DNA from: Candidatus Thorarchaeota archaeon
GTDB taxonomy: Archaea; Asgardarchaeota; Thorarchaeia; Thorarchaeales; Thorarchaeaceae
Reading direction: 5' to 3'
Assembly (NCBI GenBank): GCA_963726195.1
Contig: CAVSBO010000003.1
Coordinates: 672,001-736,000, forward strand
Length of the DNA stretch: 64,000 bases
Position numbers and translations under genes: made by a program
The notes under the pieces: generated by a model
What the model saw: the letters and a program-made list of their open reading frames with translations, nothing else
Told to the model about the DNA's origin: nothing
The model's database searches: none
Shown: one piece after another, positions 1-64,000 of the stretch
Layout: each line of letters starts with the position of its first letter
How positions within the stretch are numbered: position 1 is the stretch's first letter

Positions 1-464
1 TAGTGGCTCACCACCAAAAGGACAACATCCTCATCATCGGTATGTACTTGGACCAGCTGAAGATTATTGCCGATGAACTCGGAGCCCCGCTGATTACAGG
101 AAAGACCGGGAATGATGAGCGTCAGGAACTCTATGATGAGTTCCGCCACGGGCGAATCAAGACGTTGGTCGTGTCAAAGGTCGCCAATTTCGCTCTCGAC
201 CTTCCGGATGCGAACGTCGCCATTCAGGTTTCTGGAACTTTCGGTTCCCGTCAGGAGGAGGCTCAGAGACTTGGCCGCATATTGAGACCAAAGGTCGATG
301 GTAGTCTTGCCCGATTCTACTCGATTGTGACCAAGGACACTCGTGACATGGATTTCGGAGCAAAGAGACAACTGTTCCTTACTGAGCAAGGATATCAGTA
401 CGTCATAGCCTCAGCAGAGGAGGAAGTCTGGAAGCAACCGCCAGAATCTCTCTGCACAGTGTAG
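1..464 (+). CDS. xpb: XPB/Rad25-family DNA helicase, C-terminal part (truncated by window edge)
   Basis: SF2 motifs V/VI typical of XPB: VSKVANFALDLPDANVAIQVSGTFGSRQEEAQRLGRILRPK, and RQLFLTEQGY. Confidence 0.93.
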   Translation, partial: VAHHQKDNILIIGMYLDQLKIIADELGAPLITGKTGNDERQELYDEFRHGRIKTLVVSKVANFALDLPDANVAIQVSGTFGSRQEEAQRLGRILRPKVDGSLARFYSIVTKDTRDMDFGAKRQLFLTEQGYQYVIASAEEEVWKQPPESLCTV

Positions 465-548
465 AACCAATCACTTCCTGTACTCTGCAGCATATCACTT
501 CTTGGCCATCGGTTCCAGCGTTTCGATTGTCGCTTCCTGTCAAACGCC

Positions 549-1517
549 CTAGACGGTCAGATATGACCTCAGGTAATCCATCTTCTGATTGACGTAGGCT
601 GCAACTCTCGTGCCTACATCGGGAGTGACCAAGTCGGGCTCGATCATTTCTCTTTCAAGATTGGCTAGGAAGCCTATGCTCCAGCCGATAGCTGATGCTA
701 GGGCGAGCGGAACGAGAGCCTCAATCTTTGAGGCCTCAGCAGACTTGGCGAAGACGCCCCCCTGAACGCGATGATCTCTTGCTCCCTCAACCTGACTGAT
801 CAAGTAGGCCAAGTCGAAGAGCGGCTCTCCAACGCAACACGATCCCAGGTCTAGCAGGAGTACTCTATCTCTCTGAAGTACTATGTTGGACTCCTGCAAG
901 TCCCCGTGCATTGTCTTCTCGGACCAGACACATGATGCATCCATATTCATTCTGAGTTCCTTCACCGCCTGACCAAAGGAACTCACTGATATCGTCAAAA
1001 GAGAGGATGGGCTTGAGGGACCTTTCGTGCTGCGGGCCACGAGTTCCGCTATATGTTTCAGATAGTCGGAAGCTTTCTTGTAAGACGGAATTCCCGTCGG
1101 ACGCAGCTGTGACAGAACTGATATCGCTTGTCGCAACATTTCCAGGCTGGACATAGGCATCTGGTCGAGCGACGAAGGGATTGTTCCTTCCACATACTCA
1201 GTCATCATGAATGGAGTATGCATGTCATCTTCAAGACGTCCGAATTGAACTGGCCTAGGGCATAGACCTTTGCGAAACAGGAAGTCCATGACTCCGTATT
1301 CTTGAGCATAAGGATGCGTACGGTGAGGACCTTTGAGTGCCGGGAATTTCAGAACGTAAGTCTGCTCAGGCGTGCGTGCAATCAAGGAGATGCTGTCCCA
1401 GCCGCCTTGGGCTTCCGAGCCGACAGTAATCGAGCCTCTGCCGCGCCATACGTCGTTCACCAATCGACCGAGTTCATGCAGGTCATGACCGTGCACCTGA
1501 GTGATTCTCGTCTTCAT
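549..1517 (-). CDS. Aminoglycoside phosphotransferase/choline-kinase-like phosphotransferase
   Basis: YVLK, HGDLQESN catalytic loop and LLDLG motif; start moved to ATG 1517 (MKTRIT), preceded by GAGGTGAGG. Confidence 0.8.
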   Translation of the reverse strand: MKTRITQVHGHDLHELGRLVNDVWRGRGSITVGSEAQGGWDSISLIARTPEQTYVLKFPALKGPHRTHPYAQEYGVMDFLFRKGLCPRPVQFGRLEDDMHTPFMMTEYVEGTIPSSLDQMPMSSLEMLRQAISVLSQLRPTGIPSYKKASDYLKHIAELVARSTKGPSSPSSLLTISVSSFGQAVKELRMNMDASCVWSEKTMHGDLQESNIVLQRDRVLLLDLGSCCVGEPLFDLAYLISQVEGARDHRVQGGVFAKSAEASKIEALVPLALASAIGWSIGFLANLEREMIEPDLVTPDVGTRVAAYVNQKMDYLRSYLTV

Positions 1518-1602
1518 GACTGCCTCACCTCGTGAAGCAATGCTGCCCGGGAGAGCGTGACCGCAATGTGCTGCCTTCTTGAGAGTCATAGCATTCCAAG
1601 GA

Positions 1603-2727
1603 CTATGCTTTCTTGTCCGCCAATATATCCCCGACCGACGCGAGCAATGCAGACAGGTGAACGAAAGGATTCTTTCCTTGTTTCATTCGAAAGTCGATTT
1701 CGGCAATTCTCTGCACTAGAGTGTTCTTGGTTTCATCGTCTAGCGGTCTCTTCACGACATCTCTCTGGATCTGAAGACACACCTCGTCAGCCGTGTATCC
1801 TTCTACGGCCAAGAGCTCTTTCATCAGGTCTCTGGACTCAGCAAAGGAACCCTTCGCTGCCAATGAGACCATGCGGCGCACAGCGCTCACGATCCGAGAC
1901 TCGGAACACTCATAGACAATATCCTCAGTGACCTTTGCGACACCTGCCGCAGAGACCTGAAGAAGGTTCAAGGCACGCCGCATGTCACCCGACGACTCTT
2001 TGGCGATGGCAGTAAAGGCGGCATCATCTACTCGGATGTGTTCTCTTGTGGCAACATCAGTCAGGCGCATAACTACGGCCTCATCTGCGAGCGCGGGGAA
2101 CTTCAGAAGGAGACACCGAGACAAGATTGCAGGACTCCATCCAGTCAATGATGGCGTGATGAGAATGAAACGGCAGGCATCGCTGTAGATTTCCATCGTG
2201 CGGCGTAGAGACTGTTGCATGTTCGTGTCAAGAGCGTCAGCCTCGTCTAGTACTAGGTACTTAATCATCTCACTACTGACTGTCATTGTGGAGGCAAACA
2301 TCCTGATAGCTTCGTGCAGGAGCTGGCTCTTGTTTGGTTCATGGGCCTTACCTTTTAGGGCGATGCCAGTTTTCGCCTCGCGATACACGGCAGACATGAA
2401 TTCGTCCAACTCAGTGCGCTCGCTTCGGTCCAGTTTTGCCAAAGCTGCTAAATCACGCTTTGCTTTTGCAACGGACATGTCCCTAAGGTCACGAATGTTG
2501 AGGTACTGAAAGTTTGCTGAGTATGTATCGCCTAACAGCTCATGGGCAAAGACTAGAGCTGCGCAGGACTTTCCAGTTCCGGAAGGACCAAGGAATATCA
2601 TGTTTTGCGCGGCCTTTGACTGAGCAAGGCCTTTCAATTGCCGGATGACCTCATCTTGACCAACGAATTCGTCCCAAGTATGCGGAGAGTATTTGATAGA
2701 CCAGAGCACCGGCTCCAAACGTCGCAC
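1603..2727 (-). CDS. rfcS: Replication factor C small-subunit paralog with ~60-aa insertion
   Basis: WSIKYSP box, Walker A GPSGTGKS, DEADAL, QQSLRRTME, SRC arginine finger, GDMRRALN. Confidence 0.9.
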   Translation of the reverse strand: MRRLEPVLWSIKYSPHTWDEFVGQDEVIRQLKGLAQSKAAQNMIFLGPSGTGKSCAALVFAHELLGDTYSANFQYLNIRDLRDMSVAKAKRDLAALAKLDRSERTELDEFMSAVYREAKTGIALKGKAHEPNKSQLLHEAIRMFASTMTVSSEMIKYLVLDEADALDTNMQQSLRRTMEIYSDACRFILITPSLTGWSPAILSRCLLLKFPALADEAVVMRLTDVATREHIRVDDAAFTAIAKESSGDMRRALNLLQVSAAGVAKVTEDIVYECSESRIVSAVRRMVSLAAKGSFAESRDLMKELLAVEGYTADEVCLQIQRDVVKRPLDDETKNTLVQRIAEIDFRMKQGKNPFVHLSALLASVGDILADKKA

Positions 2728-2868
2728 CAGTGAAACGGGTTAAAGGATGACAAGATAAGTTTGCCCTTACCACCTTCGAATAGGCAATCGTCAACTGTTC
2801 CGTGCGCGCTTGCTGATAGCACAACCAAAATCGTCATAAACAGCTGATATGAGGCTCGTTGGTTACAA

Positions 2869-4611
2869 ATGTCAAAGGAAACGCTCGAACAGGAACTTGA
2901 GCACCTGCTGAGAGAGGACCTCCTTGCCGCCTGCCAGTTCTGGGGCGTGCAAGTGACTGGAACTGCTTCAGGGACATCCCTCATCAAACTCCTTGCTGAG
3001 ATGATGAAATCAAAGGAGGGCAGGGAGAGGATTTTCCATTCCTTTGACCAGAAGGAAATTGACCTACTAGGAATGCTCACGCTTAGCGGAGGAGCCATGA
3101 GCTATGACAGGTTGAAGCCGTACAGGAAGATATACAGTTACGGCCAGTTGAACCAAACCGAGCGAGATCTGCGGAAGAAGGGCGTGATCGTAAGACGTGT
3201 CGTGTCTAGGCTTACCGAATATGGCCGAGAAGTCGCAGAATTCAAGATTCTAGATTTCCTCGTCCCACACCTTGTCAAGTTTTTCTCAGAGAAACCCACA
3301 CCTGTAACCGAGAAACCGAAGTCAATCAGAACAACCATCGATTACAGAGACACACTGCTAGTGGACATGCTTCTTCTTGTGTCCTACCTCGCCAAAGAGG
3401 ATGTGAAGATGACATCCTCTTGGGAATTCCCCAATAGGGACATCGACCGCGTCGTGCAGGCAATGTCAGAACCGACGGCTGAACGGTTTGACCTTGTCCA
3501 GAAGGCAGCACGCAAGGCAAGTGCGTATTCCATCATCGAGAACGACAAAGCGGTTCCCTCCAAAGTAGATGTACTGTTTGCTGGACGACAGGAACAGGTC
3601 GCTCGTCGAATACTGTTTTCCGCACTTGGCCGTTCGAGAGCAATCTGGGCAACACCTGACCAGCCGACAGAATACACTCTCAACCTAGTGATTTGTCGGC
3701 TGCGTGAATGTACTGTGAAGGATTGGATTAGTGTCGCAGAGCTTCGTGATTGGATTCGTGCCGAACTGTTCGCCGACAACCAGCCATTGAAGTGGATTCA
3801 AGTTGACGAAGACCGAGTCAGTACAGCTCTTGAAACGCCTGTTCTACTTGGCCTCCTGCAGGCTGCGTACAAAGGAAAGAAGATCCAAGCAGTCAATCTT
3901 ACCCCGGTTGGTGCAGCGGTCATAGCAAACCAACCCCTTCCTCCGACAGAGACTCGGGAATCGTTTTTCGTCCAGCCAAATTTTGAAATCACGGTATTCA
4001 CATCTGAGATGGACTATTACAAGCTCTATCAGCTCATGCTTTTCGCTGAACCAGTCAAGACTGATGTCGTGAGCACGCTCAGGATTACTGACAAGTCAGT
4101 ATTCCAGGCAATAGAAATGGGTCTCAGAGAGCGGGACATTCTGGGATTTCTCGAGAAGGAGAGCAGCAAGCCAGTCCCAGCAAACGTTATTCGATCGGTC
4201 AAGGACTGGGTTTCACAGGCTACCTTCGTCACCATTACGCAAGTGTTCATGCTGGAGACAGACAGTGAGAAGGACCTTGAGAAGCTGATGCTGATTGAGG
4301 ATTTCAAGCAGAGTGTGGTGAGAAAAGTGGGACCTACCGCGGTCGTGTTGCAGGGCGACGTCGACAAGTTGTCAGAAGACCTCCGCAAGCACAAATGCAA
4401 CATTACGAGAGCAGACAAGAAGAAGGCTGAACCCGAAGTAACGCCGGGTGCTGCGGTGGCCGAACAGGTCTTATTATACGGAGACCAAGCTGTCACCGAG
4501 GCTCCTGAAGATTGCGAAGGCTGCCCAGCCCTTCAGTCGTGTAACAAGGTTGTCAAGCGAAAGCGCGGACACCACGAGGAGAACGTAGGTGAAGAAACCG
4601 ATTCTTCCTGA
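2869..4611 (+). CDS. Helicase-associated (Helicase_C_3 / XPB-N / p52-clutch-like) domain protein
   Basis: FFVQPNFEI...LRITDKSVFQAIEMGL...ILGFLEKESSKPVPANVIRSVKDW matches the XPB-N/Tfb2 clutch pattern; C-terminal CxxCx5C. Confidence 0.75.
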   Translation: MSKETLEQELEHLLREDLLAACQFWGVQVTGTASGTSLIKLLAEMMKSKEGRERIFHSFDQKEIDLLGMLTLSGGAMSYDRLKPYRKIYSYGQLNQTERDLRKKGVIVRRVVSRLTEYGREVAEFKILDFLVPHLVKFFSEKPTPVTEKPKSIRTTIDYRDTLLVDMLLLVSYLAKEDVKMTSSWEFPNRDIDRVVQAMSEPTAERFDLVQKAARKASAYSIIENDKAVPSKVDVLFAGRQEQVARRILFSALGRSRAIWATPDQPTEYTLNLVICRLRECTVKDWISVAELRDWIRAELFADNQPLKWIQVDEDRVSTALETPVLLGLLQAAYKGKKIQAVNLTPVGAAVIANQPLPPTETRESFFVQPNFEITVFTSEMDYYKLYQLMLFAEPVKTDVVSTLRITDKSVFQAIEMGLRERDILGFLEKESSKPVPANVIRSVKDWVSQATFVTITQVFMLETDSEKDLEKLMLIEDFKQSVVRKVGPTAVVLQGDVDKLSEDLRKHKCNITRADKKKAEPEVTPGAAVAEQVLLYGDQAVTEAPEDCEGCPALQSCNKVVKRKRGHHEENVGEETDSS

Positions 4612-5623
4612 GGAGCTAATCGGGCATTTTCTGGGAGTTGGCAGCGTCGGAGAGACGGACCCAAAGGTGCCTCTGTCCTACGTGAAGCCACTGCGAGTCC
4701 CGTATGCTTACGAACTCCCGACGCTCAGAGAAGAAGACATGATCAGACGGTTTGCCTCACTGGTTGATGGGTTCGAGGAAAAAGACGACTTCGTCATGGA
4801 TGTCGACATGTATTCGTACAGGGATATGACCGAGGATGATTCGCCCCTCTTGCCAGATGAAGCTCATGCGCACAGTTTGTACTCGATGATTGAGAATGCC
4901 TCTTATGATTTCTTCAAGACCCAGCAGGCGGCGCCAAGTACAATGTGCTTCAGTACTCGAGGGGCCGATGGGAAGCAGTTGGTAACAAGAGCGATGTTTC
5001 ACTTCTACTCATCATTGATGTCGAGGGCAGCAAGAGGGCAAGCAAAGCATCTCTCTCAATGGAGTAGGAATCTCATTCTGTGTCAAGATGATCCAGCACT
5101 CGGATTCGTGTCAAAGATGCTACAGGAAGGAAAGGGAGAAGGCCTGACTCTCAAACATATCATTCAAAGCACAGAGAAGGTGTACCCTGAGGGAGTCATA
5201 CCTGCGTACCACTTCTGCGATGACTGGAGAAAACTCACCGAAGACGATTGGTACATTCTATGGGACGGCCCGCCTAAAATCATTCACATCGATTTGCTGT
5301 CGTTTAGTCCTGACATAGATTCGAAACACGCTGAGAAGCTGAATTCGTTCCTCGACAGGGGAGGAAGCATTGCACTCGGCATTCTCCCGAACGTCGACAG
5401 CGGCTTCGCGAAGCCCGTAATTGAGACGCTCAGACAGAACTTGGCGAGAACACTGCAGTCATTTCACAAGAGCGGTGTCAACGTGAGCCTTCTCGATGAC
5501 CGCGCCATGATCTCCACACAGTGTGGCCTCTCAAGGGCGAGCAGCTCGCTGTGCAGAGAGATACATGGAAAGAGCAAGGAGTTCCCGCTTATTCTCAAGA
5601 AAGCAATCAAGAGCCTCAGCTGA
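4589..5623 (+). CDS. Cobalamin-independent methionine synthase catalytic-domain-like (URO-D/MetE fold) protein
   Basis: QDDPAL, HxC Zn motif (YHFC), FLDRGGSIALGILP, STQCGL; overlaps upstream gene by 23 nt. Confidence 0.6.
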   Translation: MKKPILPEELIGHFLGVGSVGETDPKVPLSYVKPLRVPYAYELPTLREEDMIRRFASLVDGFEEKDDFVMDVDMYSYRDMTEDDSPLLPDEAHAHSLYSMIENASYDFFKTQQAAPSTMCFSTRGADGKQLVTRAMFHFYSSLMSRAARGQAKHLSQWSRNLILCQDDPALGFVSKMLQEGKGEGLTLKHIIQSTEKVYPEGVIPAYHFCDDWRKLTEDDWYILWDGPPKIIHIDLLSFSPDIDSKHAEKLNSFLDRGGSIALGILPNVDSGFAKPVIETLRQNLARTLQSFHKSGVNVSLLDDRAMISTQCGLSRASSSLCREIHGKSKEFPLILKKAIKSLS

Positions 5624-5712
5624 AAAAAACAACTCGACCTCTCTTCCAACGTTCACGAGATATGCTTAATAAAGGCGTGAGCGGCGCTATCGCAAACTCT
5701 GTGGTGTTGTTC

Positions 5713-6549
5713 ATGGCAGAGTCAGGCAAGAAACCGGGCAGGGTCATGAGCTTTGTTCAGGGGTACAGACTGAAGATGCTCATCCCTGAGCTGCTTGTTG
5801 TCTTCGGTGTATGGTACATGAGCCCGAATTCGCCAAAGATCAACGTCTATCTCTTCCTTGGGCTGTTTTCCTTCATCGCCCAACCGGTCTACTTCATTCC
5901 AAGTGGGCTGTTGCTTCTTGTCACAGCGTTCATGCTTCACGGAATCTACCCATTAGACAACTATCACGAAGGCAAGATTCCTACTCTTCCAAAGGCAGCC
6001 GTCTTGATGATTCTTCTAGCGTTCCTCTTCCTCCCGCTCCTAGTCGCTTTTCAGATGATGGGGTATTTCATGACAGAGGCAACAGAGTACATTGGCCGAA
6101 ACGCTCTATGGGAGCGCATGGAGAGCATCGGTGATTTGTTCTTCTATGCCGGGCCGATGTTCTTCCTCGCATTCCAGTGGTGGCTCTTCATTCCTGTCTT
6201 GTTCTTGTCAGAGGCTGTTGATGGTATACACAAGATAGCCCACCATGAGACGTCCAGTGTGAAGGTAGCTGTGCTGTTCTACTTCCTATGGCCCGTTTCA
6301 ATGCCATTCTTCTTCAATCCAGTTGAAATCATGGCAATGGCCGCTCTATCCATTCCTGCTTTCGCGTTCTACTCGTACATCAGGCCCTACTATGCATACG
6401 TCACTGCTGTACATACTCTGACATTCGCCCTACTCGTCGTCGTGACAATGGTGTTGGGACAATGGATGCCTTTCGTAAGCATGTGGTTCCCTGGATTCAT
6501 ACCGCCGCACGTACCGCCAAGACTCTGGCCGCCGATACTGCCGCCATAG
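5713..6549 (+). CDS. Hypothetical polytopic membrane protein, Pro-rich C-terminus
   Basis: About 7 hydrophobic segments; start at ATG 5713 after GGTG. Confidence 0.75.
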   Translation: MAESGKKPGRVMSFVQGYRLKMLIPELLVVFGVWYMSPNSPKINVYLFLGLFSFIAQPVYFIPSGLLLLVTAFMLHGIYPLDNYHEGKIPTLPKAAVLMILLAFLFLPLLVAFQMMGYFMTEATEYIGRNALWERMESIGDLFFYAGPMFFLAFQWWLFIPVLFLSEAVDGIHKIAHHETSSVKVAVLFYFLWPVSMPFFFNPVEIMAMAALSIPAFAFYSYIRPYYAYVTAVHTLTFALLVVVTMVLGQWMPFVSMWFPGFIPPHVPPRLWPPILPP

Positions 6550-6550
6550 A

Positions 6551-6853
6551 TTAATTTGAGTTTGCGGCAGTTGGCTTTCGGCCAGCTTCCTCAGTGTCCT
6601 CTTCACGCAGCTTGTGCTTGAACGGTCTTCCCTGACCGTAGATTCTGGGGTCGTCATTCCTCGTCTTTGACATGATGGCGGCGAAACCAATTATCTGAAT
6701 GACCAGAGCAATCATGCTGATGAGGAACACTTCTCCGAAGTACTCGTGCGTAAAGAGCCGGTAGAACCATATGGTCGGGTAGGCGAACGCTTGGATTATT
6801 ATCCCTGCCAGAAGCATCAGTATCCACCTGTTCGTCCAGTTGGCACGAGCCAT
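6551..6853 (-). CDS. Small 2-TM hypothetical protein
   Basis: Two hydrophobic helices and a charged tail; GGTGA upstream of ATG. Confidence 0.7.
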   Translation of the reverse strand: MARANWTNRWILMLLAGIIIQAFAYPTIWFYRLFTHEYFGEVFLISMIALVIQIIGFAAIMSKTRNDDPRIYGQGRPFKHKLREEDTEEAGRKPTAANSN

Positions 6854-6927
6854 ATGCGATCACCCTCAAGAGTTCGGGTTGACGCGCTTGGTTGCCCGAC
6901 AGTTAAAGGTAGCTATGACGTCAATCT

Positions 6928-7893
6928 CTATGCTCTGTAACTCTCCTGAAGTAGTTCAACAAGCTCAGCTGCTAGAGCTCGGAAATCACCTTTTGAGACA
7001 AATGGAACCTGACTGCTACGTTGAGGAATGTCAAATCTTCCAACGATGACGGCTACGTCCTTATCCATTGAGAACTCAAACAGTGCAGGATATCTCGTCA
7101 TTAGCTTTGCGCGCCTTGTTTCTTTGTTTGCGATCTTACCTTTGTAAATCGTGCCTACGAGATACGGATACACGAAACCTGACTTGGACACTTGTACCTT
7201 AATCATGACAGTGTCGGGAAGACCTTCAACGTAGGCTTTGCATTCAGCATCAAGGATTGCGTGCATTTCACCACGCTCACCTACCTCGACACTGACCCCT
7301 GCTTTTATGCCTCGAACAGCAGCGAGTTCACGCGTGTATCTGTAAGAATCTCCAGACAGCGGGGGTTTGAAGAAGGTCTTCGGATCAATCTTCACTATCC
7401 TGTAGCCGACAAGAAAGCCAAGTACGGAGACTACGCCATACTGAATCACAATCAGGATGGACGAGTCAACGAAGTTCCCAAAGACGGGTGGCTCGAACTG
7501 CTGATAGAGCACACTAAGGACTCCCAGACCAAGCGAGACTGGAAGGAGTACGCAACAAGTCAGTCCTTCTGCAGCATGGGCGTAAAGGTCACCATAAGCT
7601 CTCTCATGTTCCTTGACCATGTGTTCGTATTCTGGGAAACTGGCCCAAACAGTATCGTGTTTCCATTCACCTGGAATGTAGTCAATGGCTCTCTTTGAAG
7701 CAGCTCCCATGGCCCCGGAGAAGAACAGAACAAGAGTGGGTATCCCGAAGAACGCTACCAGCAGAGAGCTCAGGCCAGGCAGGCTCGTGATTCTGTACCA
7801 TACACCGAGAACAACGAAAAGGGCAACCAGCATCGGAAAAGATTGATTGACCTTGCGCTGCCTGCTGTAGTCGATGACTCTTTCTTCACTCAT
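6928..7893 (-). CDS. Hypothetical 4-TM membrane protein, paralog C of tandem triplet
   Basis: Start overlaps upstream stop (ATGAGTGA); shares motifs with the next two ORFs. Confidence 0.8.
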   Translation of the reverse strand: MSEERVIDYSRQRKVNQSFPMLVALFVVLGVWYRITSLPGLSSLLVAFFGIPTLVLFFSGAMGAASKRAIDYIPGEWKHDTVWASFPEYEHMVKEHERAYGDLYAHAAEGLTCCVLLPVSLGLGVLSVLYQQFEPPVFGNFVDSSILIVIQYGVVSVLGFLVGYRIVKIDPKTFFKPPLSGDSYRYTRELAAVRGIKAGVSVEVGERGEMHAILDAECKAYVEGLPDTVMIKVQVSKSGFVYPYLVGTIYKGKIANKETRRAKLMTRYPALFEFSMDKDVAVIVGRFDIPQRSSQVPFVSKGDFRALAAELVELLQESYRA

Positions 7894-8857
7894 CCGTCTC
7901 ACGCTTCGCCCCGCTAGCCCCACCGCTTGTGCCACTTAGTGCAGCACGACCTATTCCGAGCTCGGTCATCAGTTCGTCAAGTATCTCATCACTGCCCTTT
8001 GCTTTTACGTACTCCGCGACGCATTTGCTTACCATCTCTTTCAGCACACGCTGTAGAGAAGCGCTATGGTCCATCAGTGGAGCGGCGAATTCCATAATCC
8101 CTGATTCAAGACTGACCTTTGCCACGACACTGGAAGGCTCGGCCGATTTGTCAAATTCAACCTCGACCCACGCTGAGTTCTCTATGCCTTCAATCCGGCC
8201 CACTGCATGGGGACTCCGAAGGGTGTAGTAGCCTCCACTTTCGCCAATGGACAGTCTGACTCCAGCCCAAGAAACTCCAAGGGTGTTTTCGAGCGACCCA
8301 ACAGCCGAGCTTAGAGGCCGAACCCTAACAACAGGGAAACTCACGGTGGCGTCATTTGGAACTACAAGAAACACAACCCGCAAAATAGCCAGCCCGAGAG
8401 CCATTAGCAGCAATCCAAACAAGTACGGGGCCCATCCAGACGCCTGTTGGAAGTAATCCACAATCATGAGTGGCAAGAGGAGAGCAATCACGGCAATAGT
8501 AGTGGTAAGCAAAGCAAGGGGAACATCGAACCTGCTCTGGAGATGTGAGTATCCTTTAGTGTATTCTGCCACTACGTGCTCGAACTCGTCATATTTGATC
8601 TCTCTCTCCTCGAAGTTCCATTGGATGGGACCTACAGAAACCCTCTGTTTCATCCTCCATGAAAGAAGGACCAACGGTGCTAGCATTGTTCCCATCACGG
8701 CTGCAGCCAGGATAATCCAACGGCCGGGATCTGACCACGCTGTCAGTAGTCCCGACTGAGAGAACTCCTCTCCCGCAACAACCCACAACAATAGCACGAG
8801 AAAAGCGATAACGTAGTATGGGAGGAGCGACTTGTATACAACAACCTCCTTAGACAT
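7886..8857 (-). CDS. Hypothetical 4-TM membrane protein, paralog B of tandem triplet
   Basis: Same architecture: 2 TM, W-x-F-E..EY..Y loop, 2 TM, soluble beta-rich domain. Confidence 0.8.
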   Translation of the reverse strand: MSKEVVVYKSLLPYYVIAFLVLLLWVVAGEEFSQSGLLTAWSDPGRWIILAAAVMGTMLAPLVLLSWRMKQRVSVGPIQWNFEEREIKYDEFEHVVAEYTKGYSHLQSRFDVPLALLTTTIAVIALLLPLMIVDYFQQASGWAPYLFGLLLMALGLAILRVVFLVVPNDATVSFPVVRVRPLSSAVGSLENTLGVSWAGVRLSIGESGGYYTLRSPHAVGRIEGIENSAWVEVEFDKSAEPSSVVAKVSLESGIMEFAAPLMDHSASLQRVLKEMVSKCVAEYVKAKGSDEILDELMTELGIGRAALSGTSGGASGAKRETDE

Positions 8858-8922
8858 CAGGCCGTCTCCATGTCAGAGATGTATGTTAGGGAGAGTTAGC
8901 AGTTTCGGTGCTTGCCATGTCG

Positions 8923-9924
8923 CTATTCAATACCAAGGAGGCGAAGCTCTTGTTTCGCAAGACTGCCATTGACTTCCTTCCGCACGTATTCTAAGAGGAT
9001 CAGAGCAATGGCGTTCTTGGTTACAAGTCTTACGTCTTTCACACCGAGCTCTCGAATCCGTGACGGGATGGGGTTACGAACATAGTAGCCATCTCTGTCA
9101 TCGAGAGTTTGCTTCAGGAAGTTCCGGTCTCCGGAATCCCAAAGCCAAGATGTGCCCCACGAACCATCAGGTCCTCGCAGGACACATACAACCTTAGATA
9201 GCGATTTCAGCTCTTCAGAGGCCGACTCGACGTATGCTTCGTTTTCAAAACCGGAGAAGCGCAGAATCACACGGGGGTTCCTGTAGACACTGAAATCACC
9301 GCTGCGTCCCTTCTCCATCACTATTCTTACGGAAGACACGTTGGGAACACTGTGTTGCAACCTAGCCACCCATAGAGCTTCGCGAATCAAGGGCAGTCGA
9401 AAATCCGGCGACGCTGAGTTTGATGTTGCCCGATATGCACCGTAGAAGGAGACAATGTCGATGCATAATACTATCACCACAGACAACGTCTGAATCCATG
9501 GAGCAATTGCTCGATTCATGAAGAATGAGTAGTATGGGAGTGAGAGTTCGAGAACAATCAAGATAACCGGGACATGGAAGTACCAAAACCTGCTAAGTGG
9601 TACCATGCGGCCGTATCGCTTGACGTAGTCCTTGACCAGACTCCCGCATTCTTCTGTTTTCAGCTGAACGGTCTCGAATCGCCAATCCGGACGTGAGTGG
9701 TTAACCGCTGATTTCTTCGCCTTCCATCCTAGGCAGAATCCGGCGATTGCAGTGTACAGGGGTATGCCCAGAAAGCAGAACAGAACATGCAAGTAGTCAA
9801 AATCGGAGACAGGTGCGAGGATAGGGACAATGATGTAGGTGAGCAACACCACGAAAACAGTTTCGAGAAGGAATAGGGCCCAGATGCCCTTCATCGATCT
9901 GAAAACAATCGGAGAATCTGACAT
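8923..9924 (-). CDS. Hypothetical 4-TM membrane protein, paralog A of tandem triplet
   Basis: Same architecture and motifs as 7886-8857 and 6928-7893. Confidence 0.8.
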   Translation of the reverse strand: MSDSPIVFRSMKGIWALFLLETVFVVLLTYIIVPILAPVSDFDYLHVLFCFLGIPLYTAIAGFCLGWKAKKSAVNHSRPDWRFETVQLKTEECGSLVKDYVKRYGRMVPLSRFWYFHVPVILIVLELSLPYYSFFMNRAIAPWIQTLSVVIVLCIDIVSFYGAYRATSNSASPDFRLPLIREALWVARLQHSVPNVSSVRIVMEKGRSGDFSVYRNPRVILRFSGFENEAYVESASEELKSLSKVVCVLRGPDGSWGTSWLWDSGDRNFLKQTLDDRDGYYVRNPIPSRIRELGVKDVRLVTKNAIALILLEYVRKEVNGSLAKQELRLLGIE

Positions 9925-10121
9925 CCAAGAACCGTCCTTCATCTGGACGGCACACCGCCTGTGTCTTTAAGAATTGCTCGCCAAGTATCGATGGCAATCC
10001 GGTTCCTTCACGTTCGGAGACACACCTGTGTGTGAGGCATGCAAGAGCCCTGTGAGACCGACGGTAACGCTTATTAACGGGAAAGTGTTAACAATTGTGA
10101 AGAGACGGAGGTAATAGTGCT

Positions 10122-10604
10122 ATGGTAAAAGTAGGAGACAAAGCGCCTGATTTTGAGACAACCACTGAGAGCGGCGAGAAGTTCAAGCTGAGTCGCTTGA
10201 AAGGAAAGAGAGTTCTTCTCTACTTCTACCCGAAAGATGACACACCGGGTTGCACGGCTGAAGCGTGCTCCATAAGGGATAGCTACGCGTCATTCGTCGG
10301 AAACAATGCTGCCGTTTATGGAGTATCAGGGGGGTCATCGAAATCACATCAGGACTTCAAGAAGAAGTACAGTCTGCAGTTTCCTCTACTAATGGACGAA
10401 GACTTCCGGATAGCGAAACTGTACGGAGTATATGGAATGAAGCAGATGTACGGCAAGGACTACATGGGTATCGAAAGGACCTCATTCCTGATCAATCAGG
10501 AGGGCAAGGTCGAAGCCATTTTTGGTGGACCTGAAGGAATGGACAAGGTAGACACAAAGGAGCATGCCAGCCAAGTCCTCAAGGTCTGGGGCTTGAAACT
10601 ATAG
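10122..10604 (+). CDS. bcp: Peroxiredoxin Bcp/PrxQ
   Basis: YFYPKDDTPGCTAEAC, RTSFLI. Confidence 0.95.
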   Translation: MVKVGDKAPDFETTTESGEKFKLSRLKGKRVLLYFYPKDDTPGCTAEACSIRDSYASFVGNNAAVYGVSGGSSKSHQDFKKKYSLQFPLLMDEDFRIAKLYGVYGMKQMYGKDYMGIERTSFLINQEGKVEAIFGGPEGMDKVDTKEHASQVLKVWGLKL

Positions 10605-10615
10605 AGGCGAGCCAA

Positions 10616-11099
10616 ATGCTGAAGACGGGTGATCAAGCTCCGGATTTCGAGAACGGTCACAGACTCCGGAGAAAGGTTCAAGCTCAGTGACCTCAAAGGT
10701 AAGAAGATCGTCGTTTACTTTTATCCGGCAGACGATACGCCGGGCTGCACGGCAGAGGCGTGTTCTATCAGGGACAACTATGACACATTTCTCGCTCAAG
10801 GAATTGGTGTCTACGGTATTTCTGGAAAGTCAATCGAATCGCACCAGCGTTTCAAGCAGAAACACAAACTGAACTTTCCTCTTCTCTTGGATGAGGACCA
10901 CAGCATTGCCAAACTCTACGGCGTCTACAAGCCAATTGGAGTTCATGGCAAGGGGATACTTGGAGTCAAACGAGTGAGCTTCCTCATAGACGAGGAGGGC
11001 AAGATAGAAGGTATCTTCGGCGGCTCAGAAGGCCTAGACAAGGTGAAGACAAGTCAGCACGCCGAACAGATAATCAACTTCTGGGGCCTGAAGCTTTGA
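10616..11099 (+). CDS. bcp: Peroxiredoxin Bcp/PrxQ, second copy (apparent +1 frameshift near 10652)
   Basis: ATG 10616 gives MLKTGDQAPDFE, continuing in the next frame with TVTDSGERF..YFYPADDTPGCTAEAC; span 484 = 3n+1. Confidence 0.9.
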
Positions 11100-11126
11100 G
11101 CAAGGCCCCCCACCACTCTTCGTTTC

Positions 11127-11862
11127 TCATCTTTTCGCAGGCTGACCCACGCTGCTCATGTAGATAACGGACTCCTTGACGCCATCAATATCAAGAATCG
11201 CGTTCATTTCATTATCATAGAAGGCCCCTATTTGGCAGCTCCCGAGGCCGATAGCTTCGGCAGCAAGAGCCAAGTTCTGTGCGATATGACCGGCGTCCAA
11301 GTAGACATACCTCAGCTGCTCTCTCAAGATACTTCCATGCTGACCTCTGGAAAACCGCGGACCAAATGAAGACGACTGCTGCGCGGGAGGCTGTGTCTTG
11401 ATCGAGAGCACCTACTGCGACTTCTTTCGCAAGATTTCCCGGTTTGAGCTGCTGCAGAGCATGGGCTCTCATGTCGTAGTGATAGAGTCCCTGTTCAAGA
11501 TCTGTGACGCGATTTACGTAAACGTAGGTCTCGACAGGGTACAGTGCGCCTGCGGAAGGGGCTGTGCGCAAACCATATTCCCTCAGGTCGGCTGTGATAC
11601 CTTGTGTTGCCCACAACAGCTGTGACAGTTCTTGCTTTGTCACTGGCGCTTGGCTATAGACTCTGATGCTTCTTCTTCTTCGTAGAGCGTCCCAGAGTCC
11701 AGGACCGTCATCCGTCTTGGGCGGGGGCAGAGCCACAGCCTTCTTGCCGGGGTACTCCTTGAACGGCAAAGGCTTGGAGGCCTGATCAGCGCCTCGTGTT
11801 GGAAGATGTCCTCGCACATACTTTGTCTTTTCTTGGATGTCCTCAACGACCGTCGGAGTCAT
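11127..11862 (-). CDS. SagB/ThcOx-family nitroreductase-like flavoprotein (apparent +1 frameshift near 11316)
   Basis: [17 protein letters not shown], then [12 protein letters not shown] and GAFYD in the adjacent frame; span 3n+1. Confidence 0.9.
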
Positions 11863-12039
11863 ATGATATCATCGCTAATCACATGTCTCAATCTTATCAA
11901 CTAATGGGAAATTCGGAGACCGCACCAGCTCGTCTTCCTCCGTAGAGGCATAGGTTTTAATCGAGGCTGGAGGCCAGCTCCATTCAGATAAGCAGACGAA
12001 GAGAAGTCTGCCGAACACGTAGCTAAGGGGCGCAAAGTA

Positions 12040-13467
12040 ATGCCGGAGAAGAAGACAACCAAGAAAGAGCCCGAGAAAAAGGTCGAGAGGCCATCTGTCC
12101 CGGTGAAGGCTGAAGAACAACTTTCCGCGGATGAGCTGAAGAAGAAAGCTGAGAAGCCTGGCAAAGATGCTATGATATTGCATCCTTTCTACCAAGGCAA
12201 GATCATGAGCATCGGTAAATGCCCAGTACGAGATTTCTCTGATTTCGCCATATGGTACACGCCCGGTGTAGCAAAACCGTGCCTCGCAATAAAGGACAAT
12301 GAGGATTTGGCCTATGAACATACTAACAAAGGCAACATGGTCGCTGTTGTGAGCGATGGAACCAGAGTCTTGGGACTTGGTGACATCGGCCCTTATGGCG
12401 CCGGACCGGTGATGGAAGGCAAGGCACTTCTTTTCAAATACCTTGGCGGCGTTGACGCGTGGCCTCTGTGCATCGACACAAAGGACACACAGAAGATAAT
12501 CGAGTTCGTGAAGTTAATTCAGCCAACCTTCGGAGGAATCAACCTCGAGGATATCTCGAAACCCAAGTGTTACGATGTGCTGGACACACTGAGACGTGAC
12601 CCTACAATCAAGATACCAGTGTGGCATGACGACCAGCAAGGCACCGCCTGTGTTGTTCTAGCTGGTGTCTTGGGCGGCTTGAGGGTTGTCAAGAAGGATA
12701 TCAGGACCGCTAAGGTTGCCATGCTTGGCGTCGGAGCCGCAAACACCCGCACAGCATACCTCCTCATATCCGCCGGAGTCAATCCAAAGAACATGGTAAT
12801 GGTAGACACCAAGGGTGCCATTTATGCAGACCGCGAGGACATTGTGAAGGAGAAGAACTTTGACAGGCTCAAGTACGACTTGGCCCAGAAGACAAACCCG
12901 ACTCACGCGACAGGCGACCTCGGAACGGTCATATCAGGTGCGGACATATTGCTTTCCGCGTCTGAACCTGTACCGGGATCCATCAAGAAGGAATGGATCT
13001 CCAAAATGGCGAAGGACTCGATCGTCTTTGCATGTGCCAACCCGCTTCCTGAAATATGGCCCTGGGATGCGAAGGATGCCGGGGCAAAAATCGTCGGAAC
13101 AGGACGAAGTGACTTCGAGAACCAGATTAACAACTCTCTCGGCTTCCCCGGTATCTTTAGAGGAGCTCTGGATGTCCGAGCAAGAACAATAACCGATGAG
13201 ATGTGTATCGCCGCGGCTAAGGCTCTTGCAGACCTCGGTGCCAAAGGGGCGTCAGAGCATAAGGTCATCCCAACGATGGATCAATGGGAGCTCTACCCGC
13301 TTGAGGCCACCGCCGTCGGAATGAAGGCAGTCGAGCAGAAAATCGCGCGGAAGCAGTGGGAGGAGAAAGCTTTGTACAAGCATGCTGAGGACGTAATTAG
13401 GACAGCTCGGGCGGCCTCGGAAATGCTCTACAAGCAAGGCTTCATTCCCAAGGCACCGCCTACTTGA
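12040..13467 (+). CDS. mae: NAD(P)-dependent malic enzyme
   Basis: YTPGVA, DGTRVLGLGDIG, PVMEGKA, INLEDI, HDDQQGTA, NQINNSLGFPG. Confidence 0.95.
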   Translation: MPEKKTTKKEPEKKVERPSVPVKAEEQLSADELKKKAEKPGKDAMILHPFYQGKIMSIGKCPVRDFSDFAIWYTPGVAKPCLAIKDNEDLAYEHTNKGNMVAVVSDGTRVLGLGDIGPYGAGPVMEGKALLFKYLGGVDAWPLCIDTKDTQKIIEFVKLIQPTFGGINLEDISKPKCYDVLDTLRRDPTIKIPVWHDDQQGTACVVLAGVLGGLRVVKKDIRTAKVAMLGVGAANTRTAYLLISAGVNPKNMVMVDTKGAIYADREDIVKEKNFDRLKYDLAQKTNPTHATGDLGTVISGADILLSASEPVPGSIKKEWISKMAKDSIVFACANPLPEIWPWDAKDAGAKIVGTGRSDFENQINNSLGFPGIFRGALDVRARTITDEMCIAAAKALADLGAKGASEHKVIPTMDQWELYPLEATAVGMKAVEQKIARKQWEEKALYKHAEDVIRTARAASEMLYKQGFIPKAPPT

Positions 13468-13546
13468 GTGTATAATGCAGGCTGCGTCGTGAAACTTGCG
13501 CCGCAGCCACACTCTATTCTTTATGCACGTTCTCTAGACAAGCACT

Positions 13547-15535
13547 TCAGTGATGCTGCGTTTCGTTGCGTAGGTGCCGCTCCATGATGGCTGACCCGAC
13601 TGCAAATGGTACAAGCACGAGCAGTACAGCCACAAGCATGGTGTTAATGTGCGGGTTGGGGTCAAGGCCGTCAATAAGCAAATCACTGTCTGAGTCAGGG
13701 TTCGTCGGGTTCAGATGCTCAAGTAACTCCAGCTGGTCTCTTAGGAAATCATTGTCAGTATCCGGACTCATGGGATTCATTCCCAGTTGTATTTCGATCT
13801 TGTCAGGTACGCCATCGTGGTCCCCATCTGGCGACATTGGGTCGGAACCGTAACGATACTCTTGGAGATTCGTGAGAGTGTCATTATCAGGGTCCAGAGC
13901 AGAATCATTGACGAGGGGATTCAAGCCCCATTTCACTTCCCAGCCATCCGGCATTCCATCGCCATCGGTATCAGGATTCCTAGGATCTGTCCCGAGTCTC
14001 ATTTCTTGGATGTTGGTAAGCCCATCATGGTCTGGATCTTCGTGACTGTCGTCGCGCAACCAATCAAGATGATATCGCACTTCGAAGGCGTCGCCCATTC
14101 CGTCGTTATCAGTGTCCGGCCTGAACGGATCGGTACCGTTTCCAATTTCGTCCTTGTCGCTAAGACCGTCGTGGTCCCAATCCAACGGCGGATTGGGCGG
14201 CGGCCAAGAGTATTGTTGGGAATCAGGCACACCATTGCCGTCTGTATCTGATGTGTATTCCAAATACAGAGTTATGTCAGAGGTCTTATTTGCCTGATTA
14301 AGAACAGTGACTGTCAAAGGGCCTAGAGGGCAGATAGAGTCAGAGGTCAGAGAAAAGTTCCCCACTGAAAGCTCAGTCACTGGCAGAAAGACTGCAGTAC
14401 TGTTTGCTATTGTAACTGCCAGGCTACTGTCATCGGACGTAGTGCCTCGTAATACCACCTCTTGAGGAACGGTCATTACTGCTCTCAGATTAACACTAGA
14501 CAGAGGCGCGATGGACTGCTGCAGTTTCTGACGTGAAATCTGGCCATTACCGCGCATAGACAAGTAGACTGCAACTGATGCAGAAGCCTTGGCGAGAAGG
14601 ACAGCCTGAGTTGTGTTGTATCCGAGGTAGCTCAGCCTATCAGGTGGAGGCATTTCAGGATCGTACGTGTGACCACTCTTCACATTCACTGCTGAGAAGT
14701 GGGCGGCCTGAAATGGAAGATGATCCGTCTGTGTGTATGTTCCCTCGGACGCAGACATTATGTTCAGACCAGAGAGTTGCATGAATGAGATCAGGAGGTC
14801 AGCTAGATATTTGGTCGACTGATAGCCAAGCATTGATTGGCTTTGGTGTTCCACGAGCAATCGTCTGGATTCATCCTGATATGGGCTTCGATAGAGAATC
14901 TGGTCGTAATTGTAGAACGCGATGACCTGGGTGCCACGCCCAGCCAAGTATTGCGAAATCTCTTTGGACCCATAGAGTGCCCTGATGAAATGGTATGTAT
15001 CTAAGAACTCCTCATTGCCAGCGAAGAAACAGTAGTAGATGTTGATAGGGAGTCTGAACTGTGACAGAATCTTGGCTATCATCATTACCACGCCGCAGCC
15101 TCCTGCGTTGTCATCTACGCCAATACCTATGTCAGACGTGTCCAAGTGTGCTCCGAATACCAGAGCACGGGAGTCATTCCCATAACCCTGCTCATATCCA
15201 AGAACCGAACTGTGTGCTCCGAACAAGGAAGCATTGAGTCCCCATATTTTGAACTGGTCGATTATCCATTTCGCGGCCTCATCATACCCTGTAGTCCCAT
15301 CAAATCGGTTCCCAAAGTTGGCAATTGTTTGACTGCAGTGGAGGAAGTCAACTGCCACTCCCAACTGCCAAGCAACGTCCCACCAGTCGAGCTTGTTGAA
15401 TGGGTCAAGTGTTGCGTTTGTTTTTAGCTCGGGAACCTGATTGTTGGGTACCTGAAGATGGAGCGATATCTGAACGACAACTACGGAGGCGACTGCCAGA
15501 ACCATGGCCACTGCGATTGCTTTGCGTCGGTCCAT
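13547..15535 (-). CDS. Membrane-anchored M28-family metallopeptidase with Ca-binding (TSP3-like) repeats
   Basis: GAHLD, GVDDNAGG, NEE, TDH; repeated DxDxDG..D..E...GTDP units; N- and C-terminal TM helices. Confidence 0.85.
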   Translation of the reverse strand: MDRRKAIAVAMVLAVASVVVVQISLHLQVPNNQVPELKTNATLDPFNKLDWWDVAWQLGVAVDFLHCSQTIANFGNRFDGTTGYDEAAKWIIDQFKIWGLNASLFGAHSSVLGYEQGYGNDSRALVFGAHLDTSDIGIGVDDNAGGCGVVMMIAKILSQFRLPINIYYCFFAGNEEFLDTYHFIRALYGSKEISQYLAGRGTQVIAFYNYDQILYRSPYQDESRRLLVEHQSQSMLGYQSTKYLADLLISFMQLSGLNIMSASEGTYTQTDHLPFQAAHFSAVNVKSGHTYDPEMPPPDRLSYLGYNTTQAVLLAKASASVAVYLSMRGNGQISRQKLQQSIAPLSSVNLRAVMTVPQEVVLRGTTSDDSSLAVTIANSTAVFLPVTELSVGNFSLTSDSICPLGPLTVTVLNQANKTSDITLYLEYTSDTDGNGVPDSQQYSWPPPNPPLDWDHDGLSDKDEIGNGTDPFRPDTDNDGMGDAFEVRYHLDWLRDDSHEDPDHDGLTNIQEMRLGTDPRNPDTDGDGMPDGWEVKWGLNPLVNDSALDPDNDTLTNLQEYRYGSDPMSPDGDHDGVPDKIEIQLGMNPMSPDTDNDFLRDQLELLEHLNPTNPDSDSDLLIDGLDPNPHINTMLVAVLLVLVPFAVGSAIMERHLRNETQHH
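13660..14250 (-). repeat. About 9-10 DxDxDG calcium-binding repeats (coding)
   Basis: e.g. DHDGLSDKDEIGNGTDP, DTDGDGMPDGWEVKWGLNP, DGDHDGVPDKIEIQLGMNP; boundaries approximate. Confidence 0.85.
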
Positions 15536-15841
15536 CTTGTTTTCAGGCCTTCGCCCAGTGGGTTCACCGACGAGGCCGGCAAACGTGGATAAATACGCGT
15601 CGAATGCAGCGTTCCGGCGGAAGGGAAAATCCTCATTTGAAGCAGCTGTTCAATTCCACTGCTGCATGAATTGCGTGACAAGTTCATCAGAGAATGTGTT
15701 CCCTTTGCCGTGCAAACGCTCGTGCTTTTTCGGAATCACAATACTGTGCACATCCCACATCACAGCCATGAAGTACGGAATACTTTCGCCTATGTCCCGG
15801 GGCGGTTTATATACCTCCAAAAGAACAATCTCCCGATGAGA

Positions 15842-16978
15842 ATGCAACTGTCACAGCGCAGTCCAAGAGGCCTGTTCGACCCCTATTACGTACCCGATGT
15901 CCTACTCTATCGCGATAGGGAGCTTGAGTCGATCACGGGCGTTTACAAAGACTCCTACGAAAGCGAGTACGGAGTCAATTGCCTTGTCCACGGGATAGGA
16001 GGAGTAGGCATGACAGTTTTCTCGAGATACTTTCTAACGAGAGTCATCCCAGAAAGGTTCGATGCCCACACTTTCTATGTTGACGCCAAGGGCAAGGACG
16101 TGCTTGAGATAGTCGGCGACCTCAACGATGCCATCCACCGGAAAGAGAACAAACCAATAACCGTGGCCTTTGATCTCGATGTCCTCTGGATGCAGTTCAA
16201 ACGAATGGCATCAGATGCGTCCAAAAGAACTGTGTTCGTCATCGATAATATCGATGAGCAGAACGAGGATGTCTACTCCAAGCTCGCGAGGCTTTCGAAG
16301 GAAATCAAAGCGAGCACCATTGGAGTGCTCAACAGCCACGATTATAGAATGCTGACCAAGCTGCCAGCAACTCAGATGGCCTACGACTTCGAAGTCCATC
16401 TAGACACATACAGTCAGTCTCAGCTGTACGACATAATCCGCATGAGAGTTGAAGATACGTTTCCCTTGGGTCTAACCGAGGACATTCTGAGATACATAAC
16501 AGACATAGTCTGTGAATTCGATGCATCAAAGCCCAAGACATCCGTCGAAGCCCTGAAGGTTCTTTGGCCGCTGGCTCAACGAGGACAAGAGATTGACTCG
16601 GATGCAGTGCGTGCCGCGACAGCGAAGATAGTCACATTGGGTCAGGATCAAGACTTCATGGAAACGTTAGACACCATCAGCATGAATGACTACATGACGG
16701 CATTGGTTCTCGAAGTTATGGCTGAGCATCTAATGAGATATCGGACGGAGACGTACATCGACCGTCAGACGCTCAACGAGATTGTCCAAATAAAATGCGA
16801 GGAGCTTGGGGTGAAACACGCGCCCAATGACATAGAGAAGAGCCTTCAAACACTCATATTCGAGAGTATAGTCTTCGAATCTGGATACTCTCACAATCTT
16901 CTGTATGTTTTGGTCCCGCCGGATGTGCTCTACGATTCGGCTCTAAGCATAAGGCGTGAGCTTGCCAGAGGAAAGTGA
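15842..16978 (+). CDS. cdc6: Orc1/Cdc6-family AAA+ protein with degenerate Walker A
   Basis: FDPYYVPDVLLYRDREL N-terminus, GIGGVGMT (K to M), VFVIDNID, YSQSQLYDIIRMRV, C-terminal winged-helix-like region; start 15836 or 15842. Confidence 0.8.
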   Translation: MQLSQRSPRGLFDPYYVPDVLLYRDRELESITGVYKDSYESEYGVNCLVHGIGGVGMTVFSRYFLTRVIPERFDAHTFYVDAKGKDVLEIVGDLNDAIHRKENKPITVAFDLDVLWMQFKRMASDASKRTVFVIDNIDEQNEDVYSKLARLSKEIKASTIGVLNSHDYRMLTKLPATQMAYDFEVHLDTYSQSQLYDIIRMRVEDTFPLGLTEDILRYITDIVCEFDASKPKTSVEALKVLWPLAQRGQEIDSDAVRAATAKIVTLGQDQDFMETLDTISMNDYMTALVLEVMAEHLMRYRTETYIDRQTLNEIVQIKCEELGVKHAPNDIEKSLQTLIFESIVFESGYSHNLLYVLVPPDVLYDSALSIRRELARGK

Positions 16979-17140
16979 GAAAGCGGAATCGAAAAAGAAG
17001 TGTTAGCATTTCCACGCTGGGTCAGCCAATCAATCAGACCGTAGTCTGAGCGCCCGTCATCTCCCTAACTCAGTGATTATAAACCGCGAAAGCTCTTGAG
17101 TTTAGCTGGACCACTTGCTCCGCCGGTCTAGGAAAAACAC

Positions 17141-18287
17141 AGTGACGACGACCAAGAGAGCTTCCAAGAAGCACTCTGAGATGACATTCGAGAAATGTGT
17201 CCGCTGTGGGAGTTGCATTAAGATATGTCCCATCTTTGATGCAATGGGAGAAGAGCAGTACTCTCCTCGTGGCAAGCTGTATCTCCTGCAGGTCATGGAC
17301 AAGATAGAAGATGACCCCGAGCTTGCAAAAGAGTTCAGAAGACTCATGTTTCAATGCGCTCTTTGCGGACGGTGCACCGATGTCTGTAGCTCCGACGTTG
17401 ACCTTCTGAGAGTGTGGCACGAGCAGCGGGCAAAGGCGATCAAGGATGCTCCTCAAGAGTTCAAATACCTCGAACCCCTTGAGAAGGCCCTTGAAAATGT
17501 CAAGAACATCTACGGACTAGCGCCCGAGGATAGGGCAGTCTATTGGCTCGATGAACTGGAGCAGGAAATCCCGAACATACGCAAGAGAGTCTATCCTGAG
17601 GAGAGAACGGCCGACGTGGTCGTCTTCTTGGGCTGCCTCATGTCATTTCGAGCCTCACAGGTAGATGTGCTCAGAGCACTCTTCAAATCCCTCGAAATCC
17701 TGAAGGTGGACTACTTGGTCCTCGGTGCAGAAGAGTTCTGCTGTGGGCATCCGCTCTATCTCATCGGCGACGATGCAGGTGCGAAGAAGCTTTGGACACA
17801 CAACAAACGCACCATCAAACAGACTGGCGCAAAACAAGTGATTACGTGTTGCCCGGGCTGCCTCTATGAACTACAGAGCAACTACAACCTCAAGGGAATA
17901 GAGGTGCTCCATCACACTCAGTTCTTTGACAGACAGCTAGAATCGATACGGGCATACAAGCAGACCGAGGATTTCACTTATCATGACCCTTGCGAACTGC
18001 ATAGGATATGCAATGTTAAGACTGAGCCTAGGTCCCTCCTGAAGAAGATGAATGTCCGCTTCCGGGAACTGGACTTGAGCTGCTGTGGTGGCGGCGGTTT
18101 ACTGAGGATGACCGATCCGAACCTCAGCGATAAGATTCAGCAACTTCGGGCAGCGCGCGAGAGACTAAGCACAACAACTGTGATTACGGCATGTCCTGCT
18201 TGCGGAGAACAACTGCTCGGTAACAATCTCAAGACCAAGGATATAGTGGAGCTTCTCGTGACATGCCTTGAGGAGGGGAAAGACTGA
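17141..18287 (+). CDS. Fe-S oxidoreductase, 2x[4Fe-4S] plus CCG domains (GlcF/HdrD-like)
   Basis: CVRCGSCIKIC, CALCGRCTDVC, FCCG, CPGC, YHDPC, SCCGGGG, CPAC; start uncertain (17141 or 17181). Confidence 0.9.
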
Positions 18288-18288
18288 G

Positions 18289-19627
18289 TTGAATATCCGG
18301 GACATCGTCATCGGTGCAAATGCTTCAATCTACTACCGGATGGACTTCCGCAAGATCAAGGGTGTCTATTACCCACGCACTGAAACGCAGGTCCGAGAGG
18401 CCATTGCTTGGGCCAGAGAGAGGGGCTACGATGTCACACCAAAAGGCGGAGGCTCAGGTCTCAGTGGGGCTTGCACCGGGGGCGAGCGCGACCGTGTCAT
18501 GATAAGCAGCCTCCAGATGAAGGAGGTACTCTCCATTTCGAAAGACCAGGGTTACATCGATGTCCAGCCCGGGGCAACTCCTGACGAAATCAACGCTCTT
18601 CTGGCTCCTTCGAAGATGAAGTTCTACGTCACACCCAGTAGCAGGGACATAGCAACTGTCGGAGGAATGCTGAACACTGACGGGGGCGGAAACGACGCTT
18701 GGGTGAACGGGACGATGCGTGACAATACGCTGAGGGTCAAGATGATTCTCTATGATGGCCGGCTCATCACGGTGGACCAGAAGGGAGTAAAATCAGACGA
18801 TTCACAGTTGGAGGCCGACCTCAACAAAGCGAGAATGACCATCAACGACGTCGCAAGCTCGCATGGTACTCTTGGGTTTGTTACGGAACTACGTCTCGCA
18901 ATAAGACCCACCGTCCAAGAGAAACTGGTTGGTGGACTAGTAGAATACAAGGACAGCGATGATCTGGGCGGTACACTGCGTACGATGATTGAAACAAAGA
19001 GCCCCATTAGGTATGGAGAGGCGATAGTCGCCGCGCATCCTGATGTGCGAGGTGATCTGCGGCCTCCTGAGCTGATTCTCGAGTTCCCTGAGGACTATGC
19101 AGCCGATCTTGAGAACATCACGCAATTCAGGAAACTGACCAGTGAGGAGCTGAGCAAAGCTGAAGGATGTGAGGCTGAAGCTGCCTAAGCGGAATCCGAA
19201 GAAAGGACTACAACTGGCTCTCTTCGAGGATTATGGATTCTATAATAATGGTCTGAACGTAATAAAGGAGGATGTGGCCAGAATTGACGCTTTGCTCAAG
19301 AAGCATGGTTTCGTACCGTTCGCCAAGTATGGTCATGCTCCATCAAAATGGTACTTGGGAAACAACACTCCAGCCTACGGGATTATCTTACACTCAAGGG
19401 AAATCAAACCCGAAGGCATTACGAAGGCCGAGGTGTTCAAGGCCGTCATGGAGCTCGTGGACTTGTGCGAAGAGCTGGGCATCACTCCGAAGCCAGAACA
19501 CAAGTGGCCTTACAACGACAAAACAAAGAACAAGAGGATTCAACAGCTGAGAGAGCTGATTGGGGAGGGCTTCAATACCTTCGTTCTTCAGTCTGATTGC
19601 AATGTCGTCCTAAGTTCCATGGTCTAA
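18289..19627 (+). CDS. FAD-binding oxidoreductase (GlcD-like); apparent +1 frameshift near 19157
   Basis: PKGGGSGLSG, ATVGGML, SHGTLGFVTE; C-terminal GH and EH motifs in the next frame; starts 1 nt after the GlcF-like stop; span 3n+1. Confidence 0.85.
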
Positions 19628-19734
19628 ACATCAGCGGGGCACGCTTGAGCCTGAATCATACTCAGCTGCTTTGCTCTCTGCTGCTAAGAAAATGAGTGTG
19701 TGTAGCCGGAGGGACCGGCTCACACCGTAAGCTG

Positions 19735-20163
19735 CTATTTCTTCTTCTTCTCTGCGAACTCTTTCTTGACCCACGCGTCGAGGCCACTCGCGCCTTGGAG
19801 AGTCTTGAGTTCAGCAGCAAGGTTCGTGGCTTCGATGATTGCCACCCATCCCTTTCCATATGGGTCTTGATTCAGGAGACCGGGGTTGGTCTTGAGTTCG
19901 TCGTTTATTGTTTTGAGTGTGCCACCTACTGGCGCCTTCACGGGTCCGGTCCACTTTCCTGACTCAAGAGTGCCTATGCTCTTCCCGGCTTCTATCTTGG
20001 CTCCGGCAGGCCGCAGGCGTACGAACTTAATCTTGCCCGCTAAATCCATGCCGAAAGTCGTGAAGCCTATCCGTACGTTGTTTCCGTCTTCCTTCTTCAA
20101 CCACAACTGGTCGGTTGTATAGTAAAGGGAGTCTGGGAAATCGAAGCCTTCGTACTTTACCAA
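19735..20163 (-). CDS. gcvH: Glycine cleavage H (lipoyl carrier) protein
   Basis: VRIGFT, LESGKW lipoyl-Lys motif, PGLLNQDPYGKGW; TTG start after AGGTGA. Confidence 0.92.
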   Translation of the reverse strand: MVKYEGFDFPDSLYYTTDQLWLKKEDGNNVRIGFTTFGMDLAGKIKFVRLRPAGAKIEAGKSIGTLESGKWTGPVKAPVGGTLKTINDELKTNPGLLNQDPYGKGWVAIIEATNLAAELKTLQGASGLDAWVKKEFAEKKKK

Positions 20164-20319
20164 GTGATTGTCACCTGAACGGGCCTCAGTGAGAGAGCGA
20201 CTTAAGATAGTTTCGGACATAGGCGCTTTCAGACACCCTGAGAAGTGGTTTCGGTGGTTTTGGGGGTGCAGCATTCCATATGTAGAACGAGTGGTAGTTA
20301 TTACCTATTGTAAGAGCTA

Positions 20320-21096
20320 ATGGCTGAGATGGACAGACAACAAAGCCTTCCAGAGACCGTATTCCGCACAGCGGACCAGATGGCGCGCCGGATAGTAAGC
20401 ACCGGAAACGCCTCTCTCGACACTCTGCTAGGGGGAGGTCTCGAAATCGGTCTCATGCACCTCTTCTACGGAGACCGTTGCCTGACAGAAGACCTTCTGC
20501 GGGCCGCAGTCCAAGTGCAGCTTCCCGAAGAACGTGGAGGCATGAACAGTCCGACAATAATCATCGACAGCGCGAACATAATCAAGATAGAGAAGCTGAC
20601 TGATTTTTCCTTCGAGATGGGATTCGAACCAGAAGATGTGATGGATCACATCTACATATCTCGTGCCTTCAATTCATCGCAGACATACGACCTTGTGATG
20701 AACCAGCTGGAACAGTTCTTTGAGAGAGTGCCCGCACGGCTGCTAATCGTTTCTGGTCTCCCTGACCTCTACATTGCAGAAGGAACAACCGGAGAAGGCC
20801 TTCAGCAGATTTCGCACATGGCAACGAAGCTCATGGCGTTCACTCTTAATCGTGGGATAGCCACGTTGTTGTCTGCACCGGCTTCTGAAAGAAACCCCGA
20901 GCTGCCCGCTGGAGGCAGAACCCTTTCCAGCTGCGCTCAGGTACACATTCAGGTTGCTGAGAGCAAGGCCTACTTCAAGTATACACTCACTAAGCACCCA
21001 CAGTACTCTGTCAGACGAGCTTCGCGTTCAAAGCCGGTGTCATTTGGCACCACTCTCCCTCTCTCTTGCTTCCTAGATGAGAAAGAAAGAGAATAG
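20320..21096 (+). CDS. RadA/Rad51-family paralog lacking a P-loop
   Basis: STGNASLDTLLGGGLE, VQLPEERGG, IYISRAFNS; GxxGKT missing (FYGDRCLTE). Confidence 0.8.
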   Translation: MAEMDRQQSLPETVFRTADQMARRIVSTGNASLDTLLGGGLEIGLMHLFYGDRCLTEDLLRAAVQVQLPEERGGMNSPTIIIDSANIIKIEKLTDFSFEMGFEPEDVMDHIYISRAFNSSQTYDLVMNQLEQFFERVPARLLIVSGLPDLYIAEGTTGEGLQQISHMATKLMAFTLNRGIATLLSAPASERNPELPAGGRTLSSCAQVHIQVAESKAYFKYTLTKHPQYSVRRASRSKPVSFGTTLPLSCFLDEKERE

Positions 21097-21125
21097 AGAG
21101 GGACTCAGAGCCCTCTCAATGCTTC

Positions 21126-24100
21126 CTATTTTTCTCTCGTGAGACTCTTCACAAGTTCATCGATGAGATACTTGGGTAGCTTCTTGGCCTGTTCCATGAT
21201 GGTGTCGATTTCGTGAGCCGGCACTCCCTTCTGCTCGAGTTGCTTCTTCAACTCCTCGAGCTCGTACTGGCTCAGCTTCTCGCCCGTTACAATCTCCTCA
21301 GCACCGGCAGCCGGAGGCGCCCTCCTGAGCCCTTCGCCAGCTGGAGCAGGCACCTTAGGCTTCTCAGGCAGAAGGATTATGCGCTCTTCGGGGACTTCCT
21401 CGACGACTTCGGGGCCAGCCTTCTCACCCTGCGCCTCGCCCATTCTTTTCTCAGCTTGTACCTTGAGCTCTGCCATTACTTGGTCGAGTGTCTTGCCCTC
21501 GCGACGTGCAGTACGCAATGCTTCCTGGTTGATCACTTCTTTCACGAAGGCGGCCTGCTCGCTGATTTTCATTTTCGATATGTCAGCCTTGAAATCGTCC
21601 AGTTCTTGCTGGCTAAGATGAGTAAGCATTGATAGCTCGATCAGAAGCTCGCCCATCTCAGGGATTTCCACAACGACTGCCTCAGATGGCACTTGTACCG
21701 CAGTCTTGACCAGCTTCAATTCGACGAAGGTGTCGTTGTACAGGTCTGCCACCAGCTCCTGTCGTGACTTTACGCCAGTAATGGGCTTGGGCATCTTGCC
21801 CTTCCTGATTGACTTGATGAGACCGTTTATCTCGCGAAGCCGCTTCGGCACACTGAAGACTCTCAACCACAAGACAAACAAGGTCATTATTATGAAGAAA
21901 GCTGGAGCAGCGAACGTCACGGCGGTCGTCATGATCTTTTGAGTATCGGTTGGGAGGGCAGTGACGATGATTGACTTGGAACCACTAGAGAAGTTGCCCT
22001 TGGATAGAGTAATGTCAACATAGAGACGACTCTCCTGCAAGCCAATCGGAATGAGACCTGGGTCGGCGAAGATTGTGAGCTGGTACGTTCCACCGCCTAG
22101 GTCCGTGGTTGTTGTTACCAAGCCAGAACTCGCATGGATAGTGATGTTAGCATCCTCTATTCCTTGCCCGCCATGAAGAGACCAGTTGTCGTAATAATGG
22201 ATAGTGAATGTCTTGGTCTCTCCGTAGAACATGGAAAAGGCGTCACCCGGTAGCCCGTCAAATGTGAAAGCAGTTGGGACTGGGATAATCTTGATCAGGA
22301 GATCAATGTGTGCGTCCCGCCTATTGTCGATAGACAGGGTGAGGCTGAAGCGATATGCGTCTGCTTGAATCCTGAAATCGGTGGTGCGCAGGGTTAGCCT
22401 GTAGTAGCCCCCAAGGATACGCGCAAGGGTTTCATTTGTTCCGGAGGTGTAACCCGGATACAACCACGCATCGTACGAAGCGCCATCAATGCCGCCCCAG
22501 AAAGATGTGTTCTGTGGCCATACCGTGGCGTTGAAGAAGAACAGCAAACTGAGGTCATCGCCATACGCTACTTCGTAGAGCTTTTGTCTGGATCGTACAC
22601 CCCATTTTGGTAGTCCACCTTGATGGCAGTAGGTATCTTGCTTACTATCAGGTAGAATGATCCGGATGATGGCACGTAGTTGTCATAGTAGAACGAGAGA
22701 GTGATAGGATACGTACCCGGTTCAACGAGGGTAGTATCGATGAAGATGGAATACGTTCCATTGCCCAAGTATTTTGCATTGTGATGCCCATTGAGCCAGT
22801 AGTATGATGCGTTGACAATGTGGCCGAAGGAGACGTTGGCTATCCCAATCTTGGTATCACTATTCAAATAGCTGAAGTTAAAGGAACCGTTCCAGCCCCA
22901 ATACTTCTCCTGCGAAGTTGGTGCAATGACGGATGTAGGAATCCTCTGAATCACTACTATGACTACCGAGCCAGAGTCAGCGAATTGCGGGTCTTGGCTG
23001 TGGGCGGTTATCCAGAAAGTGTATGAAGTCGCGGCCAGCTCGGACGTGTTAAGCCAGTAGTAGTAGTGGCCGGGTGAGGATCCGTTGAGAGTGAAGAATC
23101 CGATCTTCTCGCCTGCGTGCCACATGACATCAGCATCAGAGCGGTAGTAGTCCGGATCACTCTGGGATAAGTTAGCAGTAACCCATACGCCGATTCTCAC
23201 CATTTCGGACCAGTAGAATGTCTTATTCACATACGTTGCAGTGCCACTATCTGGCCGGGTATACGTAGTTACCTGTGTGACAGCCAGCTGAATCGAGGTC
23301 GATGCAGTCTGATGGTTGGGCCTTGTGGCTACTATGGTAATCGTGTACAGATTGCCAACACCGGCCGCTGCCGTGCCTAGGACATACTCATAATGTCCGT
23401 CTCCCATGGAAGTCATATAATCTGTCCTTGCAACATCGAAGTGCCAAGATATGCTAACGACCGCATCGGTTACTGGCACGTTATTGTATGTGTCATTCAA
23501 GTATACAGTAATCGTCCAAGGCGCACCTCGCGGCAGCGTATTCGATAAGGCGTCCGGCGTGACGGATGTTGGTAGCATTTGAACGTTAAGTGAAATCTGA
23601 GCATCTGTCACAGCATAGTTGTTCTTGACCGCGTGCAGTGACACAGTGACGCTGCCCCACGACACGAGCGAAGTGTCAAGACTTACAGAGTAGTTCCCAC
23701 TTGGTGAGGTCGGAGCAAGGCTTCCTGAATGCGTTCCGAAAATGTAAGTAACCGTCACTCCTGATACGAGCACATGGTGTAGGGTGTCATTGATGAGGAC
23801 ATGAATGACAATCGAATCGCCCCAAAACACCGACGGACCTGCTTTGAGGTCGCTCGGGACTACGATGGAAATCGGAATGGCCTTGAGGAATATATCAACC
23901 AAGAGCACCTGTATCGTGTAGTTCGCCTTGGATGCCTGTATCTGCATCGTCTGAGAGCCAGTTGGCATCCCGGTGGTGGTGAAATTCACTCCGTATCGTC
24001 CTGAACCAAGGTACGTCCACGATGTGGTTGACCCCCAAGTGATGGTCAACGTAGCGCCCGCCAATCGTGTCCCAGAATCAGTGTCGGTAACGTTCACGAT

Positions 24101-27100
24101 GAGGAATGCGGGGTCGCCTGCATAGAGATTTGACGGGACGGACGCAACGGCCACCGCATTTCTGTATCGGACTTGGAACTGGACCTGTCGCTCCACCAGA
24201 GTACATGGATACCAGTTGAAGGTAATCTTCAATGATTTCAGGCCCGCAAGCCCTGAGTCAGAGATGTTCACAGTGATCCGGTACAGACCTCCACCTAGCT
24301 CAGTAAGTGTCCAAGTCTTGGGCTGGGCACCAGGAACGTAGATGACACTCACATTGCTCTTGGTCACGCCTGTGATACCGTGCAAATGATCGGTGTCTGT
24401 GAAGGTCACGTTGATTGACACGACCTCATAGTAGGGCACAGTTGAAGGAACCGGTACGCCTGCCGCCAGGTCAGCCGAAATCAACCTGACTGTGCCACCG
24501 ATGGACCGAGGAGTCTGGTTAGAGTAGTACGGCACGGTGGCTGCGTTCCACAGGACTGCCAAGGTAAACGTGTATGACCGTATTCCTAGGAGCCTATTCG
24601 TATTCAGGCGAATGGTGTAGGTGCCGGTGTTCACGCCAGTGCCTTTCACAAGTGTGTAGTCGGTACCTACTTGGAGACCCGGTTTCTGGACGCAATCGAA
24701 TTGCACGATGGCATTTGCTATGCCCACGCCTGTATCAAGATCCTTGTAGTAGAACGTGAGATTCAGGAGGTCACCCATAGGAGTGTTGTCTATCGGGTTC
24801 CAAGTGAGGGCCCCCACCCTGTTCGTCGTGGTGATTCGAACAATGGTTGTAGCATTTGCGTAGTAGGGCACGACATTAAGCCAGTAGACTTTCACCGTTA
24901 TCTGGTAGTTCGTGAGCAAATGACTACTCAGTATAGTCGAGTTGATAGTTATGTCATATGTACCAGCAACAGAACCTGTTGCAACGCTGTATTGACCGGA
25001 GGTCAGATACTTTGTGCCATTGAGAATGAGAATGTTGCTTGATATGCCGTTGATGTAGTATCTTCTTTCGACGTCCGAGTACGCAATAGTGAATACGACG
25101 TTGTCAAGGTAACGTGTTAGTGATGGCGGCGTCACAACATCAACCGTTGTGATTCTCCGAATTACCCCGATATCGACGGACCTCGAATTGTTGGCGTAGT
25201 ACGGAGTCCCAAACCAAGTCGCATAGGCGACTACCGTTGTCGTGGTGATGCCATCCAGCACTGTTGAGTTCACAGAGATGGCCCACACTCCAGCCGAAGT
25301 CTGGACCGCTAAGTATTGTGAACCTAGCGTCAGAAGCGTGCCATTCTTCTTCAAAGAGATCGTGGCAGACCCGATGCCTTTCCCACCAGCATCTGCATCT
25401 AGGTATGTGAGTGTGAAATTGGCGTAGTCAAGATACGGGGTTGACGAGGGTGAGGAAGCACTCAGACTTGTTACCCTTGAGCGCAGCTGGAATGTGATGT
25501 ACGCATCATCCCAAGCATAGAATGGGACCTGATTCGCATAAGTCATGTTGATATGCAGTGTGTAGACCGTACCAAGTTTCAGCCCAGCGTGATTGTATGT
25601 GGAGACTGTAAGGAGGTAGTAGCCGAACGCGGGCTGCCAAGAACAGACAAAGAGCCAGCTGGTTCCATTGAGTATCCGAATTGAAGTCAGTCCTGTGCCG
25701 TTCCCAATCGACGTGAGCCTGAGCAAATCCTGATAGTGGACCTTTACCTGAATTGAAGAGTTGTAAGCGACCTGGTCTATCGGCTCGGACGAGAGAAGCG
25801 TAACCCGCTGCATTATGTTGAACTGTTTTGTTGAATTAGCGATGGGCATGTAGAACTCTGGTCTTGTGAGGACTATCCTTAGTGAATAGATACCCGGAGA
25901 CGACTTGTAGGTTGTGTTGAGCTGGATGGAGTAGCTTCCTCCTCCGGCCGCCGTGACCTTGTATTTGCTTGCAGATATGGGAATTACCCCATCGTAGAGC
26001 GTGACGGTCGCCCCGTTTATTCCCTGAGAGGTGCCAGTCACATCAGTCCAAGTCACAACAAATGTGACGTTATCAAGATAAGATGTCGGAGCAGGAGTCT
26101 GATAGTCCAAGACTGCCTGTCGAGCAATCACCACTAAACTCATTGACTGACCAGTCCGGTTGCCATAGAACGGTGACCCGGCCCAAGTTATGTTCATTGT
26201 AAAGGACTTCGAACCAAGCGGCGCAAGTCCTATCGGAGACTGACTACAGTTGAAGGACACGGTGAACAGCTTCGTGACGCTGTTGTAGCTGAGGGTGTAG
26301 CTGAGAGAGGCTCAGCTTGATTGTCATCTTCACGTTGTTAGCGATGGGTACGTTGCCGCCTCCAGTGACATCATCAAACGCGAACGTGAACGTCGCGTTC
26401 TGGCCCCATGCTGTGGGCGACGGCGGAGTTGTGATAGACACGAGCGTGTCTCGCGGCTGAATGCGAACTGAAATCACATCAGTACGGTTGGTGTAGAAGG
26501 GCGACACACCCTTGGTCCAATTGATGAACACGTTCATGTATATGAGACCGGTGTGAGTGAACAGTGTCGTATTGAAACGAATAGAGTAGTTTCCTCCACT
26601 TATCCACCAGATCTTGACTTTCGACAGGTTCACCGATTCACCTTGGAAGACAACCCTGATATGCACATTGCCGGAACTGTTGTCAATGCCAGTGCCGCTG
26701 AGTTGAGCGTAGAGGAACACGTAGCTCATATTGTTGAGATATGCGGTCGGCTCAGCTGCCACGAGCAATGTGTATTTGGAGTCTGTACCGACGAGATTGA
26801 CGCTTGTCGACAGGGTCTTGTTCAAGTACTTGTAGACAGACCCCGTCCAGTTGAAGTAAATCGTGAAAGTCCGGAGACCTAGACCAGCAAACTGAGATGC
26901 AGGAATCCTGATGATGTAGAAGCCAGCTCCTAGGACTGTGTCATTGTACAATGTTGAACTCACAGAGCCTGTTGAGTTGGTTACTTTGTGGTGAACATAG
27001 CTTGACTTGATACCAGCAACGTTGTCAAGGTCACCGTAGTACACTGATACGTTGATCATACCGTTGTAGGATGTGGGCTGAACGGCACTGACCAGCCGAA

Positions 27101-30100
27101 AATCAGTGTTGTGTGTTCGAATCGTAATTGTGATGTTGAAGATGCCGAACTGATAGTTGACACCCTTTGAGAAGTTGAAAGTCACTACATAGTTTGACCT
27201 CAAGGTGTCAGTGTCGAAAGTTGTGAATGTGATGCTGTATCTCTGCTCCGCAGGAACATATGTTGCGGTCAGGCCCCTAATCCACGTGGTGGCCATCGTG
27301 GCGCCTGATATTGGCTGGTTGCGGTCTGTGTCCCGGAAGCTCATATAGAAGACGGGACTGTTGCCAACAGGAATGTCAAGTGTGCCGACTGTCGGAATAG
27401 CCGAAGTGTAGGCAATTCTGATTGTCAAAGTAAATGTCAGACTTCTTTGTCTCATATTGAGGTGCAGATGCGGTCAAGTTGAAGACACGGTCTCCCTTGG
27501 CTAGACCCGTAACGTTCAACATCAACTGATAGATGCCGCCGCCCAAGTTCTGAATCCCATAAATCGTAATGCCTTGAGCCGTCACGGTTGCTGTGGTGAT
27601 ACCCCTGTTCCGGTCCACATCTGTGTAGTTCAAAGTGACTGCAATGTCAATCCCGTAGGGCGTGGTAACGTGTGGGTAGTTTGCAGACGACAGGTAGCTT
27701 CGGGCTGGTCGGTAGCTGAACGATATCACGAGCGAAGCTGTGCCATAGTTCGGGTTTGATGGCGTAACGGTTATGGTGATTGTATAGAAATTCATGTTGA
27801 GATATGCACTGCTTATGGTAAGGTTGTACCTGCCATTACCCAGCGCTGTGACAGTCTTCGGGAAGGTGTATGTCGAGTTCTTTACCGTAAACTCTGCTGC
27901 AGTGATGCCATTGATTGGATTGCCATTGTATTGGTTGCCCAGTTCGCTCACATTGAAACGCAGGATGATACTGAAACTGTCTCCGCTCGGGAAGACCAGG
28001 TCGCTGGGCTCGTTGTAGAGATAAGTTCCCAAGCTCACAATTGTGATCGAGAATGTATACGAGGCCGTATCGTAGAACTTGTTTGTCTGCACGCATGTCA
28101 CTGTTAGAGTAATGCTATGCGCGCCAACTGACCAAGTGCGAGTGTCCAGTCTATGAGTATAGTTAGTGAAAGTCTGAGTCCCGAGAGCGCCAGCGTTGTA
28201 CGATACGCCGTTTGTTGTAACGTTACCTATTGGAACTTGGATGGCGTTGTCCAAGTCCGTGAAGACAACGGTAACACGAGTGTAGTTTCCGTAAGGTGAC
28301 AGCATTCCTCCACTGACGGACAGCGACGTGCGATGAGCCCTGATTTGAATACTGAATGTACTTGACGCGGCGTCATAGTACTTGTTAGAGGTGATGCAGG
28401 TTGCTGACACGCCGGTGGACACTGAGCCAACAGTCCATGTGCTCGTAGTAAGAGTAGGAGAATAGCTGACGGCTGGAGTCTGAGTCCCGTAACCGGTTGG
28501 AGTGTATTGAATGCTCGAGACATTCGCCAAGGGAACCTGAACAGCCGAATCTGTATCCCAGAACACAACACTGACAGCTGTATTGTAACCCCAAGGGGTC
28601 GGAGCTGCAACGGAAGCTGAAAGCATCGTATGGTGCGCACGGATCGTTATCACAAAGCTGCCAGCGGCTGAATCGTAGTACTTGTTAGAGGTGACACAAG
28701 TAACTGAAACGCCGGTGGATACTGACCCAATAGTCCACGTGCTCGTAGTGAGGGTGGGAGTATAGCTGACAGTGGGAGTCTGGGTTCCGTAACCGGTGGG
28801 AGTGTACTGAATGGTCGAGACGTTGGCTATTGGTACTGCAGATCCAGTATCTGTGTCCTTGAAGGTGACTGTGATTGGCGTGTTGGACCCCCACGGGGTT
28901 GAAGAGCTTGTCACGGCGCTTACCGTCGTGTGGTGAGGCCTAATCGTGATAGTGAAGCTACTGCTTGCCGAGCTATAGAACTTGTTTGAGGTCACGCATG
29001 TTGCCGTCACAGTGGTCGAGACCGATCCAACTGTCCATGTGTTTGTGGTTAGGGTGGGAGTATAGCTGTTGGCTGGAGTCTGAGTTCCATAACCGGTGGG
29101 AGTGTACTGAATGGTCGAGAACGTTGGCTATTGGTACTGCAGATCCAGTATCTGTATCCCTGAAGGTGACTGTCACAAGCGTATTGAATCCCCACGCGGT
29201 GGAGTTGGCCACCACAGCTGAGATTGTCGTGAAGTGTGCCCTTACTACTAGGGTGACGATTTCCCAAGAGCTCTTGTAGTTCGCATTGTTGGAATTCACT
29301 GTAACGTTGAGGCTATAGCTCTTGACTGTGAGGCCGCTTGAAAGGTATGCGAACATGTAACTGCTTCCATAGGATGTGCCGTTCACAGTGATACTGCTGA
29401 TGTAACCTGAAGCTGAGATGTTGACCCCTCCACCGTCAACATCATACCATGTCACAGTGAATCCGGAGTTGAATCCCCATGGTACTGGGGTAGTGTACTT
29501 GGAGACCACGCTCGTCGTCCGGGGCACGATTGTCAAGGAAATCCGAATAATGCTGCTGTAGTAGTTCGATTTTGACAGTGTAATATTGATCAAGTAGGTT
29601 CCGACAGCCTTGGTGCCAACGTTAATGCTGACTGTGTACTTGCCGCTACCAGAATCAGATACAGTCGCTACGATACCTGACGGGTTCTGGACCGAATTCG
29701 ACGCCCCGGCTATTCCGGCAAACGAGTGATCTGTATCGTTGTAAGTGACAATCTTCGATGTGCTAATCGAGTATGGTGTTGACGCTGAACTTCCGCCTAT
29801 ACCATAAGTTGTAGTGTAGATGTTGCGTACCGTGAACTTGATGCTGACATTGCCAGCCAGAAGGTATGTGCTGCTAGGTGTAGCCTTAATGAAATACACG
29901 TAGTCGCCGACACTCAGGCCTCCCTGCAACGTCACAGTGTAGCTGCCGTTACCGTGGTCTGTGGTACCTACTATTGTGCGGTTAGATGAGATTGTGGCAC
30001 CTGAGATCTTCGCCAAGGAGAAAGCATCGTACAGAGTCACCTTGACGACGAAGTTGTCGCCGTATGGCGCAGAGGCTGGTGTACTATACGTCAAGAAGGT

Positions 30101-32720
30101 CGAATGACTGAGGTCCAAGTTCATGTAGGTGGATGAAGCTGTGTAGTACTGCTTTGAGGCAGCGAAATTGATTCTCCATCGTTTGGCAGTGCCTAGATCA
30201 GTTGTATTCATTGTCTTCTCGTAGTAACCGTTGCCCAGGTCGTCCAGAGTTATCGTGCTCGGACTTGTCCAGTTCATGGTGACCGTTGCACCGCTCACCA
30301 GAGCTGAATTATCCGTGTCAGTGAGTTTCACCTGAACGTACAACAGGTTGCCCACTATCTTCGATGAAGTCTGAGTAGAAGGCGATATCAGGCTGAGACC
30401 TGTGGCATGTTTCACCGTGAAACTGGCGCTATCTCTACCCACTGTCACGGGAAAAGCCTTTGTGCTATTGAAGTTCACATCTGCATACCAAACCCCTGCC
30501 GCCCATGAACTTGTAACAGTAACCCCGGTCCATTCGAAATAACCACTACCATCTTGTGAAGGATCGTCTGCTGCATAGAAAACCTGACCGTTGGGGGCTG
30601 TAAGGAGAAGGCGCTCGGTCGAATTGCTAATAATCGAAGCTCCGCCCCTGAAACATGAGGCATTCCCGACATAGTACGTATACGTGCTTGAGTAGCTACC
30701 GCCGTTGATTCCACACCGCAAACCTGATGTCACTTTGACAGCCGTTAAGACGAATTTCCATATTCCAAAAACGTCCACCACAGAGGATTTTGCCCGTACT
30801 TCGCTGCTCGAAATGGTTACCTCGGACGTTCGAGTTGAACCGTCAGCGTCGGTCACACTGGAAAGAGTCCACGAAGACGGTTTGCTAAGCGACACGTTTG
30901 TGTAAGACACGCCAGCTGGAGGAGAAATCAGAACGTTGGCAGTCCAAGTCACTACCGACCCGTTTGATACGCTAAAGGTCGTGCCAACGTTGTAGCTGTT
31001 GTCAAGAGTACTAAGAGTGGTAGTGATGTTGGCACTAGCGGCTGTATCGAGTGTCACTGCTGACGCAGAAGTGGTACTGTAGCCGACAGACAGCGTTCTT
31101 GGACCGGCCCAAGATCCTGATACTGTATACTTCTCGGGCAAGGCGGCAGGAGTCACGTAGTTCACAAATACGCGTGCTAGGTGACTGCCATCATATCCAG
31201 TTGTGCCCTTTATGGCATTGTAGCATTGGTAGTAGGTCGAATAGGTGAAGTTGAGCATTATGCAGATGTAGTTGCCGCTTGACCATCCAGCCCTCGTCAC
31301 AACCTTCTGTATTGGGCCCGAGATATCAGGGGAGGCATATCTTGTATCCGCCACCCATCCGGTTGGATTCCAGTCAATGCTTGTTGACATCCATGTGTAC
31401 CTAGCCTCCAAGTGAGGAAGACCAGCAGTGAATGCCGAAACGGTGTCTGCATCTGCAAGGTAGATTCTCATATTGGGTGTGTTGCTGGTCCCTGCAGATT
31501 CGACTTCGAGATAGGCAGACGTGATTCCAGCTCCCTTCGGAATACTCAACGGAAACTGCAAACCGACTTGATAAGTCGAGGCAACATTAAAGGCTGATGA
31601 ATCCCAAATACCCACATCCAAAATGCCATCGTCAGCATATCCGTTCAAATCGACACCTGTGCTAGTATCATCATAACAGTCCCTGCTGGCACTGTCTGGT
31701 ACGTATGGGGACACACTTCCAGAAGAAGAACCAGTCACTGTGGTACCGTTCGCTTTCAGAGTGATTTGCTCTGGAAAAGGCCGCACCTGCAAGAGGAATT
31801 CAATATCGTCAAGAAGAACCTCACTTGTACGTGCGTTGGCTTGGGCTCCGCTGAGGTCAGTTGCCAGACCAACGTCGAGAGTCACTTGGCAGGGCACAGA
31901 AGTGGTGAGAAAGGCCGACGCTGGTATGTTTGCTGAACCCTGAAGCCACGTGTCTACCGCGTCACTGGCTTCAAAGACGAACATCTTGACCATAGTGCTT
32001 CCGATTCTGGCAAACACGTAGGTCTGGTTCAACAAAGAGGAGCCCGAGATGACGTTATACATGAAGTTGACAGTTGCAGAATAGATGGCCCGTCGGGGAA
32101 CCTCAACTTGCTGACTCAGGTAGATCTTATCGTTCGCGGTCAGAACGTTGGCAGAAGACCATATAGCCTCAAATTCCCAGCCCATGGCACTGGAGTCGCC
32201 ATAGCCGGTGCCAGTGCCCCAGTCGTTCATCTCGAATATGCCGTGATGCGGGTGCAGGGCTCTGCCTGAACCAACACCATATTCTGACTTCACAAGAGTC
32301 CAGGAATCGGGCTGGATGACTTCCTCACTATCGTAGCTCATCCCGAGCCAGAGTTCGCTATGGTATGCGTCTGAGCTTGCCGTTATTCAGCGCGTCACTC
32401 GACCACATAGACATAGAGTTGATATCAGATCGGACATAGGTCCCGGTCCATCCTGAAGGGACAGTCATCTTGGCGTAACCGGTGGTTGCAGAGTCAATCA
32501 CCAATGGGCCAGCCGAAGTGTTCGTGACAAGTCCTTTGAGGGTAGCAGTCCTTGCGGCACCTGTGCCAGTATACGCTGGTTGCCCAGCGGCATCGAGAGT
32601 CTGGTTCACCAGCTCAGACTCAGATTGAGCATTGAGTGCAACGGGAGTTCCTGCAAAATCCACACCGGTAAAAAGCAACAACACCGTCAAGACTACAATA
32701 GAGGTGCTAATTCTCTTCAC
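21126..32720 (-). CDS. Giant (~3860 aa) type-I membrane surface glycoprotein with Ig-like repeats; split into 6 ORFs by 5 single-base indels
   Basis: Signal peptide at 32720, Thr/Ser/Val-rich beta repeats with many NxS/T sequons, one TM helix, ~240-aa charged cytoplasmic tail. Junctions near 32372, 29120, 27441 and 26303 (+1) and 22582 (-1) restore one continuous frame. Confidence 0.85.
28334..29234 (-). repeat. Three tandem ~300-bp intragenic repeats (100-aa Ig-like unit)
   Basis: Near-identical blocks at 300-nt period, e.g. TAACCGGT.GGAGTGTA.TGAATG near 28490, 28790 and 29090. Confidence 0.9.
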
Positions 32721-33176
32721 TAAAGACTGCCTCCAGTATCGTTCCCAACGTCCGATGAATACGTGATAGCTATCAGACGGCCAGACTGGCCTACTCCAGA
32801 ATGACCTTAGCTGTTGGGTTTTCTATAATAAGCAATTCGGTACAAAGCCATTCGATTCGTCGCAAGGCCGTTCTTTTTTTCGGCCGTCTGAAGCAATCAG
32901 TCAAGATCATCCTCTTGTAGGCCAGTGACCGCAAATCCACCAAGTGACATGCTCCACGGCAATCCGATTCTGATGGCATGCCTCAATGCTTCTCCTGCAG
33001 AATTGTTGACGACGCAACGCATACGGCAGACTACCCGTTCATTTTACACTCTGGCCGACAGGCTCAAAGTGTTGGAAATCGGAGCCCCAGTGCTTCAGTG
33101 CTGCACCCAACTCACTAGCCCAAGTGCCCGCTGAGTAGCAGGCAAGACCTCAACGCAACGGTTTCTACGACAACAA

Positions 33177-33876
33177 TCATGAAAGAGAGTTGAGATAGTC
33201 GAGATATCCAGTAAACCGATAGCCCAGTCGATCCCTCATATCCTCGAGCATCTTGAAGACCTTGTTCGACCTGAGATCTAACGGATGGACACCCAGACTG
33301 TACTGCACCGCCCAGCTCAAGTTCCACTATTGAGTCAACGAACGATGTGCGAGCGGAGCCCTCACTGACAAGATACTGAGCCGTTGTGAAAACCCTTGGT
33401 TCAGCAAATGAGTAGAGCCTGTTGCCGACAACGCAATACCTGAAACCAACAATTCTCGCCGCGTCGACAATCCTCAATGGTGCCTGCCACAGGGGAGGAA
33501 TGAACCCCGTGGGCTTCTGCCCAAGCGTCTTCTCCACATCACTGAAACCAGACCTTAGCCTGGCAACCGCGCGGTCTTGTACCATTCTACTGAACTCGTC
33601 ACCGCCGCCAGATTTCGAGAGATGGGAATACCCGTGCAACGAGATTTCAAGACCAAGGGACTGTAAGTACTTGCAGAATAACTCGCTTTTCTCAAGACTG
33701 TTCGACATCTTCATTCCATAGAAGGGTGTAACAAGCAGAGTAAAGCTCTCAATGCCTATGTCAGTGAACCTATCGACCGTCTTCACAACATCGTCTTCAA
33801 AGGCAGGACTCACATCGTGGAGCGACAACAGGGCAGTCTTGTCGCTCACACTCTCTTCTGTCTTTGACTGCTGCAC
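33177..33876 (-). CDS. Polysaccharide deacetylase/DUF2334-like protein (apparent +1 frameshift near 33297)
   Basis: LHDVSP, EISLHGYSH, GFIPPLW; removing one base gives ..QLGVHPLDLR..GYRF..stop 33177. Confidence 0.8.
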
Positions 33877-33953
33877 TGGGCTCTATCTCCTTCTCGAGGG
33901 TCACGGAACCACCTTGGCTATTAGGCATAACGAAGGTGCTAATCTGAGAACAC

Positions 33954-34190
33954 TCACTTCGGCTTTGTCCATTGCTTGTAAGCTAAGTCGATGTCCTTAT
34001 CGGTTATTGTCTTTCGACCTGTGTGCTCTGTCAACTCGAAGGCGCGTCTTGCAAGGAATTCGCCAACTTCCTCCAAGATTGCCGCAAGCCTCTCTGAACC
34101 CTTGTCACTTACTCGTCCAGCGCCTGCCTTTCGTATGAGACGGTCTACTGGTGCAACTGGGATTATCCGGTCCTTTCTGGATCTCGGCAA
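33954..34190 (-). CDS. Archaeal histone
   Basis: IPVAPVDRLIRKAGAGRVS..HTGRKTITDKDI histone fold; TTG start after GAGGAG. Confidence 0.95.
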   Translation of the reverse strand: MPRSRKDRIIPVAPVDRLIRKAGAGRVSDKGSERLAAILEEVGEFLARRAFELTEHTGRKTITDKDIDLAYKQWTKPK

Positions 34191-34344
34191 AGTGCTCTCG
34201 CTCCTCAGACTGCCCGAAGCAGTCCGCATAAACTCGTATTCCCTCATAGCACTATTAAAGACATTGGTATTCAAGATGAAACGGTCAAGGACTCCGATTC
34301 GGTCTACTATGATAGGAACACACCAATCTCGTGCAAAGAGCTAG

Positions 34345-35532
34345 TCACTCAATCGACCTCAAGATAATGACCTTTGCCTGAGAGACCTCTTGGTTCAGTA
34401 AGCTCAAATCCATGTTGCCTTCCAGCGCATTCACTTGATCGATAACGGCTCTCACTACTGGATACTTGGGTGGAAGAGTACAGCAAGGCAAGTTCTCCTT
34501 CGCGAATTCGTAAGTGCCAATCTGCATTCCAAAGTGCTCGATGTCGACCTTGTCATCGCCGATGCACGGTCTCAGAATCGGAAAGTCACATACCGCGCTG
34601 CTTGTCGCTCTGAGGTTCCTGCTGGTTTGGGATGCCTGTTCGCCGATTATCTCACCCGTGACAATGGCATCTGCGTTCTCTAGAATTGCTATCTCACGCC
34701 CAAGACGAAACATGTTCCTCTTGCAGTACAGACAGGTCATGCGTTGTGGCACATGTTCAACGATATCCGTCAGATCCAGCCCGTGCGGAACAATGTACAT
34801 CTTCACTTCGTAGTCGTAGATGTACTGAGCCAATAGAGTAGCCTGTTTCACTGCAACACTGGCACAGGCCTCATTCGCGTATGGCATGTCATCAAACGTG
34901 ACAAAGACCGGTATGCATCCCCTCTTCATAGCCTTGTACGCCGCAATAGGAGAGTCGAGGCCGCTTGAAATCAAGCAAACAACGGTACCCTGCGAACCGG
35001 AAGGCATTCCTCCGACACCCTTGACAACCTGCGTGAAAAAGTAGGCCTTGTCACTTCGCACTTCGACGTATACATATTGGTCAGGTGAATCGAGATTAAC
35101 GCTCAACTCAAGCTCTGGCAACTCATCCATAATGCGAGCGCCTAGCTGCTCCCTGATTTCCTGACTCGTGTAAGTGTGCGAACCCAGTCTACTGGCTCGA
35201 ACAGCGAAGCTCTTCGCCTTGCCGAAATCTCTGCGGGCCATCGCAAGTCCCGTGTCAAGAATCACGTCTAATGCAGATTCTGTCACAATGACTGGAGACA
35301 CAGACACAATGCCGAAAACGCGCGAAGCAACGCTGGCCGCATTTGCAGCGTCGTGTGTTTCGATGAAAACACGGCCAAACTCAGTTCGTATTCTATCGAA
35401 AGGAACTCCCTTTTCCTTCAGCGCTGTCCCCACGTGCTTGACAAGCAAATCAACCATGCGCTTTCTGGTTTGCCTTGACTTGATGCCAATCTCTCCATAT
35501 CTGAGCAAGACAGCCGAGTACTCTGGTTCCAT
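34345..35532 (-). CDS. thiI: tRNA 4-thiouridine synthase
   Basis: LRYGEIGIKS, THUMP region, GVGGMPSG, PP-loop SSGLDS, CxxC, TGEIIGEQASQT. Confidence 0.93.
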   Translation of the reverse strand: MEPEYSAVLLRYGEIGIKSRQTRKRMVDLLVKHVGTALKEKGVPFDRIRTEFGRVFIETHDAANAASVASRVFGIVSVSPVIVTESALDVILDTGLAMARRDFGKAKSFAVRASRLGSHTYTSQEIREQLGARIMDELPELELSVNLDSPDQYVYVEVRSDKAYFFTQVVKGVGGMPSGSQGTVVCLISSGLDSPIAAYKAMKRGCIPVFVTFDDMPYANEACASVAVKQATLLAQYIYDYEVKMYIVPHGLDLTDIVEHVPQRMTCLYCKRNMFRLGREIAILENADAIVTGEIIGEQASQTSRNLRATSSAVCDFPILRPCIGDDKVDIEHFGMQIGTYEFAKENLPCCTLPPKYPVVRAVIDQVNALEGNMDLSLLNQEVSQAKVIILRSIE

Positions 35533-35549
35533 TTAGGGCGACTCCGCGG

Positions 35550-37284
35550 TTACTTGTGAGCAAATGCAGCCCTTATTGAGGGACTGACCTCATATATCCG
35601 GGTGAATCCGACACGTTCGAACTGAACGAACGTGCCAGCAGCTACCCCGGCAACCGAGGGTTCTGCAAGACCCGTGGTTTTGCTGCCATCCGTCCATGTC
35701 ATTTCTACACTGATACAGCCTTCCTTTGGTACCCAGTGAATGATAGGAGCATTCACCTCTCTTGCCTTCTCCACCTCACGACTCTGGTAGGTCGCTCCGG
35801 AGGCCGTACCTTTCTTCATCGTGAAATTGGCGAAGTCCTTCATCCGGAAAAGCTGGCCGTCTTCGAGCCGCTGATAGTCAGCCTCATCTATACCAATAGT
35901 AAGCTTGGTACCCTTGCGGCCCAGCGGAATGTGCCTGCTTCCGCGTTCGGGAAAGTCTGGGTGAATAGGTGCATCCGCCTCTCGAATCTCAGCAGGAACA
36001 CGAGTCAGAGCCAACCAGACTGGCTTGTCCACGTAGAATAGCCTGGGGGCATCAGCATCCTTCAGCTTTCTGTTCTCCGAATATACTGCCTTCATTGATA
36101 TTGATATGTCAACCATGCTCAAGCCGAGGTCGAGCATTACTTTTCGAAGAGCCTGCGGTTCGATTCCGCGTTTCGCAAGCGATTGCATACTCCAAGTCCG
36201 AGGATCGTCCCAACCAGTGTAGGCACCCGATTTCACTTCTTTCCTAGACTTGCTCTTGCTCAGCGTCGCATCTTCGAATCTCAGCTTGCCGTAGTAGAGC
36301 AGCTCTGGATGTTTCCATCCATAAATGTTCCAGACGAACTCCTCGATTCGTCCTTCCTTGACGAGATCCTTTCCTCTTATTATGTGAGAGATGCCTAGCT
36401 CGTGATCGTCGATTCCCCACGAGAACTCCAAGAGCGGCCAGACTCTGTATCTAGTGCCGACCCTTGGGTGTGGCGCCTCGGATATCCTGAGAATCACATG
36501 GTCTCTGAGCGCGGGGTCGGGCATGTCCATGCCTGTCTTTAGTCGAACCGCGGCGGCCTTCTCTGTGAAGGAACCATCCAGCATCTTCTCCCATCGGGAG
36601 ATATTCTCCTCCGGGTCAAGGTCGCGACATGGACACGCCTTTCCCTTAACTTTGTTCTGCTTGCGCCAGACATCAGCATCGCAAGTGCAGACATATGCAT
36701 GCGAGTTGTTGATGAGGTCAACTGCGTACCTGTAGAATCAGCTCCAATCTGTCGGACTTGTATATCGTGTCCTGATAGGAGACGTCAAGGTATTCGAGAC
36801 CCTCTCGTATGAGATCATAGGCGTCGGGCTCAAGCACCTTCTCTTCAGATCCGATAGTGTCATCGTAAACGAGAATTAGCTTGCCTTTGTACCGTTGAAC
36901 ATAGTAATCATTTAGGATGACCATTCGCGAATTCCCAATGTGGAGCGGACCCGAGGGAAAAGGGGCCATTCGCATGACCACGTTTGGCCAACTGTCAAGA
37001 TTCCGGAGATCGGGAAGTCCCTTCTGACCTTCCTTGGTTTCCGCTACCTGGCCAACCATCTCGGGAGCGATTTCTGCCAACATGGCTTGCTGTTGTCCAA
37101 GAGAAAGCTGCGCAACCTCGGTTACCGTCCTCTCCACGATGGCCTTCACTTCGGGGGCCCTTGATCGCAAGTCTGCACGAGCACCAAGTAGGGCACTCAT
37201 TACCGACTTCGCATTGGGGGTTCCATTGTACTTGATAGCATTGTCAAGCACAAACTTGCGGATCTCAAGATATAACTCACTCAA
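35550..37284 (-). CDS. gltX: Glutamate--tRNA ligase (apparent +1 frameshift near 36739)
   Basis: RMAPFPSGPLHIGN (HIGH), SHIIRGKD, LSKS (KMSKS), GWDDPR, QFERVG; span 3n+1. Confidence 0.95.
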
Positions 37285-37427
37285 CGAATAGTAACCCGGA
37301 CACGAGTCCCCGAGCCAGTCATTTAACTTCCTTGTTCAATTCAAAGGTCGGTTTGAGCTTAGAGATAGCTTTTTTTGTGCGAAGGAAGTATCGTATTGGT
37401 AAACACACTTCTACCGGATGTGGAAAT

Positions 37428-37781
37428 TTGACTCAGGAACTCAAATGCTGCCGGAAATGTGGTGGCTACTACTCCTGCACACACAAGGGCGAGTGCTGTC
37501 CAGAGTGCGAATACCTTGATCCGGACGACGAAATCTGCCTTGCTGTGCAGAAGCCAAGAAAAGCGAAGAAGGAGCGTCCGGCCCAAGAGGAGCCAGATGA
37601 GGAGACCTTTCTCTTCGAGGATGAGGAAGAAGAGGAAGAAGAGGTAGCCAGCCCTGCTGCCAAAGAAGAACCAGAAGAGCCAGAAGAGGAACCCGAAGAA
37701 GAGGAAGAGAAAGAAGAAGACCTGTTTGCAGAAGATGAAGAAGAGGAAGAGCCCGGCGAAGACGACGAAGACTACGCCTAG
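37428..37781 (+). CDS. Small Cys-rich protein with basic patch and highly acidic tail
   Basis: CCRKC..C..CCPEC..C, then KPRKAKK, then Glu/Asp-rich tail; TTG start inferred. Confidence 0.75.
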   Translation: MTQELKCCRKCGGYYSCTHKGECCPECEYLDPDDEICLAVQKPRKAKKERPAQEEPDEETFLFEDEEEEEEEVASPAAKEEPEEPEEEPEEEEEKEEDLFAEDEEEEEPGEDDEDYA

Positions 37782-40142
37782 GATGTGCCTTCTCTTTCCG
37801 AATTCTGTGCTTTTGTCGGGCGCGTTCTGAGGCCCGGGAACCAATATTGAGTACTCTGCGAGTAGCTCTTTTGGACTTTCGCAACTCCGTTGCTGACAAG
37901 TAGTTCGAGAGCGTTTCTCACCCTTTCCTCTGTCCAGCCAAGTCTGACGACGACGTCTTCAGGAGTCAAACGGCCGTCTTTCTCTGCGGCAAGACTGAGA
38001 ATCTTCTGCGGGTCGTCGGTCAGCCCCACAGGAATGAATTTCACAAGCCGCGCACCACCCTCTATTGTAGTCAGTCCCTCAATCAGCCCGTCATGCGATA
38101 AACGTCCTATAATCGAGCTCACTTCATTGATGTCTGTTGTCCAGCCCAGGGCATCCAGTTGGACCAACAGGGCAGACAGCAGCATAATTCCTCCCGACTG
38201 CTTTGATTCTTCTGCAATCTTGAGAATGTTCCTTCTAAGAGCGTCTTCCCGATCGTCTCGCTTCAGGAAATGTTTGACCATTCCTTTCTTCTTCAGTGCT
38301 TCTGAGATCCATAATTCGGGATCATATCCGAGGTCCGCCAGAAGCTCGGCTAGGGAACTACGATAAGCTGGAATGCTCAGGAGCGTTTCGCCCTGTGTCT
38401 CAAATGCGTTCCACAGTCGCGCCCGAATCTGATCGATGCGTTCAGCTCGCTCGATTAGTCGGTCGAGTTCTTTTTCAATCTCCTCTTCGCGCGTCACACG
38501 TGAGAGAATCACCGGAATGGCAGTGTCAGCTCCGGATTGGAGACTGAATTCGATGGACTTGTCTCGGTAGTTTGGAGCTGAAATGCGAGCCCTATGAGAA
38601 CCAGCCCAAAGCCGGACTCTAATGACCCCCTGCCCGCTGCCCTCCACTCTCAGATCATCCATTTCGAAGACTGCATGGCTCACGGGAGCGTCTTGTTCGT
38701 CATGAACTCGAAGGACTATCGTACAATCTGATATCTCACCTGGAATCACTTCAGCGCCGGAAGGAGGAGCCGCGTCCGCAGTGAAAGGCTGTTCTGGCAA
38801 ACCCGACAGGAGTGACTCAATCTGACCAATGGTGGGGGACTTCGTCAGGCCTTCGGCCAGCAACAGCTTTGCTCCGTCCATTATGGAAGTCCTTGTGTTC
38901 TTCAAGACAAGCAGATTGTGTTTCTCTGAGAAGTCGCGGATTGCCTTCTTCAGAGTCACATCCTTGGTAACACGTTCTTGGCACCAGACCGCAAGTTGCG
39001 CCATCTCATCCGACGCAGGAACCAATGAATCCGTGAAATCCTTCCGGCGGCCGAGTTTCTGAACATCCGAAACCAGCACTGAAGGAGGATAGACAATGAT
39101 GTCAAGCCGCCCCTTGGTTGACAGACCGAAGACAACAACAGGAACAAAGAGTCGAACACCATCTTCGGGCAGGTCTGGCGCGATAGACACCTCTATGGCG
39201 TCGATGTTTTTTCTGCAGGCCGATATTAGTTCACGAGCTGCCTCGAGTTCAGACTGGACAGAATTCATCCTTTCACTGAACTCCTTCGTGAGCGTCTCCG
39301 AATCCATGAGCACCTGCTCTCTTCTCTGTAGATCTCTCTCGAGGGCACTTTGGCGAGCTTTGAGCAGTTCTCTCGTTTCAATCTCCTTGGGTCCATGCCT
39401 CTCAGACCGCGGCAACTCCTTAATCTTGGATTCAACTCCCGAGATATCCTGCCGTAGCGCAGATATTCTGAGGTCGAGCCGGCCAAGAGTCTGCGAGTAG
39501 TTGCTTTCTAGAACTCCCAAAATGCTCTGAGTCTTCGTCCTCAGGGCATCAACCAGCCAAGGGAGTTCCTTCTCCGCTCGATGAGTAAGCCCGATCAACT
39601 TCCTCACAGCAGTCTGAGCGGAACTCGAGTCTGACGTGTCAATCGTTGATGGAAATACCATCGAGTAGGCTTCTGCGTGTTCCTTCAGTGGCCATGTGAG
39701 TATGTGTGCCAAGCTTGTTGCTACAGGATTTGATACAACTCCCCTGAGAACGACTTCCTCGGTCCCGGTAATCACGCTTGCGACAGCTCCGACCTCTTCG
39801 ACAGACTGCAAGCAACTGCGAATCTGTTTGGGCACCTTGGATCTTCTCTATTAGTTGGTTCAAGTCAAAGTCCTGCAAAACAGGAGTAGAAACGGAAGTA
39901 AGACCCAACAACTCCATGAAGAAACAGCTGCTGGTGAACCCAGTGGGTATGACGAGGAATTCTAGATACGCCTTCAGGGCAAACTCCAAGTCTCGGCCGC
40001 CTCGGGCCTCAATGGTTCTCAGAATGAGGTCTGCCAGAACGTACTCCTCTGGGACTGGCTTCTGGACAGGAGGGCCACTTACCATCTGAATATTACTCAC
40101 GGCAGTGACCGGGACAATCGTACGTTGATGGTGGTGGTCCAT
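37778..40142 (-). CDS. ~787-aa protein with coiled coil, PEGA-like domain and C-terminal ESCRT-II EAP30 (Vps22/Vps36-like) domain; apparent +1 frameshift near 39805
   Basis: C-terminus LGYDP..SGGIMLL..IPVGLTDDPQKILSLA..LGWTEERVRNALELLVSNG..YWFPGL follows the Vps22/SNF8 tandem winged-helix pattern. Confidence 0.8.
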
Positions 40143-40277
40143 TATGGTCCCTTGATTCTAGAATGAGTGGCAATGCTTTTCATTCTTTCTCGATGATGAT
40201 TGGATGGCTAACCACGAACATTCATGAAGCATGTTCTGGGGGCAAGCACGAGCCTAGGCGTGAGGCCATCCGATGAA

Positions 40278-40694
40278 ATGAGAAAGGACAACGAAATCCT
40301 CGACCCGTATTGCAGGTTCTGCGGCAGATACAAGGGAGTCGGCCCCTGCAAGTACCCCGATTGCCCTGGATTCAAAACGTCCAATGAAGAACAGCGTGAA
40401 AGAGTCCCTGTGGAACAAGAGAGGGGTCACGAGGAATCCGCCGGGAAGCCAGAGACATGCTGCATGTGCAACGAACCTAAGTCAGTCCTCTGCAGCGTAT
40501 GCGGTCGTGTCTATTGCAGTCACCATAGTAGTGGACGTTTGGAGGTCACCGTGACTGGTCCTGACCACCACATTGGTACTTGTATCAACTGCGGGCGGCT
40601 CGTGTGTGAACACTGCTGGATTCTCGACAATTTCGGCAGGATTACCTGCATCAAGCATCTGGAAGAACGAAACGTCCACGGTTCGCCTGGCTGA
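40278..40694 (+). CDS. Multi-zinc-finger protein (B-box/AN1-like)
   Basis: CxxC-x8-C-x4-C; CxxC-x7-CxxC-x4-CxxH; CxxC-x4-CxxC..CxxH. Confidence 0.75.
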   Translation: MRKDNEILDPYCRFCGRYKGVGPCKYPDCPGFKTSNEEQRERVPVEQERGHEESAGKPETCCMCNEPKSVLCSVCGRVYCSHHSSGRLEVTVTGPDHHIGTCINCGRLVCEHCWILDNFGRITCIKHLEERNVHGSPG

Positions 40695-40783
40695 CCTCGT
40701 CAATGCCCTTCGGGCTGGTTGAAGAGAGAACATCGCAGTCAAACATTTATCCTAAAGGTTGCGAGGATATCTCAGTGCAATGC

Positions 40784-41893
40784 ATGCCGCAAGCAGTCTT
40801 TGTTGTCCACCTGGACGACTATTACGGTATTGTCGTCGTCAAGAAGTATCCTCCCTCCTTGTCACTGTACGAAAAGACTCTGAGTTCGATATTCTATGAG
40901 CACGAGAAAGAAGAGAAGGAGAACCTCAGATACAATGAGGTTGACAACCTCCGTGTGATCTCATTCGTTGACAAGTCACATCCCCAGTGGATGGCGTGTT
41001 TCGTTTTGAGCGACGAAGAAAACTTCGAAGGACTAAAGGCCGAGATACCGGGTATGGGACGGCTGATGATCGAGCTCGCCGTTGACAACCCAAAGATCGT
41101 TCGCCTCGAGGAGATACTAAAGAATCATAGCATCTTGGAGGAACCAAACGAGGAGCAGAAATATGCCGAGATGTTCCAAACACCATCATCATCTATGATG
41201 CTCGAGAAGATTGAAAGAGAAGGGGTCGAGAGAGCAGCAAAGCTATCGATCTGGCTCAAGACCCAAGTGCAGAGCGATTCTCTGGACCTGCGTGAATCCA
41301 TCCTGCCCCTTATGGACTCAGGAATCGTGAACGTAGAAGTTGTGGGGAAGGGAATCGAAGTTGTGTTTCTTGTTAAGGACGTGTTTGTGTACAGGGCTCC
41401 GCCCGTCAAAGCCATCATGGCCACGAGGGAATCCATGCCCGAGCTTGCCGCGAAGTATGAAGAACGCGTGGCCAAGTTCTTTGCGCCGCCTGCTCCGAAC
41501 AAAGGCTACAACCCCAGCATACCCAGTGATGACCCCAATTCGCCGCTGGTTGAAGACAGAGAGAAGATTGCCGACATCCTTTCAAAGAAGATAGGGTACA
41601 AGGTCCTGACCGCCCTTCGCGACAAACCCCTTTCAGTCAGACAGATATGTGAGAAGACTCTACTCCAAGAGGAAGTTGTTCAGAACGCATTGTACGGCCT
41701 AGAATCAGATGACGTTGCGACACAAATCGGAGAAGGAATCTGGGCATTGGTGACCAATCCAATCATGGAATCATTTATCCCTGAGTTTGTTCTGCAGCTC
41801 ATAGCAAATAAGCTCTCCAACGATCAGATTAGCCCAGAGATAGCCAGAAGACATCTTGAGATACTTGCCAAGAAGTGGAGTGTCGAGCAATGA
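40784..41893 (+). CDS. uDENN/longin-like N-terminal domain plus winged-helix protein
   Basis: AVFVVHLDDYYGIVVVKKYP resembles the uDENN-longin first hairpin; C-terminal wHTH-like KVLTALRDKPLSVRQICEKT..VQNALYGL. Confidence 0.65.
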   Translation: MPQAVFVVHLDDYYGIVVVKKYPPSLSLYEKTLSSIFYEHEKEEKENLRYNEVDNLRVISFVDKSHPQWMACFVLSDEENFEGLKAEIPGMGRLMIELAVDNPKIVRLEEILKNHSILEEPNEEQKYAEMFQTPSSSMMLEKIEREGVERAAKLSIWLKTQVQSDSLDLRESILPLMDSGIVNVEVVGKGIEVVFLVKDVFVYRAPPVKAIMATRESMPELAAKYEERVAKFFAPPAPNKGYNPSIPSDDPNSPLVEDREKIADILSKKIGYKVLTALRDKPLSVRQICEKTLLQEEVVQNALYGLESDDVATQIGEGIWALVTNPIMESFIPEFVLQLIANKLSNDQISPEIARRHLEILAKKWSVEQ

Positions 41894-42747
41894 TTAGAAG
41901 CCTCTACATACTCGGACAACAGAGCAATGTCATATACTCGAAAGAATACGTCAGCAGTGAATCGAGACAGGACATGGTTGAGTTCTTGGTGAATCTGGGT
42001 CATTTTGTCTCAACAGTCAATCTTGAAGGAAAGACAGAGTACATGAGTTTCTCAGCAACAAGGATATTCTACGCTGCTCGGCGCGAGTTCGTATTCATAT
42101 TCGTTGCTGACAAGTCTGATGATTCAACTCAGATAGAGGAGAAGATGAACCAATTAATGGAAACGTTCATGAAGGACTTTCCCGCCATGGCGCAAGCCAG
42201 CCTTCCCCTAGATGGCTTTGACTCGAAGGTCGACGAGATCGCAGTGACAACTGTGAAGGTAGCAATACTCGGATACTCGGGTGTTGGCAAGACCACGGCC
42301 CTGCATTTGCTGAGGGGAGAAACGCTTCCTCTGGTTCACATTCCGACGATGGCTTATGACATAAAGAAGCTTCCAGATGAGGTCCAAAGTGCGAACATAG
42401 TGCTCTGGGACCTCGCCGGTCAGTCTGGGTACGACAAGCTTTGGAGCAAGTATCTCGTGAAAGCCCAGATTGTTATCATCGTAACCGACAGCAGCCTCGA
42501 GAATGTGCTGCGAAGCAAGAAGCTGGTCTCATTAGTCAAACAGGAGGTTCCAGAGGCAAGGGTTATTGGCATTGCGAACAAGCAGGACCTCCCCACAGCT
42601 CTAACACCTGAAAGGGTTAGTCAGATTCTTGGAATTCCTACGTATGAGCTTGTTGCGATAGACATTTCCTACAGAGACCGCTTAATCCAGATTATCCGTA
42701 GGGCCATCCTCGAAGAAAGGGCCGAAGCTAATCCAGCACCCGCGTAG
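41890..42747 (+). CDS. Longin-domain-fused small GTPase (Ras superfamily, Arf-like)
   Basis: G1 GYSGVGKTT, G2 PT, G3 WDLAGQ, G4 NKQD; N-terminal MIRSLYIL..VIYSKEY longin-like; ATGA overlap with upstream gene. Confidence 0.9.
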   Translation: MIRSLYILGQQSNVIYSKEYVSSESRQDMVEFLVNLGHFVSTVNLEGKTEYMSFSATRIFYAARREFVFIFVADKSDDSTQIEEKMNQLMETFMKDFPAMAQASLPLDGFDSKVDEIAVTTVKVAILGYSGVGKTTALHLLRGETLPLVHIPTMAYDIKKLPDEVQSANIVLWDLAGQSGYDKLWSKYLVKAQIVIIVTDSSLENVLRSKKLVSLVKQEVPEARVIGIANKQDLPTALTPERVSQILGIPTYELVAIDISYRDRLIQIIRRAILEERAEANPAPA

Positions 42748-42839
42748 GTTCAAGCACCGACGAAGGTGTTGATGACGACAAAGGTTAAGAACGACGTTCA
42801 TGATTTCCAATAATAGAGGCTGTCCGTAGGTGAGCACAA

Positions 42840-43451
42840 ATGGCCTTTGACTTTAGCGCTATTCAAAAACAAATGGAAGAACTGAACCAGAAGCTTAGGG
42901 CAATTGAAAGTTTTGCCAACAAGGTGGCGGAGACAAAGAGGCTTGCCGACCAACTGGCCGAGAACTTCGCGAAAATGAAGACCGCCATCAATCAGACAAT
43001 CAACGAGAGCTTCAGTCAGATCGCCGACCAAATTGACACTCTGAGACGTAACATGCAGAGCATGGAGACGGTGCAACCCGTCTCTCTCTCCGCAGCAGCT
43101 CCGGCACCTGCACCAAAGGCTGCACCGAAAGCAGCTCCTGCACCAGCCCCCGCACCAACACCTACGCCAAAAGCTGCGCCGGCCCCTGCTGCATCAAAGG
43201 CAGCACCAGCCGCGGCAAAGGCAGCACCAGCCGCACCTAAGTTTTCAGCGACCCCACCCTCTGCTCCTGCGGGTTCAAGCGACCAACTCGACTTCCTCCT
43301 TCAACAGAAGGATCGTCTGAAGGCTTCATTGACTGACCTTCGGTTTGACTATATGAGAGGATACATACCCGAAGAAGACTACAAGGCAAAAGAAACCGAA
43401 CTGGATTCACAGCTTGAAGATCTCGATCGACAAATAGCTGGCATGAAGTAG
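42840..43451 (+). CDS. Coiled-coil protein with Pro/Ala linker and C-terminal SHOCT-like helical hairpin
   Basis: Heptad N-terminus, APAPKAAP repeats, YMRGYIPEEDYKAKETEL. Confidence 0.8.
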   Translation: MAFDFSAIQKQMEELNQKLRAIESFANKVAETKRLADQLAENFAKMKTAINQTINESFSQIADQIDTLRRNMQSMETVQPVSLSAAAPAPAPKAAPKAAPAPAPAPTPTPKAAPAPAASKAAPAAAKAAPAAPKFSATPPSAPAGSSDQLDFLLQQKDRLKASLTDLRFDYMRGYIPEEDYKAKETELDSQLEDLDRQIAGMK

Positions 43452-43606
43452 AACTGTGACAAGGCAAGACGCAATCGGTCTTGCCCCGCAGTATCTTTTT
43501 CTCAGTCAACCAAGTTGAGTTGAAGGTCAAGAATCGCATATTCGCTAAGTCCACGTTGAATTGCCCATTTCGCCAGCAGTATGATCAATTGAGTCTGCAC
43601 GCGACT

Positions 43607-44419
43607 CTACCTTTTCTTGACTGGCTTGCTTGGTTTCTCGGAAGATGCCTTCTTGCGAACTTGAGGCTTCTGCGTGGGCTTGGCTGGTTTCTTGGCGGCG
43701 ACCTCAGGCTTCTTCTTGGGCTTGGCCTTCTCTTTTGGCTTAGCCGCAGGTCGGGCGGCCTTCTCGGGCTTGGGCGGAACCTTCTTGGTCCGAGAGCCCG
43801 TTTCTGCAACTGCCTGCGATACAGCGCTCGGCTTTGGCTGTACTCCCTTGGTCTCCTTCGGAGAGATCGGTCTGGCAAAACCTCGCTCTGGTTCGAGAAC
43901 TCGCTCCGTGCCTTCTTCCCCTTCCAAAGGCTGTACCAGAACCTCTGGTCTCCTGTCTCTCGTTTTCTCTCTCCGTTCTCCGAATTCGCGTCTCTGACGA
44001 GCAATCTTGCCCGGCTTTACTGCCGCCATGCTGGCAGCAGCCGCCAGCGCTGTTTCCATCTCATTCGTCATTAGCGGCTCGTGAGTAACAGAAGAAGCAA
44101 CCTCCTCAAGAGCATCAGCGATTAGAACAGGCCGACCTGTCTGACGCTTCTCGACTTCTGCCGGAGTTGAGTATGCTACGAAACCGCCGTCTCGCACGTA
44201 CGGAACAAGACTGCCCTTCGCCTCTCTTTCTTCCAGTAGGCCCCGAGCAACGCTGAGACGCAGGTTGAACCGATTAGCCACGTCAAAGACCGTTGTCGAT
44301 CTGGCTTTCTTGAGATAGTCATCGACCTCTTGAAGTGTTTCCGGCTTGGGAACTGCTTCGCGAACTAGTCGCTCGGTCTTTGCCGAAGGCTTTCCCCACT
44401 TCTTCTTGCTAATGGCAAT
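43607..44419 (-). CDS. rps25e: Ribosomal protein eS25 with long Lys/Pro/Ala-rich C-terminal extension; probable ATT start
   Basis: The frame extends upstream of the track ORF: SKKKWGK..TVFDVANRFNLRLSVARGLLEEREAKG; the only plausible initiators after AGGAG are ATT at 44419 or 44413. Confidence 0.85.
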   Translation of the reverse strand: MAISKKKWGKPSAKTERLVREAVPKPETLQEVDDYLKKARSTTVFDVANRFNLRLSVARGLLEEREAKGSLVPYVRDGGFVAYSTPAEVEKRQTGRPVLIADALEEVASSVTHEPLMTNEMETALAAAASMAAVKPGKIARQRREFGERREKTRDRRPEVLVQPLEGEEGTERVLEPERGFARPISPKETKGVQPKPSAVSQAVAETGSRTKKVPPKPEKAARPAAKPKEKAKPKKKPEVAAKKPAKPTQKPQVRKKASSEKPSKPVKKR

Positions 44420-44604
44420 TACTCTCCTGATTCTTTCGGGACGGTTCCTTCGCGGGAATCTGGAGTTTGGCTTTTAAATATGCTCATGGGTTGTTGTCTG
44501 AACAACGTGATTCTGTGCTGCACAGGGGAGCAAAAACACAGATTCTGTGATGAGTGTTAGACTCGTACTTAAGTGCCTGCGGCAAGCCTCGCATGTGACG
44601 GTCA

Positions 44605-45267
44605 ATGAAAAGGGAGAGAGACCCCGAGCCTGACCTCGCCTTCCATGTGTCAAACTTGGTGCAATACGCATATCCGGAGCTAATTGGCCGGCATCTGAGA
44701 GCAAGATGGAGCAAACTGCCCTCTTTTGCTGAGATCAGGTGGGGCAAGCCAGGAGAGGAGGTCAGTGTTGTTTGCGACAGAACTGCAAAGCGATGGCACG
44801 AATCCGCACTTGTTGGTTTGCTATCTCATGAACTGAGCCACCCCTGCGTATCGGCCGGGAAACGTGCGGAAGAGAGAACTGATACTGACGCAATTGAAAG
44901 AGGATTAGGTGTATACCTCGCTGCAGAGAGAATCTCCACAGGAAGATATCGTGATCAATTGGTTGGCAGAACCAGAGATAGATACCTCGGCTATCAGACC
45001 ATAAGGCAGCGCCTGACAAGGCATGAGACAACACAACTAGACCGCCTGCTTGACACTCTCAGAATTGTGCCATCGAAATCTGTATTGTCTCCAAGCCAAA
45101 CAATCCACGATACTGCAATCGGCGGCGGTCAAGCACACGTCGGAGGGTATGTGTTTCAAGGCGTCTGCATTCGGCCCGAGTCAAGTGTGAAGCTGCTCGT
45201 CAGAGATGACTCTGTCTTCTTGTATGTGGATGATGAACTAGTCGGAGAGACACGAAACGATTGCTGA
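44605..45267 (+). CDS. Hypothetical protein with HExxH zinc-metalloprotease motif
   Basis: GLLSHELSH..EERTDTDAIERGLG. Confidence 0.65.
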   Translation: MKRERDPEPDLAFHVSNLVQYAYPELIGRHLRARWSKLPSFAEIRWGKPGEEVSVVCDRTAKRWHESALVGLLSHELSHPCVSAGKRAEERTDTDAIERGLGVYLAAERISTGRYRDQLVGRTRDRYLGYQTIRQRLTRHETTQLDRLLDTLRIVPSKSVLSPSQTIHDTAIGGGQAHVGGYVFQGVCIRPESSVKLLVRDDSVFLYVDDELVGETRNDC

Positions 45268-46571
45268 GGCTGCTCTTCACTGCACCGTTCAGAATCAGAC
45301 CTCTTTGTGATGGAAAGGTTCTGCTGGACTCTGACATCGCTGTCAGGCGGGATGTCTTCGTCTATGATGCATCCAGCTCCTATGACGCTGTTCTCTCCAA
45401 TACGAGTCGCCGGATAGATTGATGAGTTCACCCCGATGATGACGCCATCTCCGATGATGGCCCCAAACTTTTTCATTGGCACGAGCACCTCCTCCTCTGG
45501 TGCACGCAGGTAGAGTGGCTGATTACCGGGCCGCCAGTTCCAAAGCTGCACGCCAGCCTCTATACAAGCATCAGCACCCACTATGGAGTCCGCCAGGTAC
45601 GTCATCCTCCCGATCTTGACTCGTTCGAATATCATGCTGTTTCTGATTTCGACGGCATAGCCCAGGTGCACACCGTCACAGAGACTCGCGTAGTCCCTTA
45701 CAAGTGAGTTGTTTCCAACATACACTCTTTTCCCAAGGTATATCGGACCTCGGAGGGTCGTGCCGGGACGAACTATGCATCCCTCATCAATGAAGATTGG
45801 CCCTTCCAAAACTACGTTCTTGTGAATCTCCGCAGACTCGGCTATGAATGTCCCATGGCCCTTTAGCTTTCTATCCATGACAATCCTGTTTGCCTTAAGG
45901 ATGTCCCAAGGCCAAGTGAACTCAGCCCACTCCTTCTCCCACACCGCAGCACTAACTCTCTTTCCACCATTTATCACGGTCTCGATGGCGCGTTCCATGG
46001 TTCCATGCTTGTTGAGCAATGCGAAAATCTCTCGGTTGAATATGGTCAACCCCGCAACTGCGTAGTTGCTCACATAGCGCTCGGGACCACCCTTTTCCAC
46101 AAGGCGTTCAACCATCCCGTTCCTGCCAATCTTTACAGAACCGAACTGCTCTGGGTTCGAGACGAGTGTAACGAGGTAAGTCATGTAAGCATCCTGTGCT
46201 TCATGATTCTCAAGCGCACGCGAAACCATCTCGGGTTCGACCAGCACATCTCCATGTACAGCGAGGAACTCCTCTTCGTCCGCCAGCTCATCCTTGGCAC
46301 AAAGAATCGCGTGCTCGACGCCCTTCTGTTCAAGCTGGTGGACATACCGGATGCTCATGTCCTGATCACCATTCTGCTGAATGTAGTCCATGAGCTCCTG
46401 TTTGCCGTGCCCGACAACCAAGGTGATGTCCTTTATGCCGTTCTCCTTAAGGCTATCAATAATATACTGAATGACAGGCTTGCCGGCTATCATGAGCATT
46501 GACTTGGACCTGTTGGCAGTAAGCGGCCTAAGCCTGTTACCGACGCCTGCAGTCAGAACCAGCGCTTTCAT
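45156..46571 (-). CDS. Sugar-1-phosphate nucleotidylyltransferase/acetyltransferase (GlmU-like)
   Basis: LTAGVGNRLRPLT..K, VEK, hexapeptide repeats, KFGAIIGD. Confidence 0.9.
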   Translation of the reverse strand: MKALVLTAGVGNRLRPLTANRSKSMLMIAGKPVIQYIIDSLKENGIKDITLVVGHGKQELMDYIQQNGDQDMSIRYVHQLEQKGVEHAILCAKDELADEEEFLAVHGDVLVEPEMVSRALENHEAQDAYMTYLVTLVSNPEQFGSVKIGRNGMVERLVEKGGPERYVSNYAVAGLTIFNREIFALLNKHGTMERAIETVINGGKRVSAAVWEKEWAEFTWPWDILKANRIVMDRKLKGHGTFIAESAEIHKNVVLEGPIFIDEGCIVRPGTTLRGPIYLGKRVYVGNNSLVRDYASLCDGVHLGYAVEIRNSMIFERVKIGRMTYLADSIVGADACIEAGVQLWNWRPGNQPLYLRAPEEEVLVPMKKFGAIIGDGVIIGVNSSIYPATRIGENSVIGAGCIIDEDIPPDSDVRVQQNLSITKRSDSERCSEEQPQQSFRVSPTSSSSTYKKTESSLTSSFTLDSGRMQTP

Positions 46572-46647
46572 TTCTTTCACGCTGCCTTCCCAGAGAACTG
46601 GGACTGAATAAAGCCTTTGGCTTGAGATGGTTGTCGCATTACTAGAC

Positions 46648-47377
46648 TTAACGATGGGACAGAGAAAAATACATCCGCTGTTTTCCCGCCCCTACGTTCT
46701 TGCTCTTCCCAATTGAAACTTTCCCAATCTCTCTTGTGTTTGCCACATGTGTGCCTGCACATGAAGCGAAGTCGTAGTCGCCCACGGCAACGACCCGGAA
46801 TTCAGATACTGACTTGGGAACCATCTCCAAGTACCTAACCTGATAGCCTGCCTTTCGCAGAAATGCAATAGCCTCTTCGCGCGGCATGAAACGTATCTTC
46901 ACATCAAGGTTGCGAGCAAGAATCGAATTGACAGCATCCTCAATCTCTTTCTTCATCTGATCCGTGATGTGTTCTATGTGTTGGTAATCAGCTCTGCTTT
47001 CACTTGGCTTCACCATATTGCCGACTGTTTCGAGCCCGTGGTTCAAGAGCAAATAGCGTGAAATGACATGCTGTGCAGTATGAAAGCGCATGCATTCGTA
47101 CCGCCAGTCCCAGTCTGAGAGACCCGTGGACAGCAGGACCAAATCCCTGGGGAATCGCACCAGTGCATATATGCTGTACCTCAGCATCTACCTTCTTGGT
47201 GTCGGCGACTTGGACTGTTACCTTGCCGTCCCTCAGCGTGCCTCTGTCTCCAACCTGTCCGCCCCCTTCCGGGTAGAAGCAGGTCCTATCGAGAACAATG
47301 ACACCCTCACTTCTGCCAGTAATCCGGGCATCAAACTCACGTACATAATTATCACGCATGTGCAGGAGCTCGGTCAT
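46648..47377 (-). CDS. alaX: Alanyl-tRNA editing protein AlaX-M (apparent +1 frameshift near 47116)
   Basis: LDRTCFYPEGGGQVGDRG, HTAQH, CAGTH; span 3n+1. Confidence 0.93.
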
Positions 47378-47388
47378 GAGAGTTCCTT

Positions 47389-47886
47389 CTATGACCGCTT
47401 GTGGCCAGTACGACTCCATTCAAGCACGGCAAGTTCTCCGGCCTTGGCCAAATCTGCTCCGTGCAAGTCGAATTCCTTTGAGTCCGCTGCCGCGTTCATC
47501 ATATTAAGAACCTCTGACTCAGATGTCGCCTCTTTCAGACCTGCGAGCATCGCGCTCACTATTGCTTCCGACACGCCGTGTTCTTGCAGATATGTGGCCA
47601 AGGGCGTGAAGCCCATGGGAACATGACCAGAATCCAGCGACGGCTCCAGACCTATGGTCCTCATCTTGCTCTCGAACAGGTCCGTGACTATGTCGAGGCG
47701 ACTCTTGGTCGGGGGAGCCGTTAGAGCCTTACCCCTGTCTAGCGCTCCGATCATCGAGCTTATCGCTTTGTCGAGGGGAACCTGCGTGGGCTTCTTGAAA
47801 TGCTTCGTAAGTACGAACGTAACACCAAGGAGCAATAGGACTAGGGGGTCTTTCAGAAACATCAGAATACCAGAGCCCTGCACCAA
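47389..47886 (-). CDS. Hypothetical protein with N-terminal membrane anchor
   Basis: One TM helix then a helical domain; 11 nt upstream of alaX. Confidence 0.7.
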   Translation of the reverse strand: MVQGSGILMFLKDPLVLLLLGVTFVLTKHFKKPTQVPLDKAISSMIGALDRGKALTAPPTKSRLDIVTDLFESKMRTIGLEPSLDSGHVPMGFTPLATYLQEHGVSEAIVSAMLAGLKEATSESEVLNMMNAAADSKEFDLHGADLAKAGELAVLEWSRTGHKRS

Positions 47887-48017
47887 GTCATACCCCGAGC
47901 CAGCAGGCCCGGTTCACCTTCTGGCAAACATCGATAAGTAGGTTTCTACGATTCAGTCTAATCCCGGCCACCAAATCATGATTCTTGCCCCCTAGTACGA
48001 GCCATGTTCCAGAACAA

Positions 48018-49157
48018 TCAGTCACTGTCTCTTGCGAAATGCCGTGCCACGTGAAGATACACTTCGACGGATGAAATCAATTGCTTTACAGAGATGTATT
48101 CGTTGGGTTGGTGTGCCTGCTCAATAGAACCTGCCCCACAGATCACATTCAGGATGCCTATCTTGGGCTGCAGAACAGAGCAGTCGGTGCCGAAAGTTGC
48201 GGAACGCGGACGTTGTACTTGGCCTGTCACCTTCTCAACGGCATCCACGGTCGTAGACACTATCTCCGCATCGACTGGCGTGATTACTGCCGGGAGCCCG
48301 TGTACATACTCCACCCTGACTCTATCAGAAAGGCCTGCTGCCTCCAACCTCTTTGTCATTTGTTCAAGAGTAGACTGTGTGCCTTGGCCCTTGACAAGCC
48401 TCATGTCAATTAGCGCTTCACACCGATCGGGAACCACATTGATTTTGATTCCCCCGTTTATCATTCCTATGCTCATCGTCGGTTTTCCCATCAACCTGTC
48501 TGGCTCGAATGGATAGCCTCGGTTATTCAATACCTTGAGAGCATCCATGCATAGGTTGATAGCGTTGATGCCTTCATCAGGCCTAGAAGCGTGCGCTGAC
48601 TTTCCTTCTGCGATAACTCGAACCCATAGCATTCCTTTCTCGCCCACGAGAACCTCGAGTGATGTTGGTTCTCCACATATGCCGTAACGAACTCCTGTCA
48701 GTGCTTTGCTTGCCGCTACTTCATCAGCTCCGGAGGAACCACTCTCTTCGTCGGAAGTGGCCAGCATGAGCAGCGGCTTGCTGTGCCCTTCGCCGGCATA
48801 CTCTATTAATGTCTCAGCCATTGCTGCTAGCGGTCCCTTCATGTCACAGGTGCCCCGCCCGTAGAGTCTGTCACCCACATACTCACAATGAAATGGCTCA
48901 TGTGACCATGAGTCCCTCGGACCCGCAGGGACCGTGTCTAGGTGACCGTGGAGCACCAGCTCTGCTCCGTGAAAATCCCCGTTCGAGATGATCAGGTTTG
49001 GTCTCTTCTCCGGGCCGACACTTGTGCAGGAAAGGCCGTGCTGTTCCACGTGTTCACGAAGGACTCTCGCCGCTTGGGCTTCTTGGCCGGGAGGATTTTC
49101 CGAATTCGCGGCTACGAGCTCTTCAACAAGACGAAGGAGTCGTGATGTGTCTACCAA
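48018..49157 (-). CDS. M20 metallohydrolase (ArgE/DapE family)
   Basis: HGHLDTVP, GRGTCDMKG, DEE, GEPT, GKSAHAS, AHQPNE. Confidence 0.92.
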   Translation of the reverse strand: MVDTSRLLRLVEELVAANSENPPGQEAQAARVLREHVEQHGLSCTSVGPEKRPNLIISNGDFHGAELVLHGHLDTVPAGPRDSWSHEPFHCEYVGDRLYGRGTCDMKGPLAAMAETLIEYAGEGHSKPLLMLATSDEESGSSGADEVAASKALTGVRYGICGEPTSLEVLVGEKGMLWVRVIAEGKSAHASRPDEGINAINLCMDALKVLNNRGYPFEPDRLMGKPTMSIGMINGGIKINVVPDRCEALIDMRLVKGQGTQSTLEQMTKRLEAAGLSDRVRVEYVHGLPAVITPVDAEIVSTTVDAVEKVTGQVQRPRSATFGTDCSVLQPKIGILNVICGAGSIEQAHQPNEYISVKQLISSVEVYLHVARHFARDSD

Positions 49158-49250
49158 AGCTGCATCAATCAGAGTGCTCTGTGGAGTACGCTAAGAAGAT
49201 TCCGACAGCAAAAGGCAGTTTCATAAGGTGAGAACGACACAGATGGAAAT

Positions 49251-49324
49251 TGGCGGTCGATGAGGCAGTTACCCCTAACAGAGCAAAAAGCGATGACGAG
49301 CCAAGAGCAGGCTGAGACTTGCCA
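49251..49324 (+). ncRNA. Candidate C/D-box sRNA
   Basis: CGATGA (49258), CTAA/CAGA (49275/49279), CGATGA (49291), CTGA (49312), with complementary ends TGGCGGTC/GACTTGCCA; C boxes are non-canonical. Confidence 0.35.
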
Positions 49325-49345
49325 CTAATTCATTTCTCAATACTG

Positions 49346-49580
49346 AACCTGCAACAGGTTTGGTCGAAAACCCGTTCCATACTAATCTGCCGCTTTCTCA
49401 GGTTGCCACAACTAGGCACCCCGCGATCCCAACAGGTAACGTATTGGTCCCCATTGTGGGCCTAGCCAAGCCTACCATCTCATCCTCTTGATGGCGGCCC
49501 ACTCTTGTGAAACGGGTATCGACCATTTTCTCGAGCTCCAACGGAAACTGGGCTAGCACGCTAACAAACTTGCTTGGCTT
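49346..49580 (-). ncRNA. Candidate structured ncRNA, family unassigned
   Basis: 17-bp closing helix (49361-49379 with 49508-49525, G-U compatible on the minus strand) enclosing several nested stems; no credible ORF. Confidence 0.55.
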
Positions 49581-49711
49581 GCAGAATACTAGTTCTGTGA
49601 GCATAAATACCCTAAACAGGCGCAGAAACCCAGTTCGTGGCAGAAGTATGCTGTGTGGGGACGTTCCGAACCAGCAGAAACAGTGCGCTTCGAATTATCG
49701 CACTTTTGGTA

Positions 49712-49948
49712 TCAAGCGGACTTAACATTCGGCCAATCAAGGGTTGCGGCCTTTCGAATGATGCTATCAGGCCCGGGCGACGGAAACGACTTGATGAGCA
49801 GAACGCCGTCTTTGCGCGACAGGAATATCCGCTCCGCTTTCGTATCTATCACCATAGTCTCACCTTCCGCAACGAGCTTCTCCGAGTCAGCAAGCCGCAT
49901 ACTCTCAAGAGCTCCTTCAACCACTGACCGTATTGTCCCGACACCCAC
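49712..49948 (-). CDS. Small hypothetical protein (78 aa)
   Basis: GTG start after GGAGG, TATAA box upstream near 50012, globular alpha/beta-like composition. Confidence 0.55.
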   Translation of the reverse strand: MGVGTIRSVVEGALESMRLADSEKLVAEGETMVIDTKAERIFLSRKDGVLLIKSFPSPGPDSIIRKAATLDWPNVKSA

Positions 49949-50044
49949 GTCGCCTCCCGCTGCTTGATTAAGGTGGTGACTTCTGGCTGGCTCTTGACTA
50001 CCGGGCGAGCGTATCCCCCTTATATCACCATCTGTGACATGGCC

Positions 50045-51523
50045 TCAGGGATTGTAGGCAAAGGGATGTCGAGCCGAGTCTCTTCGAGCAATGACTTCCT
50101 CAATTGGCTGCCGACCTTCCAATGCGCGCCTTATGGCAAATCGAGTGGCGCGGAAATTGTTCATGTGCACGCGTCTCGGGTTGTTTGCATTCGGGTGGAC
50201 GAACACCTTGACAGCGATTGCTAGGTCAGGCACAAGCTCTTCCGGGAGCATCCTATCGGTGATCGTCCTTGTCACAGCATCAGCGACGGCCTTCTGTGCA
50301 TATTCGAATACAAGCTTGCTATGGTGCTCGTCCGTTATTGTCACAGTGGGTGCAAAGACGGTGGTGGGGCGTATGTCTTTGATGATGCTCGATGAGTGGA
50401 AACCATCGACCTTAGTATCCGCATTGGTCACTGCAGTTTGCATAGGCCCATCCTTGAGTCCCAGCACTAAATCGACGTGAGCAACTTCCAGTCCTTCCCC
50501 GCACAGGGCCTCTCCATGAAGCAACGTCAGATCATCGATGACATCCTTGCTCAGCCCAACGGCCTTGGGATACGAGTCCGCCACAAGCGACCGATTACGC
50601 GCCTTGTAAGTGACCGGGCCTCGAGGGATGACTTGGATGTCCTCCAGCTGCGTTCTCAGTTCGTCAATGTCGTCAAAGCCCAGTATGTCTCCCTCCATTA
50701 GAGGCATTCGGGCCGAGCCAACTGGAACTCCTATCATGTTGAGAGCCGCTTTGACGGCGAGAGGGCCACCCTTGTTCACCACAATCCGGGCGGTTCGTTG
50801 GAGGCTCCGTTGAATCAGCCGAGCTTCTTTCAAATCTCCTTGGGCCAGAGCAGTCATGATTCTCATGTACCTGTCGGGAAAAATGTTTGCAGTTCCCAAG
50901 ATAACGCCGTCACAACCTGCAGCAATGCTGGACAGCACAACTTCATCATGTCCATTCACGACTTGGAAGTCCTCGGGCCTGCGAGCAAGTATCTGTGACA
51001 GGTTGACTAGATTCCCGCTGGCATCGCTAAGTCCAACCACGCCTTTGACTTCGCGAAGACCCTCTACGAGGAACCAATCAATGTTCACGCCAGTTAGCTG
51101 CGGGCAATTATACAGGAATATCGGGAGACTACCAGCGCTTGCGACCTTCTCATAGTGCTCATAGATTTCCTTCGTGGACGGTTTCATGAAATATGGAGAG
51201 ACGACTAACGCCGCTGAAGCTCCGAACTCCGCGGCCTTAAGATAAAGCTTCACCACATCAGCAGTGTATGCTGCACAAGCGCCAGCAAGTACGGGCACCC
51301 GTCCCTTGGCAGCGTCACACGCAATTCGAATCGCTTCTACTTTCTCTTCGAATGTCATGCTAGTGAATTCGCCAAGTGACGCACATGGGACTATCCCGCT
51401 GGCTCCTGCCTTGATGACATAGTCAATGAGATTGCGATATTGGGCTTCATTCACGCCTTCTTCATCGAACGGCGTCACTAATCCCGCGTACACGCCCTTG
51501 AATCGCCAAGAACCATCTGTCAT
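50045..51523 (-). CDS. DapA-family (pseudo)aldolase fused to formaldehyde-activating enzyme (Fae); aldolase Lys lost, Fae His retained
   Basis: CASLGE instead of GTTGE, VVGLSDASG instead of GIKD; C-terminal GEALCGEGLEVAHVDLVLG..AQKAVADAV..VFVHP..HPF. Confidence 0.88.
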   Translation of the reverse strand: MTDGSWRFKGVYAGLVTPFDEEGVNEAQYRNLIDYVIKAGASGIVPCASLGEFTSMTFEEKVEAIRIACDAAKGRVPVLAGACAAYTADVVKLYLKAAEFGASAALVVSPYFMKPSTKEIYEHYEKVASAGSLPIFLYNCPQLTGVNIDWFLVEGLREVKGVVGLSDASGNLVNLSQILARRPEDFQVVNGHDEVVLSSIAAGCDGVILGTANIFPDRYMRIMTALAQGDLKEARLIQRSLQRTARIVVNKGGPLAVKAALNMIGVPVGSARMPLMEGDILGFDDIDELRTQLEDIQVIPRGPVTYKARNRSLVADSYPKAVGLSKDVIDDLTLLHGEALCGEGLEVAHVDLVLGLKDGPMQTAVTNADTKVDGFHSSSIIKDIRPTTVFAPTVTITDEHHSKLVFEYAQKAVADAVTRTITDRMLPEELVPDLAIAVKVFVHPNANNPRRVHMNNFRATRFAIRRALEGRQPIEEVIARRDSARHPFAYNP

Positions 51524-51529
51524 CTTCTT

Positions 51530-52933
51530 TCACCTCCATATCTGACCGAGCGCTGCAGAGACAGCTCCCTCGGTGGCGGCAGTGATTGCCCTTCGTTCGA
51601 GACTGTCCAAGTCCACATCAATGACCATCACCATGACGTGGCTTTGGAGCACATCAGAAGGTATCTTTCCGGCAGCCAAGTGACCAGCTACGGCCTTGGC
51701 AGCACCAGATTGGACCGGACCATAGAAAACAGACGCCTGACGCATTGATCCGATTTTCCGTCCCGGCAGCATTAAACTGGACGGCTTGACAGCTAGGTTG
51801 GGCTCAAGAATCACTGACAAAGCCTCCCTGCCGATTCTTGGGCTAGTCAACAAGCGGACAAATGCAGATCCCAATGGTCCGGCTTTGGGTCCGCACACGA
51901 TGCTAACAGTGCAAGCTTGGTTTGACCCATGTCCAAGCTTCAGACCTCGTTGCTGCTCGGAGCTCATACCAGCGTCCGACAGAACACTATTGATATCGAC
52001 CTCCTTTGCGGGGGAGACATGCTTTGAGCTCTCGATCAGACCGAGCTTCTCCAGCTCGACTCTGATCTCCTCCTTGAGTTCCGGAGTCAGCGTTCCACCC
52101 GTGTTAAGTGGCATCCGAGTTTTCCCCGCGTCAATCCCCATCATCTTGAGTGCGGCTTTCACCGGAGGAGCTCCCCCGTATCTCGTGACTATGCGGGTAA
52201 GAGTCTGTACTGAGAGCTGAATCTTGAGGGCCCCATCCAAGTCACCTTTTCGGACTTTCTTCATTAGGTCCATCCAGAGATGGGGAATAATGTTCGCCGA
52301 CGCCATGATGGCTGCATTTACGCCTGCTGTCACGGCAGAGAAGAACACCTCATCGTTGCCATCTATCACAGCAATTCGGCCCTTGAGCTTCTGCAGTAGT
52401 TCCAGCATGTAGGTCATGTTACCGCTGCTGTCCTTGATACCGACGACGTTGTCAATGTCTGCTAGATCCTCTACCACGTTCGGAGGTACAACGCCTATGC
52501 CACCCATCTGTGGAATGTTGTAGAGTATTATTGGCAAGTCGCTCTTTCTTGCTACAGTGGCGTAATGCTCGTATAGGCCCTTGTCATTCGGTTTGAGATA
52601 GAACGGAGAGACAACCAAGGCAGCATCACAGCCGATATCGGCGGCGTATTTCGATAGTTCAGTCGCCGCCTTGGTGCTAGTCTGACCCGTGCCTGCGATT
52701 ATTGGAACACGGCCGTTGACGAACTTCATCGTGATATCCAGCAGCTTCTTTCGTTCGTCCATGTTCATGTAGACAAATTCACCAGTCGTTCCGGCAGGCA
52801 CAACTCCGGTGGCGCCCTTGCTTATCGTGTAATCGATGATTTCACGATAGCTTTGTTGGATAAGGTCGCCGTCCTTATTGAACGGTGTAACGAGCGCGGG
52901 GAACACACCTTTAGGCACGAACTTCTTGGGCAT
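51530..52933 (-). CDS. DapA-family class I aldolase fused to a degenerate Fae-like domain
   Basis: GTTGE, ILYNIP, VVGIKDSSG intact; C-terminal GPKAGPLGSAF..ILEPNLAVKP..FYGPVQSGAAKAV is Fae-like but lacks EVAH. Confidence 0.88.
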   Translation of the reverse strand: MPKKFVPKGVFPALVTPFNKDGDLIQQSYREIIDYTISKGATGVVPAGTTGEFVYMNMDERKKLLDITMKFVNGRVPIIAGTGQTSTKAATELSKYAADIGCDAALVVSPFYLKPNDKGLYEHYATVARKSDLPIILYNIPQMGGIGVVPPNVVEDLADIDNVVGIKDSSGNMTYMLELLQKLKGRIAVIDGNDEVFFSAVTAGVNAAIMASANIIPHLWMDLMKKVRKGDLDGALKIQLSVQTLTRIVTRYGGAPPVKAALKMMGIDAGKTRMPLNTGGTLTPELKEEIRVELEKLGLIESSKHVSPAKEVDINSVLSDAGMSSEQQRGLKLGHGSNQACTVSIVCGPKAGPLGSAFVRLLTSPRIGREALSVILEPNLAVKPSSLMLPGRKIGSMRQASVFYGPVQSGAAKAVAGHLAAGKIPSDVLQSHVMVMVIDVDLDSLERRAITAATEGAVSAALGQIWR

Positions 52934-52967
52934 CGGATTCACTGGGCAGCAAGCCGGTCCGCAGGTG

Positions 52968-52982
52968 CTATATAAGTTTCTA
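52968..52982 (-). promoter_or_regulatory. TATA box/BRE of the aldolase-Fae operon
   Basis: Minus strand AGAAACTTATATAG about 35-45 nt upstream of ATG 52933. Confidence 0.55.
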
Positions 52983-53065
52983 AAGAGCATGTCCCGGCAT
53001 ATGGAGAAGAAAGAGGTAATTTCTGACCTCACAAACGAATCGGCATGAGACTTGAAATGCAAGAT

Positions 53066-53105
53066 GAGAAAGAGAGGGTGTGCCGATCCCGCTTGGAATC
53101 GGCAC
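53066..53105 (-). terminator. Hairpin plus pyrimidine tract
   Basis: Minus strand GTGCCGATTCC-AAGC-GGGATCGGCAC followed by CCCTCTCTTTCTC. Confidence 0.6.
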
Positions 53106-53325
53106 CAGGGGTCTAGGTTAGTTTCTGTTACTTCAAGGTCACGTTCCAGTGGTGGAGGTTGGTGCCGTTCAGGCCCAAGGTCCGCCTGGAGGAACTATTG
53201 GTAGTCCGCCTGCTTTTGCGTTCATTCGGTTATTCACCGAAAATGCTTTCAGCCACCAACCTCAATCCGGCCGATTGACAGTCTTCTACTGTTTTCGGCT
53301 CCGAGAGAAGCAGAGACTGTCATAC
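53070..53325 (-). ncRNA. Candidate ~250-nt structured ncRNA (or structured sORF transcript)
   Basis: TATA-like ATATAA (53347-53352), 5' hairpin (53276-53322), 10-bp helix 53155-53164/53254-53263 enclosing 5-6 small stems, 3' terminator. Confidence 0.55.
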
Positions 53326-53427
53326 GCCACCGGAAAACCCAACGAGATTATATGACCTCGAGCACACTCATTACCGGAGAGGTGGCCTTACTTTTCTTCG
53401 AAAGAGAACTCAATCTCATGATACTGG

Positions 53428-54387
53428 CTAGGATGTTGTACGCCAGATCCCTTCAGGACTGACCTTGGCAAGGCTAGCCTTCTCCAAGTCGCGGAGTGCA
53501 ACTTCGATTGTCGTAGGAAGAAGAGCACTCAGTCCTTGAGGGACAGGCACAGTCCGGCTTTGCTCCATATCAAACGCGAGCTGTTCAATGTCAGCCTCAC
53601 CCCGAGCCGACAGATCGTCGAGCACGCAGTCGAGAAACTGCACGACGCCCTCTTTGACTTCATCCAGCTGTGGTTTTGCGTCTTCCATGACATGGGGAAC
53701 ATCATGGCTTGGAAGCACGTAATCAATTTCCATGGATGAGAGCCGCTCTATTGAGGAGAGCTTCGTGGTAAGACTACCGCTGAGATCTACATAGAACTTG
53801 CGCGGCTCGTTCGGGAAATTATTCACCTCATCTCCCGAGAATAGCAGCTTTCTCTCAGAATCATAGAAGGCGCAGTGTCCTGCAGAATGACCCCCGGTAT
53901 GAATCACGCTGAGAGTCACCTGACCTACCTTCACTTGGTCACCTTGGCTCAGAACTCTGTCAGGTTTCTGCCCGACGTAGTTGACCTTGAGCGGGCTTTG
54001 GTCAACTTTCATGGCAAGGCGACCCGCAAGATTCAGCCTTAGCCTTTCCCGAACGAACGTGCTTGGCCTTTCAAGGAGGTCCTTGTCTCTGCTGTGAATC
54101 ATCACTGGAGCACCGGTTGCTCTTCTTAGCCGGGATGCACCCCCGATGTGGTCAGGATGACCATGGGTGCATAAGATGCCCACCAAGGATCGCTTCGGTT
54201 TCAGACCTAATGATGCAATCGCCTTGAGAATGTTTTCGCCCGGATCTGCATAGGTTCCCGCATCGATAATGAGGGCCTCTTGGCCATCGACAACCAAGTA
54301 GCTTGATATGAAGCCAAATTGGGAATCAAACCTGCCTCTTATGGAATAGATACCGGGGATTATTTCTGAAAAGAGCATCTCAGCCAA
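53428..54387 (-). CDS. Metallo-beta-lactamase-fold hydrolase with C-terminal winged-helix-like region
   Basis: IIDAG, THGHPDHIGG, GHSAGH, LFSGD, LPSHD. Confidence 0.9.
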   Translation of the reverse strand: MAEMLFSEIIPGIYSIRGRFDSQFGFISSYLVVDGQEALIIDAGTYADPGENILKAIASLGLKPKRSLVGILCTHGHPDHIGGASRLRRATGAPVMIHSRDKDLLERPSTFVRERLRLNLAGRLAMKVDQSPLKVNYVGQKPDRVLSQGDQVKVGQVTLSVIHTGGHSAGHCAFYDSERKLLFSGDEVNNFPNEPRKFYVDLSGSLTTKLSSIERLSSMEIDYVLPSHDVPHVMEDAKPQLDEVKEGVVQFLDCVLDDLSARGEADIEQLAFDMEQSRTVPVPQGLSALLPTTIEVALRDLEKASLAKVSPEGIWRTTS

Positions 54388-54519
54388 GGACAGGCAACCT
54401 CGGCCTTATGACAATTTCGCGAGATAAAACACAGCCAATCTAGGACGTACAGCCGCTTATCACAGGTAGCAAGCATTAAATGCTCGTGACTTCGCACGTC
54501 TTGCTCAGAGGATTCTGGA

Positions 54520-54741
54520 ATGCCGAACTGGAGGAACATCTTTCAGGAGATGAAGAGTAACGGGCAGGTGTTTACAGTCTACCTGCGTTATATGCAGAAA
54601 GATACACTAGCCAAGATACCGAATGTGCGTGTCAGCGAGGTCTATGATGACCACGTAAAGCTCGAGAACGCTTCCGGATACGGCATTCTCGGGTTCGATG
54701 ACGTACTCTACATCTCTATTGCGCGGCAAAGCGGCACATGA
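54520..54741 (+). CDS. Small protein (73 aa), possibly Sm/Hfq-like fold
   Basis: N-terminal helix then beta pattern FTVYL..VSEVYDDHVKL..GILGFDDVLYISI; GAGG RBS and ATTAAA box upstream. Confidence 0.65.
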   Translation: MPNWRNIFQEMKSNGQVFTVYLRYMQKDTLAKIPNVRVSEVYDDHVKLENASGYGILGFDDVLYISIARQSGT

Positions 54742-54845
54742 GCATATACCGCAGTCTTCAGAAGAAGTTCGTCTATCAAATCGCGGCAGACAATGTGAGT
54801 TATGCCGAATTGGGAAATGATGTTAGCTTGCGTGCCAGTCCACTT

Positions 54846-54886
54846 GAAAAGAAAAGGGAGTGGCTAGGAATCACAATCCCTAGCCA
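54846..54886 (-). terminator. Hairpin plus T-rich tract after the Vgb-like gene
   Basis: TGGCTAGG...CCTAGCCA stem followed on the minus strand by CTCCCTTTTCTTTTC. Confidence 0.6.
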
Positions 54887-54894
54887 CAAAGACA

Positions 54895-57111
54895 CTATTT
54901 TCCACCTTTACGCATCAAGCGGATGATGAGCATCAACACAATGCCCGCCACAAACCCGCCGGCCAAAAAGGCCACGTCTGTCATTGTAATCGGCGGCTGC
55001 ACGGTGGTCGTAGTCGTAGTGCTAGCAACAACATCCACTTCTATCCAAAGCATCCCGGTTGTAGTCCCATTGATCATGCCCGTGACTTCGATCACAGCAC
55101 GCATGCCAGTCTTTGCAGACGAAGGCACTACGATCGTGAGGTTCAACAGACGAGACTTGCCCTGTCCCAGATTGAAACCATTAGGTGAAATGCTGGCAGT
55201 CCACCCATCTGGAACACCAGACAAAGACAGACTGAGGTAGCCTGTACTATTGAGATGGTTCGTAGCCCAAACCGGCAAGTAGATTGCTGTGGGAACGCCT
55301 GCGATAACCGTGTATATTTCGAAGTTGCGGTAGGCAACATTGTCGTACAGGTCCACATCGCCCGTGGCGACCGCTTGCACACCGATGCAAAAGTGGTCTG
55401 GTACCGTTGATGTAATCGTCCAGTTGACGTACACATCCGTTGAGAGACTGGGCGCCAATGATGCTATTGTCGTGCTACCTATCGGAATCCAAACTGAAGA
55501 CAGAGGAGTCGATGGTGGCAAGGGGATGAATTGTGCGAACGACACTGACATGTTGTGGTAGTAGAACTTGACCACAACATCAGTAGCCGTGGAGATGCCC
55601 AAGTTCGTCACTCGAGCATAGAGATGGTTCAGAACCCCTCTCTCTGGCACATCATGATGAGCAGAGCTGTAGCCATTGCTTGGTGCGTCGATCCATATCT
55701 CAGCGCCGGGCTCAGCAGTCCAACGGATGGAGCCAGGGACCGGAGGAGGATACTGCGACGCGATAGACGGTGCCACTCGAACATCGACATAGGTGCCGGT
55801 GAATAGCTCACCAACCTTGCCGCCCGTAAACTCTGTGAACCAGACATGAGTAGCCGGAAAAGGAGGCATGGAGGTCCGCGGCACGGTGAGGTAGAGCGGA
55901 TGGGAATTGGTTGTCGGAACCGTGAACTCGAGTGTCTTGTTCGATGGCGGTAGAATCAGCCCGATTTGATTTCCAGTGTACTCGGCATACCATGCACTAT
56001 CGTTGGTATCGATATCAATTCCCCAAGGTCCTGAAGGTGATGAAGGAACATTCCATACGTTCAACGGATCACCTATCACTTGGGGAGGAGTGCTGTATTC
56101 CTTGGGTCTAACAGGGGTCAGCTGAATCTGGATTCCTATCGACTTTGGGTCAACGATATTCTTGTCATCCACCAGTGTTCTTTGGATGGAGGTTATGCTT
56201 CCAGTTTTCTTGTAATTGCTTCCGGCGAGCTGCTCATTCACAAGGTCATTCGTGGGCTGAGTAACCCACACGTCTTGCTTGCTATCTAGAGCAAGTGCCA
56301 AACTGGAGCCACCAGCCACGAGTGGGTAGACAGAAGCACCCGCTCCAGGGTTGTTGAACTGAACCCTGTAGAGATAGTCAAGACGCAAGTCTGTCATGTA
56401 GAAACTCGCCCCGCTTGGCTTCATTTCTGCAAGACCAACGGGTAGGGGCCCGCCAGTGGCGCCCAGCACTACTAAGTTGTAGATGATTAGGAAACCGTTG
56501 AGGGGGTTCATCTCACAGAACTTAGATGAATTGAGCCCAGTGAACCAGATGTGACCGGTTGCCGGATCCATAAGCAAATCCCAAGGGTGAATGTTAAGGT
56601 TCCGCAGGATAGTCCAGTCCGTGAGTAGATTCGTTGTCCAGTTGAGGCGGCTAATCTGCATGCTGACGTAATCGGTGAACCAGACGCAGGTATGAGCATC
56701 ATCAACAATGATGTGGGCCGGACCACGCGTCATGTTCTGAGTGAGAGGCAGTTGCCACTTTAGCGCTACAGTAGACGTTTGGTTGATTGCCGTCGCCGGT
56801 GTCAGACGATAGACCCTGCTATTGAAGATGTCAGTGAACCAAATGAAACCATTGGCATCATAGGTTATGGCCGTCGGGTAGCTCGGACCTGCTGACGGCA
56901 CATAAGTCGTGGCGGGACTACCTACGGGTAGAACGTATTCCCGCATCAATGCACTTGATCCGGACCAGTCCGCAAGTGCGTGATAACCAATTGGCTCAGT
57001 CATTGTTTGTGTGACACTGTTTGATTGCGGGAGCGTCGTCTGTGCGAAGGCTGTGAAAGAAGCAACCAAGAAGACTACAACTAGAGACACTACTATGTTC
57101 TTGTTTGCCAT
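54895..57111 (-). CDS. Secreted, membrane-anchored Vgb/NHL-like beta-propeller plus Ig-like (CARDB/NEW3-like) protein
   Basis: Signal peptide, repeated P..I..D..G.IWFT units, Ig-like region, Thr linker, C-terminal TM with basic tail. Confidence 0.8.
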   Translation of the reverse strand: MANKNIVVSLVVVFLVASFTAFAQTTLPQSNSVTQTMTEPIGYHALADWSGSSALMREYVLPVGSPATTYVPSAGPSYPTAITYDANGFIWFTDIFNSRVYRLTPATAINQTSTVALKWQLPLTQNMTRGPAHIIVDDAHTCVWFTDYVSMQISRLNWTTNLLTDWTILRNLNIHPWDLLMDPATGHIWFTGLNSSKFCEMNPLNGFLIIYNLVVLGATGGPLPVGLAEMKPSGASFYMTDLRLDYLYRVQFNNPGAGASVYPLVAGGSSLALALDSKQDVWVTQPTNDLVNEQLAGSNYKKTGSITSIQRTLVDDKNIVDPKSIGIQIQLTPVRPKEYSTPPQVIGDPLNVWNVPSSPSGPWGIDIDTNDSAWYAEYTGNQIGLILPPSNKTLEFTVPTTNSHPLYLTVPRTSMPPFPATHVWFTEFTGGKVGELFTGTYVDVRVAPSIASQYPPPVPGSIRWTAEPGAEIWIDAPSNGYSSAHHDVPERGVLNHLYARVTNLGISTATDVVVKFYYHNMSVSFAQFIPLPPSTPLSSVWIPIGSTTIASLAPSLSTDVYVNWTITSTVPDHFCIGVQAVATGDVDLYDNVAYRNFEIYTVIAGVPTAIYLPVWATNHLNSTGYLSLSLSGVPDGWTASISPNGFNLGQGKSRLLNLTIVVPSSAKTGMRAVIEVTGMINGTTTGMLWIEVDVVASTTTTTTVQPPITMTDVAFLAGGFVAGIVLMLIIRLMRKGGK

Positions 57112-57201
57112 TAATCTAAATCTCTCCCTGATGGCATGCTTAGAATGCCTGTTTTTACATACAGACATCTCTCTATATCCTATTCGGTCGACATTGACAT
57201 G

Positions 57202-59118
57202 CTAGTTGCGTGAAAGACTGGCTCGAGTCCATTCCAAGGACAATCTCCGTAATGTGTCGTCCGTAGGAAGTCCGTTTTCTAGGTTCCATCCGCGCAATCT
57301 ATAGTAGTCGTTCAACATAGGTTCCAAGTTCACGCGCTGCCCCTTTCCCGGACCCTCAGGCATTGCCTCGTCTGTGAATCTACTTGGTAGCCGGTCATCC
57401 TTGCGGCCGATGCCTTCTCGTGCATTGAAGAGACGCTTCAATGTGACCTGACGTTCCGCGATTCTCTGTAGCTCACCCGTCGATCCGAGAGACTCAACAC
57501 CAGTTGCGACCGGTAGGACTTGTGCAAAGTCCTCGAGCCAGAATATCGGAGGCCATGATACACTGTACCAGCAGACTATCATTGAATCTCGTATGCAATA
57601 CACATTCTCGGTCTCTACGACGGCTGCAGCTTTATACTTCTCTGTGTAGGGGTCGACTATCTCAGGAAGCTTGTCACGACCCCATCTCTTGGCGGCCACT
57701 TCTTGGTAACCCAACTGGTCGACGGTCACAAGGCTCCGGAGGTGATCAGCCCCGCGTGCCCCAGTGGCATGAGAGAGACCAATACTTCTGTGAGTACGCC
57801 CATCTTGGCCCGAAACCTCCAATCCCTTCACCTGAATGGCATACCTTTCGCTCCCTCTGCCAATTCTACGGGCAGCCGCTCTGCTTCCTCCTGCCAAAAG
57901 CTCACCGAAGCCCTCCTTGTTGGCAATCATCTCTAGCAGACGCAGAGCCTGTTCACTGTTGCCCCATTCCAGCTTCATCCCATCTGTTATGCTCTCATCG
58001 ATAGCACCATTCTCGAAGGCTTCGATTGCAAACGCAATTGTCGCTCCCGTCGATATCATGTCGAGCCCTAGCTGATTGCAGAGCAGGTTGGCCTTCAAAG
58101 CGGTTGGAAAATCTGCGATGCCTAACAGACTGCCGAACGACATGAGGCCCTCATATTCGGGTCCTTCTCCGTATGTCCCTGCGTAGGGGCCATCACGAAC
58201 GTAGTTCACCTTCTTACAGCCCAGGCTGCATCCGAAACAAGCTCTGTCCGAGACTGTATACCTTGGTCGTATGTACTCGCCGCTCAGCTTCTCCCAGCCC
58301 TGGAACACGCCAGTACGATGGTTGTACGAGGGCAACTCCCCGATGGTCTGCTTTACTGAAGTCAGAATCCACGTTCCCCACTTGTGCATCTCCTGAGCCT
58401 GAGGATTCTGCCGAACTCGACGGTGGGCATCTTGTGCTAGCTTGACAAATGCATCATGATTGCTGACCTCGACTGACTGATGACCCCTAACAGCAATGGC
58501 TTTCACATTCTTTGAGCCTAGGACCGCGCCCATACCAGTCCTTCCTGCCGCCCGCGCGTTGTTGACAATGACCGATGCAAACCGCACAAGGCGTTCGCCC
58601 GCAGGCCCAATGGCCGCGACTTGGATGTCCGGATCCGCATGCTTCCTTCTGATTGCCGCCGTAACTTCGTTCGTTCTCAAGCCCCAGAACTCGGTGGCTC
58701 CCACCAACTGCAAATCCGAATCCTCAACGAGTATGTAAACTGGTTCCTCCGACTTTCCTTCAACAACGAGAACATCGTAACCAGCATACTTGAGTTCAGG
58801 TCCCAAGAACCCGCCGACGTGGCTCTCACCCCAGATTCCAGTAAGTGGTGACTTTGACACGAACACTGTCCGACCGCTCATTGGCCATAATGTGCCAGTC
58901 ACCGGGCCCGTGGCAATTATGAGCTTATTCGCCTCGCCAAGAGGATTTGTTCGCGGACCCACCTCCTCGAAGAGTATTCTTGCAGCGAAACCGTCGCCGC
59001 CTATGTAGTCACGGACCCAATCTGTTGATAGGGGTTCCGCACGAAAACTGCCCTTGGTCAGGTTCACTCTCAGGGTCTTCCCAGCATAGCCTCCGAGGCG
59101 CAACCTACTCCTCTCCAC
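57202..59118 (-). CDS. aor: Tungsten-dependent aldehyde:ferredoxin oxidoreductase
   Basis: KSPLTG, AIGPAGE, GRTGMGAVLGSKNVKA, CFGCSLGC, GPEYE, GLDMISTG, RGADH, YYRLRGW. Confidence 0.95.
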   Translation of the reverse strand: MERSRLRLGGYAGKTLRVNLTKGSFRAEPLSTDWVRDYIGGDGFAARILFEEVGPRTNPLGEANKLIIATGPVTGTLWPMSGRTVFVSKSPLTGIWGESHVGGFLGPELKYAGYDVLVVEGKSEEPVYILVEDSDLQLVGATEFWGLRTNEVTAAIRRKHADPDIQVAAIGPAGERLVRFASVIVNNARAAGRTGMGAVLGSKNVKAIAVRGHQSVEVSNHDAFVKLAQDAHRRVRQNPQAQEMHKWGTWILTSVKQTIGELPSYNHRTGVFQGWEKLSGEYIRPRYTVSDRACFGCSLGCKKVNYVRDGPYAGTYGEGPEYEGLMSFGSLLGIADFPTALKANLLCNQLGLDMISTGATIAFAIEAFENGAIDESITDGMKLEWGNSEQALRLLEMIANKEGFGELLAGGSRAAARRIGRGSERYAIQVKGLEVSGQDGRTHRSIGLSHATGARGADHLRSLVTVDQLGYQEVAAKRWGRDKLPEIVDPYTEKYKAAAVVETENVYCIRDSMIVCWYSVSWPPIFWLEDFAQVLPVATGVESLGSTGELQRIAERQVTLKRLFNAREGIGRKDDRLPSRFTDEAMPEGPGKGQRVNLEPMLNDYYRLRGWNLENGLPTDDTLRRLSLEWTRASLSRN

Positions 59119-59620
59119 CCGATTGTTTCGCTATGGCGGTTCTCTCTATTTCCTTGAGATAGTTCGCTATCTTACCATGCCGGCTTCGTACGGCCGATTG
59201 CGCAATCGAGCCATACTGTATGGCTCCAGTCGGACAAGCCTTGGCGCACTCAGGATCGCCGCCGCAATGGTCGCACTTTATTACTCGCATCCTTGAGATG
59301 TCGAGTTTAATCACGCCATTGACACAGACCCCGGCACACGACTTACATAGAATGCATTTGTCCTCGTCTAGATAGGTCATCTTCGATATGGGGTCACGGC
59401 GCATTGCATAGACTGGACAGACATCAACGCAAGGGGCCTCCTCACATGGACCACACACGTTGGGAATGTCCATTCCAAGGTCATCGTAACGGACTATCTT
59501 CAGGCGTGCGAGAGCCGGGTTGAACAGACCTTCCTTTTTCGAGCTACAAGCTCACTCGCAGATTCTACAGCCCGTGCACTTTGTGTAGTCGACGGTCAGT
59601 TGCGCAGGCAGATTCAACAC
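59105..59620 (-). CDS. 4x[4Fe-4S] ferredoxin-like subunit (DmsB/AorA type) with in-frame TGA at 59552-59554
   Basis: Frame extends upstream to ..KCTGCRICE*ACS..; then CGPCEEAPCVDVCP, CILCKSCAGVC, CDHC..CAKACP. Confidence 0.88.
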
Positions 59621-59681
59621 CTCTTCACCATCCGACGCTCGTGCTTAGAAGCATCTCGGCAAGCGTGTCTTGGGTAGTGAA

Positions 59682-60746
59682 TCACAGACTGACGACCCAA
59701 CCATATTTGTCCTTTCCCTCGCCACATTGAAGGGCAGTGAGTTCGTCATACAGCTTCCGGGTCAACTCACCGGTCTTGCCACCAGATACAACATACGACT
59801 TGCCCTGATACACAAGCTCCCCAATAGGAGCAATAATCGCCGCAGTGCCAGCGCCGAACACCTCTTTGACTTTGCCTGACTTGGTTCCTTCGATAATCTC
59901 ATCAATAGAAATGCGGCGCTCGTTTACAGTGAGTTTCCAGTCCCTCGCTATTCGAACTACTGAATCTCGCGTAATGCCGGGCAGTATTGTGCCGTCAAGA
60001 GGTTGGGTCGCCAGCTCCTTGTCGAACTTGACAAACACGTTCATGGTGCTTGTCTCTTCGATATACTTGCGTTCAATGGCATCGAGCCACAGTACCTGAG
60101 AACAACCGGCATCCGAAGCCTCTTTGCCTCCCAAGAGACTGGCGGCGTAGTTGCCCATCGTTTTTGAGAATCCTACTCCTCCCCGCACAGCCCTCACATA
60201 CGTGTCTGAGACCATGATCTTCAGCGGGTTGAAGCCCTCCGGAAAATACGGTCCAACTGGTCCCACAATTACATAGAACAGATACTCCAGAGCTGCTCTT
60301 ACGCCGAGTTTGGGCTCAACTGCTATCATTGTCGGCCTGATGTATAGCGATGTTCCGGGCAGTTCCGGAATCCAGTCCTTTTCGGTTTTCACTAGCTCTT
60401 TCAAGCACTCGAGCACGAAGTCAACGTCAACTTCGGGCATTACCATTCTCTTGGCCGAAGCGTTCAGGCGCACGATGTTGTCCCGAGGACGAAATAGATA
60501 GACCTTCCCTGCCCTGCGATAAGCCTTGAGACCTTCGAACACGCCCTGCCCATAATGAAGAACCATTGCAGCAGGGTCGAGCGAAAGTGGTTGGTAGGGG
60601 CCAATCTGAGGGTCTGACCATTGCCCGTTTCTATAACGCATTGTGAACATGTGATCTGTGAAGGTTGACCCGAAAGGAAGCTTGAGAGGATCCTTGGGCT
60701 TTGGCTTCCGCCTTGCGGGCGGTACGAGGTCTGTCTTCAGATTCAT
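59682..60746 (-). CDS. ilvE: Branched-chain amino-acid aminotransferase
   Basis: FTDHM, LHYGQGVFEGLKAY, LYIRP, KTMGNYA, ILPGITRDS, GTAA. Confidence 0.95.
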   Translation of the reverse strand: MNLKTDLVPPARRKPKPKDPLKLPFGSTFTDHMFTMRYRNGQWSDPQIGPYQPLSLDPAAMVLHYGQGVFEGLKAYRRAGKVYLFRPRDNIVRLNASAKRMVMPEVDVDFVLECLKELVKTEKDWIPELPGTSLYIRPTMIAVEPKLGVRAALEYLFYVIVGPVGPYFPEGFNPLKIMVSDTYVRAVRGGVGFSKTMGNYAASLLGGKEASDAGCSQVLWLDAIERKYIEETSTMNVFVKFDKELATQPLDGTILPGITRDSVVRIARDWKLTVNERRISIDEIIEGTKSGKVKEVFGAGTAAIIAPIGELVYQGKSYVVSGGKTGELTRKLYDELTALQCGEGKDKYGWVVSL

Positions 60747-60924
60747 GTCTTCACGACGGCTCAAGTCCTGCTGGCGCCTCACGTTATAGTTTTCGGTGAA
60801 ATGCCATCAAGGTTCCCTCAAGTGGATACCAGTCTGTATTACTTTCCTCGGAAAAAGCTTAAGTCGGTCCAATTGGTGAAAGCTTGATAGGACAATCGTG
60901 TTGATAGACAAGGACGTGTAGCTG

Positions 60925-61536
60925 ATGAGTCATGGTCCAGGACCTCAGGGGGGCAGCGATGACTACCTACAGCTAGACCCGAGAGAGGTCCTAACGCAGT
61001 ACAGTGTTGAGTGGACTGCTCTTCGTGCATCGTACGAAGAAGTCAAGGGGAAGCTCGAGCAAATGCAAACGGCTCTGGCGGAACTGGACCAGAAGCTCGC
61101 GAAGAAGGAGATAACCGAGCAGGAGCACATCCAGCAGTATAAGGAGATGTGGCAGCGTTCGACTCAGATAATCGGAGTCAAGCGAGAACTCGAAGCCAGG
61201 TTATACGAGCTTCAACAAGAGATTAGAGTCGCCAACAAGAAGCTCAAAGAATGGGAAGCCGAGAGAGTAAGACGCCAGCATAGGGAAGAAGAAAGAAGTG
61301 CCGCCATGATTGAGTGGATGTCACTAAAACAGGGCTTCGAACTCGTCGTCAACAGGCGCAACGAGTTAGCTGCTCAGATGGACAAGACTGAAGCTCAGCG
61401 AAGAGCCGGCAAGATATCGGAAGCTAATTACCGATTGGCTCTCATGTCCCAATTCCGGCAACTCGCTGAGTTGAGAACTCTGGAGACCGACGTCGAAACA
61501 CGGCTTGCGGAACTTCTCGAAATCATACGAAGATGA
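60925..61536 (+). CDS. Coiled-coil hypothetical protein with two (G/K)xI(S/T)ExE/Y hairpin motifs
   Basis: All-helical heptads; AKKEITEQEH and RAGKISEANY. Confidence 0.8.
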   Translation: MSHGPGPQGGSDDYLQLDPREVLTQYSVEWTALRASYEEVKGKLEQMQTALAELDQKLAKKEITEQEHIQQYKEMWQRSTQIIGVKRELEARLYELQQEIRVANKKLKEWEAERVRRQHREEERSAAMIEWMSLKQGFELVVNRRNELAAQMDKTEAQRRAGKISEANYRLALMSQFRQLAELRTLETDVETRLAELLEIIRR

Positions 61537-61848
61537 CATGGGCGGCTCCCTCTACGCATCATAGTTGACGTTCCGTTGTGGTTTTTTGTCTAGGAAACTG
61601 GATTCGTGTAACGGACAGCCCATCTCATTCTGGGACGCGCGGCAAACGCAATGAGCAGAGACTGCGTTCCGACTATTGCACAATTCGCACTTGCCGCGAT
61701 TTGCGATTATGAGTGCGACTTCAAGAATGCTGAGATTGCCCACCAAGTCCCACGCTCCGGTTCTGACACAAACAGCGAGGAGCACGTAGGAAAGCGTTTA
61801 ATACCAAATCGAATGGATTTCACCACAAAAACCGCAGGACGGGTAACT

Positions 61849-63111
61849 ATGTCAAATCCTGAATCCAATCCTTGGGAGAACGTTCTAACGCAGCTACACC
61901 TTGCAGCTGAAGCGATTAAGCTAGACGAGAATATACTAAAGATTCTCGAGAAGCCGGATAAGATTCTGATAACCTATTTCCCAGTTATCATGGACGACGG
62001 CCATCTTGAAATCTTTGAAGGTTACAGAGTACAGCACTCACATCATCGAGGACCATGCAAAGGCGGAATCCGATACGCGCCTGACCTCAGCCTCGATGAA
62101 GTGAAAGCCCTAGCCGCATTGATGACTTGGAAGACTGCTGTGGTCAACATTCCATTCGGCGGGGCCAAGGGCGGTGTCGTATGCGACCCGTGGAAGCTCA
62201 GTTCCGCTGAGCTGAAGAAAATGACGCGAAGATTCACTTACAGTCTGATTGGCATGATTGGGCCAGAATCAGACATACCTGCTCCCGACGTGAACACGAA
62301 CCCGGAGGTTATGTCGTGGATGCTGGACACATATTCCATGTGGACTGGTCACACCGAGCTCAGCGTTGTCACAGGCAAACCAGTCGAAATCGGTGGCAGC
62401 GTTGGCAGAACCGAAGCTACCGGAAGAGGGCTGTTCTATGTGATGGAGGAAGCCTTGAGACAGAAAGGTCGCAGTACTAGAGGGCTGCAAGTTGCTGTGC
62501 AAGGCTTCGGCAATGTGGGCAGCTACTTCTGTAAATTCGCTCATCAAGGCGGCTTCAAGGTCGTAGCTGTAGCAGATGCCTTCGGCGGCGTCTACGATCA
62601 ACATGGGCTTGATATCCCCAAGCTGATCGACTACGCATCCAAGCAACCGAAGAAGTCGGTGGATGGTTTTCCGGGCGCAGACACCATAACCAACAAAGAC
62701 CTCTTCGAACTGGATGTGCCCATTATCGCGCCATGTGCTATGGGCGATGCGATTACAAAGGACAATGCAGACTCCATTCAGGCTTCCATGATAGTTGAAG
62801 GGGCCAACGGTCCCACTACTCCTGAAGCCGACGCTATTCTGGCAGAAAAAGGAGCGACAGTAGTACCGGACGTACTTGCAAACGCAGGCGGTGTTACTGT
62901 GAGTGACTTCGAATGGGTTCAGGGACTGCAACACTTCTTCTGGAATGAGCAGCAGGTTAGCCAAGCGCTTCGAGACATCCTAGTCAAATCGTTTGACGAG
63001 GTCAACAAGACTGCATCGGAGTACAACATCAGAAGTCTTCGGACTGCAGCGCTCGCATTGGCAGTGAAAAGAGTCGCTAGGGCAATTGAGCTCAGAGGCA
63101 TATTCCCGTAG
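61849..63111 (+). CDS. gdhA: Glutamate dehydrogenase (Glu/Leu/Phe/Val family)
   Basis: GPCKGGIRY, MTWK, GGAKGG, DIPAPDV, QGFGNVG, EGANGP, NAGGVTVS. Confidence 0.95.
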   Translation: MSNPESNPWENVLTQLHLAAEAIKLDENILKILEKPDKILITYFPVIMDDGHLEIFEGYRVQHSHHRGPCKGGIRYAPDLSLDEVKALAALMTWKTAVVNIPFGGAKGGVVCDPWKLSSAELKKMTRRFTYSLIGMIGPESDIPAPDVNTNPEVMSWMLDTYSMWTGHTELSVVTGKPVEIGGSVGRTEATGRGLFYVMEEALRQKGRSTRGLQVAVQGFGNVGSYFCKFAHQGGFKVVAVADAFGGVYDQHGLDIPKLIDYASKQPKKSVDGFPGADTITNKDLFELDVPIIAPCAMGDAITKDNADSIQASMIVEGANGPTTPEADAILAEKGATVVPDVLANAGGVTVSDFEWVQGLQHFFWNEQQVSQALRDILVKSFDEVNKTASEYNIRSLRTAALALAVKRVARAIELRGIFP

Positions 63112-63134
63112 TAGTCTAACGGTTGTTTTTCCGA

Positions 63135-63169
63135 CCGAAGGAGATACCTCATCACGAGGGCTCCTTCGG
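63135..63169. terminator. Hairpin between convergent GDH genes
   Basis: CCGAAGGAG...CTCCTTCGG with inner CCTC/GAGG, preceded by a T-run. Confidence 0.45.
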
Positions 63170-63384
63170 CCTCAGCCAATGCAATCTGGCCAGTGGCAAA
63201 TGGGAATGCTAGAGCCATCATGCGCAACTCTCTCTCCTCGTTCGAGCCCCGTAGCTTAGCGAGTACATGTGATCATCCTGACTGCACGTATAATCCAGTC
63301 TTACCACCTCATAATCTATGTCGAATGTATAGAAGAAGTGGGGGACCACCCAGATGGATGATCCTCCGAGTACCCTATGGAACT

Positions 63385-64000
63385 CTATGGGAACAGACCA
63401 CGCTGCTCCATCACTGATGCTATTCTGCCTACGGCCAGCATGAATGCTGCCGTTCTCATGTGTACGTTTTCCTTCTTGGCAATGTCATAGACTTCGTGGA
63501 ATGCCTTCACCATGCGTGCCTCAAGTTTGGTATTCACTTCCTGTTCAGTCCAGTATTCGCGTCTCAGGTTCTGAAGCCATTCATAGTAAGAGACTGTCAC
63601 TCCTCCGGCATTGGCCAAGATGTCGGGAACAAGGAAGGTCCCACTCTTGTAGAGGACTTCATCAGCCTCTGGTGTAGTCGGGCCATTTGCACCCTCGATG
63701 ATTATCTTAGCGTTCACTGAGTCTACGTTGCTAGATGTAATCTCGTTCTCCAGAGCACAGGGGAACAGAAAATCGACATCGAGTTCGACCACCTTGTCAA
63801 GCGGTATCTCTTTCGATCCGGGGAAACCCTTTACCGTGCCGGTCCTTGCCTTGAAGTCACCGACTTTGCGAGCATCCAAACCATCAGGATTGTAGATTGC
63901 GCCTTGGGAGTCGCTACATGCAACGACTCTCATGCGGAGATCTTGGGCAAGCCATGCCGAGTTGTACCCAACGTTTCCGTATCCAGTCACTGCTACAGTG
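63385..64000 (-). CDS. gdhA: Second glutamate dehydrogenase, C-terminal part (truncated by window edge)
   Basis: GYGNVG, EGANGPTT, PDILANAGGVTVSYYEW, RGLFP. Confidence 0.93.
   Translation of the reverse strand, partial: TVAVTGYGNVGYNSAWLAQDLRMRVVACSDSQGAIYNPDGLDARKVGDFKARTGTVKGFPGSKEIPLDKVVELDVDFLFPCALENEITSSNVDSVNAKIIIEGANGPTTPEADEVLYKSGTFLVPDILANAGGVTVSYYEWLQNLRREYWTEQEVNTKLEARMVKAFHEVYDIAKKENVHMRTAAFMLAVGRIASVMEQRGLFP

Follow-up and report, generated by a model that had tools for sequence, protein, structure and literature searches.

Among the described systems closest to the genes considered here are the bifunctional Fae-Hps proteins of methanogens (tetrahydromethanopterin hydro-lyase / 3-hexulose-6-phosphate synthase), in which an aldol enzyme that releases or fixes formaldehyde is fused to Fae. 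The active site of Fae lies between subunits and has His22 as its catalytic histidine. The enzyme of Methylobacterium extorquens (PDB 1y5y/1y60) is a homopentamer, with five chains per entry, in which every chain carries both faces of the site. The ketopantoate hydroxymethyltransferase PanB (PF02548) joins a 2-oxo acid and methylene-pterin by metal-dependent class II chemistry, with THF in the one site. On the aldolase side, the nearest counterparts are the promiscuous HOB aldolases YagE, YjhH and NanA, which belong to the same family as the barrels described below. YagE and NanA cleave 2-oxo-4-hydroxybutyrate to pyruvate and formaldehyde (PMC12709889, PMC13279387), and the reversible reaction of pyruvate with formaldehyde to 4-hydroxy-2-oxobutanoate (HOB) is known from promiscuous aldolases of this kind and from the synthetic homoserine cycle (PMC12709889, PMC8879981); it is there a side activity and part of an engineered pathway, and HOB has been called non-native. 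PanB has been described as a cofactor-independent formaldehyde aldolase (PMC7610986).

The window analysed here, a stretch of 64,000 nucleotides from a Candidatus Thorarchaeota archaeon to which all positions refer, contains two genes that combine these elements. Gene 1 (51530..52933, 467 aa, its ATG at 52933 agreeing with orthologue lengths) and gene 2 (50045..51523, 492 aa) lie co-oriented on the minus strand, as do all the features below, with a spacer of 6 nt, and coordinates and Pfam matches agree with an earlier note on this DNA that each is a fusion of an aldolase barrel to a Fae-like domain. Profile matches define gene 1, the type A subunit, as a DapA/NAL-family barrel with a half-Fae domain and gene 2, the type B subunit, as a barrel with a His-bearing half-Fae domain. 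The DHDPS-family barrel and the Fae domain exceed the Pfam cut-offs in both gene 1 (E 5e-79 and 3e-24) and gene 2 (E 8e-69 and 6e-34), the barrels through PF00701, the DapA/NAL class I aldolase superfamily, and the Fae domains through PF08714, the Pfam Fae profile. TIGR03126 is passed by gene 2 (129.9 vs a cut-off of 118.05) whereas gene 1 falls short (77.6). With PRK13307 (Fae-Hps) the Fae parts match but the scores, 60.6 and 106, stay below the cut-off of 274, and a search of both proteins with PF02548 gave no match, the pair being unrelated in sequence to PanB. In contrast to Fae-Hps, the fusion partner is an N-terminal class I DapA/NAL barrel rather than Hps, and Fae is split over two genes.

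At the junction, a GGAGG in the final codons of gene 1, together with the stop codon and the 6-nt spacer (51524..51537), is a likely ribosome-binding site for gene 2. Similar junctions occur in most of 33 orthologous pairs, the reading frame not being conserved, and translational coupling of gene 2 to gene 1 is likely. Stop-codon read-through to a single chain of ~1000 aa was rejected, as the genes are in frame in only 7 of the 33 pairs and their stop codons vary; a promoter and terminator scan gave a signal no better than chance. In most relatives, two genes of ~820-870 aa without a Pfam family lie upstream of the pair, but they are absent at this locus and at three others and are therefore not required.

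The barrel of gene 1 (52031..52933) is that of an intact class I aldolase, with GTTGE at residues 48-52 (Thr49/Thr50), Tyr138 and the Schiff-base Lys167 in GIKD (codon 52433..52435), a lysine found in all 154 type-A sequences. Its Fae-like domain (51533..51946) is without the EVAH histidine, FVHP and the C-terminal arm, ending short of HPF, and the catalytic Fae histidine is missing from 154/154 type-A sequences. The earlier note had read these motifs correctly and taken the domain to be dead; the histidine is indeed gone, but one face of the inter-subunit site, residues 350-385 (51779..51886, including E-A-L..ILEPN..KP), is kept and is almost invariant in gene 1 orthologues. The Fae-like domain of gene 2 (50048..50524) keeps GEAL..EVAH.D, FVHP and RHPF (residues 485-488); His349 (50477..50479), the counterpart of the catalytic histidine, is present in 143 of 144 orthologues, and FVHP and RHPF are, like it, nearly invariant among them. 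This domain is also eroded, a feature absent from the earlier note, having lost the central EPN..KP / GP.Q segment that gene 1 retains. The EVAH histidine, F-H motif and C-terminal HPF of M. extorquens Fae are thus found in gene 2 and its central segment in gene 1, with one face per chain where the homopentamer has both.

This division of the Fae faces, one subunit face in gene 1 and the His face with the C-terminal arm in gene 2, runs in the expected direction in 27/27 type-A and 18/18 type-B sequences, spanning Thorarchaeia, another Asgard lineage, Anaerolineae bacteria and metagenome pairs, and no chain of these split pairs carries both faces. After removal of the type-defining columns, agreement with the intact consensus is 0.55 on face A and 0.25 on face B for type A, and 0.31 and 0.66, respectively, for type B. 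A modelled dimer of the A and B Fae domains joins the two retained faces, with residues 350-385 of gene 1 predicted to pack against His349 and the C-terminal arm of gene 2 (ipSAE 0.84 vs 0.00 for the best control; at least 83% of contacts recur between runs, and partner pLDDT is at least 82). The mark used for such models is reached by 58 of 80 solved pairs and 2 of 110 mismatched pairs, and likeness to the solved Fae pentamer may be the source of the pass. We regard a split Fae site, and with it a heteromer, as highly probable from the alignments and the model together. The heteromer put forward in the earlier note is therefore likely, but for another reason than the one given there, that one chain is the aldolase and the other the Fae: the chains would need each other because gene 1 keeps one face of the Fae site and gene 2 the other. 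The cage-like assembly envisaged in the same note finds no support; having a single good face in each chain, the Fae domains would be expected to go no further than an A:B pair.

Gene-2 orthologues occur in 35 of 36 related Thorarchaeia genomes, and Fae is found in 52 of 201 Anaerolineae-class genomes, 48 of these 52 having exactly two copies, unlinked cases included. Intact single aldolase-Fae fusions also exist (51 sequences) and occur in Bathyarchaeia, Lokiarchaeia and Methanofastidiosia; A and B derive from an aldolase-Fae fusion of this kind, which survives elsewhere in archaea as a single intact gene. In a quick tree of the barrels (45/45 split-type, 22/51 intact and 6 outgroup sequences) the A, B and intact groups have SH-aLRT values of 88-91%, below the starred level and too low to tell one duplication from several. 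A Fae protein of ~400 aa is encoded separately in several of the Asgard genomes that have the single fusion, and the fusion would therefore serve a different formaldehyde source. A literature search, with most subscription journals outside its coverage, returned no paper that pairs Fae with DapA or dihydrodipicolinate.

We propose, at somewhat better than even confidence, that genes 1 and 2 encode one enzyme that passes a C1 unit from a 2-oxo acid to a pterin carrier or back. After duplication of an aldolase-Fae fusion, each Fae copy kept one face, so that only the A:B combination would rebuild the site; the Schiff-base lysine is kept in both barrels in most relatives and in A only in this clade, where the B barrel would be a conserved scaffold. 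The barrel would form or cleave a 4-hydroxy-2-oxo acid, the retro-aldol direction giving a 2-oxo acid and formaldehyde, and the Fae site would condense the enzyme-held formaldehyde with the pterin or release it from the pterin, the net result being a PanB-like hydroxymethyltransferase with a Schiff-base aldolase and a separate Fae site. Such coupling of an aldol reaction to C1 transfer, which the earlier note had also put forward, appears plausible and indeed probable. The most likely substrate is 4-hydroxy-2-oxobutanoate (deaminated homoserine), in equilibrium with pyruvate and methylene-pterin, although this choice is a tentative one to which we give less than even chances. Bolder still, and doubtful, is the full proposal of a dedicated natural enzyme for that reaction in which formaldehyde is channelled from the aldolase to a Fae site of two half-domains; such a fusion would be the natural counterpart of the YagE/YjhH/NanA side activity. 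Amino-acid catabolism is slightly favoured as the direction. Neither ThrB nor MetX was found above cut-off in 5 genomes, which leaves a biosynthetic homoserine route without a visible outlet.

Several other readings have to be set against this one. Both proteins are labelled DapA by NCBI and JGI, score above the cut-off of TIGR00674 (229.6 and 222 vs 206.15) and share the fold and the Thr/Tyr/Lys motifs of DHDPS, yet we give an ordinary lysine-pathway DapA almost no chance. As the earlier note had recognised, the arginine after the catalytic tyrosine is missing from both, and Met143 of gene 1 stands where solved DHDPS structures have the arginine of YNVPSR; the Arg138 column holds M, C, V or L in 306/306 aligned sequences, and DapB is found in 0/37 genomes. 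On these two grounds, to which the Fae domain may be added as a difference, the residues and gene content say that the pair is not a lysine DapA. A semialdehyde-dehydrogenase domain is present in 7/37 genomes and was not found in this one (88.9% complete), where aspartate kinase also gave nothing above cut-off. The reading favoured in the earlier note, with chain 1 as sole aldolase, chain 2 as sole Fae and a cage built from both, holds to the letter for the catalytic Lys and His here and in five close sequences. The gene 2 barrel (50624..51523) has, as noted there, ASLGE and a Ser166 (AGC, 51026..51028) in GLSD where the Schiff-base lysine is expected, and keeps Tyr138. Assembly error was rejected, as five other sequences of 84-98% identity share the serine, one of them from an independent peat run, and so was pseudogenisation, the barrel being under purifying selection (dN 0.084 vs a saturated dS of about 2.3, equal to the gene 1 barrel). 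The change to serine is restricted, however, to this small clade of 6 close sequences: the lysine is kept in 137/144 gene-2 orthologues and 32/34 genome loci, the same-genus genomes G001 and G003 included, an outcome that the earlier note had itself named as fatal to reciprocal loss. Together with the conserved gene 1 Fae face within the predicted interface, this refutes one activity per chain as a family rule, and one face per chain should not be able to close a pentamer ring; we hold that model very improbable, and read the gene 2 barrel as catalytically dead in this clade only, where it is likely a scaffold. Hardly better is the case for an aldolase of sugar acids (2-keto-3-deoxy acids), with a Fae domain that does no more than mop up formaldehyde from a C4 substrate or side reaction. 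KDG aldolase and KdgD are among the family relatives, and a galactarate/altronate-dehydratase-family gene adjoins the fusion in one Bathyarchaeia-like locus group, but the scores lie far below the cut-offs of both families, and in neither Thorarchaeia nor Anaerolineae is the pair set in a sugar catabolic cluster.

The most serious competitor, though still an unlikely one, keeps the architecture and exchanges the substrate for ketoisovalerate, making the pair a methanopterin-type ketopantoate hydroxymethyltransferase that replaces PanB. A TIM-barrel gene without a name co-occurs with the aldolase-Fae fusion, and would then act in pantoate metabolism; of 20 Anaerolineae loci, 16 have the split pair after it and 3 a PanB-family gene. 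The two thus alternate in one operon slot, a context that speaks for hydroxymethyl transfer to a 2-oxo acid as the reaction of the pair. Three genomes (G043, G048 and G058) have the fusion and no PanB was found in them, and G048 has genes that resemble, in a by-eye reading, pantoate kinase, phosphopantothenate synthetase and PanE. However, 33/37 Thorarchaeia genomes hold an ordinary PanB besides the pair, this one included (G000 C4:95723), so that simple replacement is needless there; the barrel-linked PanB genes share no more than 45-52% identity with ordinary Thorarchaeia PanB and may therefore be paralogues; and pyruvate is normally the donor of NAL-family enzymes. The carrier of our preferred C1-transfer enzyme is less certain than the earlier note supposed in naming H4MPT. 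Mch is found in this incomplete genome, but Mtd, Ftr and a canonical RFAP synthase were not. Neither Mtd nor Ftr was found in any of 4 genomes from the genus; across the family, RFAP synthase was found in 1/37 genomes, Mtd in 21/36 and Mch in 36/37. That the pair is kept throughout the family despite this patchiness, and that FolD occurs in this genome as well as in the two Anaerolineales examined, would suit a Thorarchaeia Fae that binds tetrahydrofolate, another pterin or only a ligand, with the aldolase acting largely alone. The retention of Mch and the near invariance of His349, FVHP and RHPF argue against this, as do G043, which combines the split pair with RFAP synthase, and family f3, which has Mch and Mtd without an RFAP-synthase match, so that scavenging or a divergent enzyme is possible. 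We consider the non-H4MPT alternative improbable.

The family is mislabelled DapA in abundant sediment lineages, among them Thorarchaeia, Anaerolineae and Bathyarchaeia, and metabolic reconstructions therefore assign these hosts a lysine step that is probably missing from them and overlook a likely C1 reaction. If our proposal is correct, 2-oxo-acid hydroxymethyltransferases have been built in a second way, and two duplicates have cleanly shared out what was once a common active site; the loss of one aldolase site in this clade would be a later stage of the same process. An aldolase dedicated to formaldehyde and pyruvate and equipped with a C1-carrier site would, moreover, be of interest to synthetic methylotrophy, and the association offers a handle on the very conserved, unnamed TIM-barrel family. 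Against the proposal, the partner barrel gene of this assembly lies apart from the pair and carries a frameshift (G000 C18:105516). A fold search was set aside as a means of naming it, as the tied matches were to generic TIM barrels and not diagnostic (CutC, Z 15.4, rmsd 2.9, 198 aligned; U32 Mk0906, Z 14.7; class II aldolases), and an Atlas search with a 430-aa form gave nothing above 0.75. It is tempting to speculate that, with an aminotransferase and the partner barrel, the enzyme would form an undescribed link between C1 carriers and homoserine, equivalent in nature to the step engineered for the homoserine cycle; the link would exist in Thorarchaeia and Bathyarchaeia and in roughly one in four of the Anaerolineae sampled. 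The homoserine links come from few loci: one pair is followed by an aminotransferase and a Liv-type ABC transporter, and in G040 genes for an aminotransferase and homoserine dehydrogenase accompany the partner barrel gene.

The two genes lie 6 nt apart on the minus strand, gene 1 at 51530-52933 (467 aa) and gene 2 at 50045-51523 (492 aa). The last codons of gene 1 hold a conserved GGAGG, which points, as far as sequence can tell, to translational coupling of the two. The proteins are 34% identical, and each joins a Fae domain to a DHDPS-family barrel; the genome encodes no Fae domain besides these two. Every motif cited in the earlier note is present. Named homologues come for the most part from Thorarchaeota and are annotated as 4-hydroxy-tetrahydrodipicolinate synthase, and a literature search found no paper on an aldolase-Fae gene pair. 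The pair is a real, widespread and uncharacterised enzyme.

It is not DapA. The earlier claim that these genes do not serve the lysine pathway is borne out by the absence of Arg138 from all 306 aligned sequences; DapB was found in none of 37 family genomes, and aspartate kinase and an Asd-type domain were looked for and not found in this genome. A third DapA-family gene, which carries no Fae domain (contig C3:325436-326284; locus L166:7416-8432), has 5-dehydro-4-deoxyglucarate dehydratase as its nearest family, below the cut-off.

The pair had been described as having reciprocally dead active sites. Among 154 gene-1-type and 144 gene-2-type sequences that were aligned, the Fae histidine is indeed missing from gene 1 in 154/154, but gene 2 retains the Schiff-base Lys in 137/144 (32/34 when genome loci alone are counted) and the Thr-Thr motif in 134-138 of 144. 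Besides this genome, only five sequences, 84-98% identical, have the Ser form of gene 2, and two genomes of the same genus retain the Lys. Retention of the Lys by most orthologues, which the earlier note had itself named as counting against its reading, is thus what the family displays: reciprocal loss fits this clade but fails as a family rule, and reciprocity is a local second step, added after the Fae site had been divided. The Lys-less barrel is under purifying selection (dN 0.084; dS about 2.3, saturated) and so appears to be a kept scaffold in this clade. Gene 1 of the same clade (52350-52510) has Asn for His in GHDE, and Met for Cys with a Gly insertion after YNIPQ, active-site changes that may reflect a shifted substrate there. 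In a divergent type-A and type-B protein (P0248 and P0252, locus L367) the Lys is gone from both barrels and the Fae halves remain, which suggests that some lineages retain the Fae function alone.

Judged from the alignments, the conserved feature of the pair is a split Fae site rather than reciprocal loss. The central Fae segment (G-H/R-E-A-L..ILEPN..P and RQAS.FYGPVQ; in gene 1, many columns 154/154) survives in gene 1 and is gone from gene 2; EVAH.D, FVHP and RHPF survive in gene 2 and are gone from gene 1. Single-gene fusions that carry both motif sets intact occur in other Asgard genomes, Bathyarchaeia, Lokiarchaeia and Methanofastidiosia, and the identical A-then-B split recurs in the Asgard genome G043, Anaerolineales bacteria and metagenome contigs. 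Fae is a pentamer with its H4MPT site between adjacent subunits, and the PDB entries have five chains each. Modelled together, the two Fae domains scored 0.84 against 0.00 for the best control, with at least 83% of contacts shared between runs and a partner pLDDT of at least 82, a threshold reached by 58/80 solved and 2/110 mismatched pairs; as each domain is half of a fold whose pentamer has been solved, this pass may reflect likeness to it. In the predicted geometry, gene 1 residues 350-385 contact His349 and the C-terminal arm of gene 2. When the two model-derived faces were compared with the intact consensus, type-defining columns taken out, type A was nearer on the face it keeps (face A) in 27/27 sequences (0.55 vs 0.25 on face B) and type B on its His face and arm (face B) in 18/18 (0.66 vs 0.31 on face A), although these sequences are akin and the counts are not independent events. 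Fae was found in 52/201 Anaerolineae-class genomes, in exactly two copies in 48 of the 52, some of them unlinked. Given this asymmetry, the recurrence of the split and the two-copy Fae, the obligate heteromer that had been proposed is well supported by sequence comparison, for a different reason. With a single face per chain, assembly should stop at the A:B pair, which speaks against the cage-like assembly also envisaged.

As to the C1 carrier, Mch is present here (contig C18:35976-36911) and in 35/36 relatives, and is thus kept in 36/37 Thorarchaeia although canonical RFAP synthase was found in just 1/37 family genomes. Mtd and Ftr were found neither in this genome nor in its three congeners, and FolD was found here. 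Candidates for the carrier are methanopterin obtained by scavenging, a pterin from a divergent route, and a folate.

A separate, unnamed barrel gene travels with the fusion. Its ~310-aa form, about 75% identical between archaeal and bacterial versions, adjoins the fusion in 5/6 other Asgard genomes and lies near a DapA-type barrel gene in 57/87 further loci, with Fae detected in 47. A weakly similar ~430-aa family (pairwise E about 1e-3) replaces it in Lokiarchaeia and some Bathyarchaeia, and occurs unlinked to the pair in 35/36 related Thorarchaeia. Among 24 non-Thorarchaeaceae Asgard genomes, all six with the fusion carry one partner or the other, 15 have neither fusion nor partner, and three have a partner with no full fusion found. 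The predicted fold is a TIM barrel, and its matches in a fold search are to TIM barrels of several kinds. In this genome the ~430-aa gene is in two frames (C18:104611-105880; L164:9600-10900), with a break near 105516 that is either a true lesion or an assembly error; it is whole in G001 and G002. The Asgard genome G040, in which neither the fusion nor Mch was found, has an operon (L299:7166-13759) of an NAD-dependent epimerase-like gene, a 427-aa barrel, an aminotransferase, homoserine dehydrogenase and aldehyde:ferredoxin oxidoreductase (AOR).

Of 20 widened Anaerolineae loci, 16 have the A+B pair next after the partner gene, three have a PanB-family gene in that position and one has neither. 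PanB hydroxymethylates a 2-oxo acid with methylene-THF as donor, and it can also work as a formaldehyde aldolase (PMC7610986). That PanB and the pair alternate in this slot suggests, from gene context, that the pair is a two-step equivalent of PanB's net reaction: an aldol or retro-aldol reaction would take place at the barrel, and formaldehyde would condense with the pterin at the Fae site. The net chemistry is probably alike, but the pair is not a PanB member, just as its design works like that of Fae-Hps and it is not a Fae-Hps member. With pyruvate as donor, formaldehyde on an NAL-family barrel would give 4-hydroxy-2-oxobutanoate, whose cleavage is a side activity of YagE and NanA (PMC12709889, PMC13279387). 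The main rival substrate is ketopantoate; three genomes with the fusion lack PanB, but it is present in this genome and 32 relatives.

Gene neighbours and the distribution of homoserine dehydrogenase hint at a link to homoserine. Downstream of one pair lie genes for an aminotransferase and a Liv-type amino-acid ABC transporter, the G040 partner is co-oriented with the aminotransferase, homoserine dehydrogenase and AOR genes, and a threonine-synthase-like gene adjoins the partner in 14 Thorarchaeia loci. Homoserine dehydrogenase is scarce alongside the fusion (2/37 Thorarchaeia, 2/6 others) and present in 9/15 genomes without fusion and partner, kin that are not independent. A search of five genomes turned up neither ThrB nor MetX, which counts against a biosynthetic homoserine route.

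In 27-30 related loci, ~865-aa and ~815-aa genes of no Pfam family lie between a metallo-beta-lactamase gene and the pair; the corresponding stretch here (52934-53427) has neither, and tblastn found no match anywhere in this genome. On the same strand, 4-8 kb upstream of the pair (57202-60782), are AOR, ferredoxin-like and branched-chain aminotransferase genes; AOR genes recur near the partner barrel elsewhere, at only 29-38% identity. Read by eye, two glutamate-dehydrogenase-like ORFs face each other at 61651-63111 (plus) and 63385-63990 (minus, cut by the window end), and at 40703-42747 a 396-aa gene precedes a longin-like and small-GTPase gene (290 aa), an arrangement typical of Asgard eukaryotic-signature genes.
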